A DNA stretch of 64,000 bases from Podarcis filfolensis (Eukaryota). Where the stretch lies: NCBI GenBank assembly GCA_964270895.1, contig OZ185437.1; one strand, 5' to 3'. The stretch's first letter is position 1, and every line of letters begins with the position of its first letter. The position numbers and the translations under genes are program-made. This document shows, piece after piece, positions 1 through 64,000 of this stretch. The notes beneath the pieces are model-generated. The model was given only the letters and a program-made list of their open reading frames with translations, ran no database searches and had not been told where the DNA came from.

Positions 1-533
1 ATAGATTACCCCACATTACATTTCAGACTTTCGGTTGCTGGCTGTGCCAAAGTTTTTCCATCTTACCTTATTTGGATGTGACTTTTCTCATCCTTGTGCT
101 AAATGCTAGATTTCTGAATTAGAGGAGCAGAAGGCAGAGGGAGATATCTTCCTCTCTCTTTGTCTCTTTATGTCAGTGCTATGGAGACAGCTATAACATG
201 TTCTTTATTTGCATATTTTGTTGTCGTGGTTCTAATAAGTAGAAGAGAAAACAGGAGGTGCCATTAATTTAGCTCCTCTAACTTGTTCCTTGTAACTCAA
301 GGCTCAGAGAGGCCAATGTTTTCCTTGGCAGGGAAAAGCAAGATGTCAGATTGAGCATGTCTGTTCTGAACAGAGGAATTGCATCATGGCAGACAACAAG
401 AATCTTCTTTGCTGTAGTGTCAGCTGTTCCTCCCCTCATGTGTGGACTGGTTCACATGATACACCAGGCCGGCAACATCCTGACTCACAAAACCAACCAG
501 ACCTTTGTACACATACAACAGTCCCACCATAGG

Positions 534-825
534 CTGTTCGAATCCCTGCGACAAGGTGAGCTCCCGTTTCTCAGTCCCTGCTCCTGCCTACCTAGCAGTT
601 CGAAAGCATGAAGTGCAAGTAGATAAATAGGTACCGCTCTGGCGGGAAGATAAACGGCGTTTCCGTGCGCTGCTCTGGTTCGCCAGAAGCGGCTTAGTCA
701 TGCTGGCCACATGACCCGGAAGCTGTATGCTGGTTCCCTCGGACAGTAAAGCGAGATGAGTGCCGCAACCCCAGAGTCAGTCACGACTGGACCTAATGGT
801 CAGGGGTACCTTTACCTTTACCTTA
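534..825 (+). mobile_element. Sauria SINE, 5'-truncated
   Basis: Starts at the B-box GTTCGAATCCC; body ...GGTACCGCTCTGGCGGGAAG...GGACCTAATGGTCAGGGG; (ACCTTT)n tail; reverse-complement similarity to 38434-38786. Confidence 0.92.
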
Positions 826-1646
826 CTGGAGATTAACGTCCTCGGTGAGAACCAGGTAGAAGAAGTGTACTGACCTGGGTGGTAGCCAGATGGAGATGGC
901 TGATTTGTATGGTAAGGTTAGGCTGGGAGGAGGATGGGGTGAAATATCATAACTTGATTGTAGATCTATTAGCACTCACCGCTTTCTCTCAATATTTTCT
1001 CTTATATGTTATACATTAGCACTTTAAATATAAGCCCTTTAAAATTATAAGCACTTTAGATCTTAGCACATTTTGTTGTTGTTTGTTTATTCCCTTAACT
1101 GCAGTGTTAGAATCAACATTTTTTCCTCTCCTATTTGATTTTGTTTTTGTATTCTGTGCACTTAGTCCCCAATAGGTGGGTGTTCTGTATAGAACAGAAA
1201 TGATGTTTTTGGTCCAGAGGAAGACAGGTGCTGGTGAACGATTATTTCCATGGTGACATTACTTCCATTACTTCCAGGAAAAAGAAGGTGTTGCACAGGT
1301 GGACAGAGTGTTGTGGAGAGTAGAAAGAGGGTGAGTTATATTTGAGCGCTCCCACCCTCTGGTTTCCCCATTGATAGTCAGAATTTAGTGGAGCCTGTCA
1401 GTCAGCGCTTTGGTCTGTTGGTCAATGGCAGGTTAGTCCAGAGTAAGTTAGAAATCATCCTCAATTTAGATGTGGTCTTGGCATGCAAAACTGAGACTTG
1501 TGTAGAGGCACTGGAAGGCTCTGTTTACCCAGTTTTGTCTTCCATTCACTCAATGGACATTATTGAAAGATGGAGATGTCTATAATTTTCCTGCTAAGGG
1601 CAGCGGCTGCAGCAGCAGGGGGGATCAGTTAATAAACAAGCATTGC

Positions 1647-1648
<2 letters not shown>

Positions 1649-1698
<50 letters not shown>

Positions 1699-1812
1699 TT
1701 TATTATTTATACCCCGCCCATCTGGCTGAGTTTCCCCAGCCACTCTGGGCGGCTCCCAATCAAGTATTAAAAACAATGCAGCATTAGATATTAAAAACTT
1801 CCCTAAACTTCC
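1649..1812 (-). mobile_element. LINE 3' tail (L2-like clade, uncertain) ending in a (TAA)n microsatellite
   Basis: tttataccccgcccatctggctgagtttccccagccactctgggcgg next to (TAA)16 at 1649-1696; the same tail occurs at 19759-19840. Confidence 0.65.
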
Positions 1813-2779
1813 CTATGATATTCTGAGGTGAGTGTTGTAATCAGAGGGCCTAGGACTCTCTTGGAAAGAAGAATCTGGATGCATAATGATCTGAAGAGAC
1901 TTACAATGTTTGGGCTTATTTCCAGCTCCTATTTTAGACACCACCTTGTCTTCCCAGCCTAGTATAAGACCTGGCATAGGCTTATCAGTGGCTAAACCAG
2001 GGGCATTCTGAAATACTGGCTGGGTCAGAACAATGAATCTGTCACTAACATCACAGGGAGTTGACACCTTGGGTGTGAAAGATACCTTAACCCCAGACCA
2101 AATACTGCAAAAATGTAATGTGTCCATCCAACATGAACCAAGTAACTAATTCTAATCCTGTTCCACTGTCGAAATGCTAGCCAGGGTTCCTGAAAAACAA
2201 TCATAAGCACTTTGCAACAGAATGCCTTGTGGGTTGGGGTAACTTACCTTTGCACAAAATCCCTTAACTATGGGAAAACTGTCAAAATCCCTAAAGGTTA
2301 ACCAAACAAAATTGAACATTGTGTCCAAACAAACGTGGCTAACAAAATGCCATCTGGTGCACACTGGGGAATTATGGTTATGCAAATGACATTGTGAGCA
2401 GATGGTGTCTCCAGCTTTTTTCCCATAGGGAGAACCTAAAAGAAGCTTTCCCTCTGGGCCTCCGAAAGTCATGTCCTTTTATTCAGGCAACCCTGATGAG
2501 ATTTATCGCTTGTGCAACACAGCTTCTTTCTTCCACCATATATATTCCTGTGCATCATGAAATTTGGAAAGGAACCTCAGTCATTTCTGCTGAACTTTTT
2601 CCCGAGTTTATGAGAAGAACTTCATCTAAGCATTGCTCTTTTTCTAGCAGAGATTGGCCAAACCCAATAAAAACAAAACAAACTGTAAAAATCAAGGAGG
2701 AAATAAAAATGGACTTGAATGGGCTGCATTTCTTTGGTGCTCAGTGTTCTGATGAGGGTTTTTTCTCCTTCGCTGTCAT
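1813..2779 (-). pseudogene. Possible decayed gene with a CUB-domain-like segment
   Basis: ORFs 2152..2472 and 1813..2127 share one frame (220 codons, only two adjacent stops); motifs GPEGKLLLGSPY, CTRWHF, VWLTFRDFD and GFC resemble the CUB consensus by eye. Confidence 0.3.
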
Positions 2780-2821
2780 CAGACTGCTGACCGCCAAGTA
2801 TAAAACAAATTCATGTGCCAG

Positions 2822-2831
2822 CTATTTATAG
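2822..2831. promoter_or_regulatory. MEF2 consensus (CTATTTATAG), also TATAAATA on the minus strand
   Basis: Exact CTA(A/T)4TAG match; motif only, no functional data. Confidence 0.35.
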
Positions 2832-3372
2832 CTCTGATGGGAAAAAGCAGAGTTCTGAATGTTTAGACTTTCAGCCAGACACATGCTGAGGTTTCATGCT
2901 GAAAAACAGCATGTTGATAGACGATGGCATTGGCTACGTACACATTAGCAGTTTAAAACTCAGCACAGTTGTTTCCCTCTCACTGCATTTCAGGTTGCAT
3001 TTTTACATTGTTGTACACACCAGGGAGGGAGCGGAATGTCTTCCCCTGATGAGCATTACCTGTTTGGTTTCTCCACATCTTCAACCCCTCCGAACCCTTG
3101 CTCAGTTAAGCTGTCGTCTGCACATGTGTTATCATTTGTACATGCACAACATGTGTCTCTAATGCACACAGCTCAGCTTTATTGCAGCTTACCTTTTCAA
3201 ATCAGATGGAAGCCAGTTTGGGGGAAAGTGCAATAAACAGCAATATATCTCAAGAAACTTCAGGATAGATATGGACTGTGGCTAATTTACGTGCTTGGCT
3301 TCAAATATCAGCAGTGAGAGTGCCCTGGAGCCACAGTAAACGGTAATGTGTACACAGCTTATGTGTTAACTA

Positions 3373-3623
3373 CAGTGGTACCTTGGTACTCAAATGGCTT
3401 GGCTCCTGAACAAATCAGCTCCCGAACACCACAAACCAGGAAGTGAATGTTCTGGTTTGCAAACGTTTTTCAGAAGCCGAATGTCCAAAGCAGCTTCCAT
3501 GGCTTCCAATTGAGTGCAGGAAGCTTCTGCAGCCAATCGGAAGTCGCGTCTTGGTTTTCGAACCGTTTCGGGAGTCAAATGGACTCCTGGAACGGATTAA
3601 GTTCGAGAACCAAGGCACCACTG
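3373..3623. mobile_element. pogo/Tigger-like (Tc1/mariner superfamily) MITE
   Basis: TA|CAGTGGTACCTTGGT...ACCAAGGCACCACTG terminal inverted repeats. Confidence 0.85.
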
Positions 3624-4898
3624 TTCTTTGAAGTAGTTTAGTACAAAGAGTAAAAGGCTCTTTACATAAGCTTACAACAAACAAAAGTGAGGCCAATCCA
3701 AATGGCAACCAGCTATTCTCACACACAAAAATAATAATTAAAGGGCACAATGAGGGAATAGATTTCTGCAGTCATTTGGATTATCATGAAAGGAGGCTGA
3801 ATTAGGGTGCCATGCTAAGCAATGTTAGAAACGGGGGGGGGGGGGGAGATCATTTAAATCAGAGATGGGAAACATCCAGCCCTTTGCCCCCAGGTCATGC
3901 TCCACCTTTCTTCCTGAGATTCACCAGGCATCGCTCAATACACCGGACAGGCACTCATCACTGGAGTCAGAGCAGACTCACTTTATGACACAGCTCAGAT
4001 TTTAAAATAAGCCTTTCTGTGTTAGGCCTTGGCAGGTTATGATATTCAACCAACCTTTGGATAGGGAGGATGAATTCAAATTATTTCATGCATTAAAAGA
4101 AAAAATTACAACTGGCAGTTTCTCCCAACTTAAAAACACGTCACGTGCACTTTTGAAATGACTGCCTAGCCAGCATCTATGTTGCCAGAGCTCCTGGAAG
4201 ATCTGACTGGGTTACTGTACTCAGCAGGGCCAGCAGCCTGTTTATATCAGTGGTTCTTCTCCATGAATGCCTCCTTTGAACTAAGGGTATGTCTCATCAA
4301 GGAAAAAACTAGTGTTCCAGACTTACTGGAGACCACAGAGGCTCTGCTGCAAATAGTTATATCCAACCCCCAGGTGACAGCATGCGAGACAGAAATCAGG
4401 TCCCCTTACCACGTAATGTGGAGCTGCCCAGCTGTAAGCCCCCTTTTGGATTAAGTCCTGATATTAATTTAGAGCTACAATTCCCCATAGTAGTTTAACA
4501 ATCCACACTTCTTCTATGGAAACTCTGTAAATTGTAGCTCTATGAAGGGACTAGGGGGATCTCCCAGCAACTCTCAGCACCCTTAATGAATGACAGCTCA
4601 CAGAATTCTTTGGGGAAGCCATGACTGTTTAAAGTGGGGTCAGAGTGCTTTAAACGTATGGTGTGAATATGTCTTGAGTACTAGCAAGCTCTCTACAATT
4701 GGTCGAATTATGTTCCCCCTACTCGAAATTCACCATTGGGTCATGCATGCATGATGGATAGACAAATGCATGGTGCTTTAATAATGGAAGGAGCAGCCAT
4801 CACCTTCCGTACAAAACTGAGAACATTTGGGCACCTTCTATTGTGTTCTATGCATCACAACTGACAGTTTGGTATATTCATATTTCCAACAACTTATA

Positions 4899-5129
4899 CA
4901 GTGGTACCTCGGGTTACAGACGCTTCAGGTTACAGACGCTTCAGGTTACAGACTCTGCTAACCCAGAAGTAGTACCTCGGGTTAAGAACTTTGCTTCAGG
5001 ATAAGAACAGAAATCGCGCGGCGGCAGCGGGAGACCCCATTAGCTAAAGTGGTACCTCAGGTTAAGAACAGTTTCTGGTTAAGAACGGACCTCCAGAATG
5101 AATTAAGTTCTTAACCCGAGGTACTACTG
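4899..5129. mobile_element. pogo/Tigger-like MITE
   Basis: TA|CAGTGGTACCTCGGGTTA...TAACCCGAGGTACTACTG|TA. Confidence 0.9.
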
Positions 5130-7994
5130 TATGATGAAAACTCCTTAACCCATCTCCCATATATCCTTTCCCCCCTTATTTTAACTCCTTCTATAGATCG
5201 TGTTTTGCTCAAAAGCTGCAATAAACAGTTATTTAGTCTAAAGAAAGGGGTGGCTTTGGGGTCTCGACACGCAAACAGCTATTTAGTCTAAAGAAAAGTT
5301 TTCCCATTAATATCACAATTTTTGGCTTGTGAGAAAGCTAGAGGGGGAAGTACAATGTCATCTCCGCATTCCATGATCACCTCAGTTTAGAAGTATGGGC
5401 TGCACAAGTGCTTCTCTTTGGTTTGAAGAGGCTTGATTAACGTATATTTATTTTTGCTTCTTCACTTGTCACTTTACTTCTTGCATTTACTCATGACAAT
5501 ACACAGAAGCCTCTGAAAATTCATTTCAAAGGCTATTTCTGCCTCAGCCAGAATCAAAGATGCAATAAGAAAACCTGAACTCTTCTTAACGATTATAAAA
5601 AAAAATGCTGACATTTCAAAATGCCCTATTTGCCATTCATTTCTCAACATATAACCTGCAGCAGGATTTAGTGAAAATGGCCAGACGTAAGGATGAGGCA
5701 TTACAAATGAAAATCAAATTTCCACCATGAAAGGCATGAAAACAGAATTGTGTTTGTTATAGTCGTTTGCTGGAAGCGCAAAAAATCATCAAAGCATTTC
5801 TGAGGTAAACCGAGGCTGACTAGGAGGGCACCACATTCAGAGGCCTACAGTTTTCTGGTGATTTGCCAGGCCACACTCTGAAATAGTTAGGGATCATATT
5901 GGTGAAACTGCTTTGCATTTTCACTCTTGGACTGTGTCAAATAAATATTAGAAGCAGAAATAATGTCCAGCGTTGTAAAGGTCACATTTAATGAAAGTTA
6001 GTTTCTTATCACTGCACTTCATTGTTTCTCTGTAAAATAAAGGCTCTCTCTGGTGAGGCATTCTTTTGACTGCCATGTTAGAATAAAGCAAACTACATTG
6101 AAAAGATACAGTGTTAATGTAAGCACCTTAAATAAAGAGAACAGAAAAACTTACCAGCTAGCACAATGAACGAATGACTGAGTGGTGCGGATGTAACTTC
6201 TTTTGACTTAAAGGCAGCCATTAATTTCAGTTCTAATGCAGCTGCTCTTGAGGATTGGGTGAGACTTTTAAAAAGGCAAGCAGATCAAATGTGTGCTTCA
6301 TTATAAACATCATACTGGCACGTAGAAAATCTCTGGATATGAAAGCACATTTTCACTGCAATGTGCAAAAGTGGGCTGCAAGTGTTTTTCGTAATACAAG
6401 TTCCCTGATTTGCCTGGAATAACATGATCTCTATGACAGTACATTGTAATGTGTTAAGTGGTTCAGATCTCCACATTAAATGGGAACAGTATACAAATAG
6501 GTCAAACTGAGGTACTCCCCCCCCCCCTTTGTTGCATATCCTTGCCTGCGATATGAGCAAAGGTGACACCAATATTTCACAAACCACTATATTGTAAAAA
6601 GAAACTGTATAGGCCCCGCCATGCATGCTTCAGTAAGAACTGAGTAAGGGACCTTGTAGACTATTTTATTGTGGGCTTATCCTGCAACAAGGTCTTGGCA
6701 CTGTAATAGAGCATTAGAGGTGAATTTATCCTGCTTTAGTTTGCTTCTGCAATGCTGCTCCAATGCTACCACGTTATTACTGTCTGGAAGAGCTATAGCA
6801 CAACAAAAAAATAAACCAGAATATCTGTGGTAGAGAAAGTTACAGGATTTTAGCAGGAAGTTAAGGGATACACACTGATTGGAAATGGAAAGTGTGACTG
6901 CCTCCAAACCCTTGCAGGTGCAAACAATATCAAAAGTGGGACTGTGTATGACTGCTCCGATAACATAATGACCACGTATCATAATGAATGCACCATAAAA
7001 TGTACTTCTGCAAGGGCCCCCGAAAACCAATCCATTGAACTAGTCAAACCCACAAGTTGTAGTCAAACTATGAATCCTTCAGAGGATTATTAGAATAAAG
7101 AATAATTAGTATCTCACAAATGAGCACCTCTCACGCTTTGCCAGTACTGGAATTGTGGGCAGCTGCTCAGACTAACTTTGACAAAGAAAACAAAGCCATT
7201 TAAAGCTTACCAAGTTCATCAGTAGTTCAGGAACCACAAGTAACCATCTGTTTAGTGGCAAGTATGGCTTGTTATTTTGCTGCTAGGCAAAATCCAAATG
7301 GAGTATTAAATCTCTAATTTAAACACATATGCTCCAAAGAAGTAAAAGGCACACAAAAATAATGAGAATGTATCCAAAACCAAAAATAGGCATTTCTGCT
7401 GAGGAAAGCATTGTGTTCTGGTGTTAGAAGCAAATATTCCCAGAGGTATTAAGTGTAATATAGAATGATCACACCTAATTTTTACCACCTGGATACTCTC
7501 TGTGCCCTGCTGTAATATTGCTGGGAGTTCCTGGGACCAAGATGAAGAACTTGGATCCAGAAAGGCTGAGTTAAAGTCCCTCTGCCATAATGGTTGTGTG
7601 ATCTTGAGCAAATCAGCCTCACTCTCCCATGTATAAATGGGAAACTACAGCAAGAGCAACCTAACTTACAACCCAACTTTAAATCTAAATCTTTAAAGAT
7701 TTTGAAAGCACTTTAAAAATAAGAGTGCTATAGGAATGCTTAGCAGCGGGAGTCCATAAGGCTCTGTCATTTCATAAGTGTAAGGGAAATATGTAATGTA
7801 ATAAAAGCAGAGGGGAAAGTGGGTCAATACTGAGGAGTAAAAGTATCTTTTTTAAACCTGTAATAAAAATAATCAAGAACTGTTCTTCACCCCTTCACAA
7901 TATAAATCATTTGTGATCCTGTTTGACCTTGTATTCCTTGCAGCGGTTGTTGATCCAGCCTATGTGGTTAAATAAGCAAACACATACATTTATA

Positions 7995-8195
7995 TCTCTG
8001 ACGTTTCCTCCAAGGAACCCAGGGTGGTACACATGGTTCTCTGTTCCCCTATTTTATCACCACAACCTGGTAAGCTAGGCTGAGAGAAACGGATTGGCCC
8101 AAGATCTCCCAATTAGCTTCATGGCCGAGTAGAGAACTGAACCTGGGACTTCCAGGTCCCAGTCTGACTCTAACTGCAACACTACACTGACCCAT
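7995..8195 (-). mobile_element. tRNA-derived CORE/MIR-like SINE (Squam-type), diverged
   Basis: aggctgagagaaacggattggcccaagatctcccaattagcttcatggccgag...gaacctggg pattern. Confidence 0.55.
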
Positions 8196-8201
8196 GTAAT
8201 A

Positions 8202-8816
8202 CAGTAGTACCTTGGTTCCCAAACACTGAAAACCTGGAAGTGTTCTGGTTTTCAAATGTTTTTTGGAAGCCGAACGTCCTATGTGGTTGTCGGCTATTGT
8301 TTCCGGGGTGCCTGCACCCATCAGAAGCCGCGCCTTGATTTTTGAACATTTTGGAAGTCAAATGGACTTCCAGAATGGATTAAGTTTGGCGCTTTTGGTT
8401 TTGCTATTTATTTTGCATTTTTTGATTTTTAGGCTTTTTTGGTTAATTTGTTTTTGTGACTGTGTGGAACCCAGTTTAGCTACCGACTGTGTGACTGTGG
8501 AAATGGATAAAAGCACTCCCCCCATCCAAACAATGACTAACATCAGTGCAGGTAAGAAAAAATAATAATTTTAATTTTTATCATCTACAATACTGTCTTA
8601 TTTATTTTATAGTACAGTACATTGATTATTGCTTTCATTTTATGGATCAGAGGTCTCGTTAGATAGTAAAATTCATGTTAAATTGCCGTTTTAGGGGTTG
8701 TTTTTAAAAGTCTGGAATGGATTAATCTGTTTTGCATTACTGTCTATGGGAAAGCGCGCCTTGGTTTTGGAACAGACTTCTAGAATGGATTAAGTTTGAG
8801 AACCAAGGTACCACTG
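8202..8816. mobile_element. pogo/Tigger-like non-autonomous element, long variant (615 bp)
   Basis: TA|CAGTAGTACCTTGGTT...AACCAAGGTACCACTG|TA; the left part resembles 3373-3623, plus an extra AT-rich interior. Confidence 0.85.
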
Positions 8817-8899
8817 TATGGGATTGCTCTACCTGCACCCACTCCTGCACCACTGGATGTGTGTGAAATGGGAGCTTAACTCTCACAGTTTCCCCTCAA

Positions 8900-10118
8900 A
8901 ACCATGGAAACATACCATTTTTTATTTGTAGTCTCTCGAAGAGATACAATTACCAGAATTCCACGGAAGAAATGTAGATGTTTCCTAGTGCATTTTTTCT
9001 GCTTGCAAATGAAACCATGCTCTGCCTCAATTCATCTGACCTCTTCCTAGTCTTTCTCCACACTGATTCACTCAGTATTATTTTATTCACTGGTCAACAG
9101 TATGGAATTCTTGTTGAAGGCATGAATGGTGTATTGTGCCTTATGACGTGCAAAAATTGGTATACTGAAGGAATCCAATGATTGCATGAAATGTGATGGA
9201 GAAATGGGAAAAAATAAGGGTTGTTCTGAAAGTAATGATCTGAATCTTGCAAATCATGTACGACGTAAAGTTGACACAGAACACACACCTCCATGGGATA
9301 TAAGGAATACAGTAGCAACAAAGAGAAGGGACAAGCTTTATTTCATAATTTTTTTTCCTTTTCTTTCTGCAAGCAAAACTGCTTTGATATAAAATGAGTC
9401 CAATGATACAGTGCTATCATCCACTCAAGCAAAAGAAAACCTCACGCTGACGTGAATGCAGATTATACTGGCATTCTGATACAAGTGTAATAATTCTAGA
9501 TTCCAGATGGTGTCTGGCCTTTAAAGCAATGGCACAGAAAATGCTGCAAAATATTGGAGTACTGAAGTACTGGCAAGTGCTCTTTAAGTAACTCTCTCTG
9601 TGAATTCTCTGTAGGATAATGTTTGATTAACTGCAGTATGAACTGTGTCTTCTGTTTCTTAGTATCCCTGCCACATGCCTCTTCGAGTCCACTGCGTTAG
9701 TTCAAAATGCATAATGTTGACTGTTGTCTTTTTCATTTGTATTAAGACAAAGTTATGAGGTATCCTTTACTGTTAATCTAATGATGAAGTGACAGGCCTT
9801 GTTGACTTAGGACGCAAAGACAATTGTACATTCAGTAATTGCTTTTAGTGATCTCTCTACACATTACTGCAAACAACCGTTAGTTACATTGAAAAAAAAC
9901 TTTCTCCTTTTCACATATGATATGGCATAAACGAAACAAAATTTGACAAAAATCATACACATAAAATAAACAAGACAAATACACAAATAAGGCCATCTGC
10001 AAAATTAAAAATCCAACTCTCGTAATATTTCACAATAATTTCTACAGAATATTTTACATCTTAAAAACTTAAATATTTAATGCACAGGAAAAAGGTGGTC
10101 TTGACAGAGCCGACCACA
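8900..10118 (-). other. DST: DST 3' UTR (approximate end)
   Basis: Repeat-free AT-rich sequence after the stop; minus-strand AATAAA at 9337-9342, 9082-9087 and 8921-8926; the end is inferred. Confidence 0.6.
8921..8926 (-). terminator. Probable distal polyadenylation signal (AATAAA)
   Basis: Followed on the minus strand by GT/T-rich sequence (ggtatgtttccatggtttt); repeats begin about 100 bp further on. Confidence 0.5.
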
Positions 10119-10384
10119 CTATCTCTTGGAGGACTTGTCTAATTTGCTGGCCGGCGACTTTCTTTGTGGAGTTGGAATTTTGGAAGGTTTTCCAGATGCT
10201 GAGCGAGAATTGGGTCGGGGTGTTGGCCTAATTGGGGTATGAACAGTCTCTGATACATCTGAGCACACAGACTGAATTTCTGAAATGTCAAAATCAGATG
10301 CGTCACTGCCCCGGCGGCTGCTTGCTCTGCTGCCAGCCTTGCTTCCTGCTCGACTTCCAGGTCTGCTTGGTGTTTTTCTGGTGT
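10119..10384 (-). CDS. DST: DST last coding exon ([15 protein letters not shown]...[21 protein letters not shown]); GSR repeats and SxIP motif (SKIP at 10173-10184)
   Basis: catgcag| acceptor; TAG stop at 10121-10119. Confidence 0.97.
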
Positions 10385-11157
10385 CTGCATGAGGAGGAGA
10401 AATACACCCATTGCAATTAGAGTGAGCAGGGATAACGAAGGCTGATTTTGTACTGGCATCATCAAGAGCTTCATGGTGCTCCATTATGGGCATCCAGAAG
10501 TCTACTCAAGTGAGTGCTGCTCTTTCATTACAAACCAGAAGATAAAGCTAACTGTGGCTACTGGTCATGGCAGCTTCTATCTCTGAACACTAGTGGTTGG
10601 GTTTCACTGGTAAGGAGGCTGCTGCTACACTCACATCCTGATTGTGGGCTTCCCATCCTGATTGGCCATCGTGAAAACATGATGCTGGACTGGATGGTCC
10701 TTTCGTCACATTCAGCAGGGACGTTCTGGATGCTACCCACTGGGCACATCAAGTATGCCCTGTTTCAATCCTACATGGGTACATCAGAGCCCCTCTGTTA
10801 TGTGCAGCTGGTGGATATGAGTCAAAGCAATCTACTGTTTTCAATGCCAATTATTTCCCTTTTAAAGTGCTTTGTATCACAAGTGGAACTTTTCACTCTA
10901 GCTCCTTCTGCTCTGGTATCATGAAACTCACAAGTTAGACATGATATCAATATGCAGTTCCAATTTTACATCCCACCTTCAGTGAACCAGAATTTCATCA
11001 GTACCAAGGCCTTGATTCAAAGCAGGATCTGCCACATTTCAACCTCCCAAAGAAGCAGATCCAATGCAATGTTTGTACATGCAGTAGTCTACTTTTGACT
11101 CTTTGTATTAGGTACTAGCATCCCAGAGACATTTATTCCAAGCTCTCCAGTGCTCAC

Positions 11158-11281
11158 CTGCAAAATGTGCCCTGACTCTTGTAGCTGCTGTTGAAATGAG
11201 GCTGCTGTCTTCTCCAGAATGGAAACCCTTCCCAGACAGATATCCTGGCAATCTAAGTTTACTCCCTTGTATTGGAGTCCC
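11158..11281 (-). CDS. DST: DST penultimate exon ([19 protein letters not shown]...RAHFA), 124 nt
   Basis: cctacag| and |gtgagc. Confidence 0.95.
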
Positions 11282-13410
11282 CTGTAGGACACAAGGAGAA
11301 CTGAATGAAACAAACCCATTATGTTCTGCAACAAACAAGAGCTGAATTTAGGACTCCATCCATATCACCTTCTTCGGAACATGCATGGCAAAGAAAAAGC
11401 TATTCCAAAAAGTGATGACATAGGAATATTTAGTTAATGAGTTGGAAAGGGAACCAAATGGTAATAATATCTAGTATGTAAAGCACTTTACCTGTCACTG
11501 TATCTCTTCCTTCCCTCCCTCAATGTTTCCCAGTTATCAATTTTTAGTTTATAAGCTTCTTGAGAGCAAGAACCTGTCTGGTTTTGCTTACATAACTTGG
11601 TAAGGTGCTTTGTACACTGATGACATTGTATAAATGAACATACAAACAAACAAACAAAAAGAATGGCTTTTTATATTTACATGTCAAGATGTAATATACC
11701 TGCCAACTTAGGATCACACTTCATGTATCTGATGAAGTCAACTCTAAACTACAAAATCATGAGTTTACTCTATGACAAGACATTTTGCTATTTTTTCTGC
11801 AACAATGTGTAACATGCCTATGCTTCTGAAAAATGCACCACTGTGTGACTAGACTGAAGGATCACTGTTTAGTCATCAAGGAAATATGGAATTAATTCTG
11901 ACCAGGGAGGACAATTAAAATGCTGCGCTGACACTTCTTTGGTTTGCTAGTAATAGCTAAATGCAAATAGGAAGTTTACACTGAGGCTATGCTATCTGCT
12001 GAAGTATGGAGAAAAAGAAAGCATAATATTAGAAACTGTCAGCAATTCATATTCTGTATTGTGTTTTAAATCCTATGGATACTTAGGAGTAATAATTCTG
12101 TACATGTAATAAATGTATTTTATGGGAAGGATAGCTAAGGAGGTGTTTCGCTACCTAGTAAGCAAAGCCATACAAAAATCTCAGAAGTTAGTTGTAGAAA
12201 AAGCTGGAGGGAAAGTAGCAGAAGTGGTAGCCGCCACAAGCAAGAGCAGTGATAACACATTCTTCTCAGCGCTAACCATTGATGTACTGCATACTCTAAT
12301 TTTGTATTATGCGAGAAGACAGCAGTATTATGTCAGCAGGAGACAGTCTACTGATTTAATCTTTGGCTCCTTAATCCATAGTAGACTCTTTCAATCTTTT
12401 ATGTATTTCAGTTCTCAATATTCCCTTGTTCTAAACAAACAACCATTTCCCTATGAGAACTGAGAAATTATAGCTTGGGTTGTTTCCCCAGGATTGGCAC
12501 TTAAAGATACTTCAGATCCTAAATATTCTGGTGGCTGCCACCTACGCAGTGTTCCACAATCACCAGATAATTAATTTTAATGCGTGTTTGTACCATGAGG
12601 GCACAAAGTGAGACATTCTTGGTGGCTCCTTGAGATATATGGAACTTCTTTCTCTTGGAGGACCGAGCCAGATACACTCTAAGATATTTTTATTTTCACT
12701 CATTTTTAATGGCCAGAGTAAAGCAGATATGGGATAGTTGCAATGCAATCTCACAATTTTATCTAGGTTTCCTAAGCATAGTATTTATAGTTTCTATTTT
12801 AATGCCATTTCTTGCTCTGAGCTGTTGGGAAGGGATGGGCTTGAAACTAAACTCAGGCCATAGTTCAGCATGGAATAGAAAGTGTTTTAGTTTATTGATT
12901 TTGGTGTGCTTAGCTCTGAGAGGCCTAAGTAATAAATGGGGTCAAACAGAGCCAGAACACCAATGGCATACTATTAGGTAAAATAATATTGGACTGACTT
13001 AATGTTAGTGCAGGAATCTGAAACTTCTTGCATTTCACATAACTTTTCATTAGGCAGAATGGTAATGCACCAGGATCTCATATTTATCTAACCGCTTATC
13101 TAGAGCAAACTAGATGATTTCAGTTATAAATATCTTAGACTCCACATGTACAGAGCTGATTCCTAGTTTGACCATCATTATATAGAATTTAAAGACATGC
13201 TCATCAAGACCCAAACAAACTCAAATGACTGATCAATTTATAGATTTAAAAAGAGAGAAAGTAAAATTGCTGGATAGAAGATTGAAAACAAACGGAGTGC
13301 ATTAATATGTAAGGAAGGTACAGCATAGCTGGGCAAGGAACTGTAGTGAATGTTAGCTAACAGGATAGTTTTAGTGAATGTTAGACTAGAATATCCATCC
13401 ATTACTGTAC

Positions 13411-13521
13411 CTCTGTGGATGACACTTGATATTCAGAGCACTCTGGAGGTTTACAGGGAGATGATGTTTTGCTGTTTATCAACCATGGTTTACCATAGTT
13501 GCGTGTTAAATGATGGGGTGT
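13411..13521 (-). CDS. DST: DST cassette exon (TPHHLTRNYGKPWLINSK...VSSTE), 111 nt, phase 0-0
   Basis: ccatacag| and |gtacag; homologous to the recalled DST segment ILHPLTRNYGKPWL. Confidence 0.88.
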
Positions 13522-13770
13522 CTGTATGGAACAATGGCAAATCACAAGGGTGAAGAACAGGCGATGGAAAACAATGTCATGGAGAGGAATATTCAGATTA
13601 TGAATACTGAATCTCACAGTAAAAGTCAAAAACAAAATGACACCAAAACAAAGCAGGAACAGTTGACAAGCATTCTATACAAAAGAGAATGTATGTGTGC
13701 TTTTTAAAATGCAATGGTGGGTTAATGGTTTTTTCATTATTGTTTTTTTCCACTTTTCTAATTAGCTTAC

Positions 13771-13797
13771 ATGTTTTTTCCCAGGCTTGCACGACCG
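13771..13797 (-). CDS. DST: Candidate DST 27-nt microexon (RSCKPGKKH), phase 0-0
   Basis: gCTAAC branch point, tttttatcgtttcctcccttacaatcgcag| acceptor, CAT|gtaagc donor; in frame between two phase-0 exons; I do not recall it from reference proteins. Confidence 0.65.
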
Positions 13798-13967
13798 CTG
13801 CGATTGTAAGGGAGGAAACGATAAAAAACTTTTGTTAGCTTTCTTTGAAAAATAAAATAACCAGTATCTCCCCTATTTGTTATAGGGTAGCATTATGGCG
13901 AACTGTAGCAAGCTTGGTCTGATTTTATTAACTGCATTAAATTTCATCTGCACCACTCCAGTCATAC

Positions 13968-14167
13968 CTTGGGTGTGCTGGCAGCAAGAGCTGATGTTGG
14001 AGTTCCTTGAGCAGGTGGATTTGACACAGACATGGATCTGTTGGGTGAAGCACCCCTTGAAGAAGGTCGTGATCTGCGTCCCCTTTGTCGGAAGGCAGCC
14101 ATGCTTTGGCTAGCTCCGTCTGCCAAAATGAATTTCTCACGTAGCTCCATGTTTGTCCTCCCTTTAG
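13968..14167 (-). CDS. DST: DST exon ([18 protein letters not shown]...ASTPK), 200 nt, phase 1-0
   Basis: cctctag| and |gtatga. Confidence 0.95.
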
Positions 14168-14327
14168 CTAGAGGATGCGAAAGAGAGAAATTGAGAAGTC
14201 TGATTATTTCCCCGTCTGCCTGTCCATATCGCTGGCTTTGCTAGAGCTAAACAAACAGGCCAAACAATTCAAACACATTAGTGAGTAATGCATTTGTTTG
14301 AGACAAAAAAAGTTCATTTGCAGAATA

Positions 14328-14401
14328 TGCGCATCTAACATTTTACGCTAGCAAAAGATGAACTGCGCATCTAACATTTTATGCTAGCAGAGATGAACTG
14401 C
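14328..14401. repeat. Tandem duplication of a ~36-bp unit
   Basis: tgcgcatctaacattttacgctagcaaaagatgaac followed by tgcgcatctaacattttatgctagcagagatgaac. Confidence 0.9.
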
Positions 14402-14964
14402 TGTCAACATAAATCAGCATGATAATGGAATGGCTCAACATGCTATTTGGTTACCAATGCACAGACTCAACCTGAAGACCCATTTGACTAATGCTACCAC
14501 TGTTTGGATGATTCAGAAACAGATGCTGGCTACGATGAGTAAACATGGAGAGAAAAGCATAAAAACCATATTAGTTCTAAGCTATATAGTAATGCAGTTG
14601 GGCAACATGCAATGACAAACAGAAACTCCCAAACTGTAAAGAAGTGATGGGATGCTGGGCACAGACAAACGCAGGTATAGAGGCAAAGGTGAGAACTTCC
14701 CACAAGGTTCAGATGCGTAAACAGGTTAGCATTTGGTTTTCTCTGTCTTAATGGCAATTGCTTTTGAAACACTCTTTCCGAGCGTGTCAAAGGAAATTTA
14801 GAAGCAAGCTCTCAAGCACCAGCCAGTGCAATAAGTGTTAAGGCTAAAAAATGTGAAACGTGAAGCGTTGTGTTAAATATATATTTGTATATATCAAAGC
14901 AGAGTGGGTAGGAAATGGAAAAGAACATTAAGAACAGGAGAGACAAAGAGAGGGGTTTGCCAAC

Positions 14965-15033
14965 CTATAGTAGGCTGAGTGGTAATTGAAGAGTTTGATT
15001 CCGAACGTAACATTTTACTCCCATGATGATGAA
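14965..15033 (-). CDS. DST: DST cassette exon (VHHHGSKMLRSESNSSITTQPTI), 69 nt, phase 1-1
   Basis: ttttctag| and weak donor |gttggc; peptide recognised from DST isoforms. Confidence 0.88.
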   Translation of the reverse strand, partial: FIIMGVKCYVRNQTLQLPLSLL

Positions 15034-17444
15034 CTAGAAAAAATGACACAGGATATGGGTCATATTAAAAGAAAATTGTTAGCAGGAGAAGAAATCAATT
15101 ACAGCAGTTGCATATGCAAGAAGATTCAAAGCTGCAGGCCGAGGACAGATCTTAAGTGATTAAAAGTTCTCGCAAAGTGTTCCTAAGCAAGGTCATGGAG
15201 TTTTCTTCAGCAAAAGAAACCACTCGTGGTGTAAGCTCAGCTGCAGACAGTCCCAATGTCATCATGTAGGTAAAAAAAAGAAAGCAAGTGGTTTCTTTGC
15301 CATCTTCAAAAAGGGAAGTTCTATCTTCATACTTCTTAAGGTTGCATGAAATGAGGACACAACATATCATACAGTGCTTTAATAGAATGAAACCTAGTCA
15401 CCATTAAGACACCCAACAGGTTTGCATATGATTTAGTTTCCACATAAGAGCTAGTGTTTCCATGGCAAATTTGATGAAGAATGCAATCTTACGTTCCATC
15501 CTTTTGAGACAGGTTTATCTCTGAAATTATGCTGTCCTTTGAAAGGGATTTTGTGGGTGAAGTACCCCACAAATGGAAAACAAAAAAATTCAGACTCATA
15601 TTCAGTAATACTGAAAATCACAAATGAACTATCCTTGCTGAAAACCTGTTTCAGAAAAAAATAATCTCTCCATATTGACTCAATTTACACATAACGCTAA
15701 ACCATGGTTTATGTTAGTGATGAGCTGTAGTGAGCTCTTTACTTCTCCCCTGCCTTGTCCTCCTCTGGTGTGGCCGCGAGAAAGGATAAGAAGCTTCTGC
15801 TTCCGCTTTAAGCAACTACAGTTTTGCATGATGTCCAAACCTAGATGTCCAAATTAACCTTAACTATGGTTTATTGAAACAAGTCATCTTCTTAAACTAT
15901 GGTCTGAAGTTGGCTTGTTTAAATAAGTGTTAAGATTAACCACATTTTGTCCAGATCCGGATGATAAAAAGCTGTGGTTAATTTAAAACAGAAGTTAATG
16001 CTTCCTCGTAGTTGTGCGGGAGGAGGAAGGGAAAGGCATAAACTACAGTAGCAGCCATCACATCTTCCATATTTGTATACACTGGTGTTGAAGAACCCAA
16101 TTCCTGTAACGGGAAGCTTGGTGATTATCAGCTGGAGATACCAGCTGTTGTTGTTTTTTAAAAGCAGCAACAATAAATATGTCAAATCAAGTACTGTTCA
16201 CCTGACTTAGGTGGAACATGGGTGGATTGTAGGCATCTCACAATGTAGGAATAAAATAGCACATGTAATGTGTTATTATAGGAGTCAATTATATTCAGTC
16301 AGAATGCTACATTCCACTTTTGTCCTGTTAAGATTCTTCAGAGTAGAGTATGAGATGGGATGATGGAATCAGGTGGATCAATGTAGGCTGTGTAACTATC
16401 TCATTTATTCCTGTACAGCAGGAATGTAAAATGTGACTCAAGCATAACATAATTAAAACAGAATTGAAGCAAGACAGGTAACATCCAGTCATATGATCCT
16501 TTACTAAACAGAAGGAATTTTAAGTTGTAGTTTCAATTGTATCTGATAAAATGGTGGCTGGATAAGTAAGCATTAGGAAAAAGAAATATATAGCCCAAAG
16601 AAGCATGTATACCACCACAACGTTTACTTTTCAGTCTGAACTTGCAGCATTACGTATAGAATTCACAGTTTTAACTACAGAGAAAAATAATCTAATATAT
16701 GCTCAATAATGTTTTCTGTAGCTACTTTTCATTTTTGAGAAATACAACACTACGTTCACCACCCCATCTTAACATTCCTTTGTACATTCACAACATAAAA
16801 CTGGGTGATGCCCTTTATATTATTCCCTCTGGGATTAGCAAGTAGTCACTATTTTACTTACCATTTCCACTGAACTTCTGGAATTTTGCCCCCCCCAAAG
16901 TGATTGCTTCACTTCACCTCTTGGTGAGCCTAGCCCAACCAATCCCATGCCTACTGCATTCTATCAACACACACAGCAGGCAGACCTAGGACCCAGAAAT
17001 GATTTCAACTAAACCCAGGCTACCCTCTTCTGTGAATCAGGTTTTAGGCTTATAAGGCTGTTAAGATGCTACAGTGAAATCTGCTTACAAATCTGGGCTC
17101 AATAGATTAGAATCCTTGGAAGATCTAGGCCACAAACCAGTGAGCCATTTTCCCCTTCAGCTGTTCACCATGAGCCAGGCTACATGTTACACTCACCATA
17201 AGAGTGGTCCCACCACAGTTTCTGCTCTTCCCCCCTCCCAACTCTGAGGGAAAATTAGCTAACAACAGAGAAAAGGGGAGATAACCAATGGACAGGAAAG
17301 AGAAACCAGCACTTCCTCCTTTCCTGTATGTGTGGTTTCTGTGTTCCTGACAGCTTTTCATTCTGTTGGTGTGAGAGAGCCAAAGAAATTCCTTGCAAGT
17401 CAACCTCTCACATGGTGAATGCAATGCATAGCCAGAGTATACAG

Positions 17445-17679
17445 CAGAGCTTTCCAAACTTTTCATGTTGGTGAGACACTTTTTAAACATGCATCATTTC
17501 AGGACAGTAATTCAGTTTTGCATCATTCCACGACACAGTAATTCGGTTTTACTAGCAAACCAGAGGTTAAACTAACCCCTTTCCAGCTCTGGGAGGAGCG
17601 TGGGGAGCGTTTGTGTGACACACCTACACACTGCAGCCAACACATTAACGTGTCGCGACAAAGAGTTTGGAAAGCTCTG
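17445..17679. mobile_element. hAT-type MITE
   Basis: TIRs CAGAGCTTTCCAAACT/AGTTTGGAAAGCTCTG; 8-bp TSD gtatacag/gtctacag (7 of 8). Confidence 0.88.
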
Positions 17680-17886
17680 GTCTACAGTATCTTCAGTAGG
17701 TAGTCCTTAAAAATAGCAAGATGTATATAAGTAGGGCATGTGAATCAGTGTTTAACTAAACCAGGGATTTATACAGTTTACATTTCATCCTTCTAACCTC
17801 TTCTACCCTAGTTAATCCATGACAGCAGTTGTATATACACTATTAATGGGTTTAATAGTCATATGTAAAGAAGTCTTCCTACATAC

Positions 17887-18004
17887 CTCTGCAAGGATCA
17901 TTTTTCACTAAGAACTCATCAAGTGCCATCCATCCGCCTCCAACTCGAACCATAACAGTGCTCCGCAGAATGCGGACAAGACGGAGTTGCTGGGAGTCAC
18001 CAAA
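17887..18004 (-). CDS. DST: DST exon, GAR domain C-part ([39 protein letters not shown]), 118 nt
   Basis: gcacag| and |gtatgt; GAR signature VMVRVGGGW. Confidence 0.97.
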
Positions 18005-18758
18005 CTGTGCAGGAAGACAGGAAATCAAGCTCAAGGTTTCCTACAAGTTCTAAACAGCACAGTGCGCTCCAAGCCAAGAGGGTTAAAATTAGCCACGCAC
18101 AAGAAGCTCCTAAATCATTAGTAGAAAAATCACCAAAGAGTTTTGCATTATGCATAATAGTTTTCAAGTTGAATGCAACTGCATTAACCCAAAAGGTAGC
18201 AATGAGATTGGTGGGGGAGGGGAGGGAGGCAGAGCACAAGGGTATAATGCTGCTAGGTTTGATTGCCCCCCCCCCTTGATTCTTGAGAGCCACATGGATG
18301 TTTCTCAGATCTTTTCAAAGGAGAAAAATTAGTCATGTAATACAGGAAGCTAGTGTATCATGGAATTGTACTCTCAATACTAAAACCTTCACTGATCTCT
18401 CCTTGCAAAAATGATAAGAATATTTCCACCGAAATATGGATTAGAACTCATTATGAGGACACTGATCCACAGAACAAATATTACAGTGATGACCACTGAA
18501 TAAGTCAGAAAAACAAACTTTTATTGTTATTTCAGAATTTCTTTTTCACCCTCTTGCCTTCTGGAAAGCTGCCCCTTAGAATAGCCACTAAAGGGCTTTT
18601 CTAGGCAAGTGTTGTATCATGTAACAAATAGGGATCCAGTTATCTTTCTTCAGGGATGCCCTTCTTCAAGGGGTACTAATTTTTTTAGCATTTTGTGACC
18701 ATTCTCCCACACATTATGTGTATTTCTATAGCCAGTGTGAGAAGAAAGTAAGAATAAG

Positions 18759-19140
18759 ATGGATTAGGGCAATGGCCCATCTAGGCCATCCTGCTCTTAC
18801 AGTGGCCAAACCAGGTGCTTGCGGGAAACCCACAAGCAGAATTCAAGTACAAGAGCACTCTCCCCTCCTGTGGTTTGCAGCAACTGGTTTTCATAATCAA
18901 TAGTGCCTCCAACTGTGGAGGCAGGACACAGCCATCATGGCTAGCAGCCTTAAGCAGCCCTCTCATCCATGAATTTGTCCAATCCTCTTTTAAATTCATT
19001 TAGGTTGATAAACTATTGCTGCCTCCTGTGGGAGTAAGTTCCACAGTTTATGAGTTGCATGAAGAAGTAACTTTCTTTAATCAGCCCTGAATCTTCCAAC
19101 ATTCAGCCTCATTGGATGGCCAAGGGTTTGAGTGTCATTA
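18759..19140 (-). mobile_element. CR1-type LINE 3' fragment
   Basis: Resembles the reverse complement of a CR1 ORF2 end and 3' UTR (...ctgcctcctgtgggagtaagttccacag...); related copies near 48141 and 59750. Confidence 0.7.
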
Positions 19141-19611
19141 ATTAGGTAGCTATTGAACCATTAGTGGCTTGTCTCCACTTTTCTAGTAAATGTTTTTACT
19201 GTCTATTTTATTCTTTTAAGTTTCATTTTTCTTACTTCGTTAGATGCTGGCTGAACTCCATTATACTACCCCAACACGCAGCATTTTAAAGTAAACCAAT
19301 AACTGGCCAGCACCAGCAAGACTATCCTTTGAACTCAAAGTAATAATGCTGCAATTCTGTGAATACTTTATATTTGTAAAAAAAAAGCCCTAAAAAAACA
19401 ACAACTTGAAGGCTGCAGACTCCCCCTCCCCAATGCTAGAGCTCACATCTCCTTCCAGAAGGATAGTCTCCCCAACTTTAATGATGTGGTAATTTTCAGT
19501 TGCAAATACGCAGCTTCACTAACACAAATATCAGTTTAGAGTGGGGGGGGGGCAAACAAAAAACCCCTCGCATGGTGGGGGCAGGAGCTGGCATCCTCCA
19601 AGGGTCTAAGG

Positions 19612-19790
19612 CAGTGGTGGCGAACCTTTTAGAGACTGAGTGCCCAAACTGCAACCCAAAACCCACTTATTTATCGCAAAGTGCCAACACGGCAATTTAA
19701 TATGGGATAATAATGATTGTCTGCATGCACACATACAAATAAATAAATAAATATAAATAAACCCAGCCAGGTGGACGGGGTATAAAATAA

Positions 19791-19841
<51 letters not shown>

Positions 19842-21063
19842 TTGCTCTTTTTTGTTACTGGCACCCCAGCAGCCGCAGCACTTGTGTGTGTTGCGAAGCG
19901 GGCTGTTAGGCAGAGCGCTCTCAGGATACTTTCCCTGGATGTGGGTGTGTGGGTGTGTATAGATGTCTGTTTGTTTCTCTCTCTCTCTATGGCCCCTTTG
20001 GCGCTTCTCTCCCGAGCTTCAGAGAACAAGAGAGAAGCAGAGAGGAAACAGAGAGACAGACAGAGGACTCAGCGTGGGACTCAGGGAAACCTGTGACTGG
20101 CCCATTCACCAGGGAAGCTGGAGTCGGTATGTTGGGTTGGGGATTGGGTGGGCAGGAAGGAGAACTGAGGCTCATTGGCTTCGCAGCGTGCAGGCAGCAA
20201 GGTCTCCTGTTGTGAGGTGTCTTCAAGGAGCAGCTTGCCTCCACCCCTTCACTTCTCCCAGCCCCTCTTCATGACATTCACTCCTTCTGCACCTCACCCA
20301 CCCTCTCACTGGCTCTCCCTCTTCCCCACCCGGTCTGCACTCTCCAGAACAGGTGAAAGAGCAACCTCCTTCTGAGTTCAAAAAAAGGAGGTGGGAAAGG
20401 CAGGGAAATCAGGCTTATGCAAAAGCCAGGCAGAAGCAACCCGATGTGGCACATTGCAAAGCTGCCCCCTCTTCCGTGTGTTTTGCTTTGCACAAGCGTG
20501 GCCCAGCGTAGCGCTCCCCTCCCTGGCATGGGAGGGCAGGCTCCTTCTCCACCCTCACCCCGCTCTGCATCTTGGATCTTGAAAACAGCAGCACAGCCCG
20601 AGCCTGCTGTTTGTCCTCAAGGGTAAGAGACAGACCCTTCTGTTAATCGATGGCTAGCCGAGCTGTCGCTCCCCGCCAAAATAAAAATCCAAACCTGCTT
20701 CGGATCCAAACCCACACCATCACAACCCACTGTCTCCATGCTTCCTTACCCAGCGCCCTGTCTGTCTTAAATTGCAGCGTTTGGGGGGGGGGGAGCTGGT
20801 TGGCCAGCACACAACTCTACCCCACGCTACTGCAGGCAGTGTGCACTCTAGGGAGCGTTTCCTGCCCACATTGGCGGGGGGGGGGGGAGCTGCACATCCG
20901 CCAACCACCTTAGGGAGCGTTTCCCACCCACAATGGCAGGGGGGGAGCGGCTGTCCCTTTGCCAGCCCCCAGTAATGGCCCTGCATGCCATCTTGCGCGC
21001 ATGCTATCAGAGAGGGTTCTGAGTGCCCACTCTGGCATGCGTGCCATAGGTTCGCCACCACTG
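19612..21063. mobile_element. Non-autonomous hAT DNA transposon, 1452 bp
   Basis: Perfect 16-bp TIRs CAGTGGTGGCGAACCT/AGGTTCGCCACCACTG; perfect 8-bp TSD GTCTAAGG (19604-19611, 21064-21071); no transposase ORF. Confidence 0.93.
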
Positions 21064-21816
21064 GTCTAAGGAGAACAAGTGTGCAAAATTGTACTTCTGC
21101 TGTACTTTGTCAAAAGCAAAGTTTTAGGAAGTACATAAATGCTGGTCCTTCAATTTAGTGATCTGGAAATGCTGCAAAATCCCTTAGGTCTCTTATAGCC
21201 TGTCCACATGTTCTTATGCAAGTAGTTTGAAAGCATAGCTCTTTGAATGTAACATGCATTCCAGACATACTTCCTTTTAACACATATTTCCTCTCTCCAT
21301 ATTGGTTTTATAACTGGTTTTGGTTTTAAAGCATTAATGTGCCAGTTATGCAGAAAGTACCTGAAAAGGGGTGCTCAAACAACATTCTTTCCAAATGTTA
21401 CAGCGCACACACCACACACCAAGTCTGAGGGCCCTTTAATATGTACAAGTAAACAATCACTTACTGAAATGTGAAATAAAGAAAGAAAAACAACTGATTC
21501 CCCTCCCAAATATTCTGGAGCCTTAGCAAAATTCGTTGGTGATCTAAAGGACTCATTACACTCTGTTGCTTCGTATATTAGTACACATGGTGAAAATCTC
21601 TGCACCATTATAGCATAATTTTCAGGCTCATTCAAGTGGCTTAAAGCCTGCTTCTCCCAATCCATGAATGTAAACACATGTTTGCATTTGGGGCAACATG
21701 TTTAGCCTTAATCTGAGATATGAATGAGCCTTCTGGCAGAGCACACAGACTCTTCCCTCTTTAAAATACTGCCATAAGCCAATAAGTCTTCAATTAACCA
21801 TAATTTCCTGTTATGT

Positions 21817-21936
21817 CCAAAATGGGAAACTATGGTTAACAATGTTCAGAACAACCCAGGATCTTAAACCATGGTCTGAAGCTGGTTTAAGATTCTAGCT
21901 TGTTCTGAACATTGCAGCCATAGCTTCCCAGTTTGG
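21817..21936. repeat. Imperfect palindrome of the AAACCATGG-core repeat family
   Basis: About 55-bp arms (ccaaaatgggaaactatgg...tcttaaacca / tggtttaaga...ccatagcttcccagtttgg); related relics near 15850, 56760 and 60270. Confidence 0.8.
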
Positions 21937-22325
21937 ATGTAGATGGAAAGTATGTTTAATTGAAGGATTATTGCAGCATGCAGAGAAGAGAGGAGGGAAG
22001 AGCAATGCGAGGACAGAGTGTATGGGCAACAAGGCTCATGCATACTTAGGTTCAATAAGCTGCTATAGAATGATCTGACCCAGGCCAATAGGGAACTAAA
22101 ATGTAGTATAAGGATGGCCACCTGAGTTTCTCCTTCACTCTTTATATGCACATTTCAAATCTTCTTTCCATGACATTAGTATCAAATCACTAATACATAA
22201 AGTGTCTCCAATAGTTCCAGTGGATGTCTTACACTACCATTGCAAAACGCTATGAATCATAGCTAATGTTGTCAGACTGTAACTGAGAGACCTGACTCAG
22301 CTGGCAGTAAGGTTTCCATCAGCAG

Positions 22326-22496
22326 AATGAGGAGAGAAACAGGTTTGGGATATTTCCCCCTTCCCCGCTGCAGACCCCCCCCCCCCCAGTCTCACTAAAT
22401 CTGCCATGGAGGGTCCAACCCTGTGTAGCAGATTTAAAGGAGGGTTGGCTGCAGGGAGGAAGGGGGAAATATCCCAAACCTGCTTCTCTCCTCATT
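22326..22496. repeat. Inverted repeat, 48-bp arms (MITE-like)
   Basis: 22326-22373 pairs with 22449-22496, 3 mismatches; the spacer has a further 9-bp stem. Confidence 0.9.
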
Positions 22497-23968
22497 TACA
22501 TTCCCCACTGTAATAGGAACGTGTTCTGCTCTTTTCTTTTCCTGCCATTGTGATTCACCCCAAACTGCTGCACAGCACACCTGCAGGCCTGACCATTGCA
22601 GCAAGTGGAGGAAGGGAAGGACAACAGGACCAGGGGAGAAACAGCAGGACAAGCCATGGCTGCCTCATGTCTAACTGTACTGTGCAATCTGAAAAGTGCA
22701 CTAGCAGACTGCAGGGTTACAACCTTTAAATCCCAACCAATGCAAAAGACCTCACTCTTCCATATTATCAATCCAACTCATCCAAATCTCTTGTCCACCT
22801 CCAACTGATCCCCCATTACAGGTAGGATCTCAGAGCCACCCTGTTCCCTGGGAGAAAAAAATAGTCAGAGGGATTCAGCACTTCTTAGCTCGGATTACTG
22901 TGATATGTAAGACCAGATTCTTCATGTGGGTACCTATGGGGAGTTCTTCCCAAAGATCACACTAGAATAAAATGCCGGATTTCATCCTTGGAAAGAAGCT
23001 AAGGTAAGCACTACTTGTTTTACAGCCAAATCATGTAACTGAGTTTAATTTTTCATGTACCTTACTGAGACACAGCTTAAGCAAAGGGAGAAAGGCATGT
23101 TACTTTTGGGAACCAAACAAGAGGAAAGCATATAAAGTTAACAAATTGAGAATACCCAAAGTAATTAGTGGCTGAATATTTTCTTTCTTTCTTTTTTTAC
23201 TCACAAGATTTTATGCTGCATCAACTGTATTTTCTGATGGTCCTCTTTTTTTTGGGGGGGGGGGAATGTGCTCCACTATATATGGCAGCTCCTGAATAAG
23301 TCTGGGGAGATTTCCCTTTGAGCCAATAAAGCCTGGGAGATTGTTTTGGGAAACCCCATCTGTCACCATTATGATATTTTGGGGCACTTACCCTTTACCC
23401 CCCAGTTCTTCTTTCCCCGAGCCCATTTAGGTAATTAACTTCTACTACTGTTGTGCCAAATGATCCCTAATCTCAGGTGTCACTCTGCTGCGGTCAGGAG
23501 TAAGCAACCTGCCCCAGTCCCCCAACTCCCATTTGGGAGTGGAACATTTCTCTCCCCATTTTCCAGACGGCACAATGCTTCAACATTGCCACTTGCAGCT
23601 CCAGTGCTTCCTGTCTCATTCCTCCAGTGCTTCCTGTCTCACTCCTGAAGAAAGCAGGAGAACAAACCCCCTTCACTACGTCATCTAGGAAATCAAGAAG
23701 ATCGTATCATGCAAAATGGGAGTGGCTTTAGAATTGGGAGCAAAGCGGGCTAAACAAAGGCAAAAGTTAAGATTATATAATGTATTAGCATGGATAGCAT
23801 TAGAAGGAAAATTTAGCTTATTATACTCATGTCAGAGTAGGTGAAACTTTAAATCACAAATGGGATTTTTTTACACTGCATAATGTTGAGTAATCTCATT
23901 CTAAAAATCTATATAATCTTCCTTTACTATTAGGTTTCACAGGGAATAGATTCTAAGAAAGGATGATA

Positions 23969-24209
23969 CAGCGGAACCTCGGTTTTCGAACATAATCCGT
24001 TCCAGAAGACTGTTCGATGTCCGAAATGTTCGAAAACCGAAAACCGAAAACCGAACCCTCAATACAATAGGGAAACTCAAAATGGAAGCCGTGTAGTACA
24101 TTCAGCTTCCGAGAATCGTTCGAAAACCGGAGCAGTTACTTCCAGGTTTTCGGCATTCGGAAGCCGAAACTTATGCCAACGGAAGCATTCAACAACCGAG
24201 GTTCCACTG
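23969..24209. mobile_element. pogo/Tigger-like MITE
   Basis: TA|CAGCGGAACCTCGGTT...AACCGAGGTTCCACTG|TA. Confidence 0.88.
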
Positions 24210-24776
24210 TACTAACTTCTAAGAAGCAAGAAGAATGATGGACTGCACGCGAAACAAAACAGAAATAGGCAGTCTTTACCTGGGATGCAGTCTGCATGGT
24301 GCCCAATTTGCAGTGATGGTTTTTATGGAAATGCAATTTCCCTATTCAATTTCTAATTGAATGTCCTTTTTTGTTTTTGGCAAAAGCTTTAAAAAATGCA
24401 AGGTCCTGGATCATCTTACAGTGGAATGCAGCATGGAAATTTAAAGGATACTCCATATATGAATCACAGTAAAATCTTAACAGCAATTCCAGTGTGTAAG
24501 CCACAGGAAGAATGCCCAAAGGCATTTGCACTACCAATTAATGCAGTCTATTATCTGGTTCCCTTAAAAGTAATCTCATTAATGAGGCAGCAGCAGGCAG
24601 AAAAGGCAATTCCCAAAACAAGGAAACCAGTTAAGCATTTCCAGAGAGGCATCGTAGCTGACCAACAATGAATTAGCTTAGGGTGAAAGGGTAGGGGAGG
24701 ACAAACCACTGCAAGCTGAAATGATGATGTATTAAAAGAATACTAGGAACTCCATAACACATTCCACTGTTTATAC

Positions 24777-24794
24777 CTGATTTCCCAGGAAGAA
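24777..24794 (-). CDS. DST: DST 18-nt microexon in the GAR domain (FFLGNQ)
   Basis: CTAAT branch point (24832-24828), pyrimidine tract, gtcag|TTCTTCCTGGGAAATCAG|gtataa; matches the FFLGNQ insert recalled from DST/MACF1 isoforms. Confidence 0.92.
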
Positions 24795-25945
24795 CTGACA
24801 AGAGATGGAAAATGGGAGAAAGACATAATTAGTGTAACAGGAAATCCTCTAGAACACACTCTAACAGCACACACACATTCTAAATCTTCCAATTTAGTAT
24901 GTAACTTAGAGATGTGCTGATAACATCAGCTGTCTGGGCTGTTAATGCTGTCAGACCTGACTCCTATGACACCTATCTATTGCTTGCTGTATAATCTGAT
25001 TTCCTTCCACCAAATTCTCAATGGAAAATGATATTGCTGAATTGAAATGAAAGAAGGGGACAACAATTTGGCAGATCCCCCCTTGATATCTACTTGCTGG
25101 TTTTTCTGGCACATTTTCTATCTAGAAAAAGGAAAGCATGCTTCAGTGAAATCAAAATCAAACAAAAAGAAAAGACAGGATGGTGATGACAGAGTACAAC
25201 TTTATTCAAATATGTTTGGAAGGCTAATACACTCCCAACTGTTTGCTCTGTTGGAAAAAAATAATAATAATTCTAATTCAGAAGTTAATGAATGTTCCAC
25301 TATAAAACCTTGAAAGCTGTAGGTATAACTTGGTGCACACATGGAATATTTGTAACAAGCATTAAGCTCTATTACTTGGAAGTTTCATCAAAACCCAAGC
25401 TCCTTTGGAAAGTTATTTACAATTCCAATGCAAGAAAAGATTTATTGTGACTTCGGTGGTATAATAGTAGCTTTTCTTCTTCTTCAACCACAAGCTAAAG
25501 GATCAGATGGGGTGATTAAAGAACAGCTGTGGTGCATGAGGTGGGGTCCTGCCACTGCAGTACCCTGTTGGCTGCAGTGGTGCTGCCGCTTGCTGGGATG
25601 CGATGGGGGGCCAGAGAAGAGATGAGGGCAGGAGACCACTGGGTTGACAGCAGTGGTGGCCACAGGGGCACATGCATCTGCACCTACCACAACTACTCTG
25701 CTGCCACCTCACCCCAGAGAGCGATAGCACCTGCAGCCAAGAGGGTGGCGCAACAGCAGCATCTCACTTTTTGCACTGTGGCTGGTGAAAAATGCAATAG
25801 GGTCCAAAATGATGATGTTGTTGTTGTTTTTTAAAAAGAGAAAATACATCAAATTCACACTGTATTATTAATTTAGTTAAATTACTCGTTTGCAGAATAG
25901 GGGAGTCTAAATCCAACAGATAACGTGACTGTTTTCTATACTTAC

Positions 25946-26020
25946 TCTGTACTTGTTATCACCAATCTGCTCCACTTGGAATCGCTTTGCGCATTTACAT
26001 TTTGCTACCTGCCTTGTCAC
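25946..26020 (-). CDS. DST: DST exon, GAR domain N-part ([25 protein letters not shown]), 75 nt
   Basis: tgacag| and |gtaagt; GAS2/GAR CxC motif. Confidence 0.95.
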
Positions 26021-26105
26021 CTGTCAAAACGACAATCAGAAGCAAATTATATTAATTGCCATTTATGGTAAATTGTGCAATCAGGTCAAGAAAACAATGG
26101 GACTA

Positions 26106-26346
26106 CAGTGGTACCTCGGTTTACGAACTTAATCTGTTCCTGAAGTCCGTTCTTAAACCAAATCTGTTCTTAAACTGAGGTGCGCTTTCCCTAATGAGGC
26201 CTCCCGCTGCCAGTGCACTTCCACTGTTCGGCTTCCGTTTGTAGACTGAGGTAAAGTTCACAAACCGGAACACTACTTCTGGTTTTGCAGAGTTCGTAAA
26301 CTGAATAGTTCATAAACAGGGCTGTTCGTAAACCGAGATACCACTG
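26106..26346. mobile_element. pogo/Tigger-like MITE in the EF-hand/GAR intron
   Basis: TA|CAGTGGTACCTCGGTTTACGAAC...GTTCGTAAACCGAGATACCACTG|TA. Confidence 0.9.
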
Positions 26347-26434
26347 TATAAGTTCAACATGCAACTCCAGAGAAAGATACTTTAAGAAGGAGGCTTAGGG
26401 GCGGGGAGGGGGAGGGGGGAAGGGAGAAGAGCAC

Positions 26435-26589
26435 CTCATCTTCAATTTTGTCAGCATCTGTCAGAGGCTTGTATGCATCTTTGTTCGGATGAAGTGCTGC
26501 TACAAACTCATAGTAGTCAATATAGCCATCACCATCTCTGTCAAAGATATCCGCTACTGCACTCATTTCCAATCGACTAGTAGGAAATT
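26435..26589 (-). CDS. DST: DST exon, EF-hand 2 ([29 protein letters not shown]...KIEDE), 155 nt
   Basis: ctgcag| and |gtgctc; EF-hand loop [12 protein letters not shown]. Confidence 0.96.
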
Positions 26590-26731
26590 CTGCAGATGAA
26601 AATAACAGTTCAAGTTAAAATGAACAACTCTTACCAATAACCTTTCGGGAAACTGATGACTTACTAGCATTCCAAAACTCTGAGGAATTAAATTTAATAT
26701 GCAAATGATCGAACTTTGCTTTAAAACTTAC

Positions 26732-26894
26732 TTGAAGAAAGAATCCCATCAATAAATTCCTGTCTGGTTATCTTTCCATCCTGATCTTTATCTATCCTCC
26801 TAAAGAAGTCCATGACTCGAGATTTCTTATGGTTCATCCAACGCATATACTTCTTCCGCCAAATATCAAAATCAAAGTTGGCAAATTCTTTCAG
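26732..26894 (-). CDS. DST: DST exon, EF-hand 1 ([12 protein letters not shown]...[13 protein letters not shown]...), 163 nt
   Basis: gtctcaag| and |gtaagt; EF-hand loop [12 protein letters not shown]. Confidence 0.96.
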
Positions 26895-27549
26895 CTTGAG
26901 ACAAAAGGGAAAATGGAAAAAAAGAGGTGAACTGTCTTGTGAGATATACATATAATCATGATGCTAAAGTTCAGAGCAGATGTTAATGTGCAAACTGGAA
27001 GTCAACCTTAGGAGTCTTTCCCTTGCCCTCCCCAAAACCCCATTCCCTTTTTTTGAAACTAAAGTATGAAGGGGGCTTACAAATCTTTAATCATCACTAT
27101 GATCACCATTCAAGTAACTCTAAACCATGGCAAACTCTAACAAGGAAAGTGGTGAATTTGTTCTGAAGGGAGTACAGGGAAAGCAGAAGGAGCATACATC
27201 CCAATATTATGTCTACACAACACCAATGGCACTCCATGCTGATGTCTGCTTATGTGATATATCTCCATCACAAAAAAGCAAGGGAGTAATTAACATAATT
27301 AATGTAAATTGCTTTAAATATAGTTAATGTAAATCACTTTGAATTACCTTTGTAATAAAAGTGAATAATAATGGTGCACGAGCAGGGATTTCACATAACT
27401 GGGTGTTGGTATGCACTGACCAACACATAAGCTACTTCTGCCTGTCAAAGGAAGGGTATCTTCCTGGTCCTCCACCACATGAAGAGGAGTGGCCAATAAG
27501 ACATGAACCAAGGCTTAGTTATAGCAAAAAAAATGTTCTGTTTACTGAC

Positions 27550-27713
27550 CTCCTCTAATCGGTCTAAAGCATCATTAAGTTTCCTTCTTCTTTCCAGAGC
27601 CAGAAGCCAGACTTGCTGCCATTTGCTGACCAAGAGGTTCACCCGTGGATTCTTGGTTTCAATCTGAGCCTGTGCACCTGAGGGATACATGCTTGGTGTT
27701 GGGGAACGCTTTC
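27550..27713 (-). CDS. DST: DST exon ([10 protein letters not shown]...LDRLEE), 164 nt, phase 1-0
   Basis: ttaacag| and |gtcagt. Confidence 0.95.
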
Positions 27714-28019
27714 CTGTTAAAATACAGAAAAATGTACTGTACTTCTGCTTCTCAAGGCAGTGTAAACAAAAGGTAACACAGCATACATGCCTGTTTCTAT
27801 AGGAAGAAGGGAGAGGCCTAACATGCCTGTGATACCAGGTGGCATCTAACAGAAAGGTAGGTTTGGCTTTAGGGCCACAGGTTCCTGACCCTGTAGACAA
27901 TCCTGTCCACTTCACAAATCAGAAATAGTAAGTTAAATTCTGACAGCTTTTAAATAATCAGTTAATGACTAACGACAATGATATATGTGATACCACATAT
28001 ATGTGAGATCATTACTTAC

Positions 28020-28149
28020 TTCCTCCTCTTCCTTTATCCAGTACAGGAATATGAGAATGAATTGGACCAGATTCAGCTGCTTTCCTTTTATGCGTCTTAG
28101 TAACCTTATCCACATCAGGCTGTTTTCTGGTCATTTCCTCCATGAATGT
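28020..28149 (-). CDS. DST: DST exon ([13 protein letters not shown]...DKGRGG), 130 nt, phase 0-1
   Basis: ttgcag| and |gtaagt. Confidence 0.95.
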
Positions 28150-29019
28150 CTGCAATTAAAGGGTGGTTGCTTTGGCTAACAATGCACAACAATATTTTGC
28201 AACATACCCTGTTTGGGGGTACAAAGGATCTGATCCAGATGTCTGTGGGATCTCCCATGTATGCACAGAACTCCTACTTCACATGCTGATTTCTCTCACA
28301 TCTAGATTAGCATCTACATTGGATACAGCATCTCCTTGCTAACACCTGAATGCCTACACAACTACCTTGTCTGCCATGAGCACATGAATGAGAACAACAA
28401 TATGGGCTGTGGCTTCTTGAGCTACATGCTCAGAGTAAAAGAAAGCACTTCCACCAACATCCAAGTGTTCCAAAGTGCATGTTTCTCCCACAATAAGGAT
28501 ATTGATCTCATGTCCCAAATAGTAATGACAAAGTTCTCCTAACTGGCTTACCAACAAGGAAAATACTCAACTTTGACTTTATGAAGGAACTATGTGGTCC
28601 CAGAACAATTCTAAGGCATACTGTAGAATGTAAAGTTGAACACAAGCAATACAGTATTATCTTACAGTCCAGCTTATTTATTGTTTTCAATTTCTTTTTC
28701 TTTGCTGTTCTGTCTCTTTATTCTAAAGGAGAAATCAATTGCATGGTGAATTGGTGCACTGGTTTATTGTGTACAAGAACAGAGCAGTTTTCCTTAATAT
28801 TGCCTTTCTTCACCTTTTACCAGAACAATGCTGTACAATACAATAAAACAACATAAATAAAAACAGAAGGCTACGTGAACCAGAACCCTTGGCCAAAGCA
28901 TGTTTTTTAATTGTTTATTTAAAAACCTCTGTTCCACCTGAACTTCCAAAATATGCATATGCACATAAGTACGTTGAAGCTGACTAGTTTGATCAAAATC
29001 ATAGCAACGGCCCTCTTAC

Positions 29020-29208
29020 CTGATGCTCAGCTATGAGTGCCTTAACATCATCAATCTCCTGAGGAATGACTTCCTTGTCTTTTTCACTAAGTGTCGTCTC
29101 TGCCCACTGCAACCAGGTCAATAATGCTTCCAACAGCTCTTGATTAGCAATAAGTGCAGCCAGGGCCCCTGCCAATCTCTGCTGATGTTGCTTTGCCCAT
29201 GCTAACAC
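29020..29208 (-). CDS. DST: DST exon ([12 protein letters not shown]...IAEHQ), 189 nt
   Basis: ttttcaag| and |gtaaga. Confidence 0.95.
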
Positions 29209-29870
29209 CTTGAAAAGAAAAGTATGCATGATATTCACATTCACACAACCCAGGGCTTTGGGTGCTCCATTACTTCCACATGAACAAATTTGGCTGAATT
29301 ATCAAAGGACTGCTGAGCAACCACATTAGTGAGCTCTGTGAGTAGAAGCTGGAACTCTTTGCACCCCATGAAGAGAAGTACAAAAAGAAAAGTCACTGCC
29401 TTTTTACTGTGATCCAAAGGTTTCTAGCAGCACAGAAGTGTTGGAAAGCACTGCTGTGTTTAACGATTGGGTATTTAGTATGTGGTAACATTTTGAGAAT
29501 TATCATACAGTACTCCTTAATCCTTGACAAATGACCATAGTGGTTGGTGCTGATGGGAGTTGGAGTCCAACAATGTCTGTAGAACCACAGGTTCCCTATC
29601 CCTTTTTCAAAGCTTAACTTCTAATTCATTGTGATTATCTTGAACATGAACTGATCTGGGAAGTGTTTTACTTCTTCCTCAAGAGACATTTGCAAAGGAA
29701 GAGCCAAAACCAGCCTATTACACATGACAGCATGAGTATGTTAAACATTTTGCTCTCGACAGCTGGATCGTTTCCTCACAATATAAGTGCCTTGCTAATT
29801 GTCAGTTGTGTTCCAAGCTATCAAAGACTGATTATTATTACCAGAGAGAACCTGCTAGAGATGGACTGAC

Positions 29871-30014
29871 CTCTTCAAACCTTGCTCTGATGATTGTTAT
29901 CCAGTGCTTGATGGTAGTGATGGAGTCTGGGTGGCAGATAGCCAGGATGGCTTCTCCCATACCTGTGGCTTTCGTTAGCTCAGCCTTTTTTTCTTCCAGT
30001 TTTCTCATGAATTC
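29871..30014 (-). CDS. DST: DST exon ([10 protein letters not shown]...RARFEE), 144 nt
   Basis: ccttag| and |gtcagt. Confidence 0.95.
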
Positions 30015-31985
30015 CTAAGGCAAAAACAGTGATTTCAATTAGGTGCTGGCAGTGGTTCAAAGGTAAAATCCAAGTGATTTTGGACTTTGCTGGTTTAGCC
30101 AAAAAGCGCAGATGCCTACACTGAATCACTCGGCATCTGAATTGATCCAGTGGCAGGGAAGGAAGAAGAGAAGCAAAGCATGAGGAAAGTGATTTACTTA
30201 TTAAGAATATTTTAAGATCCACTGTAGACTAAGGGCTAATTGAAGAGACAAAATGCATGCTGGAGTCTGCAATTCAATACTGCAATATTTATGCGCACGC
30301 ACACACACACAACTTTGTGAGACAGCACCACTTAGATGTCATAGCAAGTTAATTACTTTTGGACATGTTTCAGGAAACCCAGTGGATTGATTATTTAATC
30401 AAACCACACTCTCTACTCAGAGCACCTCTGCTCAGTTGTATAACTGGGCCAGCATATATTGATGCAGACTTCTAGGGACCATTCACTGAATTCTTGGACT
30501 ACAGGATGCTAACATGTTGACTGCAGAAGCAACCAACCTACTGAGCTATCTAAACCTCCTTTAGGCCAGACTGTGTGTTGGATCAGGCAAAAGTGTCCCT
30601 TCACTCAGCTCTCCTGGCTGAGACAGCCTCCTGCTGCCTGCTGAATCATCCAGGGACAGTGGGGGGTCCTGATGGAGGGAGTGGGCAGGGCTGTGCTGAC
30701 TTGAGATTCACTGGATCCCAAGCCAGTTTCACTGCTATTGTGTGACAGCATCAGGTCTGGACTGGACCCGAACATCCTTTACCCTCCATGCATCTTCCAG
30801 TATCGTCACCCTGAGTAGCAGGACTTACGGATATGGCAGTGGCCTTGCTGCTCCACAAAGCCCCACATGCGGGAGGATGGCGCCCTGAACCAGGAAGAAA
30901 TCAGGACCTATCTATCTGGGTTACAAACTAATGCCAACTTCCCTGCTGCACTTGTTTCCTGCTTCCTGTGGATAAGGAATAGGGGATGCAAGCGTCTGTG
31001 GCCCACTTTCACTGGGGTTCAGATAACAAAAGAACAGTCCTCTTCTTGAAAATTTTGTTTGAAATGCTCATCTCAAAGATGCCTGAGAATTCAGATCTCC
31101 CACAAATGCCCTTCTATTTGTAAAGTGACAAAACACAATACAGCCTTTACTGTGATGGTTCCCCCGCCCCGCCGAAATTCCTCTGCTGGGATATGCAAAG
31201 TTATTATTTTCCCCTTTTAATCAGGTTTTGAGCCCTCCTGGATATTTTGGCTGCTGTGTTCTCTGCTGTTGTTTTAGACTATCTTCTATATTTTATTGTT
31301 GTTTTTTTAGTGTCCACATTGTAAGTTATAGGCCCTAAGTCATCCTATGCTGATAGGGAAAATCAGAAAGTGAATTAAGGATATATAACATTTTTACAAG
31401 AGAAAAGATTTATGAGACTTTTGAGTGGTGTAGGAGGTGGACTAGGGTAGAGAGAGCAAGAGCATAAATGTCTTTCCATTCATACCTAGTTTAATGCATT
31501 TACCCACTGTGCCTATCAGCCCCAAAGCCCACAAGGAGAGGTAAAATCTGAATTATCTGGGAGACCTAACCTCTATTAAAGCAAGTGCAATTTTTTTTAA
31601 AGGGTAATTGGTTGTGAAACTGAGCTTTTCAATATAAAATAAAGGGCTGAAATGCCTTCCTTGATAGACTGGCAGTCAAGTAGCCCCACCAGAGTAGGGT
31701 AAGAATTTTAAAATGTTGCTACACAAAAAGATTCCTATTAGACATTTCCTTCACAAAAACAAGGGGTAAAGCAGCAGAACTAAAGTATGCGATATATTTA
31801 GGTTTAGATAAAAGTATGTTTGAAGATACTCCAAACTTCACATTGTATTAAAATGCGTCTTCACTCACAACTTCTACAGCTTGTAAATTTTTAAAGTGTG
31901 GTTTACATTTTAGCTGCCGTTATTGTACGTTGTTATCCTGTGTTTACGTATTGCTTGCTTTGCCTAGAGAACTGTGCGTGTGAGG

Positions 31986-31987
31986 AA

Positions 31988-32042
<55 letters not shown>
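31986..32042. repeat. (GA)n microsatellite, read as a (TC)n pyrimidine tract on the DST strand
   Basis: Direct reading. Confidence 0.95.
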
Positions 32043-32045
<3 letters not shown>

Positions 32046-33200
32046 TGCCTTTTCTTTGGTGAGAGAAAATCCAAAGAGAACCATCTGGAGCCTGTTCAGA
32101 GGGAATGACAGTAAACAAGATATTCTCTTCTTCATTACCATTGCGTCTGGCAGCCTTTCAATGATCTCATTGTATGGTAACAGATACATAAAGACTAGCC
32201 AGGGGGGGAAAATGGTGGAGCTGGAGGAGTAGCTGCACAAATGGCCTGACTCATAGTGTAGACCGTTACCAAAAAAAAAGAGAAAAGAAGGTGGGGGGAG
32301 AGAAAGTGGGTTGGGAGTGGGGAATGACAATCCAACTGAAAGTGGTAAAACTATGGGAAGAACTACATGTTACAAGAGACAAAAGCAGCAGCTACACATC
32401 TCAAAAATACATAGTAAAACAGACCACATGACATGATGATGTTGTTTCACTGCGAATTTCCCTACTCCACTTCATTTACCATAATCACAATCTCCCTTAG
32501 CATGCAGATCTGTCCTAGACTAGTGTAAACAAGTAATGATCTGCACCTTCTGCATGTCTTGCACTATAAATGAACTGCCAGTGGTGTGCTAGCCTGGTGG
32601 GTCATAAATTTTGCAGGCCTTGTTCAACAGAGGGGTATAATGGCTTCATTCTTACCACCTGACCTCTATGACGGGCACTATAAATATTTAGCCAATTATC
32701 CACCTTCTTATGCCTTTGTCCTGAAGTCTCTCCTGCTAGCATTTTTTTCTTTTCTGGAAGAGAAGGCTCAACCCACTGGGAAAGTGGCCTACAAAGTATG
32801 TATGTAAAGACTGGGAGTAATAGGAAGAGAATGAATTTGCTACAAGAATTCTGCTGAATCTGACTTCTTGTGATAGAGAGGATTGATGGCCTGGGACATG
32901 GTCTATGCCAGACTTCAAGGGGTATGAGAGGTTCTACTGCAGTTTAATAACTGTGTTGCTATGAATATCAAGAATTTTATTATGGTTTGGGAAGGAAACA
33001 TTTAAAGTAAGTATACTGATTTTAAGGTGCTTTAGCTGATTGAGTTATCAATCACCCATCAAAAGTTTTCCACGAGCCCTATTTCTAGGAAAGAAACTAA
33101 TTTTCATTGCCAGATACAAATAAGTCATAGTTTTATTTTATTCCGACCTTTTCATAAATCTAGTCTCAAGAGCCAGCACTGTCTCAATTATCTCACTCAC

Positions 33201-33329
33201 CCGATGCTGATCTATTAGAGTACGCAGAGACTCTTCATCATCTGGGAGATTGCCATGGAAACGAAGGGCCTGTTCAGCCTCAGCCAGCCATTCCAGAAGA
33301 ACGTGCACAACTGAGTGGAATTCTTCCGC
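33201..33329 (-). CDS. DST: DST exon ([15 protein letters not shown]...IDQHR), 129 nt
   Basis: atacag| and |gtgagt. Confidence 0.95.
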
Positions 33330-34502
33330 CTGTATAAATGAAAGTGGAAAAGAAAGTGGGGGGGGGGGAGAGAATGCTGTAAAAGGGTTCTGGACTGAAA
33401 GAGTACAATGTTGGATTCCTCCCATGAACAATGAACCTGTGCCCAGATTGGTGGAATCGTTTATCATTCAGCAATGGAGGTACATTAACTTTCCATTAAG
33501 GAATCTGACATACAGCACTCTGATATCATGGCTGTAAAAATGTCACATGCTTTTAAAAAAGGATTTAATAAAGCCCATAGGCCTGTTTGTGCATGCTTTT
33601 AAATATATGATTGATAGCATATGTGAAAGTGGAATTCAGAGCAACCTGCCTTCACACTGACAAATTATCAGGTAGAGTCATGCTAGTGAATGATGTTAAT
33701 TACTTTGTGGAATGGGGGGAGCTAATTGAGGCTGTATATAGAAGAGCTGAAAGCAGTATCACTATAGAGTTGTCCCTGCCAGTTACAGCCTTCGCATGTT
33801 CATTGTGTGTGTGTGTCTTGCAATGGTCTTTGGTCAAAATGGTTTTTCAGATTTTGGTAGTGCTTTAAGAAGTGTCAGAAAAAGGCTGAGCCTCCAGCTT
33901 CAAGTGGTGCAACATGAGTTAGTGCAGTATCTGTGTGTGCACTTACTGCAGATACCTAATGGACAATGCCCATAACCACCACATTATTCTCCCTCAGGTG
34001 TGTCTGGAGGAGTTTGGGAATTGTTTTGAAATTATTTTCCCGATATTTTTTAGTATATGAAAGCAGCAAGGCTTCTGCACACAACAAGGCTTCCTCTACA
34101 AAGGAAAAACAGAATGAAGTAAAAAAAAAAGTAGCACCAGCCTATCTTTCTCCTCATGATTCAATAACTTTTTAAAAGGTTTCCTGTAGGGCAGGCTATT
34201 TGCAATTCAGTCTAGTCAAGAGCACCACTCCACTGACATGGCCTGGTGAAATAAATGCAATTAGTAATCAGGACTCCTGTTTCAACTTTAATGTCTTTTG
34301 CATAAGCTGTTTTGTGCTTATCTATCCATTGCTTCACCGTGGGCTCCTTAACTTATGCAGAACCTGGTGGCACAGGCATGGCACAGATGAGGCCCTCCTT
34401 GTTTTGTCGCTTCCTATGCGGCAATGATACCCAGTGAATGCATTCCCAACCCATGCATAGGCTGCATCTGATTGAAATAAGTGTAATTGGTTCATTCTTC
34501 AC

Positions 34503-34697
34503 CTGGTGGAGGGCTTGTTCCAGTCGTGTTTGCTTGGAGACGGACAATGCACACACTGTCTCCCACCGAGTGCCCAGCTCCTGCATTTGGACCTTAACCC
34601 AGGAAGAATCATCACGACTACCTTCTATCAGTTCACGAGCAGAGCGTTTCAGTGCCTGGACGCTGCCTGTCCTTTTCCCCAGTTCCTTCTGGAAGGC
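34503..34697 (-). CDS. DST: DST exon ([14 protein letters not shown]...EQALHQ), 195 nt
   Basis: tcttag| and |gtgaag. Confidence 0.95.
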
Positions 34698-35695
34698 CTA
34701 AGAAAAGGAAATAAATGGTTCCTTCTATTATCTCCCCAAATAATAAAGTAACACAGCTATCACAACTATGGAGAAAGTTCATTATTATAGACTTAATTTT
34801 TAAAGAAATTAAACTTAACTGAACATTATTTTGTTTTGTAATGTGAGTCCCGTAAATATTTTCATTCCCCTGTCTGGCTTTGTTTTATTCAATCCTTGCT
34901 ACTCTACCGTATTTGAATTTTCCCCTCACTTCTTACAAATCAGTAGTTCTACATATATTCCGAAAGAAACTGTTAGGTCAACAATATCTTCCTTATGCAA
35001 TGTGGGATCACGTGAACACTGCCAATTAAAAAAGAAAACAACATATTGAAAACCCCTAAAACTTTCGCTAGGAATCTCTAGGCACACAAGGAACTGAAAA
35101 CTAGTGCAAGCTTTGATAACGTGGGGCTCCTTCACTCTCCCTGCCTCTCTTATACTCCTACACTCTGATCCAGGGCTCCACATCTTCTGCAATATTTTGC
35201 TGAGACAGTTTCTTTTTGTCTTAGCAGTTCTATATGTGCAAAAGCATGTGCCCACAAATCTCTTGCTTCCTTTAAAAGACAAGGGGCAGCCCTTGCAGAT
35301 GGTGGAACATGTGAGCAGCAGAGTTTCTGCATCTCCTATAAATGGATCAGACTAAAAAGCTAAGGCTGCTAATGCTATTACCCACTGCTTCTGAGAAACT
35401 TTAAAGAGCGTTTTTAGTTCTAATAATCTGAATTAAAATCTGCATGAAGAAAAATGTAGCAGATCAACTTTAGCACTGAAGGCAAGTTTCAGATAAATCT
35501 TGTTCGTTGCAGTCAGCAAGCTCTTTTCCCTCTCCAGCCAGTTTTTATACCACAGGCCAAGGTTTTTAACCTATTGAACGGGCTCATCAATCTTTCTTAA
35601 AAGTTACAAATTGACCCAACAGGCATTTACTCAAAATGCTTTGAACAGCTTGATTCAAAATAATATGAAAATGACTGTAATTTTGTGGCCATTAC

Positions 35696-35855
35696 TTTGT
35701 GATTATCTATTAAGTTCATCACTAAATCAATGTCTCCGTGCACAGGCTGATCTTCGGCCAGCTGCGGTTCCACTTTGTACAGCCAATCTATGAGAGCTTG
35801 AAGAGCATCAGTAAATTGCCCAGAAAACAGCAGCGCTTCTTCCAGTTTGTTTTGT
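35696..35855 (-). CDS. DST: DST exon ([11 protein letters not shown]...LIDNHK), 160 nt, phase 2-0
   Basis: cttcag| and |gtaatg. Confidence 0.95.
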
Positions 35856-36896
35856 CTGAAGTGGGAAAACAAGACAGACACAGTGAAAAAAAGGGAGGGG
35901 GGAGTGATTGCAGATCTACAGGCACCCTATGCCCACGCACTCAGCAATATGACTCTAACACCATAAATCTAGGTCTTTTAGAATTCATCCTACCTCCTGC
36001 AGCTTCCTTCATTTACAGCCTCTCCACAGTGACAACATTTCTGCTTCTATCGTGCCAACTACTAGTTCCTACTTCCTAGACCCCTCGCCCTGCCTCCAAT
36101 CAGTCGCTATTCCAGGGGCTACATGCTCTTCCAGTTTTACCACCACCCCTTCCTCTCTTCCAACTGGGCTGGGGGAGTTTTCAGAGGTAACAATGAACAA
36201 AACAAAATGTTCTGGCTTTATACACCTCTCTATCAAGACCAAGTGGAGGAGACAAATGAATATATTGTTCATAAATTCAGGAGGCAAGATTTGAGCTCAA
36301 ACCTAGGACTAAAGGAATATACAACATAAAGAAAAGTGTGTAGGAGTTGGACCATGCACTTCCCATTTCACAGGACTCTTCCTTCTGAAATGGAGCTCTA
36401 AACTATCCCAGAGACTTTGGCTGAATATGAAATGGGTCTCCTCTGCCTCCAGCCACCCTTGGAAGAACAAACCAATACCTATTCTGCAGCTGGCTTATTC
36501 TGAGATTTTGGCTCCCATTTACTCTGCATCCAGTGCATTTCCAATGCTGGTTTGAGAAACAGTGTACACATGATGCTAGAGATAATCCACACCTATCCTT
36601 TATCTAGCCTGTCATTCCTTATTAAATGCTGCATTTCTGATGCCTTCTCCCCTTCCCAATCAGCTTAATCTTAAGCGAATAATGTGTACACAGTCTTAAA
36701 CACTCTAAGGGATGGGGAAGTGGAGCCAAGAACCTACATCCTCTGCTCAAAGTGAGACTCTCATTATTTTATTCTGACCAGGGACATTCACTGAAGACCA
36801 GCTGGGGAAAGGAAAATGGGATGATAAGGAGACAGTGACCTAGCTACTGCTTTACAGAGCCTCTTTTAAGTAAGATGCAAAGCTTTTTTGTCTTAC

Positions 36897-37066
36897 CTTT
36901 CTACAGATTTCCCACATACTGTATCCCATTTGTCTCTGAGTTCACTCAGCATATCATCCAGTTTCAGATTGTCATCAGCTAGGGAAGTTTTTTCTTTCAA
37001 AGCACGTCCACTTCTATTTGTGGTGTCATACACAGAATGTTTAGCTCCAAGAGCCTTCTGGAACTC
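36897..37066 (-). CDS. DST: DST exon ([10 protein letters not shown]...GKSVER), 170 nt, phase 0-2
   Basis: gaacag| and |gtaaga. Confidence 0.95.
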
Positions 37067-38433
37067 CTGTTCAAGAAAGGGACCCAATATGAAGCACATA
37101 CCACACATAACCTACACAACTTATTTTGTGCCGTTTGGAGACAAAGACCACACTCACACATCATGGTAAGCCATAAAGCATGGCTTACAATGCATGGATG
37201 AATTATGCCCACTTCACTCTTCCCATCTCATGTACAGAGGAAACGAATCAGCTACGATCCCTGGCTTAGTGTTACTTCTGAACCAGGGATCATGGTTTGC
37301 TTCTCTTCCAACAAACCACAATTTCTAGCAAAGCTCCGCTTTTGGCTTAGCACTCATGGCTTGTTGACAGTGAAATAAAGCATGATCCCAAAGCCGAGGA
37401 TCAGGGTTTGAGTCTTCTGTGTATTAGTAGGGAGGAAATAAACAGCCCAGCTAGGCATGTTCATGGTCAATCATTATCTATGATTTATCAGATGTGTGAA
37501 CAGGGCCAAACACAATGAATGATATTTTCATACAAACTACATTTAGCAAGGAAATATCATGAAATGTCACCGGGACATTTAGATTCCAGAACCCGCTGGC
37601 ATTTATTCCAGAATATACCTCGTGTCCCTGGGATCAATAAGACTATCAATCAAATGACTTTAATTGAGCAATTAAAATAAGTTATGCAAGAGAAATGGTA
37701 GCAAGGCATTGGTGCTCAGCTTGAAGTCATAGTGCACAAGTTTGGACTGTCTTCTACAAAGCATTTACACCAAATCGCTAGCATTCAAATCAATGTAGAA
37801 GTCCATGTTAAATCATCTGAAACCCAATACCTTAGGTTTATTGATTATGGACTAGAATAAATAAGCTACACTGGAAAATATTGTTCCATTCTTTACCATT
37901 AAAAAAGGAACATGACAAACCTTAGGTTATCTTGCATTCAGTACACTACTTAAGAAAGTATTAAATGCTAAATACTACAGAGAGCAAGTGCCCCCCATGT
38001 AAACAATGAAATGCTTGATTATTTCTGTATTGCTATCTTCTCTGGATTAGGGCTGTGCTAAGATTATCAAGATGTACATCTATCATGCTTTTGCAAGAAG
38101 GCACAAATAAGGAATCCGCCAAAGAAATGTTGGTCAGTAGAAACGCAAGACTCAATTTTGTGAATTCTTTGGTGGCTATATCATTTACAAATATTCTCTA
38201 GAATGAAACTCACAAGCAATTACAGTCATTGAATAAAAAAGAATTATCCTACCAATGTCACTTCTGTAAAGTAAATGGAGATTGACTCGTAATGAGGTGT
38301 ATATTAACCTAAAAATGGGGGGGGGGTAAGCTGATGTGGTAACCTAAATATGATTTGGACCTCCAATAGCACCAGCCAACATGACGAATAGTCAGGGATG
38401 ATGGGTGTTGTAGTCCAGCAATTTTTTGAAGGA

Positions 38434-38786
38434 TAAGGTAAAGGTAAAGGGACCCCTTACCATTAGGTCCAGTCGTGACCGACTCTGGGGTTGCGGTGCT
38501 CATCTCGCTTTATTGGCCGAGGGAGCCAGCGTACAGCTTCCGGGTCATGTGGCCAGCATGACTAAGCCACTTCTGGCAAACCAGAGCAGCACACGGAAAT
38601 GCCGTTTACCTTCCCTCCGGAGCGGTACCTATTTATCTACTTGCACTTTGACGTGCTTTCGAACTGCTAGGTTGGCAGCAGCAGGGACCGAGCAACGGGA
38701 GCTCACCCCGTTGCGGGGATTCGAACCACCAACCTTCTGATCAGCAAGTCCTAGGCTCTGTGGTTTAACCCACAGCGCCACCCGCC
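38434..38786 (-). mobile_element. Sauria SINE, near full length
   Basis: tRNA-like head with A-box (TGGCGCTGTGG) and B-box (GGTTCGAATCC, 38717-38727); (ACCTTT)n tail. Confidence 0.94.
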
Positions 38787-40026
38787 TTAAAATATATCAA
38801 TATTCTTTTTTTAAAAAAAAATTCCTTGAAAAAGGGATTAAGACAAACTATACGGCCCATTCTTTCTTCACTGACTTCTAAATATAACATGCAAAGAGCT
38901 TGGTGGTGGTTGGGGACTGATAAAAAGGCAATGAATACTCCTTCAAATCTTTGGCAACATGTAACAAATACGAGACAGCTCATTTTTAAAATCTTCATTT
39001 CTCCTTATTTGACAAACTCCCAAAGAATGAAGCCAAGTTATTCCATATATCAAATAGAGCCTAGTCTACGGTCTTTAGCCTTAGATACTAAAAGCATTAA
39101 AACCTTCAACAATGGCTCAATGGTTTACTTTATAAAAGGAAGATTGAAAACATGCAGCAACCAAAGGCATGCAACATACAAATATTTGCTAAGAGGAGTA
39201 GCTAGGATTTTTTGAGGCTACTTTATGACTGTCCATGTATCGGGGGAATGAGAAGTTAATAGAGGTGGACAAGTCAGTATGTTTCCAGTGTGTGTCAGTT
39301 TACCAAATGTGCATTCATAAATCATTCCACCCCTTTTCTGAATTAATCTGCATTTTTGAATTTAAAAACAACATGAAAATTCAAATTTCTTTTTTTTAAA
39401 AAAATATTTCTAAAAATGTTTTCCCACAAAAGACCCATTTCTAAACATACTAATTGCCAGCTGAGTGTAAAAATCCAGTCCCAGAAATAGACCATTCTGA
39501 GCTCTTTTACAACTCAAAATCCTTCCAGAATGCACATACTGATGTGATTATCATCTGATCAGGGGCGAGGTCTGTAGTTCAGTGGTAAGACCCATCCTTT
39601 GCATATAGAAGGTACAGTTCCTGGCACCTCCATGTGTAGAATATTCCTGTGTGAAATCTGTGTGAAATCACATCCAGTTTGGTATAAAGCAGCTTCTGGT
39701 GTTCAGAAAAGGCAGTAGCAGTCATAATTAAGCAGAGCTGCTGGTTGATATGAATCCACTTGTGCATTATCTTTTATTTATAGTAATGATCTTACCCATT
39801 CATCTAGTCATGACAAGTTTTAACACCCTCTACATCCAGACAGAGTCTTAGGCAAAAACATCTGGGAGGGCCGAGTTTGAGGAAGCCTGTTTTAAGAGAT
39901 GGCAGAAAGGTGCCTGCCTGATGCAGACAGACAGGGAGTTCGAAAGTATAGATGCTGCCACATGGAAACAACGGTTTCTTACAAAAGGATCAAACCTCCT
40001 AACAAGAAACACGGTGGAAGGCAAAA

Positions 40027-40027
40027 G

Positions 40028-40059
<32 letters not shown>
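40027..40059. repeat. (AAC)n microsatellite
   Basis: Direct reading. Confidence 0.95.
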
Positions 40060-40863
40060 AACTAGCAGTGGATGTGCAAATCAAACAAAGCATTAAGAAA
40101 GAGTGTTTTGTTTTTTTAAGAGTAAGGTGCTAAAATTTGATTGACAACCAAGATATTGAGAATGCTAGGCAGACCAAAGTAACAGTAATTCTTGAACTTC
40201 AGCATGCAAGTAGTTTTGCAGAGCAGATAATCCCTGTTCACAGATTACTTTTCATCGCACATCACCAGATTTATGGAAAGGCGCTTGACAGCTGTGGACC
40301 CTTAACAGAAAAACTCTCTTTTTTCCTTCTGCAACGTTCATTTGTGTTGTTGACAGTCCCATTGCATCTAATGCATTTCCAAGTGGTGGTGGGGAATTGT
40401 TTCACTAAAGCGATTAAGGATTTGTCCATCAAACTGTACTTTGCTTATTTTTTTGAGATAAGCTGGGTTGTTTTTTGTTTAAAAAAACATGTTACAAATG
40501 GTGATCCACACAATCTCTGAGCCCGTCTTGAGTGTAGTTAAACTCTAGCAGATCCTATTGTCCTATAACATTGCACACAGGAAAAAATAGCATAGTGCCC
40601 TTTATCTTGTTCCTATGATTCTTTACTATTGTGCTTTTCCTTTCCACATGTAGTTTCAGAAGATGGAACCCTGCAGAGAAACCTCCCAGCTTCTATTTAT
40701 TTTACAAGCTGGAAAACTGCCAGTGTTTGAATTTGATGGTGGCAAACATTCCAACCTAGTGACCAATAAATCTCCCTCCTCCTGCTAATTACACAGTGCT
40801 TGGTTCACTGGCTTTCCTGCCATCTGATTGGACAGCCTCTACATTCCATTACCAGTGACTCAC

Positions 40864-40983
40864 CTTATGCTGGGCAAGCTGCATCTTAATTTTGTCTGGA
40901 TCATTTGCAATTTCAAGCTCTGCATCCAGAGTCTTTTCTGAATCATCCAGCCATTCAGTAAGTTTGTTCCAGGCTTCATGGAA
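40864..40983 (-). CDS. DST: DST exon ([12 protein letters not shown]...QLAQHK), 120 nt
   Basis: ccacag| and |gtgagt. Confidence 0.95.
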
Positions 40984-42647
40984 CTGTGGAAAAGCAAGAT
41001 TTTCAATTACATACATTGATAGGCATAGATTATGCATTCAAAACATTCAACGCACATTTAGCTTTGAAAAAATATTAAGGGTTGCATTCAGTTAGGTTTC
41101 ACTCAGAGTGTATGCACTGAAATTAATGGGTCTAAGTCAGTCATGTCTACTAATTTAAATGGGGAGGGTGCAGGGTAGGCGAGGACGGGAAGCCAAGTTG
41201 CATTGGCAGATCTCAGAGTGCTGGCTTCCACTGGTGCAACAACTTAGTTGAATCAGGCCCACAATATTAAAAGCCAGGCAATCCAGACTGGACTCACACA
41301 AATAAATGTTGGACCAAAGGACTATTTCCCTTTTAGAGTGATGCAAATTATTTGAAATTTCTCTGGGATTGCTCAGTCAGCAGAGTATAAGGTTCAAGCC
41401 CCATGCTGGGAAAATCCAAGACTCCCAACCTCTATTGACACAGTGACATATCTACTTGACCAGGAGTGGCCCTTTCTGGCCCGAGGGCCACTCTGAGGGT
41501 TGCTGAACCCTTCAAGGGCCACATACTCTCAGCACAAACGCAAATAACATGCTGCCACCCATGCACCCACATGTAGAAACATACACTATACATACACACA
41601 ACATACCTAGAGGTCAATAGAACATGCATACTGTTTTTCTGCCAACATCAGTGCTGGACTAGGAAGAGGGGATCCTTTCCTCCTAGCCCAGGGCTGGAAT
41701 GAGAACAAGAGGCCCCCAGTTACCCTGCCAATGTGCCTCTTCTCCTTTTGGCAAGGAAACATTGAAAGCAGGACCTGGAGCTCAGGAAACAGAAGGAAGT
41801 GCTTCTGTGTCTCTTGAGTTCAGTGTCCTACTTCTGGCATCACAGCAGAAGGAGAAGAGGCACCTTTGCTATTAAGTGGAGGAAGAGGTCCCAAATTTTC
41901 TGGGGGCAAGTAAGTTGCCTGACATAGCCTCATGGGTCCCATGTGATCCATGGGTTTGCCACTCTTTCCTTAGACACACTATCTTGTTGGGATGATAAAG
42001 TGTTGTTTTGAGGGTATTGCAATCATGCAGAGACAGTACTTCCTTATTTTTTATATGGGATGTTGTTTTGTTTAAAAATAGCCCACATGACAACTGCAGC
42101 CCACATGAAAAACTAACACACATAATCAAAAGTTTGAGTTGCCTGCTTCATGTAGCCATCTCTCTGTCCCACCAAAATATGGGCTCTGATTTTCATCCAC
42201 CTCCTCTACACATACATAAAACCCTGAAATGACATGATCCCTACACAGTCATATCCCTTTGATAATGAGCCTCAGCCTAAGTTGACACTACAAAAATGTT
42301 GAGAAGGCTAGAAGCACCCATGTAGAGAGGTTGCAATTTGTTTCAGAAAATGGTGGATTAATGAAGATGATTGTGAAAAATAAAATAAGGATGAACTTCC
42401 CATGCAAAACAGGAACACTACATCCATATACCACTCTGTTGCTTGGTTGGAAAGTAAAGATTCTACTTTCACTTTTGGTGTCTGGCCTGAAGAAACAGCC
42501 ATTCTGGTTCCCACTACTTGCCAAACCTGTTGATCTAATATTCCAGTTTCCTCCAGATGACTTAAAGTCATCACACTGTTCATTTAAACATGGGTTTAGT
42601 TACAGCAAGGTTACGCTCAAATTGTTATGGAAGACTTGTCACATTAC

Positions 42648-42854
42648 CTGCTTGGCACGCTTCCTTGCATCATCCAAAGCTCTTCCTCTTTCCACTAAGC
42701 GCTGAACTACTTTTTCCCATCTACTCTGGACACTGATCAGCAGATTTTTAATGAGGACAACGTCCTGTTTCTGGCTGAAGTATTTCAAATGTGTTCCAGT
42801 TTTGTCCAGCTCAATAATCTGGTCACGGTGGGCATTCACTTCATTGGCAAAGAC
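42648..42854 (-). CDS. DST: DST exon ([12 protein letters not shown]...RKRAKQ), 207 nt
   Basis: ttcacaag| (AAG acceptor) and |gtaatg. Confidence 0.95.
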
Positions 42855-43113
42855 CTTGTGAAAGAAAGAAAAAAGATAGTATTTGAAAAGCTTCAGAGTC
42901 TTCTAGGATGCAGATATATACCTAAGAAGTGATGGTGTTATGCACTGCTTTATGGGTCAGAGACACTATAAAATGTCACTTTAAAAAACTGTAAAATGTC
43001 TTTGGATTTTAATGGTGCTGGCTTGCTTTAAACATTAATACAAGCCAGCCAGCCTGTGGGTCCAAGGAACGGGAAGAAGAAAGTTGCACATCTGTTGTTG
43101 TTTCTGTACATAC

Positions 43114-43269
43114 CTTGTGTTCATCAATTTGAAATAAGACAGTATCCAAGATAAGACTTGGCCGAGAAGCTACTGTCAAGGTTTGCTCAGCTTGAGTAAG
43201 CCAGTTGATGAAGTCCTGCAGTGAGTTGTGGAACTCCATTGCCAAATTGAGAGCTTCTTCCAGTTTGAT
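43114..43269 (-). CDS. DST: DST exon ([13 protein letters not shown]...QIDEHK), 156 nt
   Basis: cttacag| and |gtatgt. Confidence 0.95.
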
Positions 43270-44168
43270 CTGTAAGAACACACCATAAATTAGCAGCAGT
43301 GGACAGTTTATACTAGAAACTATATAAACTTTATAGAGAAATAAACCAAATCATGTCTGAATGTAATTTGGAAGAAGGCCACTGTTGTCCTGTTGCCTAC
43401 ACCCCGCCCCCCCCCCCCGTTTAATACTGGTATGCTCTGAATATTTAAACAACACACAAGGAAAAATATTTCTAAAAATATTTCAGCAGAAACTGACAAA
43501 ACAGAGAACCTACAAGGACTGAGCAGGCAGAAGAGCATCCAATGCCACATACAGATTCCTGCCATTCAGTGCTAAATGATGAGCCTTACAAATATTCAGA
43601 CAGTAATCCAGGAACATCATTTCAGCTTTGATTCTGCTTGCATGAAAAGGGGATGATATGCGGTTGCATTGCATGAAGGATTAGGAAGATAAAGTTGGGA
43701 ATTTGCACTATGGAGACTATCCTTTTTTGCCGAACGCAGGTCTAGTTCAGACAACTTTGGGGCTGGTAAGTCTTTGTGCAGAACGGAAGCTACCCCCCTC
43801 TCTTTCACCGTACAGATTATTGCTGTTTCAGATGTTATGAGAGTGAGTGTTAAGCTCCTGTCCTCCCCACTATGGCACAGTCAGAAGGAGAAATTCAAGA
43901 GGTTTCATTTTTATTTATTTATTAACTAGAGCCTTTCATAGCATCCAAACTCATGTGTTTAATCTTAACTATGGCTTGCCGAAATGGAAAAAAAAATTAA
44001 GCCATAGTTTAAGAAGCTGTCTTGTTTATGCAGTTTATGGTTCAGATGCAGTGCTAAACAGTGGTTTATCCAAAATGGAAGTGGAAGCTTTCGATCTTCC
44101 CCTCGGGGCGGAGAGGAGAGGGGAGTGAACAAGGACTCAGCTAGATTGTATATGCGATATAACAGTGT

Positions 44169-44185
44169 CCTACCAGATGGCGCTG
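44169..44185 (+). promoter_or_regulatory. Putative CTCF binding site
   Basis: CCTACCAGATGGCGCTG closely fits the CTCF core consensus; local CpG retention. Confidence 0.6.
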
Positions 44186-45117
44186 TGGAGTCCCGTTTTT
44201 CTCTACCTGTTTCCCCTGTTTAAATTTACAACGCATTTAACTGAAACACTTCTTTAATGTGTCTAGAGGCTAGTCTAGCTGCAACTTAAGTTTTGAGGCT
44301 AGCTGCGACTTATCCCCCAATGCTAAATAATGGTTTAGTGATACAATGTGAACTGGGCCCCTTTCTCATACAGGTGAAGAATATAATGTGTTGGGTGTCA
44401 ACATGGTTTGTCTACAATATCATACGTAACTGTACTGACTACCCAAGGTTTTGCTGGCCCAGGCTATCTAATACAATTGAAACAATCCTGTAAATTTACA
44501 TTATATGAGAATGCAAATACTCTTTTTTCCAAGAATGGCTTCATTTGTTTGTTTAATCATTTCTGTTTCTTATGAACACATTTGTATTTCAGCTGTTTCA
44601 AGATGTAATTTATAGTCTGGCTCAGAGTAAACTGTTTATCTATGTTTGGAATATTTTTTATTTTTATTTTTTTTACAAAAGAATGTCCACCCCCATGGAA
44701 ACCCATAGCTATGAGTAAGATGCTTATCCAGGAATATGAGGTCGCCTCCCAGAGGGCACGAGAGAGGCCTCATCACTTAAAACTTTTAAGAACTGCTATG
44801 TTCAAATGCCAGCAATAAAATTAAAGCATCAGTTCCAAGCTGACAGGATGATGGACTGGGTGGCTAGAAAGGATTTATTCATTCCTTAGGTCTGCGACCT
44901 ATAGACTACAATAGGAGGTGTTTTCATTTACAAACATTGGTCTGCTGCCATGTAATTTATTGATCAGCTTTTCCAGATGAATCATGGTGTGTGACATCAT
45001 TTACAGGTTTAATTGCATGGATCCCTAGCGCCTACTAAAAGGAAAATTCTGTATTTGCAATATTCTAATATTAAGACACATTTCAGAGAATTTCCCCATG
45101 TTCAATATGCAACATAC

Positions 45118-45288
45118 TTTTCTTTCACTCAGCTTTGTTTCCACCGATTCCCATTTCTCTTTAAGATTATTTATGTCCTGCTCAACATTTGTTTCAATAG
45201 TCTCTAGGCATCTTGCAAGCATCTGTAGGCCCTTTTGCATCAGACACTTGTATGTTTCTTCTTTAGCTTCAAAGGCAGCACAGAGTTC
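45118..45288 (-). CDS. DST: DST exon ([14 protein letters not shown]...KLSERK), 171 nt
   Basis: gtttag| and |gtatgt. Confidence 0.95.
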
Positions 45289-46362
45289 CTAAACAAAGAG
45301 GGAAAGTATTGCAAATCGTTAATGCATAAACATTTATTCGAAAATGTTACCCCCTTAAAAGCTTCACATATTACTTTAAACATGCTAGCTATATTTTGGG
45401 GAGTTAATGTGAGCTGAACAAAGGAGGTGCCACTGTGCATTTCCAGACCTGGGCAGTCTGCAGCCCACAACTTATTTCCAGGGGCATGGATATACCACTT
45501 CTCCCTTCCCTCTCCAGGTTCAAAAGAGAGGCTAAAACAAGGGCTGTTCAGAACACAAGAAATAGCCCAGTAAAATCTGATTTATTACTTGTGTGTGAGA
45601 CAGTCATAAGCTTTGGCCTGTGCCCTTAAATTTCTGCGTGAAATGAACCATCTTACCAGGCCATGGTGATCAAAGCTGATCGAAAACAAAGGCATAACCA
45701 CAGAAGATTGTGAAGCTGCTAACAGAAAAACCCACCAGCTACGATTTGCATCTCCGTCAAATATGTACTTATCGTCTAAGTTAGCTTTTCTAAGAAATAT
45801 ACACCAAGGCTCGGGTGCAAAGAAAGGCAGTTTGTGTGCCTTGTTTGCCTGGGGCTGGCTGTTTTATTTTTAAAGCTGTTTCATTTAAAAAGGAAGTAGA
45901 AAAGCTTTCTCCCACACGTGAGTGCCATTTCTTTACATTCCAGACCTTGGTTGCAATGCTGCACATGCTTGCAGCACCACTGAATGATAACCTAAATCTG
46001 AACCTAGTTGCAGTTAAGAACTTAATCTTATATTCTAAGTACAAGAGGGCAAGCAACTGTTAATGAGGTTTTGGCTCTGAACTACTTCATTCAGACACTG
46101 AAAAGAAGAATACCATTGTGCTGTCTGGTAACTTAGAGTACAGTCTTTGCCTCTGTGTACTGGTAACATGAGTTGTATTGATGAGGCAGGAAATAATAAA
46201 TGGAGAATGTTCTGCAATCATTGGCTAGCTTTTTAAAAAATGTTCTAACAAAAGCTAAGGAACAATAGAATAAGCTCTCAAATTTGAGACTGCAAGTAAA
46301 TTCAAAAACAATCTGGTTTAAAGAGGAGGATATACAGAAAAGGAAAAAAACTCAACTGTCAG

Positions 46363-46513
46363 CAGTTCTCAGCATTATTTTACAGGGAAGAAAAAGACTT
46401 TAAGGGTATTCTTGATGACTCTAGTACTCAGCTAAACTTTATAGCTGAGTAACAGAGTCATCAACAATACCCTTAAAGTCTTTTTCTTCCCCGTAAAATA
46501 ATGCTGAGAACTG
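46363..46513. repeat. 151-bp near-perfect palindrome (72-bp arms, 7-nt loop)
   Basis: 46363-46434 pairs with 46442-46513 at 68 of 72 positions. Confidence 0.97.
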
Positions 46514-46687
46514 TTCAGACATACACATGTACTGCTCAATCAGTTTTGCTAATTAGTAAATTACCAAAAAAAAAAAGAGTGTTCTCATTAAACCTTACAG
46601 GCATTTCATTTTGCAAATGTTTCACTACGAACGGCCACAAAAGTTTAGCTTCCAAATTGGGACCATCTGCAATATTGAGATCCTTAC

Positions 46688-46816
46688 CATATGGATATTA
46701 AGCTGTTCTCTTGCAGTCTCTGGTAAACCACCAACGGGTTTCGATGCCAAAAGCTGACGCTCCGTTTCTGTCAGCCATTGTTGCAGATCTTCAACTTCAC
46801 CATGGAAACCTTGGGC
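46688..46816 (-). CDS. DST: DST exon ([15 protein letters not shown]...QLNIHM), 129 nt
   Basis: cacttag| (weak pyrimidine tract) and |gtaagg. Confidence 0.94.
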
Positions 46817-47512
46817 CTAAGTGATACATCACCACAGCATTTCAGAACATATTTCAATAACCTAACATGCTACATCAGCTAAGGGGTTGTAAATGTTGAG
46901 CCTATGAAATCAGACTTAAGGGGGGGGAAAACTCTAAAAAGAAATGCTACTAAACCAGAGATATCCTCTGGAGTAAAAACTGCAAATTGTTGTCCGTATA
47001 ATGAAACAGGGTAAAATGTAAAAGAAAGAAGTAAGGAAGGAAGGAAGGACCCACAAACATTTCATCAATTGTATGAAACTTTTAATGGAGATATATAGAT
47101 GTGGGTGTTTGCTAATTATATTTTATATTTCAAATAATTCCAATTGGAAATGCATTTTTTAAAATCATCCATACAGTAAATACGACTGCAAATATTAATT
47201 ACAGTACTGTTAGGCACAGAGAAAAACTGCTGTACAAATGGGTACTTAAGCACACAAACTCAGGCTCAGTGATAGTTATGATCTATAACTTGATACTTCA
47301 AATTATTGCTAGTTCTCCAAGGGCACAATCCAGCCAAAGTTATCCATTTCTGAGTCCTACGATTTCAGTGACAGAAAGCTAACTAACTGGGTTCCCAATT
47401 CTCCTGTGGAAATCAGTAGGACTGTAAAAGAACCTAACATTGGCTGAAATGTGCTCAAATATATTAATTCAATGCAAGTTTATTTCCCTTTTGTTCAGTT
47501 TCTCATACACAC

Positions 47513-47710
47513 CTGGATCAAAGCACTGTCCAGCTGCAGCTTCCTCTTTTCTGTTTTTTCCAAGACATTTTGCCATCGCTGATTCAGAAGTTCCAGCTTG
47601 CTTTGCAGATTGCTCGCTTCTTCAACTGCACTTGACTGAATAAGGTCATTTCCTGCTTTCTTAACTGTTTCCACAGTGGACTGGTGAGCCAAGACATCAT
47701 TTTGCAGCAC
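47513..47710 (-). CDS. DST: DST exon ([10 protein letters not shown]...DSALIQ), 198 nt
   Basis: cttcag| and |gtgtgt. Confidence 0.95.
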
Positions 47711-48140
47711 CTGAAGTTACAAACATGTCATGCCTCGCAGTATTTTAAAAACGCTAATTTCACTCAGTTGTACTAAAGTAGCAACATAATAATTTCAGCA
47801 AAAAACACTGCGGGCAGTATTTAAGTATAGCACATACAGGATTCAGAGTTTGCCTAAGGGAATGCGACTATCATTAATAGTTTACAATCATCCCTGACCT
47901 AACAGCATTATCTTTACTACCAAAAATCATTACATATTTTAGTGTGCTCTATTTGTAAAAGAAGCTATGACTAAATTTAGCGTTTTTTCTTTACTTCCAT
48001 AACTGTTTATACTCTCCTAATAGGAAAGTATTTCTTACAACATTACTGTAATGGTTGATACAAAGGGAATCCAGACATGATAGCATCCCATTAACGTAAC
48101 TAGGAGGCATGGGCATTCACAATATTTTTTTTTGGGGGGG

Positions 48141-48380
48141 GGACCCATCTAGTCCAGCATCCTGTTCTCACAGTGGCCAACCAAATGCTTCTGGGAAATG
48201 CACAAGCAGGACCTGAGCACGAGAACACTCCCAATCTCCCGTGCTTTCCAGCAACTGGTATTCAGAAGCACTGATGAGTCCAATTGTGCAGGCATATTGT
48301 TCATGGTTAGTAGCAATCGATAGCCCTCTTCTCCATGCATTTTTTCCTAATCCTATTTTAAAGCCATCTTGGCTGGCAGC
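48141..48380 (-). mobile_element. CR1-type LINE 3' UTR fragment
   Basis: cccatctagtccagcatcctgttctcacagtggccaacc motif shared with the 18759 and 59750 copies. Confidence 0.65.
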
Positions 48381-49567
48381 CAACAATGAAGGTGGGGGAG
48401 CAGCCTAATTTCTTCCCATGTAGTAGAATACTGTCTGCATATTTCATCTCCTGTTGTGCTCCTCCTATTAACCTATTCATTATAGAAACCTGCTATTTAA
48501 AAAAATGAAAGCTCTGAGGATTATGGTTCAGTCAAGAGAGAGGTGCAACTGCCTGTCCCCATGGATAGCGCCTCCTATTTAGGACCTCTAAGGGTGGCTA
48601 AGTGGCCAAAGTGCCCAAGGGTCAAAGTATATGGGTTCAGGGGTGTTATGTAACATTCTGCTAATTTCTTCATGGAGTTATGCCAAGCTATCCAAATCTT
48701 CCTATATGCTGAATCCTGTGAGAATGGACATTGCATCTCAGGGATGGCTGCCAAATCAAGAGAAAAAATTTTAGGGAGTTTGAAGAAAATGGTATTTAAG
48801 CCAATGGGCAAATAAAGAGAATCTGCCATATGAAAATAGCAGAAATGGATGTTTGTTGCAGGAATCATTAAGTGGATTGATCCTATGTGTAACATTCAGA
48901 TTTGGGGTAAGAGAAATGAAATTATATCACCGTAATGGTCTTCATAGTGCAGGAAAGGGAAACTTACTGTGTATGATGTGATTTAGTGAAGTGAGAACTA
49001 TGTTTGAATACACTCTCACTTCTGTGTTACAATTTGAACATGTAAAAAGATTTATTATTCATTGTTTTAAATAAATGTCCATCAATTCGAAAAAGTCAAA
49101 CTTTTATTACAGAAACAGGTGCCACTTTTTCTCCCCTCCACTCTTTTAGGACAATGGCAACTGCTTGCCAAGTTCCTGAATTTTTTGATGATCAAAGAGG
49201 AAGTACTCTCTAGCATGGAAGACTTAAATGAGCAGGAAGAACCTAAGAGTGAGTGTTTGCTGAACCCTTTCTGTACCTGCAATTCATTTATTAAGCCACG
49301 ACAGGTATGTGATGCTTTGCCAAGAATACGTTGTTTTTTTAAACCAATGAGATGTTCTGAACCATCATGACTGGGGAATGTAAAGAAGGGAGGAAACAAC
49401 AATATCTATATGTTAGCAATTATGTTTTGTAATACAAATTTATCTTTGGGCTTGCATCCTTTGAAATCATGATTTGGTGATGTACAAAAATGCTCTTTGC
49501 AAATGTTGCCATAAAAAGGATCCAGATATATCTAAAACAGTGGATCTCAGAATTATCAGTTACGTAC

Positions 49568-49723
49568 ATGATGTTTGGCCAGCTCAATTTCAATAGCCTT
49601 GGGGTCACCACCCACAGGTTTCTGTTCATTCAGCAGGTCCTCTGTATGGGTGAGCCATGCGAGCAACTCATCCAGGGCATGTTGGAACTGCCCCAAGGCC
49701 AACAAAGCGCCTTCCAGCTTATG
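49568..49723 (-). CDS. DST: DST exon ([13 protein letters not shown]...ELAKHH), 156 nt
   Basis: tttacag| and |gtacgt. Confidence 0.95.
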
Positions 49724-50948
49724 CTGTAAAAAAAACCAGAATGGAAGGAATTATTACTGTACTTTATGTTAAGGCTGCAAGCGACTTAAAATGTCCTTAG
49801 TTGCATCAAACCTCAAATGAATGATTGCAATACGGCAAGAGTAGTCAGCGAGGAGGTGTGTCACCATGCACTTGGCCTCCTGGCAGTGGAGCTGCTTCCA
49901 ACTATTGAGAGGTGAGGCAGCCAGCAGTTTGACACTGTGCAGGTTGAACAGCGGAGTCTATCTAGTGCTCCCACCAACATGTAGACCCAACTCTCAACCT
50001 CCCCACCACCTTCTCCTGCACCCTCTTGGTGAGCAGCAGAGACTCCACTGCCAGGAGCCAAAGGCAAAGCGCCGCCCCCTCCCCCTTGTCACCAACTGCT
50101 CCTGGAATAAGAGATGCCATCTAAATTTTATGTAATGCGCTTGAATGCAGCAACATTATCTGAAAACAATTCTAGGCAGATGACACGAAGTTAAAGTTCT
50201 TTTGCAATTATTTATTTTTAGAAATACATCCCAGGGTGAGCTGTAATATAAAAGGCATCATTTTATCATCCAAGGATCTTGGATAGTTAGTCAATGAGAC
50301 AGAGTTGCTCAACACCAACCAGTGAGCTTCGTGTTTGGGTCAGAATTTGAAAATGGAGCTCCACCATCGAAACCCAACCATCTCTCCCCATGTACCTCAT
50401 ATGTCTGATTTAATATTGTGGTGTAGCAACTTACAATAAACCACTGACCCTAAACACACTGGACTATGTCCTCCTGCCATCTGCTTGGGGCAGGGACTAG
50501 CATATTTTTTTGCTAATGCACTTTGGTGAACCCATAGAAATAAATAAAAATAACTATGGTGTACAGCTTCTAGCTTCATAGCTACAACAACAACAGCCTG
50601 ATTTGCAGGAAACATCTGCTGCCCGGAAGCTTATTGGAAACTGCTCCGTGTGGCAGCTGTCTCCTTGGGTCAAATTGCTCTTCTGTAGTGGCTCAATTTG
50701 TGGATCGGAAGATTTTAACCATGCTACCCTAAAATATAGCCCAATTTAAAGTTTGCATTGCATTTCTATAGCAGTGCAGAAAATCCCCTAAGCTCAGGGT
50801 TTCCAACCCCCTTTCCCCCCATGACCACTAAAAAATGTTGATGGCCTTGGTGGGCCATTCCATGATTTTTCTGTCTGTTATAGCAACTGTAATGTAACGT
50901 GCTAGATGCTGTATGATTTTAAGTGATATTTTTATTGCTTTCGTATTT

Positions 50949-51144
50949 CATAGAACTGTAGAGGTGGAAGGCACCCCAAGGGTCATCTAGTCCAACCTCC
51001 TGCAAATCAGGAATCTCAGCTAAAGCATCCATGACAGAGGGCCATCCAAGCTCTGCTTAAAAACCTCCAAGGAAGGAGAGTCCACCACCTTCTGAGGGAG
51101 TCCGTTTCACTGTCGAACAGCTCTTACTGTCAGAAAGTTACTTC
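50949..51144 (-). mobile_element. CR1 LINE 3' end (second subfamily)
   Basis: catagaactgtagaggtggaaggcaccccaagggtcatctagtccaacc...ctccaaggaaggagagtccaccacc, typical reversed CR1 terminus. Confidence 0.7.
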
Positions 51145-51463
51145 CAATGTATTGTATTTTGCTGTATTACAATTTGCATTCCAATCAATTCAAATTGTAC
51201 TACACTAAAAATATAATGCAATATGTTAACTGAAAATAATAAATAAAAAAACTGTTAAAAAGTAATATGAGTATTTGATGCCAACCTGCTATGGATTACC
51301 ACAGTTTTGAGAACACCTTCCCTAGCTCACGTAATAAACTTTGACACACAAGTGAGTTTCCACGTAGAAACTGTTGCTATTGAAATTTCAGAGCACGAGT
51401 GTCAGAGAACATGCATTTCATGGCAACATAAGGCAGAATATTACCCTTTCAGTTTCCATTTAC

Positions 51464-51637
51464 CTGGCGGCTAACAATTTTATCCTCCAGACTTTCCCAC
51501 AACAGCTTAAGTTCAGACAAGGGGTCTTGTACGGTGTGCTTATCACTCTCCTCTGTCACTTTCTTCAACAACAGCTCTGCTTGGTGGTTCAGCCTTTCCA
51601 TTTCAATCTGCTGCTGATAGGCTTCTTTCTTAAATTG
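51464..51637 (-). CDS. DST: DST exon ([10 protein letters not shown]...KIVSRQ), 174 nt
   Basis: ccacag| and |gtaaat. Confidence 0.95.
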
Positions 51638-54045
51638 CTGTGGAAACCAAGGAAGACAATAGTCAACAATGAATATCACCCAGAGAAGAGCGCTTAGTAG
51701 GATGCTCTGTCCTTATTTCAAAATTGCCAAATAGGTCACACCGGATATTTCTGCCCCTGGATTTCCAATAACCAAGGCATGTGTTTTCTCCAAATGAACA
51801 CAGAAGGCACACTTCACTCTTGCACCGGAAAAGAAAACGCATCCAGCATGCAAAAGCAGGAAGTTTTAAAACAAATTTAAAAATCAGTTTGTGTGCGCAC
51901 GTGCATGCAGTAGCAGCTGTTGCACCTGAGTGTTTGTTTCCTGTCTTCCCAATGCCATCCATTGCTGCTGCTTACCAAGAGGGACAGTAGCAGAGCCAAG
52001 GCAACAGGTGTGGGTACAGCAGTGGGAGCATCAGACTGGGTCCACCACTGCTCCTGCACCATGTTGAGCTCTTGTTGCATTCACCCTACCCCTCTTGGTA
52101 AGCAGCATGGCATTGGAAAGAAAGGTGAAAAACATAGCTTGTTGGCTGCGACAATGCACAGGCACACACAGAGAGATATTAATGTCTGCATTCATTGAGG
52201 GTTAGAATATAGCTTTACCTGTACAATGATATTTTGTGGCTCTCTCTTGTCCATTGTTATATTTACCTGACTGTTGACCCAGTCTGCTCTGACATGACTG
52301 TTGTTTTCTACAATTTTTGGTGGTGTTATTTCATGTTTTATTGGATTTATACTTTAAATTCTTTTAATTGTTTGACACTCCTGTGGTTATGGAGTAATTA
52401 ATCAATGTAATAAATAAATTAGCTGAATCCAGAAGAGTCTACCCCTTGCATTTTTACATGAGTCACAGTTCTCGGCATGCATTTTCTTAATATCATTACA
52501 TCTCTGAATTAGATGTAATTATAAATAAATGCAGAGATGTGGAAGAACGACACTTCAGCAACCAATCACCAATGTGAGAATGTGCTCGAGGCTTTAGCAA
52601 CATTAGTTTCCCCACCAACTGCATGACTTATGGGATACACAGAATTTCTGTTGCTAGCCTTAGAGGAAATGGCAACAGCCGTTCCAGGGGTCATATCCCG
52701 GTTTCCAAATGCACACAGCAGCATGGAGCTCAAGGTAGATGGCCATGAGGACATGTCCATAATACATCCTTATTCAAAATATCCCTACAGTGTTTGCAAA
52801 AAGCATGGAGGAAGAAAACCCACCCAACGGAGAATTTTTTTCATCTGATATTAATTTTGGTTGTGAAAAAGACAAACTCTACATCATGAGTTTTGAATGT
52901 CAGTGGTTGATGTTAACAAATGCTTTCTCTTTTGTCAAAAGGCATTTCTTCAGAGCTTTAAAAACATGCTTATTGAAAAGGCTGTTAAACCTGTTAAGTA
53001 CAGGGACCCACAGACCAAGAACAGCTATGCAAAACCAGATGAGCCAGGCACAGAAGAGGAAAGGAATCCTTTGCACACCCAAAGCTTGTTGAAGATCCAA
53101 GGAAGAAGGTTTCATAAATAACTTCTTTCTGCCCTCAGCACACTCTGCAAGTCATTGGGCGGCCAGCCAACACTCCCTGAAGCCTCCCTGCTGTGACCCA
53201 TTCACAAAATCCTATTCCCTATCTAGCCTAACATCTTTTACCAAAGATACACACTGATTCAATAAGACAGAAGTGAGAAATGTAGAAGGGCTTCCCCCTT
53301 GCCCCTGTTACTGTATACCCCTGGGTCAAGATGATGCATCACTATCACCACTCTGCCCTGTTTTGATGATCTCTTAATCCCCACTTTCATTTTTAGAAGT
53401 AATTTCTTAACCCTAATTTTCAATCTTCAACCCCTGCTGAGAGACAGGGCTTAAATATTGGCTGTTAAATTTCCTGTTTAATTTCCCAACATATTCAAGC
53501 CCTGCTTTTCACATACAAAAACAGGACTGGAGTGGATTCATCCAGTCTAATCCTGTGCCCTAAAACAGGATATCCTATACCATCTCTGCTTCCTGTGCAA
53601 AGCACACAGCAGCATCCAGGTATTATGAAAAGAATGAGTCATATTTCCATTCCAAATATTGCTTTTAGAGTTGGCTGGGGATTTTGCTTTATAGTCCAGT
53701 GGGCTGCAGTAGAAATGAAGAGATCTATGAATGTTTAGGACTAATCCATGGTATGAAGAATGACAGGCTTTGCAGGAACTTGTGCACATTCTAAAAGGGA
53801 AGCTGGGTGTCATAAAAGTAATTGATGCAGTGATGAAAAAATAACCGCTTTTGGAAAAAAATCCACAATTAACTCGGAGAGGAAACTGATGTCATATTAC
53901 TTTCAGACTCAGAAAGGCTGTAGATTTTTAAACAACATGCCCATACGAAAATAATTTACTTTTTGTTACAGACTGAATGCAAAGCGATTTGGAACACTAA
54001 CACTAACAGAAAGATGTACATTCATAAGAAGTTACTGTTTCATAC

Positions 54046-54147
54046 CTTCATTTCTTCTGTCTGTTGTTTTACTGTTTCTAGGTCTGTTCCAACTGGTGAC
54101 ATCGCAGCTAATTTACTGCCAGCAATATCCACCCAGTCAAATATGGC
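54046..54147 (-). CDS. DST: DST exon ([13 protein letters not shown]...QQTEEMK), 102 nt
   Basis: tttacag| and |gtatga. Confidence 0.94.
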
Positions 54148-55822
54148 CTGTAAACATATTGAATAAGAATACGAAAATCAGGTAAAACAGTAGTCCAAGT
54201 AATGCTATAGCATAGCCTCATAGTAGGTGCAACATAATAATAATTGATCTGTGAATGCCACTAATTACTGTATATTTGCTACTGAATAAAACTGTATTAC
54301 AGGCAACAACTGTTTCATGCTTGTCTAATATGTGCATAACTGTGAACATGCGCATCACCACAACCTGGACATTACCTGAAAGGGGGGGGCAGAGGCATAA
54401 TGGGGCAGAGTGGGCTTATGCACACTCCACTGATGTGCACGGGGGTCAGGAACATAACCCCCACACAAAACAGTTGTTGCCTGTTCAAAGAATTTCTGCT
54501 GGGTTTTTCCACTGTGATAACTTTTTGTACACTTCTCCATTTCTGAATGTAAGAGTTGTCAAATATTTTTATCCCCAGAAAACCTACAATTGGGGCATCA
54601 ACGGAGAATCTTGTGGCATCTTAAGAACTAACCAAATTATTGTCACGTATTTGTTGCAATCCTCTAATACCTACCTGCGAATAAGTTTCATTAGGTCATG
54701 CCTAGAATTGAACTGTTAGTCTTTAAAGTGCCACAAATCTCTTTGTTGTTTTTGAGGTAACAGATAGTGTGATCTGGCTATACTTCTGGAATGTATGAGT
54801 CAAATCATTTATTAAAATTCTCAAGATATCTGAAGGTCTTTAGAGGAAGCTCAAAGGGTGATATTCAAACACTCTTCCAGTGCCATATCTATGACTCAAG
54901 ATGGGTATAAATGCAGCAGAGGGAGCCAGATTTTCATAACATTCAAGGACATTTCATAACACTGGATAACAAAGGCCACTTCACTCCCCATTAATGAGGT
55001 GTGAAATACTACCGGGGATCATGCATCAGCTATGCCTGAGCAGTTGTGTTCACACTTCACCTCCAATTTGGCAGCAGGTATTCCATTTAAGAGCATGCAT
55101 ACATGTGCATGTCAATATATCAAAGAGCACCTCTCCTACCCCAATAAAATCTAGGAACTAGCCTGCTTAGTTCCATTTGGTGGGAAAGATCCACATCTTT
55201 TTGGAGTGCGCACTGCTTCTGCAAGTGTCTTCTGGACATAGCGTCATACTGGAGACAATGCAGGATAAAGACTAAGAAACTGATGGCTTTTAAGTTAGGA
55301 ATTAAAGCCAAGTAATGAAAGCTGAAATATAGAAATAAGCACGTTGCTGGGACCCTCTGGTCAAATACAGTCTTTTTAAATAAAAAAAAGAGTCTAAAAA
55401 GTAATTGGGCATGATGTTACGATGTTGTCCGGCCTCTTAACATTTTACCACGGTCCAACGTGCAATGCAGTTTCTAACGCAGAGATGGGGAACCCTTTTT
55501 CCAGACTGTAGTCCACAATAGTGAGCAAGCCCAAAGGCAAAGTGGGTAAAGCAACTAATGTACAGTTTACCTTCATATAGCAGGCTTGATTCTACACACA
55601 CTTACACACTCCACTCCATACTCTCATCCAGGTTACTAAGTGGCACTATCAGAGTTCAAGAACACAATCCAGCCAGGCAAAAACAGTCAAAGTGGGTATA
55701 AAGTAAGGTTGACTGTGACCTGGGGGAAGGGGGTGCAGTTGAAGGTGGGTGGCCCGGGGAGAGTGCAAAGGGCCAGGCAGAGAGGGCTGCTTTGGTCTCC
55801 CCCACCCAGGTTGATTTGATTA

Positions 55823-55994
55823 ACATCCTATGCCCTTTTAAAATGTGGTTCTTTGGAGGGGGGAGTTATTGGGCTGCTGTTTTTATTTTGATTATATATT
55901 TTGTGGTTTTATATTTTGATTTTGTTCTGTGAACTGCCCTGAGATCCAGAGGTATGGGGTGGTACATAAATTCTAACAACAACAACAACAACAA
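55823..55994 (+). mobile_element. LINE 3' tail (L2-like) with (AAC)n end
   Basis: ttctgtgaactgccctgagatcc...ggggtggtacataaatt followed by aacaacaac. Confidence 0.55.
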
Positions 55995-57127
55995 ATCAAT
56001 AGGAATATGTTCAGATTAAAACCTGGTTATAGGATCAGTTACACTCACATAGGTAAATGCTATAAAATTGACCTTCAAACCTTGTGATATGGAAAAGCTA
56101 TCTTTATTGAAATAAGCAATTAGTAATCTTTCTAAAATTGATCTGTTGATCAAAAACAGACATGTAATGCTTATATTGTACAGTAGTGAGGAAAAAAAAG
56201 AGATGTTAAAAATTTAGATAAACTATTTTTAACATTTCTGTTCCTAGCACTATTTAACCACTTTTCTTTTAAAAAATGCACTTGAAAAATCATCAGCTAA
56301 GTTTAGCACTCCTATTACACACCCAGTGTACCTGAACTATAACCTGAACCTTATCAATAGATGGTTAGGAAGCTAGCAGCCATAAAATGTGAAGATATTC
56401 AATTATAGACATGCTTCTATTGGAGACAAATTTCATGTCAACTACCATGACATACCAGCAAATTAAAATGTATAGAATCTACCAAGTGAATCTTTTGTCC
56501 AAACTACAAAGGACCTTGCCAAAAAAAGTTTAGCCCCCCCCTTTTGGTTTGAATGTCACCATCTCACATTTTGTCTGAGCTAAATGTATCATAGTGACCA
56601 AACTCTTTCAGTGGAGGTTCTCTTGATCTACTGCTGCATCCTCATTTACTGGCATATAGGTCTTGAACATATGCAAAAAAAGTTATGGTTTTTCATTATG
56701 TGAATGACCAGCAGCAAGTCTCAGGATCATGTGCAGTGGTAGAAATGTGAAGCTTTCATTACCGGTTTGTAACAAACCATGGTTTCCTGTTCCATCAAAA
56801 TCTGAGAACGTGAGGCATCCAAACCAGCATTTGATAATTTGCGCTAACCCGTTTGTTACAAACCACAACTAAAGCTTTACATTTGTTCCTCCAATGCATA
56901 AAGGGGAGGGAAATGGAAGAGGGGAAAACATGTGAGTTTGATGATTGCCCTGGTTTGTACACGTAACAGCAAACCAAGATTTGTCCCTACATATGAACTA
57001 GTCACAAGGAAAAATACCTATGCATAGGTCAGTATCGTGCCCATATGATTTTCCTTCTACAGCAGCTCAGGGTAGAAAGAAAAAAGGGGAGGGGGTTTAA
57101 TTTTAAAAATGCCCCCTGTGCTGTGGC

Positions 57128-57128
57128 G

Positions 57129-57183
<55 letters not shown>

Positions 57184-57185
57184 AC
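57128..57185. repeat. Compound (CT)n(CA)n microsatellite
   Basis: Direct reading. Confidence 0.95.
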
Positions 57186-57349
57186 TTTTAGGAGAAGAAG
57201 AATATGCTAGGAGATCCAATCACACATCTCCAATGTAGCACATTGCATGACCCATAACATGCATTTAACTTTGGATGGTTCATGCCCTAATATACATATT
57301 TATTAATTGTTCATTTAGAAATTTAGCTGCCTCACCCTGTGTTTTAGGG

Positions 57350-57489
57350 CAGAGATGGAGAACCTGTGGCCCTCCAGGTTTGCTGGGACTACAGTTCTCA
57401 TAATCCTTGAGTGTTGGCTGCGTGGGCTGGCACTGATGAGAACTGAAATTCAACAACATCTGGAGGACCACAGGTTCCCCCAGCCTCTG
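57350..57489. mobile_element. Palindromic hAT-type MITE (140 bp)
   Basis: Imperfect TIRs CAGAGATGGAGAACCTGTGGCCCTCCAG/CTGGAGGACCACAGGTTCCCCAGCCTCTG; perfect 8-bp TSD TTTTAGGG. Confidence 0.85.
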
Positions 57490-57943
57490 TTTTAGGGGAA
57501 TGCAACACTATTATAAAATCAGGATCAGTAAAACAAACAGAATATCCACTAACATCAAATTAAAATACCCAATTCCACCAAAAGCCAGCCCGAACAACCA
57601 GGTTGTCTTGTGTTGCCAGAAAGAAGAACATAGGCTTGCATTTTGCCTGAGAATTCCTCATCATACAAACTTGGTATAGTAATAGAAAAAATTGGGGTGC
57701 TGTTCCCAAGCAAATTCAGAAGTTGACGATCTAAGAACTTGCAGGAGGATGAAGATGAGGTCATAATAGGATACAACCATTAAGTGCTTAAGAGGTTAAA
57801 TGAAAACCAACATTTTCAATTGTTCTGAACCAACAATTCAGAATCAAATCAGGGGTCTCTGGCTGATTAAAAACGTTACCCTTAAAAAAGAAAAAAATAT
57901 ATTAGATAATGCTTGTAAATTTTAAAGATTAAAATAACCTTAC

Positions 57944-58045
57944 CTGCAATCCATCTTGATACTGAACAGCCGCTTGCATTGCTTCCTCAAGCTTGTCAAC
58001 ACGTTCTTTCCATGCTTTATTTAAAGCATCCCAAGCAGAATTTAG
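57944..58045 (-). CDS. DST: DST exon ([12 protein letters not shown]...YQDGLQ), 102 nt
   Basis: tgcag| and |gtaagg. Confidence 0.94.
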
Positions 58046-58551
58046 CTGCATTTTAAATGGAGATTCAGTTGAATAAAAAACTGGAAGGCAATGTCTATAA
58101 CCTATATATTAAAACTTAGGATGACATTAGATTAAGGTTTCTGTATCTGCAATATAAAAATTATGCAAGAGCTTCCCTAATACTATAATAAGAGCAAGGA
58201 ACATCACTAAATCTAGGTGGATATGTCTCTATCAAGGACCAGGATTCCATCCACCCAAGTTTTGGGTGGCTTATTACCATGCCATAGTTAAATATGTGGA
58301 TGGTTCCACTTAATAGTGCAAGTTAAACTATAAGCTTCATAGGTTTATTTCAGTTCTGCAAAGTGCCTTGAAGGTTTCAAAATCAAACCAGAAGCCAGTG
58401 TGGTGAATTTTACTTCTGACTCCCCAAAGAACCCTGTTTGTTTGCCAAGTATTTAAATTAGGCACCATACATCAATTTTAAAAAAGAAACACCTTTCTAT
58501 TCTATCCATTTCATATGGGCATAAAATGCCAAACAATTACATGACTCATAC

Positions 58552-58674
58552 CTCATCTATGCTCTTGTTGACTAATGGTTTGTCAGGTTCTCCACATGCT
58601 GCTATCAGTTCAGAGCCAAGGCTTACCACTACATCTAAGTCTTCTTGTAACCCATCTATCTCTTCTTTAATGGT
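58552..58674 (-). CDS. DST: DST exon ([13 protein letters not shown]...KSIDE), 123 nt
   Basis: ttttag| and |gtatga; absent from the ORF track (short). Confidence 0.94.
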
Positions 58675-59749
58675 CTAAAAAAGAGAAACAAAATGTTAAA
58701 CTTTCCATAAATTAAATTTAATATTTAAGATTCATTCAGAGTGGCAAACATTATTTGCTATTCATTAGTGTTTAACTAGCATAGCATAAGGCCATGCTGA
58801 CCTTAAATTTTAAAAATATATTGATTTATAAAGAAGATGACAACATGAAGGAGGGAGTTTAAGAGTAGGTTTTTCTTCACCCATTGAGCAGATGGTTGTT
58901 GTGGCAGGGGCTTAACAATTCCTCTGTATCCAGAACATTACAGGGACTGACATATCCACCTGCTTAGAAAAACAGCTTTCAAATTCAATAAGCTAACATT
59001 GTAGCCATACAGTGTGGGAAAATTACACCATAATGCTAAGAAAATAAGGTGAATACTAGCCTCCTTTTAAACAAATTAGTAGGTCTTGCTTCTGAATATT
59101 ATCAAATAAAAATGCAATGTCTCAATGTCACATGGTCCCAGGCTGCTATTATTTCCCTGTAATGAATGTTTATGACTTTTGTGAATAAAGGTTGGAAACC
59201 AGAGCTGTTTTAGGCATGTCCAATGGCAGTGAGATTATTTTATTCCCTCTCTTCCACTTTATCCCACACACATCCTACCACAGCAAATCACAAATGACTT
59301 AGGAAAGTCTCTCACTTCAACAGGCAATACTGGGGAGGGGAGTGCGTATTAGAAACGTAAACCAAAAGACCAAACTTGTGCAGTCATTTGAACACCAAGT
59401 TGGGAGGGAGATTGACCTGGGTGAGAACGGATGGTCTTTTAAGGGTGATTAATGCATGAATTTCCCCCACTTAATGGGTGGAATTCAACATCACACTATG
59501 CCAATATTCCATCAGCAAAGGCATTTCTGCTTGTCAGATGCAACTATCTCCCGTTTCCTCCCTCTCCATGCTGTTCTGGGGGTTCCCCTGACCCTCCAGA
59601 GCAGATTTGCGGTGAAGGGGGAGAAGAGGGGTGAATCTCTATTGAGCTAGTAGAAGTTCTTGTGCTGGCTTCCATAAGCAAACTGGGTTAACTGAATCCG
59701 GCCCACTGCTTGAATCATCATTAAATGGCTTATAAGGACACAATAGTCA

Positions 59750-59930
59750 TTAGAAAGAACGCTGAGTCCTGCTGGGTTGAGGCCAAAGGCTTATCTAGTC
59801 TAGCATCATGTTCTCACAGTGGTCAACCAGATGCCCACAAGGACCTGTGCACAACAGCACTTGTGATACCCAGGAGCTGATATTCAGAGGCAAACTGCCT
59901 TTGACATAGGAGGTAGAACACAGCCATCAC
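59750..59930 (-). mobile_element. CR1-type LINE 3' UTR fragment
   Basis: tatctagtctagcatcatgttctcacagtggtcaaccagatgcc motif. Confidence 0.6.
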
Positions 59931-60433
59931 CTTTCATTATTACTTCAAATGCATTTTCCCCCATGCAAGTCTTTTCTTTTAGCAGTGCATAGACTCTGAA
60001 GAGAAAAAAGGGCATTACCGACTAGTGCAGGAAGGCAAAAAAAATGCAGGCCATGATTACCTGTAGTTATGCATTTGTTACACACAGGGATTTATGTTTC
60101 TTAAAGAAGCAAAATAAATCCACACAGATGGTGCTGGACTCTATATCTAGTCCTGTCCATATATAATGGGTAATTAGGAGTTCCCACAATGTGAATGAGC
60201 TGTGAAGAACCTTGCACTGGAGACGGGAGGAGGTGGTTCAGTGTGGCTCATTCACATAGCTGGAAACAATGGTTTCCTGTTACATCTGAACCAGCCATGA
60301 TGATTTGTAAAGGAATTTCCACTAAACATAGCATAACAATATAGTCCAAACCACTAACATGCTTATACATGATTGCTAAGAAATATATGGGAGCAGGACA
60401 GTAGTCTAAGCCCAACAGTTACATTTCACCTAC

Positions 60434-60660
60434 CTCTGCTGCTTCTTGCTGTTGCTTTACCACTGAAGGATCAATTCCAGCTCCTTCTAGTTCTCTGATA
60501 AAATCCTGAGTATCCTTAATAGTGGCTATGAGAGCCATGTGATCACACCAGAACTTCTCTGCTAATTCCATTGCATCAAGCAATTTGGCCTCCCTTTCTT
60601 CAGCCAGGGTATGGATGTCTTCCCACATAAAGACCATTTGATCCAACTTATCCTGAACCA
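60434..60660 (-). CDS. DST: DST exon (VVQDKLDQ...QQQEAAE), 227 nt, phase 1-0
   Basis: cctag| and |gtaggt. Confidence 0.95.
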
Positions 60661-60755
60661 CTAGGAAGCAAAATATACATGGGCAGGTATATAAAGTTCT
60701 GCTTGTGGAAACTTGTTCATGCATTTATTTTGAAATGTAAAATTCTAAAGTCTAC

Positions 60756-60987
60756 CTTTAGCAGATATGTCCTTATCAGCGCCTTCTGAACGGGCAATCA
60801 TCTCCTCCCCGCGCTGCTTGAGGGTTTCATAGACTGGCTGAAGTTTTTCAAGGTCGACAGACACGTTCTTATTTTCACCGATCTGTTCTTTAATCTTCTC
60901 AACCTCAGCTGAGATGGAAGGCGGTTGCCTCAAACGTTCAACAATGCGTTCTAGGCTCTCAGTGGTCGAATCTATCTTGTCATGGAA
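60756..60987 (-). CDS. DST: DST exon ([14 protein letters not shown]...DISAK), 232 nt, phase 0-1
   Basis: gcatag| and |gtagac; phase matches the next exon. Confidence 0.94.
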
Positions 60988-62024
60988 CTATGCAGACAAA
61001 TGGGGAGGAGGGAGAGAAGACTGGGTGAGTGACAGATTATTAGCAACATTTAAAAGGAATTGGGTCAAACCAGAAAAAAACCAGTTATAGCTGAATGAAC
61101 ATGCTTAAAGCATCCTTAACTATTTTTGTGACTTTTTGTCTTTCTCAACAGATTTATGATCTTAGTTTAAGCAAAATTTATGTTTCCCAATCAAGATGTC
61201 CAAATCATATCTGTTTGTTAGTGAACTAGGCAGCTTCACAGTACAGACCAATTGTTATCTGTCTCATCATCACCATGTATTAATACTATGTATTAATAGT
61301 TTCCTGAACATGGTTTTATAACACAGAGGGAATAACACATTTTTTCTTTCACCTATCCTTTGCCACAATGTGTTATGTCGTTTAAAAAATGTCAGCAATT
61401 CACATTATTAATAAGTTTTATCTAATAAATATCCTACTGCATTGGTTAATTACTGTTAACATTATGCGGCAGTGATTAATAGACATCGTATGAATGTAAG
61501 CATCTAGCTCCTAAGTAGGTAGGGTCAGAAAACTATAATGCAGTAGCATTACCTTGGAAAGTTGGAAGTTGCTTCATGCCAAGTCTGACCAACAGTCAGT
61601 CACTGTCCCACCACCACTATTTTTGGCAAAGACACCAGGAGAAACCCTGGGCTGTCTTGATACCAATTAGCCTCTTTGATTGTGTGCATGCATGAACAAA
61701 TCACTATTATGTAGGATACTGGCCTTATTATTCAGGGAAAAACAATTTTGTAATTCCCAAATAGGATAAGAATATTTCCATTTTTTAATCATGCCTTTCC
61801 TTCGAGGAACTTGATGGCACACGGGGAAGGTTTGATTCACGAAAATACAATGCCCTTAATTCTTTAACAGATAGGAAGAGCAAATTTATGTGCAATGATG
61901 GGAGTATTCACATATTTGGTGACGTAGTGTCTTGGCAAGTCCACTATGTACCTAAAGTCTATTGATTTAAGATAACAACATCCTGCAGTTGGAATCTAAT
62001 TGCTCTTCTAATAAATAATGTTAC

Positions 62025-62228
62025 CTGGGTAGACTGAGAAATGGCTTCGTCCAGTGCCTGAGCTCGCTTTTTGACATCTTCTTTAATTCGACTATAAAGG
62101 GCATCAGCTGCTACATACTTCTCTTGGATTGAAAAACCTTCTCGCGGGCTCAGCTCCAGAAGCTGAGGTCCAGTTTTATTCATCTTATCTATATGAGGCT
62201 TGTGTTCAGCAATCAACTCTCGCAGTTG
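62025..62228 (-). CDS. DST: DST exon ([10 protein letters not shown]...AISQSTQ), 204 nt
   Basis: gctatag| and |gtaaca; spectrin-repeat peptide. Confidence 0.95.
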
Positions 62229-63693
62229 CTATAGCAAAGCAAAACACTTATCAGTATCTAACCCTTACATCGCCACATTCCAGCTGTCTGTGCGTCCAAC
62301 ACGTTCAGCTGGCAAGGTGGTCTAAATAAACAATCCCAGCTGCATGCTAAGACAAAGTATAACTCATACTGGATATATCCATTTAGCCTTAGTGTTGTGT
62401 TTTCAGCTCTAAGCATATAATGTTTCCTTTATACTAGAAAAACAGCATTTTAGTCAACCAAGATATTTAAAAGAACAGAATCTGGGAAGCAAAACAATAT
62501 AACTAGTCAAAAGTATTCAGCCAGTTGTCCGGCACTCTAAATGATTTATTAAGTAATGGCATTCCAGAAGATGCCAAATTGTTTAAATATGATTATAAAT
62601 AGCTCGCTAGTGCTCGAGTGCTGTAACAAAAGCAAGCAAATCAAACCTCCAAGGTTACGTCAAGGAATCATATTAAGATCATCCAATATTTTTGAGACTC
62701 GTAGAAAATGTTGTGCATTAAAATGGAAGCAACACACTGTTGCACATTTAAAGCATAACTTAACGGAACAAACTGTTATAGTTTTAAAGTTCACTTTTAG
62801 AAGGTGCTTCTGGGTACTTATTCTTTTGTTTGTCTCCAGTTTCTGTTGTATTCAGTATGCCTTCACTACTACTCAATGAAGCTTTAGCTGATTTTTCTAC
62901 CCAGAACACTCTCTATAATTAATCTCCAACTTTGCTAATATGAAGACAGCCATGTTTCTCTTTATTGCTGCACTCTGCCTAATCAGGAACCTCTGTCTTT
63001 TGTTAAGGCTGGAGGCAGAACTGAGTAACTGCTGGACTTTATGTTTCCAAAATTGGGGGTCAGCCATCACCTCTTTCCCCAAAATCCTGGGTACAGACTG
63101 AGTCTGCAGCACCTAGTCCAATCCAGCATGCAATCTCTCTTAAAACTGAATCTAAATGCAGACGTAGTGGCCACAACCATTTTTGTTGTTTGTTGCTGTC
63201 CCCCGCCCCCTTTTCCCCATTCTCTGCTTTACATAACATCCTGACTAAGAGTTCTGGAGAACTCAAAAGATTGTGATACTTTGGCTGGACCAAATTAAGG
63301 TGTTTCCCAACTTTGGATTTTTGATTTTTTTTTCCTTAGGGAACACCACAGCTTGCTTTGCATTCCAGCTATTTTGGATACTGTTGTACATTCTCATTCC
63401 TTTAAAAAAAATGTAAATAATTTGTTCAGAGTTAGGCCACTAATTCACTAATCCACTTTTCACAATGATTGCTCTGCCTTGAGAATAATCTCAAACTTGT
63501 GTTTATATTAAAATAGAAAATGTTTGTTTCATAATAAAATGAATTTTGGGTTGTTGTTTTTAACAGAGAGTAAAAAATACGTAAAATCTGATAAGTATTG
63601 GTTGGTTTGGTGAATATGACATGCTAAAGAGAGGGCTGCACTTCTTTTGACCTTTGGAATTAACAGCATTTTGTAAGACAACTGCAAACTTAC

Positions 63694-63912
63694 CCGGTGC
63701 TCTTCTTGTTGTTGCTTTAGGGTTTCATATTCAAGAGCTGGTGCTGGAAGCTGTGATATTACTGTTTGTGTTTCCGTTAGCCATGGCCAAATCTCTTCAT
63801 AAGTCTCCCAGAACTGACTGGCTAGAGACTGAGCTCTTTCTAGCTGCAGGTTCCTCTTAGAGTTCATTTGACAGAGTGTATTATACTTCAGCAAGAGGTC
63901 TTCCAGCTTCTT
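63694..63912 (-). CDS. DST: DST exon, spectrin repeat ([10 protein letters not shown]...QQQEEHR), 219 nt, phase 0-0
   Basis: tttaatag| acceptor, |gtaagt donor; open frame within ORF 63529..63894. Confidence 0.92.
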
Positions 63913-64000
63913 CTATTAAATAAATTACCAACAAACACCAGCATTTATATTTTGGTTGGAGACATTTACAAGATTACCATTGTGGCAGGTGACTAGTCTT

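Follow-up and report, generated by a model that had tools for sequence, protein, structure and literature searches.

The 3' end of the dystonin gene

The window analysed here is a 64-kb (64,000-nt) stretch of DNA from Podarcis filfolensis (contig OZ185437.1) that contains no N and has a CpG o/e of 0.24, typical of a vertebrate. Judging from sequence similarity, its minus strand carries the 3' end of the dystonin gene (DST), in agreement with the first-pass annotation. The last coding exon matches the EB1-bound peptide of PDB entry 3GJO, named 'Dystonin' (E 1.5e-8), and the closest full-length proteins are also named dystonin; the gene was therefore assigned to dystonin. MACF1, also considered in view of the tail sequence, was ruled out by the name of the 3GJO entry and by the named homologues. 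The encoded features are a GAR domain, GSR repeats and, at the C-terminus, an SxIP motif that matches dystonin over MACF1. The last GAR-domain exon is identical at 40 of 40 positions to the MACF1 GAR structures 5VE9/5X57, and exon A, which is constitutive and lies directly after the GAR domain, shares 63 of its 65 residues with Podarcis/Zootoca dystonin. The coordinates of these features, together with those of the putative microexon described below, are given in Table 1.

Table 1. Features of the DST 3' end in the window (phases are given as start-end)
Feature	Position	Strand	Length	Description
Last GAR-domain exon	17887..18034	minus		ends ...VKNDPCR at 17887; 18034 is an ORF limit only
Exon A (upstream, constitutive)	14167..13968	minus	200 nt	directly after the GAR domain; ends ...ASTPK
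Microexon 3' splice region	13798..13848	minus		CTAAC branch point, pyrimidine tract, cgcag acceptor
Putative cassette microexon	13771..13797	minus	27 nt	CGGTCGTGCAAGCCTGGGAAAAAACAT = RSCKPGKKH; phase 0-0
Microexon 5' splice site	13751..13770	minus		gtaagctaatt and downstream conserved bases
Exon C (downstream, alternative)	13521..13411	minus	111 nt	phase 0-0; starts TPHH..., TPHHLTRNYGKPWLINSK...SSTE (TPHHLTRNYGKPW...SSTE)
Exon D	11281..11158	minus	124 nt	phase 0-1; GTPIQGSKL...AHFA
Last coding exon	10384..10119	minus	266 nt	GSR repeats, SKIP (SxIP) EB1-binding motif, stop

Exon C is present in most of the isoforms fetched. It is skipped in the transcript-derived Logan fragments P0269, P0275, P0279, P0288 and P0289, and in the Varanus isoforms X10 and X27. 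Spliced tail fragments from several vertebrates, namely the five Logan fragments just cited and P0296, P0298 and P0302, pass directly from exon A to exon D. Elsewhere on the minus strand, the ORF listing includes about 20 consecutive Leu codons (KKSKLLLLLLLLLLLLLLLLLLLLFYF) at window positions ~19790-19850, presumably an intronic trinucleotide microsatellite.

A putative 27-nt microexon between exons A and C

The minus strand from 13797 to 13771, read directly in the window, is cag|CGGTCGTGCAAGCCTGGGAAAAAACAT|gtaagc, and these 27 nt translate to RSCKPGKKH. With its upstream flank, the segment reads aaagCTAACaaaagttttttatcgtttcctcccttacaatcgcag|CGGTCGTGCAAGCCTGGGAAAAAACAT|gtaagctaatt, the codons being CGG, TCG, TGC, AAG, CCT, GGG, AAA, AAA and CAT. 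The A of the CTAAC branch point is at position 13835, 38 nt upstream of the first base of the microexon. All these elements (the 27-nt segment, the nonapeptide, the branch-point A and the canonical acceptor and donor) had been proposed in the first-pass annotation and were found again when the strand was re-read. The same is true of the claimed phase 0-0 with respect to the flanking exons (13968 and 13521), as exon A ends in phase 0 and exon C starts in phase 0. The four possible splice combinations, A-D, A-C-D, A-m-C-D and A-m-D (m, microexon), are all open to the natural stop. The segment therefore has the attributes of a cassette microexon: a length of no more than 27 nt, canonical AG/GT, a branch point, a pyrimidine tract and a frame that is kept whether it is included or skipped.

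Splice sites were scored with a rough PWM drawn from general knowledge. On this scale, the acceptor (5.3) and donor (7.7) of the microexon score at least as high as those of the neighbouring real exons (exons A and C), and under permissive thresholds the microexon is the only strong candidate in the 446-nt A-C intron. Over the whole 64-kb window, equally good acceptor/donor pairs 6-60 nt apart were found six times on the minus strand (five of them in frame and open) and twice on the plus strand. Since a 64-kb strand contains several such pairs by chance, the signals alone are not beyond chance and prove little; it is the evidence from orthologues that decides whether the microexon is real. A repeat or transposon origin was not indicated by a weak test, in which the microexon 22-mer was found only once in the window, even with two mismatches allowed.

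Predicted protein orthologues

When exon A was used as the query in an exhaustive HMMER search, the matches comprised full-length dystonin and MACF1 proteins and many short ORFs extending from exon A into the intron. A search restricted to the tail, with the Crotalus tigris protein P0002 as handle, listed 120 named proteins, all from squamates or turtles. The dystonin isoform X16 of Varanus komodoensis (P0201, XP_044277494.1) contains the sequence ...AMTPK-RSCKMGKKH-TPHHLTRNYGKPW, with the nine residues at the same exon junction, and RSCKMGKKH is the sole difference between the isoforms X16 and X17 of this species. The nonapeptide was found in 10 of the 21 Varanus isoforms fetched and was absent from the other 11. 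The carriers besides X16, found by opening the 90% clusters, are X1 (XP_044277477.1), X3, X4, X8, X9, X12, X13, X15 and X30. Exon C is always included too in the microexon-carrying models fetched (10, all from Varanus), and none of these shows the junction 13771->11281 listed in the first-pass annotation. The supposition that the peptide may exist in predicted isoforms is thus borne out by an orthologous sequence in ten RefSeq models of V. komodoensis.

The Gnomon pipeline adds alternative variants where aligned transcripts back them and, on that basis, the Varanus models would imply the existence of spliced reads. Furthermore, presence in X1 and in 10 of 21 isoforms argues that the microexon is not noise in Varanus. 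The predicted gene models of the Komodo dragon thus display both inclusion and skipping of the microexon.

The microexon was absent from the fetched isoforms of about 15 other squamate and 10 turtle species, the large 90% clusters having been read in part. The isoforms fetched without it include those of Podarcis, Zootoca, Anolis, Pogona, Hemicordylus, Rhineura, Elgaria, Sphaerodactylus, Paroedura, Crotalus and other snakes, and turtles. No insert was found at the microexon position in the MACF1-type full-length proteins fetched. The short transcript-derived fragments (66 matches, 67-213 aa) likewise contained no microexon insert, and the spliced ones join exon A to exon D, so the commonest tail form in the Logan assemblies would be one lacking both exon C and the microexon. 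As most squamate annotations miss the microexon, low-level use or use in few tissues is probable in the window species.

A second alternative insert of nine residues, VIYLARNLK, was observed near the N-terminus of squamate dystonin isoforms (residues 73-81). This insert separates the isoform pairs P0123/P0122, P0144/P0143 and P0184/P0183 (Crotalus, Podarcis and Varanus), and it explains most of the 9-aa length differences between annotated dystonin isoforms.

Orthologous introns and the conservation island

Logan contigs containing the orthologous intron were reached through read-through ORFs, and the lineage of each contig was deduced from exon A similarity only. In a gecko-like contig (L002, with an exon A closest to those of Paroedura and Euleptes), the intron contains cag|CGGTCAGGCAAGCCTGGAAAAAAACAT|gtaagc, encoding RSGKPGKKH, and in an agamid-like contig (L001, with an exon A closest to that of Pogona) it contains cag|CGGTTGTACAAGACTGGGAAAAAACAT|gtaagc, encoding RLYKTGKKH. 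Both contigs keep the 27-nt length, the open frame, the AG, GTAAGCTAATT and the CTAAC branch point. Loss of the AG/GT or of the frame in orthologues, which had been named beforehand as evidence against the microexon, was therefore observed in neither of them. The sequence gtaagctaatt is identical in the window and the two contigs, and in each of these three A-C introns the microexon is the only strong in-frame candidate. Metagenomes scanned for further copies of the 27-mer followed by its donor gave 0 matches.

Pairwise DNA identities among the window and the gecko-like and agamid-like contigs are 78-89% for the microexon, 73-82% for the 50 nt upstream (with CTAAC and AG invariant) and 75-85% for positions +1 to +20 downstream. 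The corresponding values are 39-55% for the intron from exon A to the branch-point region (13849-13967) and 81-86% for coding exon A. In a sliding three-way squamate profile, the microexon stands out as a distinct peak between troughs, and the conservation of this island is as strong as that of the adjacent coding exon.

The orthologous introns of two bird-/archosaur-like contigs (L003 and L008) and of a rodent-like contig (L006) are similar in length, and they contained no candidate and gave no alignment across the microexon. Bird-like introns retain only a donor-less resemblance, which reads ..CACATGAGCTAAC.. in these contigs. The microexon appears, from the introns compared, to be lineage-restricted. 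It was found in four lineages, which are Gekkota-like, Lacertoidea-like, Iguania-like and Anguimorpha (Varanus), and it thus spans crown Squamata. We consider it likely that the microexon dates from the common ancestor of living squamates or from an earlier time.

Other intronic parts of the locus are also conserved. The approximately 80 nt before exon C (13522-13600, minus strand) have identities of 0.77-0.87 across the three squamate sequences. This region aligns also to the bird-like and rodent-like contigs, window positions 13588-13402 being 75% identical to the rodent-like one; such a pattern is typical of regulated cassette exons. The intron upstream of exon A contains conserved blocks on the minus strand at 14245-14483 and 14551-15148. 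The three-way squamate identity is as high as 0.73-0.78 at 14483-14427 and 14332-14245, and the 604 nt of 15148-14551 are 75% identical to the bird-like contig L003. These upstream blocks probably serve the alternatively spliced DST tail as splicing elements or as regulatory elements of another kind. Since the locus has conserved islands in its introns that do not correspond to exons, the microexon is not proved by its conservation alone.

Constraint on the peptide and on CpG sites

In the four taxa compared (the window, Varanus, and the agamid-like and gecko-like contigs), R1, K4, G6, K7, K8 and H9 are invariant, giving a core R..K.GKKH, and positions 2 (S/L), 3 (C/G/Y) and 5 (P/M/T) are variable. 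The basic character is kept, with four K/R residues and a His, no acidic residue and a net charge of about +4. The window differs from the gecko-like sequence by two synonymous changes (TCG>TCA and GGG>GGA) and one non-synonymous change, and from the agamid-like sequence by three non-synonymous and no synonymous changes. Given the latter figures and the free variation of the middle residues, peptide constraint seems to be weak outside R1, K4 and G6-H9. The most conserved part is the purine-rich GG(G/A)AAAAAACAT|gtaagctaatt, so far as can be judged from these alignments, and constraint appears to be clearest on the 3' half of the microexon and on the splice signals. This pattern would fit a coding role of the basic GKKH end, an RNA-level role in splicing, or both.

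Two features stressed in the first-pass annotation did not withstand this comparison. The cysteine had been presented as a feature of the nonapeptide, and position 3 is C, C, G and Y across the four taxa. A functional role for this residue was accordingly ruled out. Five CpGs within about 30 bp had also been taken as a sign of constraint. The count is four within 29 nt (13820, 13802, 13797 and 13793; span 13820-13792), with about 0.3 expected from the o/e of 0.24. Three of these four CpGs are TpG/CpA in the agamid-like and gecko-like contigs, and only that of the first codon, CGG, is kept. The CpG cluster therefore marks variable sites rather than constraint.

Alternative explanations

The conserved island could be mainly an intronic splicing-regulatory element, a decoy or pseudo-exon controlling exon C, with inclusion in Varanus as a by-product that has no protein role. 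Inclusion in the annotation of only one species would be expected of such an element, as would the non-synonymous changes in the central codons, and the purine-rich stretch ending in the donor could be constrained at the RNA level. The locus has several deeply conserved intronic blocks, some common to bird-like sequences, and the Varanus models that carry the microexon never lack exon C, which also agrees with a regulatory function. However, carriage by isoform X1 and by 10 of the 21 isoforms is unlike noise, and the exact length of 27 nt and the open frame are kept in four lineages despite indels in the adjacent pyrimidine tract. The two synonymous changes between the gecko-like sequence and the window also speak for a coding segment. 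On this evidence we regard a mainly regulatory island as improbable.

It is harder still to see in the segment a chance pseudo-exon, that is, an accidental in-frame AG...GT pair never spliced in the window species. Pairs of equal quality do arise 2-6 times per 64-kb strand, nine codons are open by chance about two-thirds of the time, and no lacertid isoform fetched includes the microexon. Nevertheless, an accident would have to coincide with an annotated orthologue at the identical Varanus junction, with gecko-like and agamid-like genomes that keep the splice signals, the branch point and the length, and with a local conservation peak between poorly conserved stretches of intron; we consider such a coincidence highly improbable. 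The explanation that we favour, and hold to be likely, is that 13797..13771 is a true cassette microexon of DST, 27 nt long, alternatively spliced and regulated, whose inclusion gives a disordered linker facing the microtubule an additional basic patch. This mini-exon of lizard dystonin is very probably real and optionally included. It is presumably also used in the window species.

Possible role and significance

Microtubule binding, bundling and plus-end tracking by dystonin are under the control of its C-tail, and loss of dystonin leads to sensory neuropathy in mammals. The insert R-x-x-K-x-G-K-K-H would land in the disordered C-tail, between the post-GAR exon A and the alternative exon C (TPHHLTRNYGKPW...), with the GSR repeats and the SxIP EB1-binding site lying further downstream. 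In this position, the basic patch would probably strengthen or modulate, to a modest degree, the electrostatic attraction between the tail and the acidic surface of the microtubule, without acting as an on/off switch. General electrostatics of tail-tubulin binding suggest that the microexon might tune microtubule affinity, a proposal that we regard as rather doubtful. A large functional effect is not expected, because the mouse tail has four variants, and microtubule bundling and binding to EB1 and EB3 were observed for every one of them (Poliakova et al. 2014, PLoS One, PMC4171495).

A broader scenario can be put forward tentatively. The microexon may be a squamate innovation in which an older intronic sequence, of which a donor-less remnant would be recognisable in birds (..CACATGAGCTAAC..), gained splice sites before the geckos split. 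It may then have been kept as a tissue-restricted regulated switch, with the basic patch altering lattice affinity or phospho-regulation in neurons or muscle, and annotation pipelines would largely miss the exon.

Our literature search found no description of this microexon. It is already in the RefSeq models of one species, Varanus komodoensis, and appears to be otherwise undescribed. A practical consequence concerns microexon-aware re-annotation, since the exon is probably missing from most squamate annotations. Because the functional effect is likely to be modest and the RefSeq models of one species already contain the exon, the finding is of limited wider impact.

Comparison with known systems

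The closest likeness is to the predicted RefSeq (Gnomon) models of Varanus komodoensis, in which the gene, the junction (after ...TPK and before TPHHLTRNYGKPW), the 9-residue length and the alternative use are the same. Eight of the nine residues are identical between the window and the Varanus nonapeptide, position 5 being P in the window and M in the predicted Varanus models.

A neuronal microexon programme, comprising exons of 3-27 nt and dependent on SRRM4/nSR100, was reportedly described by Irimia and colleagues in 2014. The dystonin microexon resembles the members of this programme in its length (27 nt, the upper limit), in keeping the frame, in belonging to a cytoskeletal gene with a key neuronal role, in placing charged residues in a disordered linker and in having a conserved flanking intron. 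However, unlike most members of the programme, it is not vertebrate-wide. No UGC enhancer was found in the window within positions -40 to -1 of the acceptor (cgcag), and no GCAUG in the window's intron; the acceptors of the agamid-like and gecko-like contigs read ttgcag, with UGC present.

Mouse Dst and Macf1 have alternative C-tail exons, alpha and beta, and the GAR-GSR stretch is a documented hot spot of alternative splicing in both genes (PMC4171495). Exon C probably corresponds to one of these two exons, and the microexon resembles them in being a further cassette in the same hot spot. No orthology of the microexon to exon alpha or beta was detected, there being no counterpart in the introns of the rodent-like (L006) and bird-/archosaur-like (L003 and L008) contigs. 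Furthermore, mouse Dst and Macf1 possess alpha and beta, whereas the rodent-like intron has no counterpart of the 27-mer. For this reason the microexon would represent a third cassette, specific to the squamate lineage. Conserved across crown squamates, this third cassette would provide a dated example of the birth of a microexon in a giant cytolinker.
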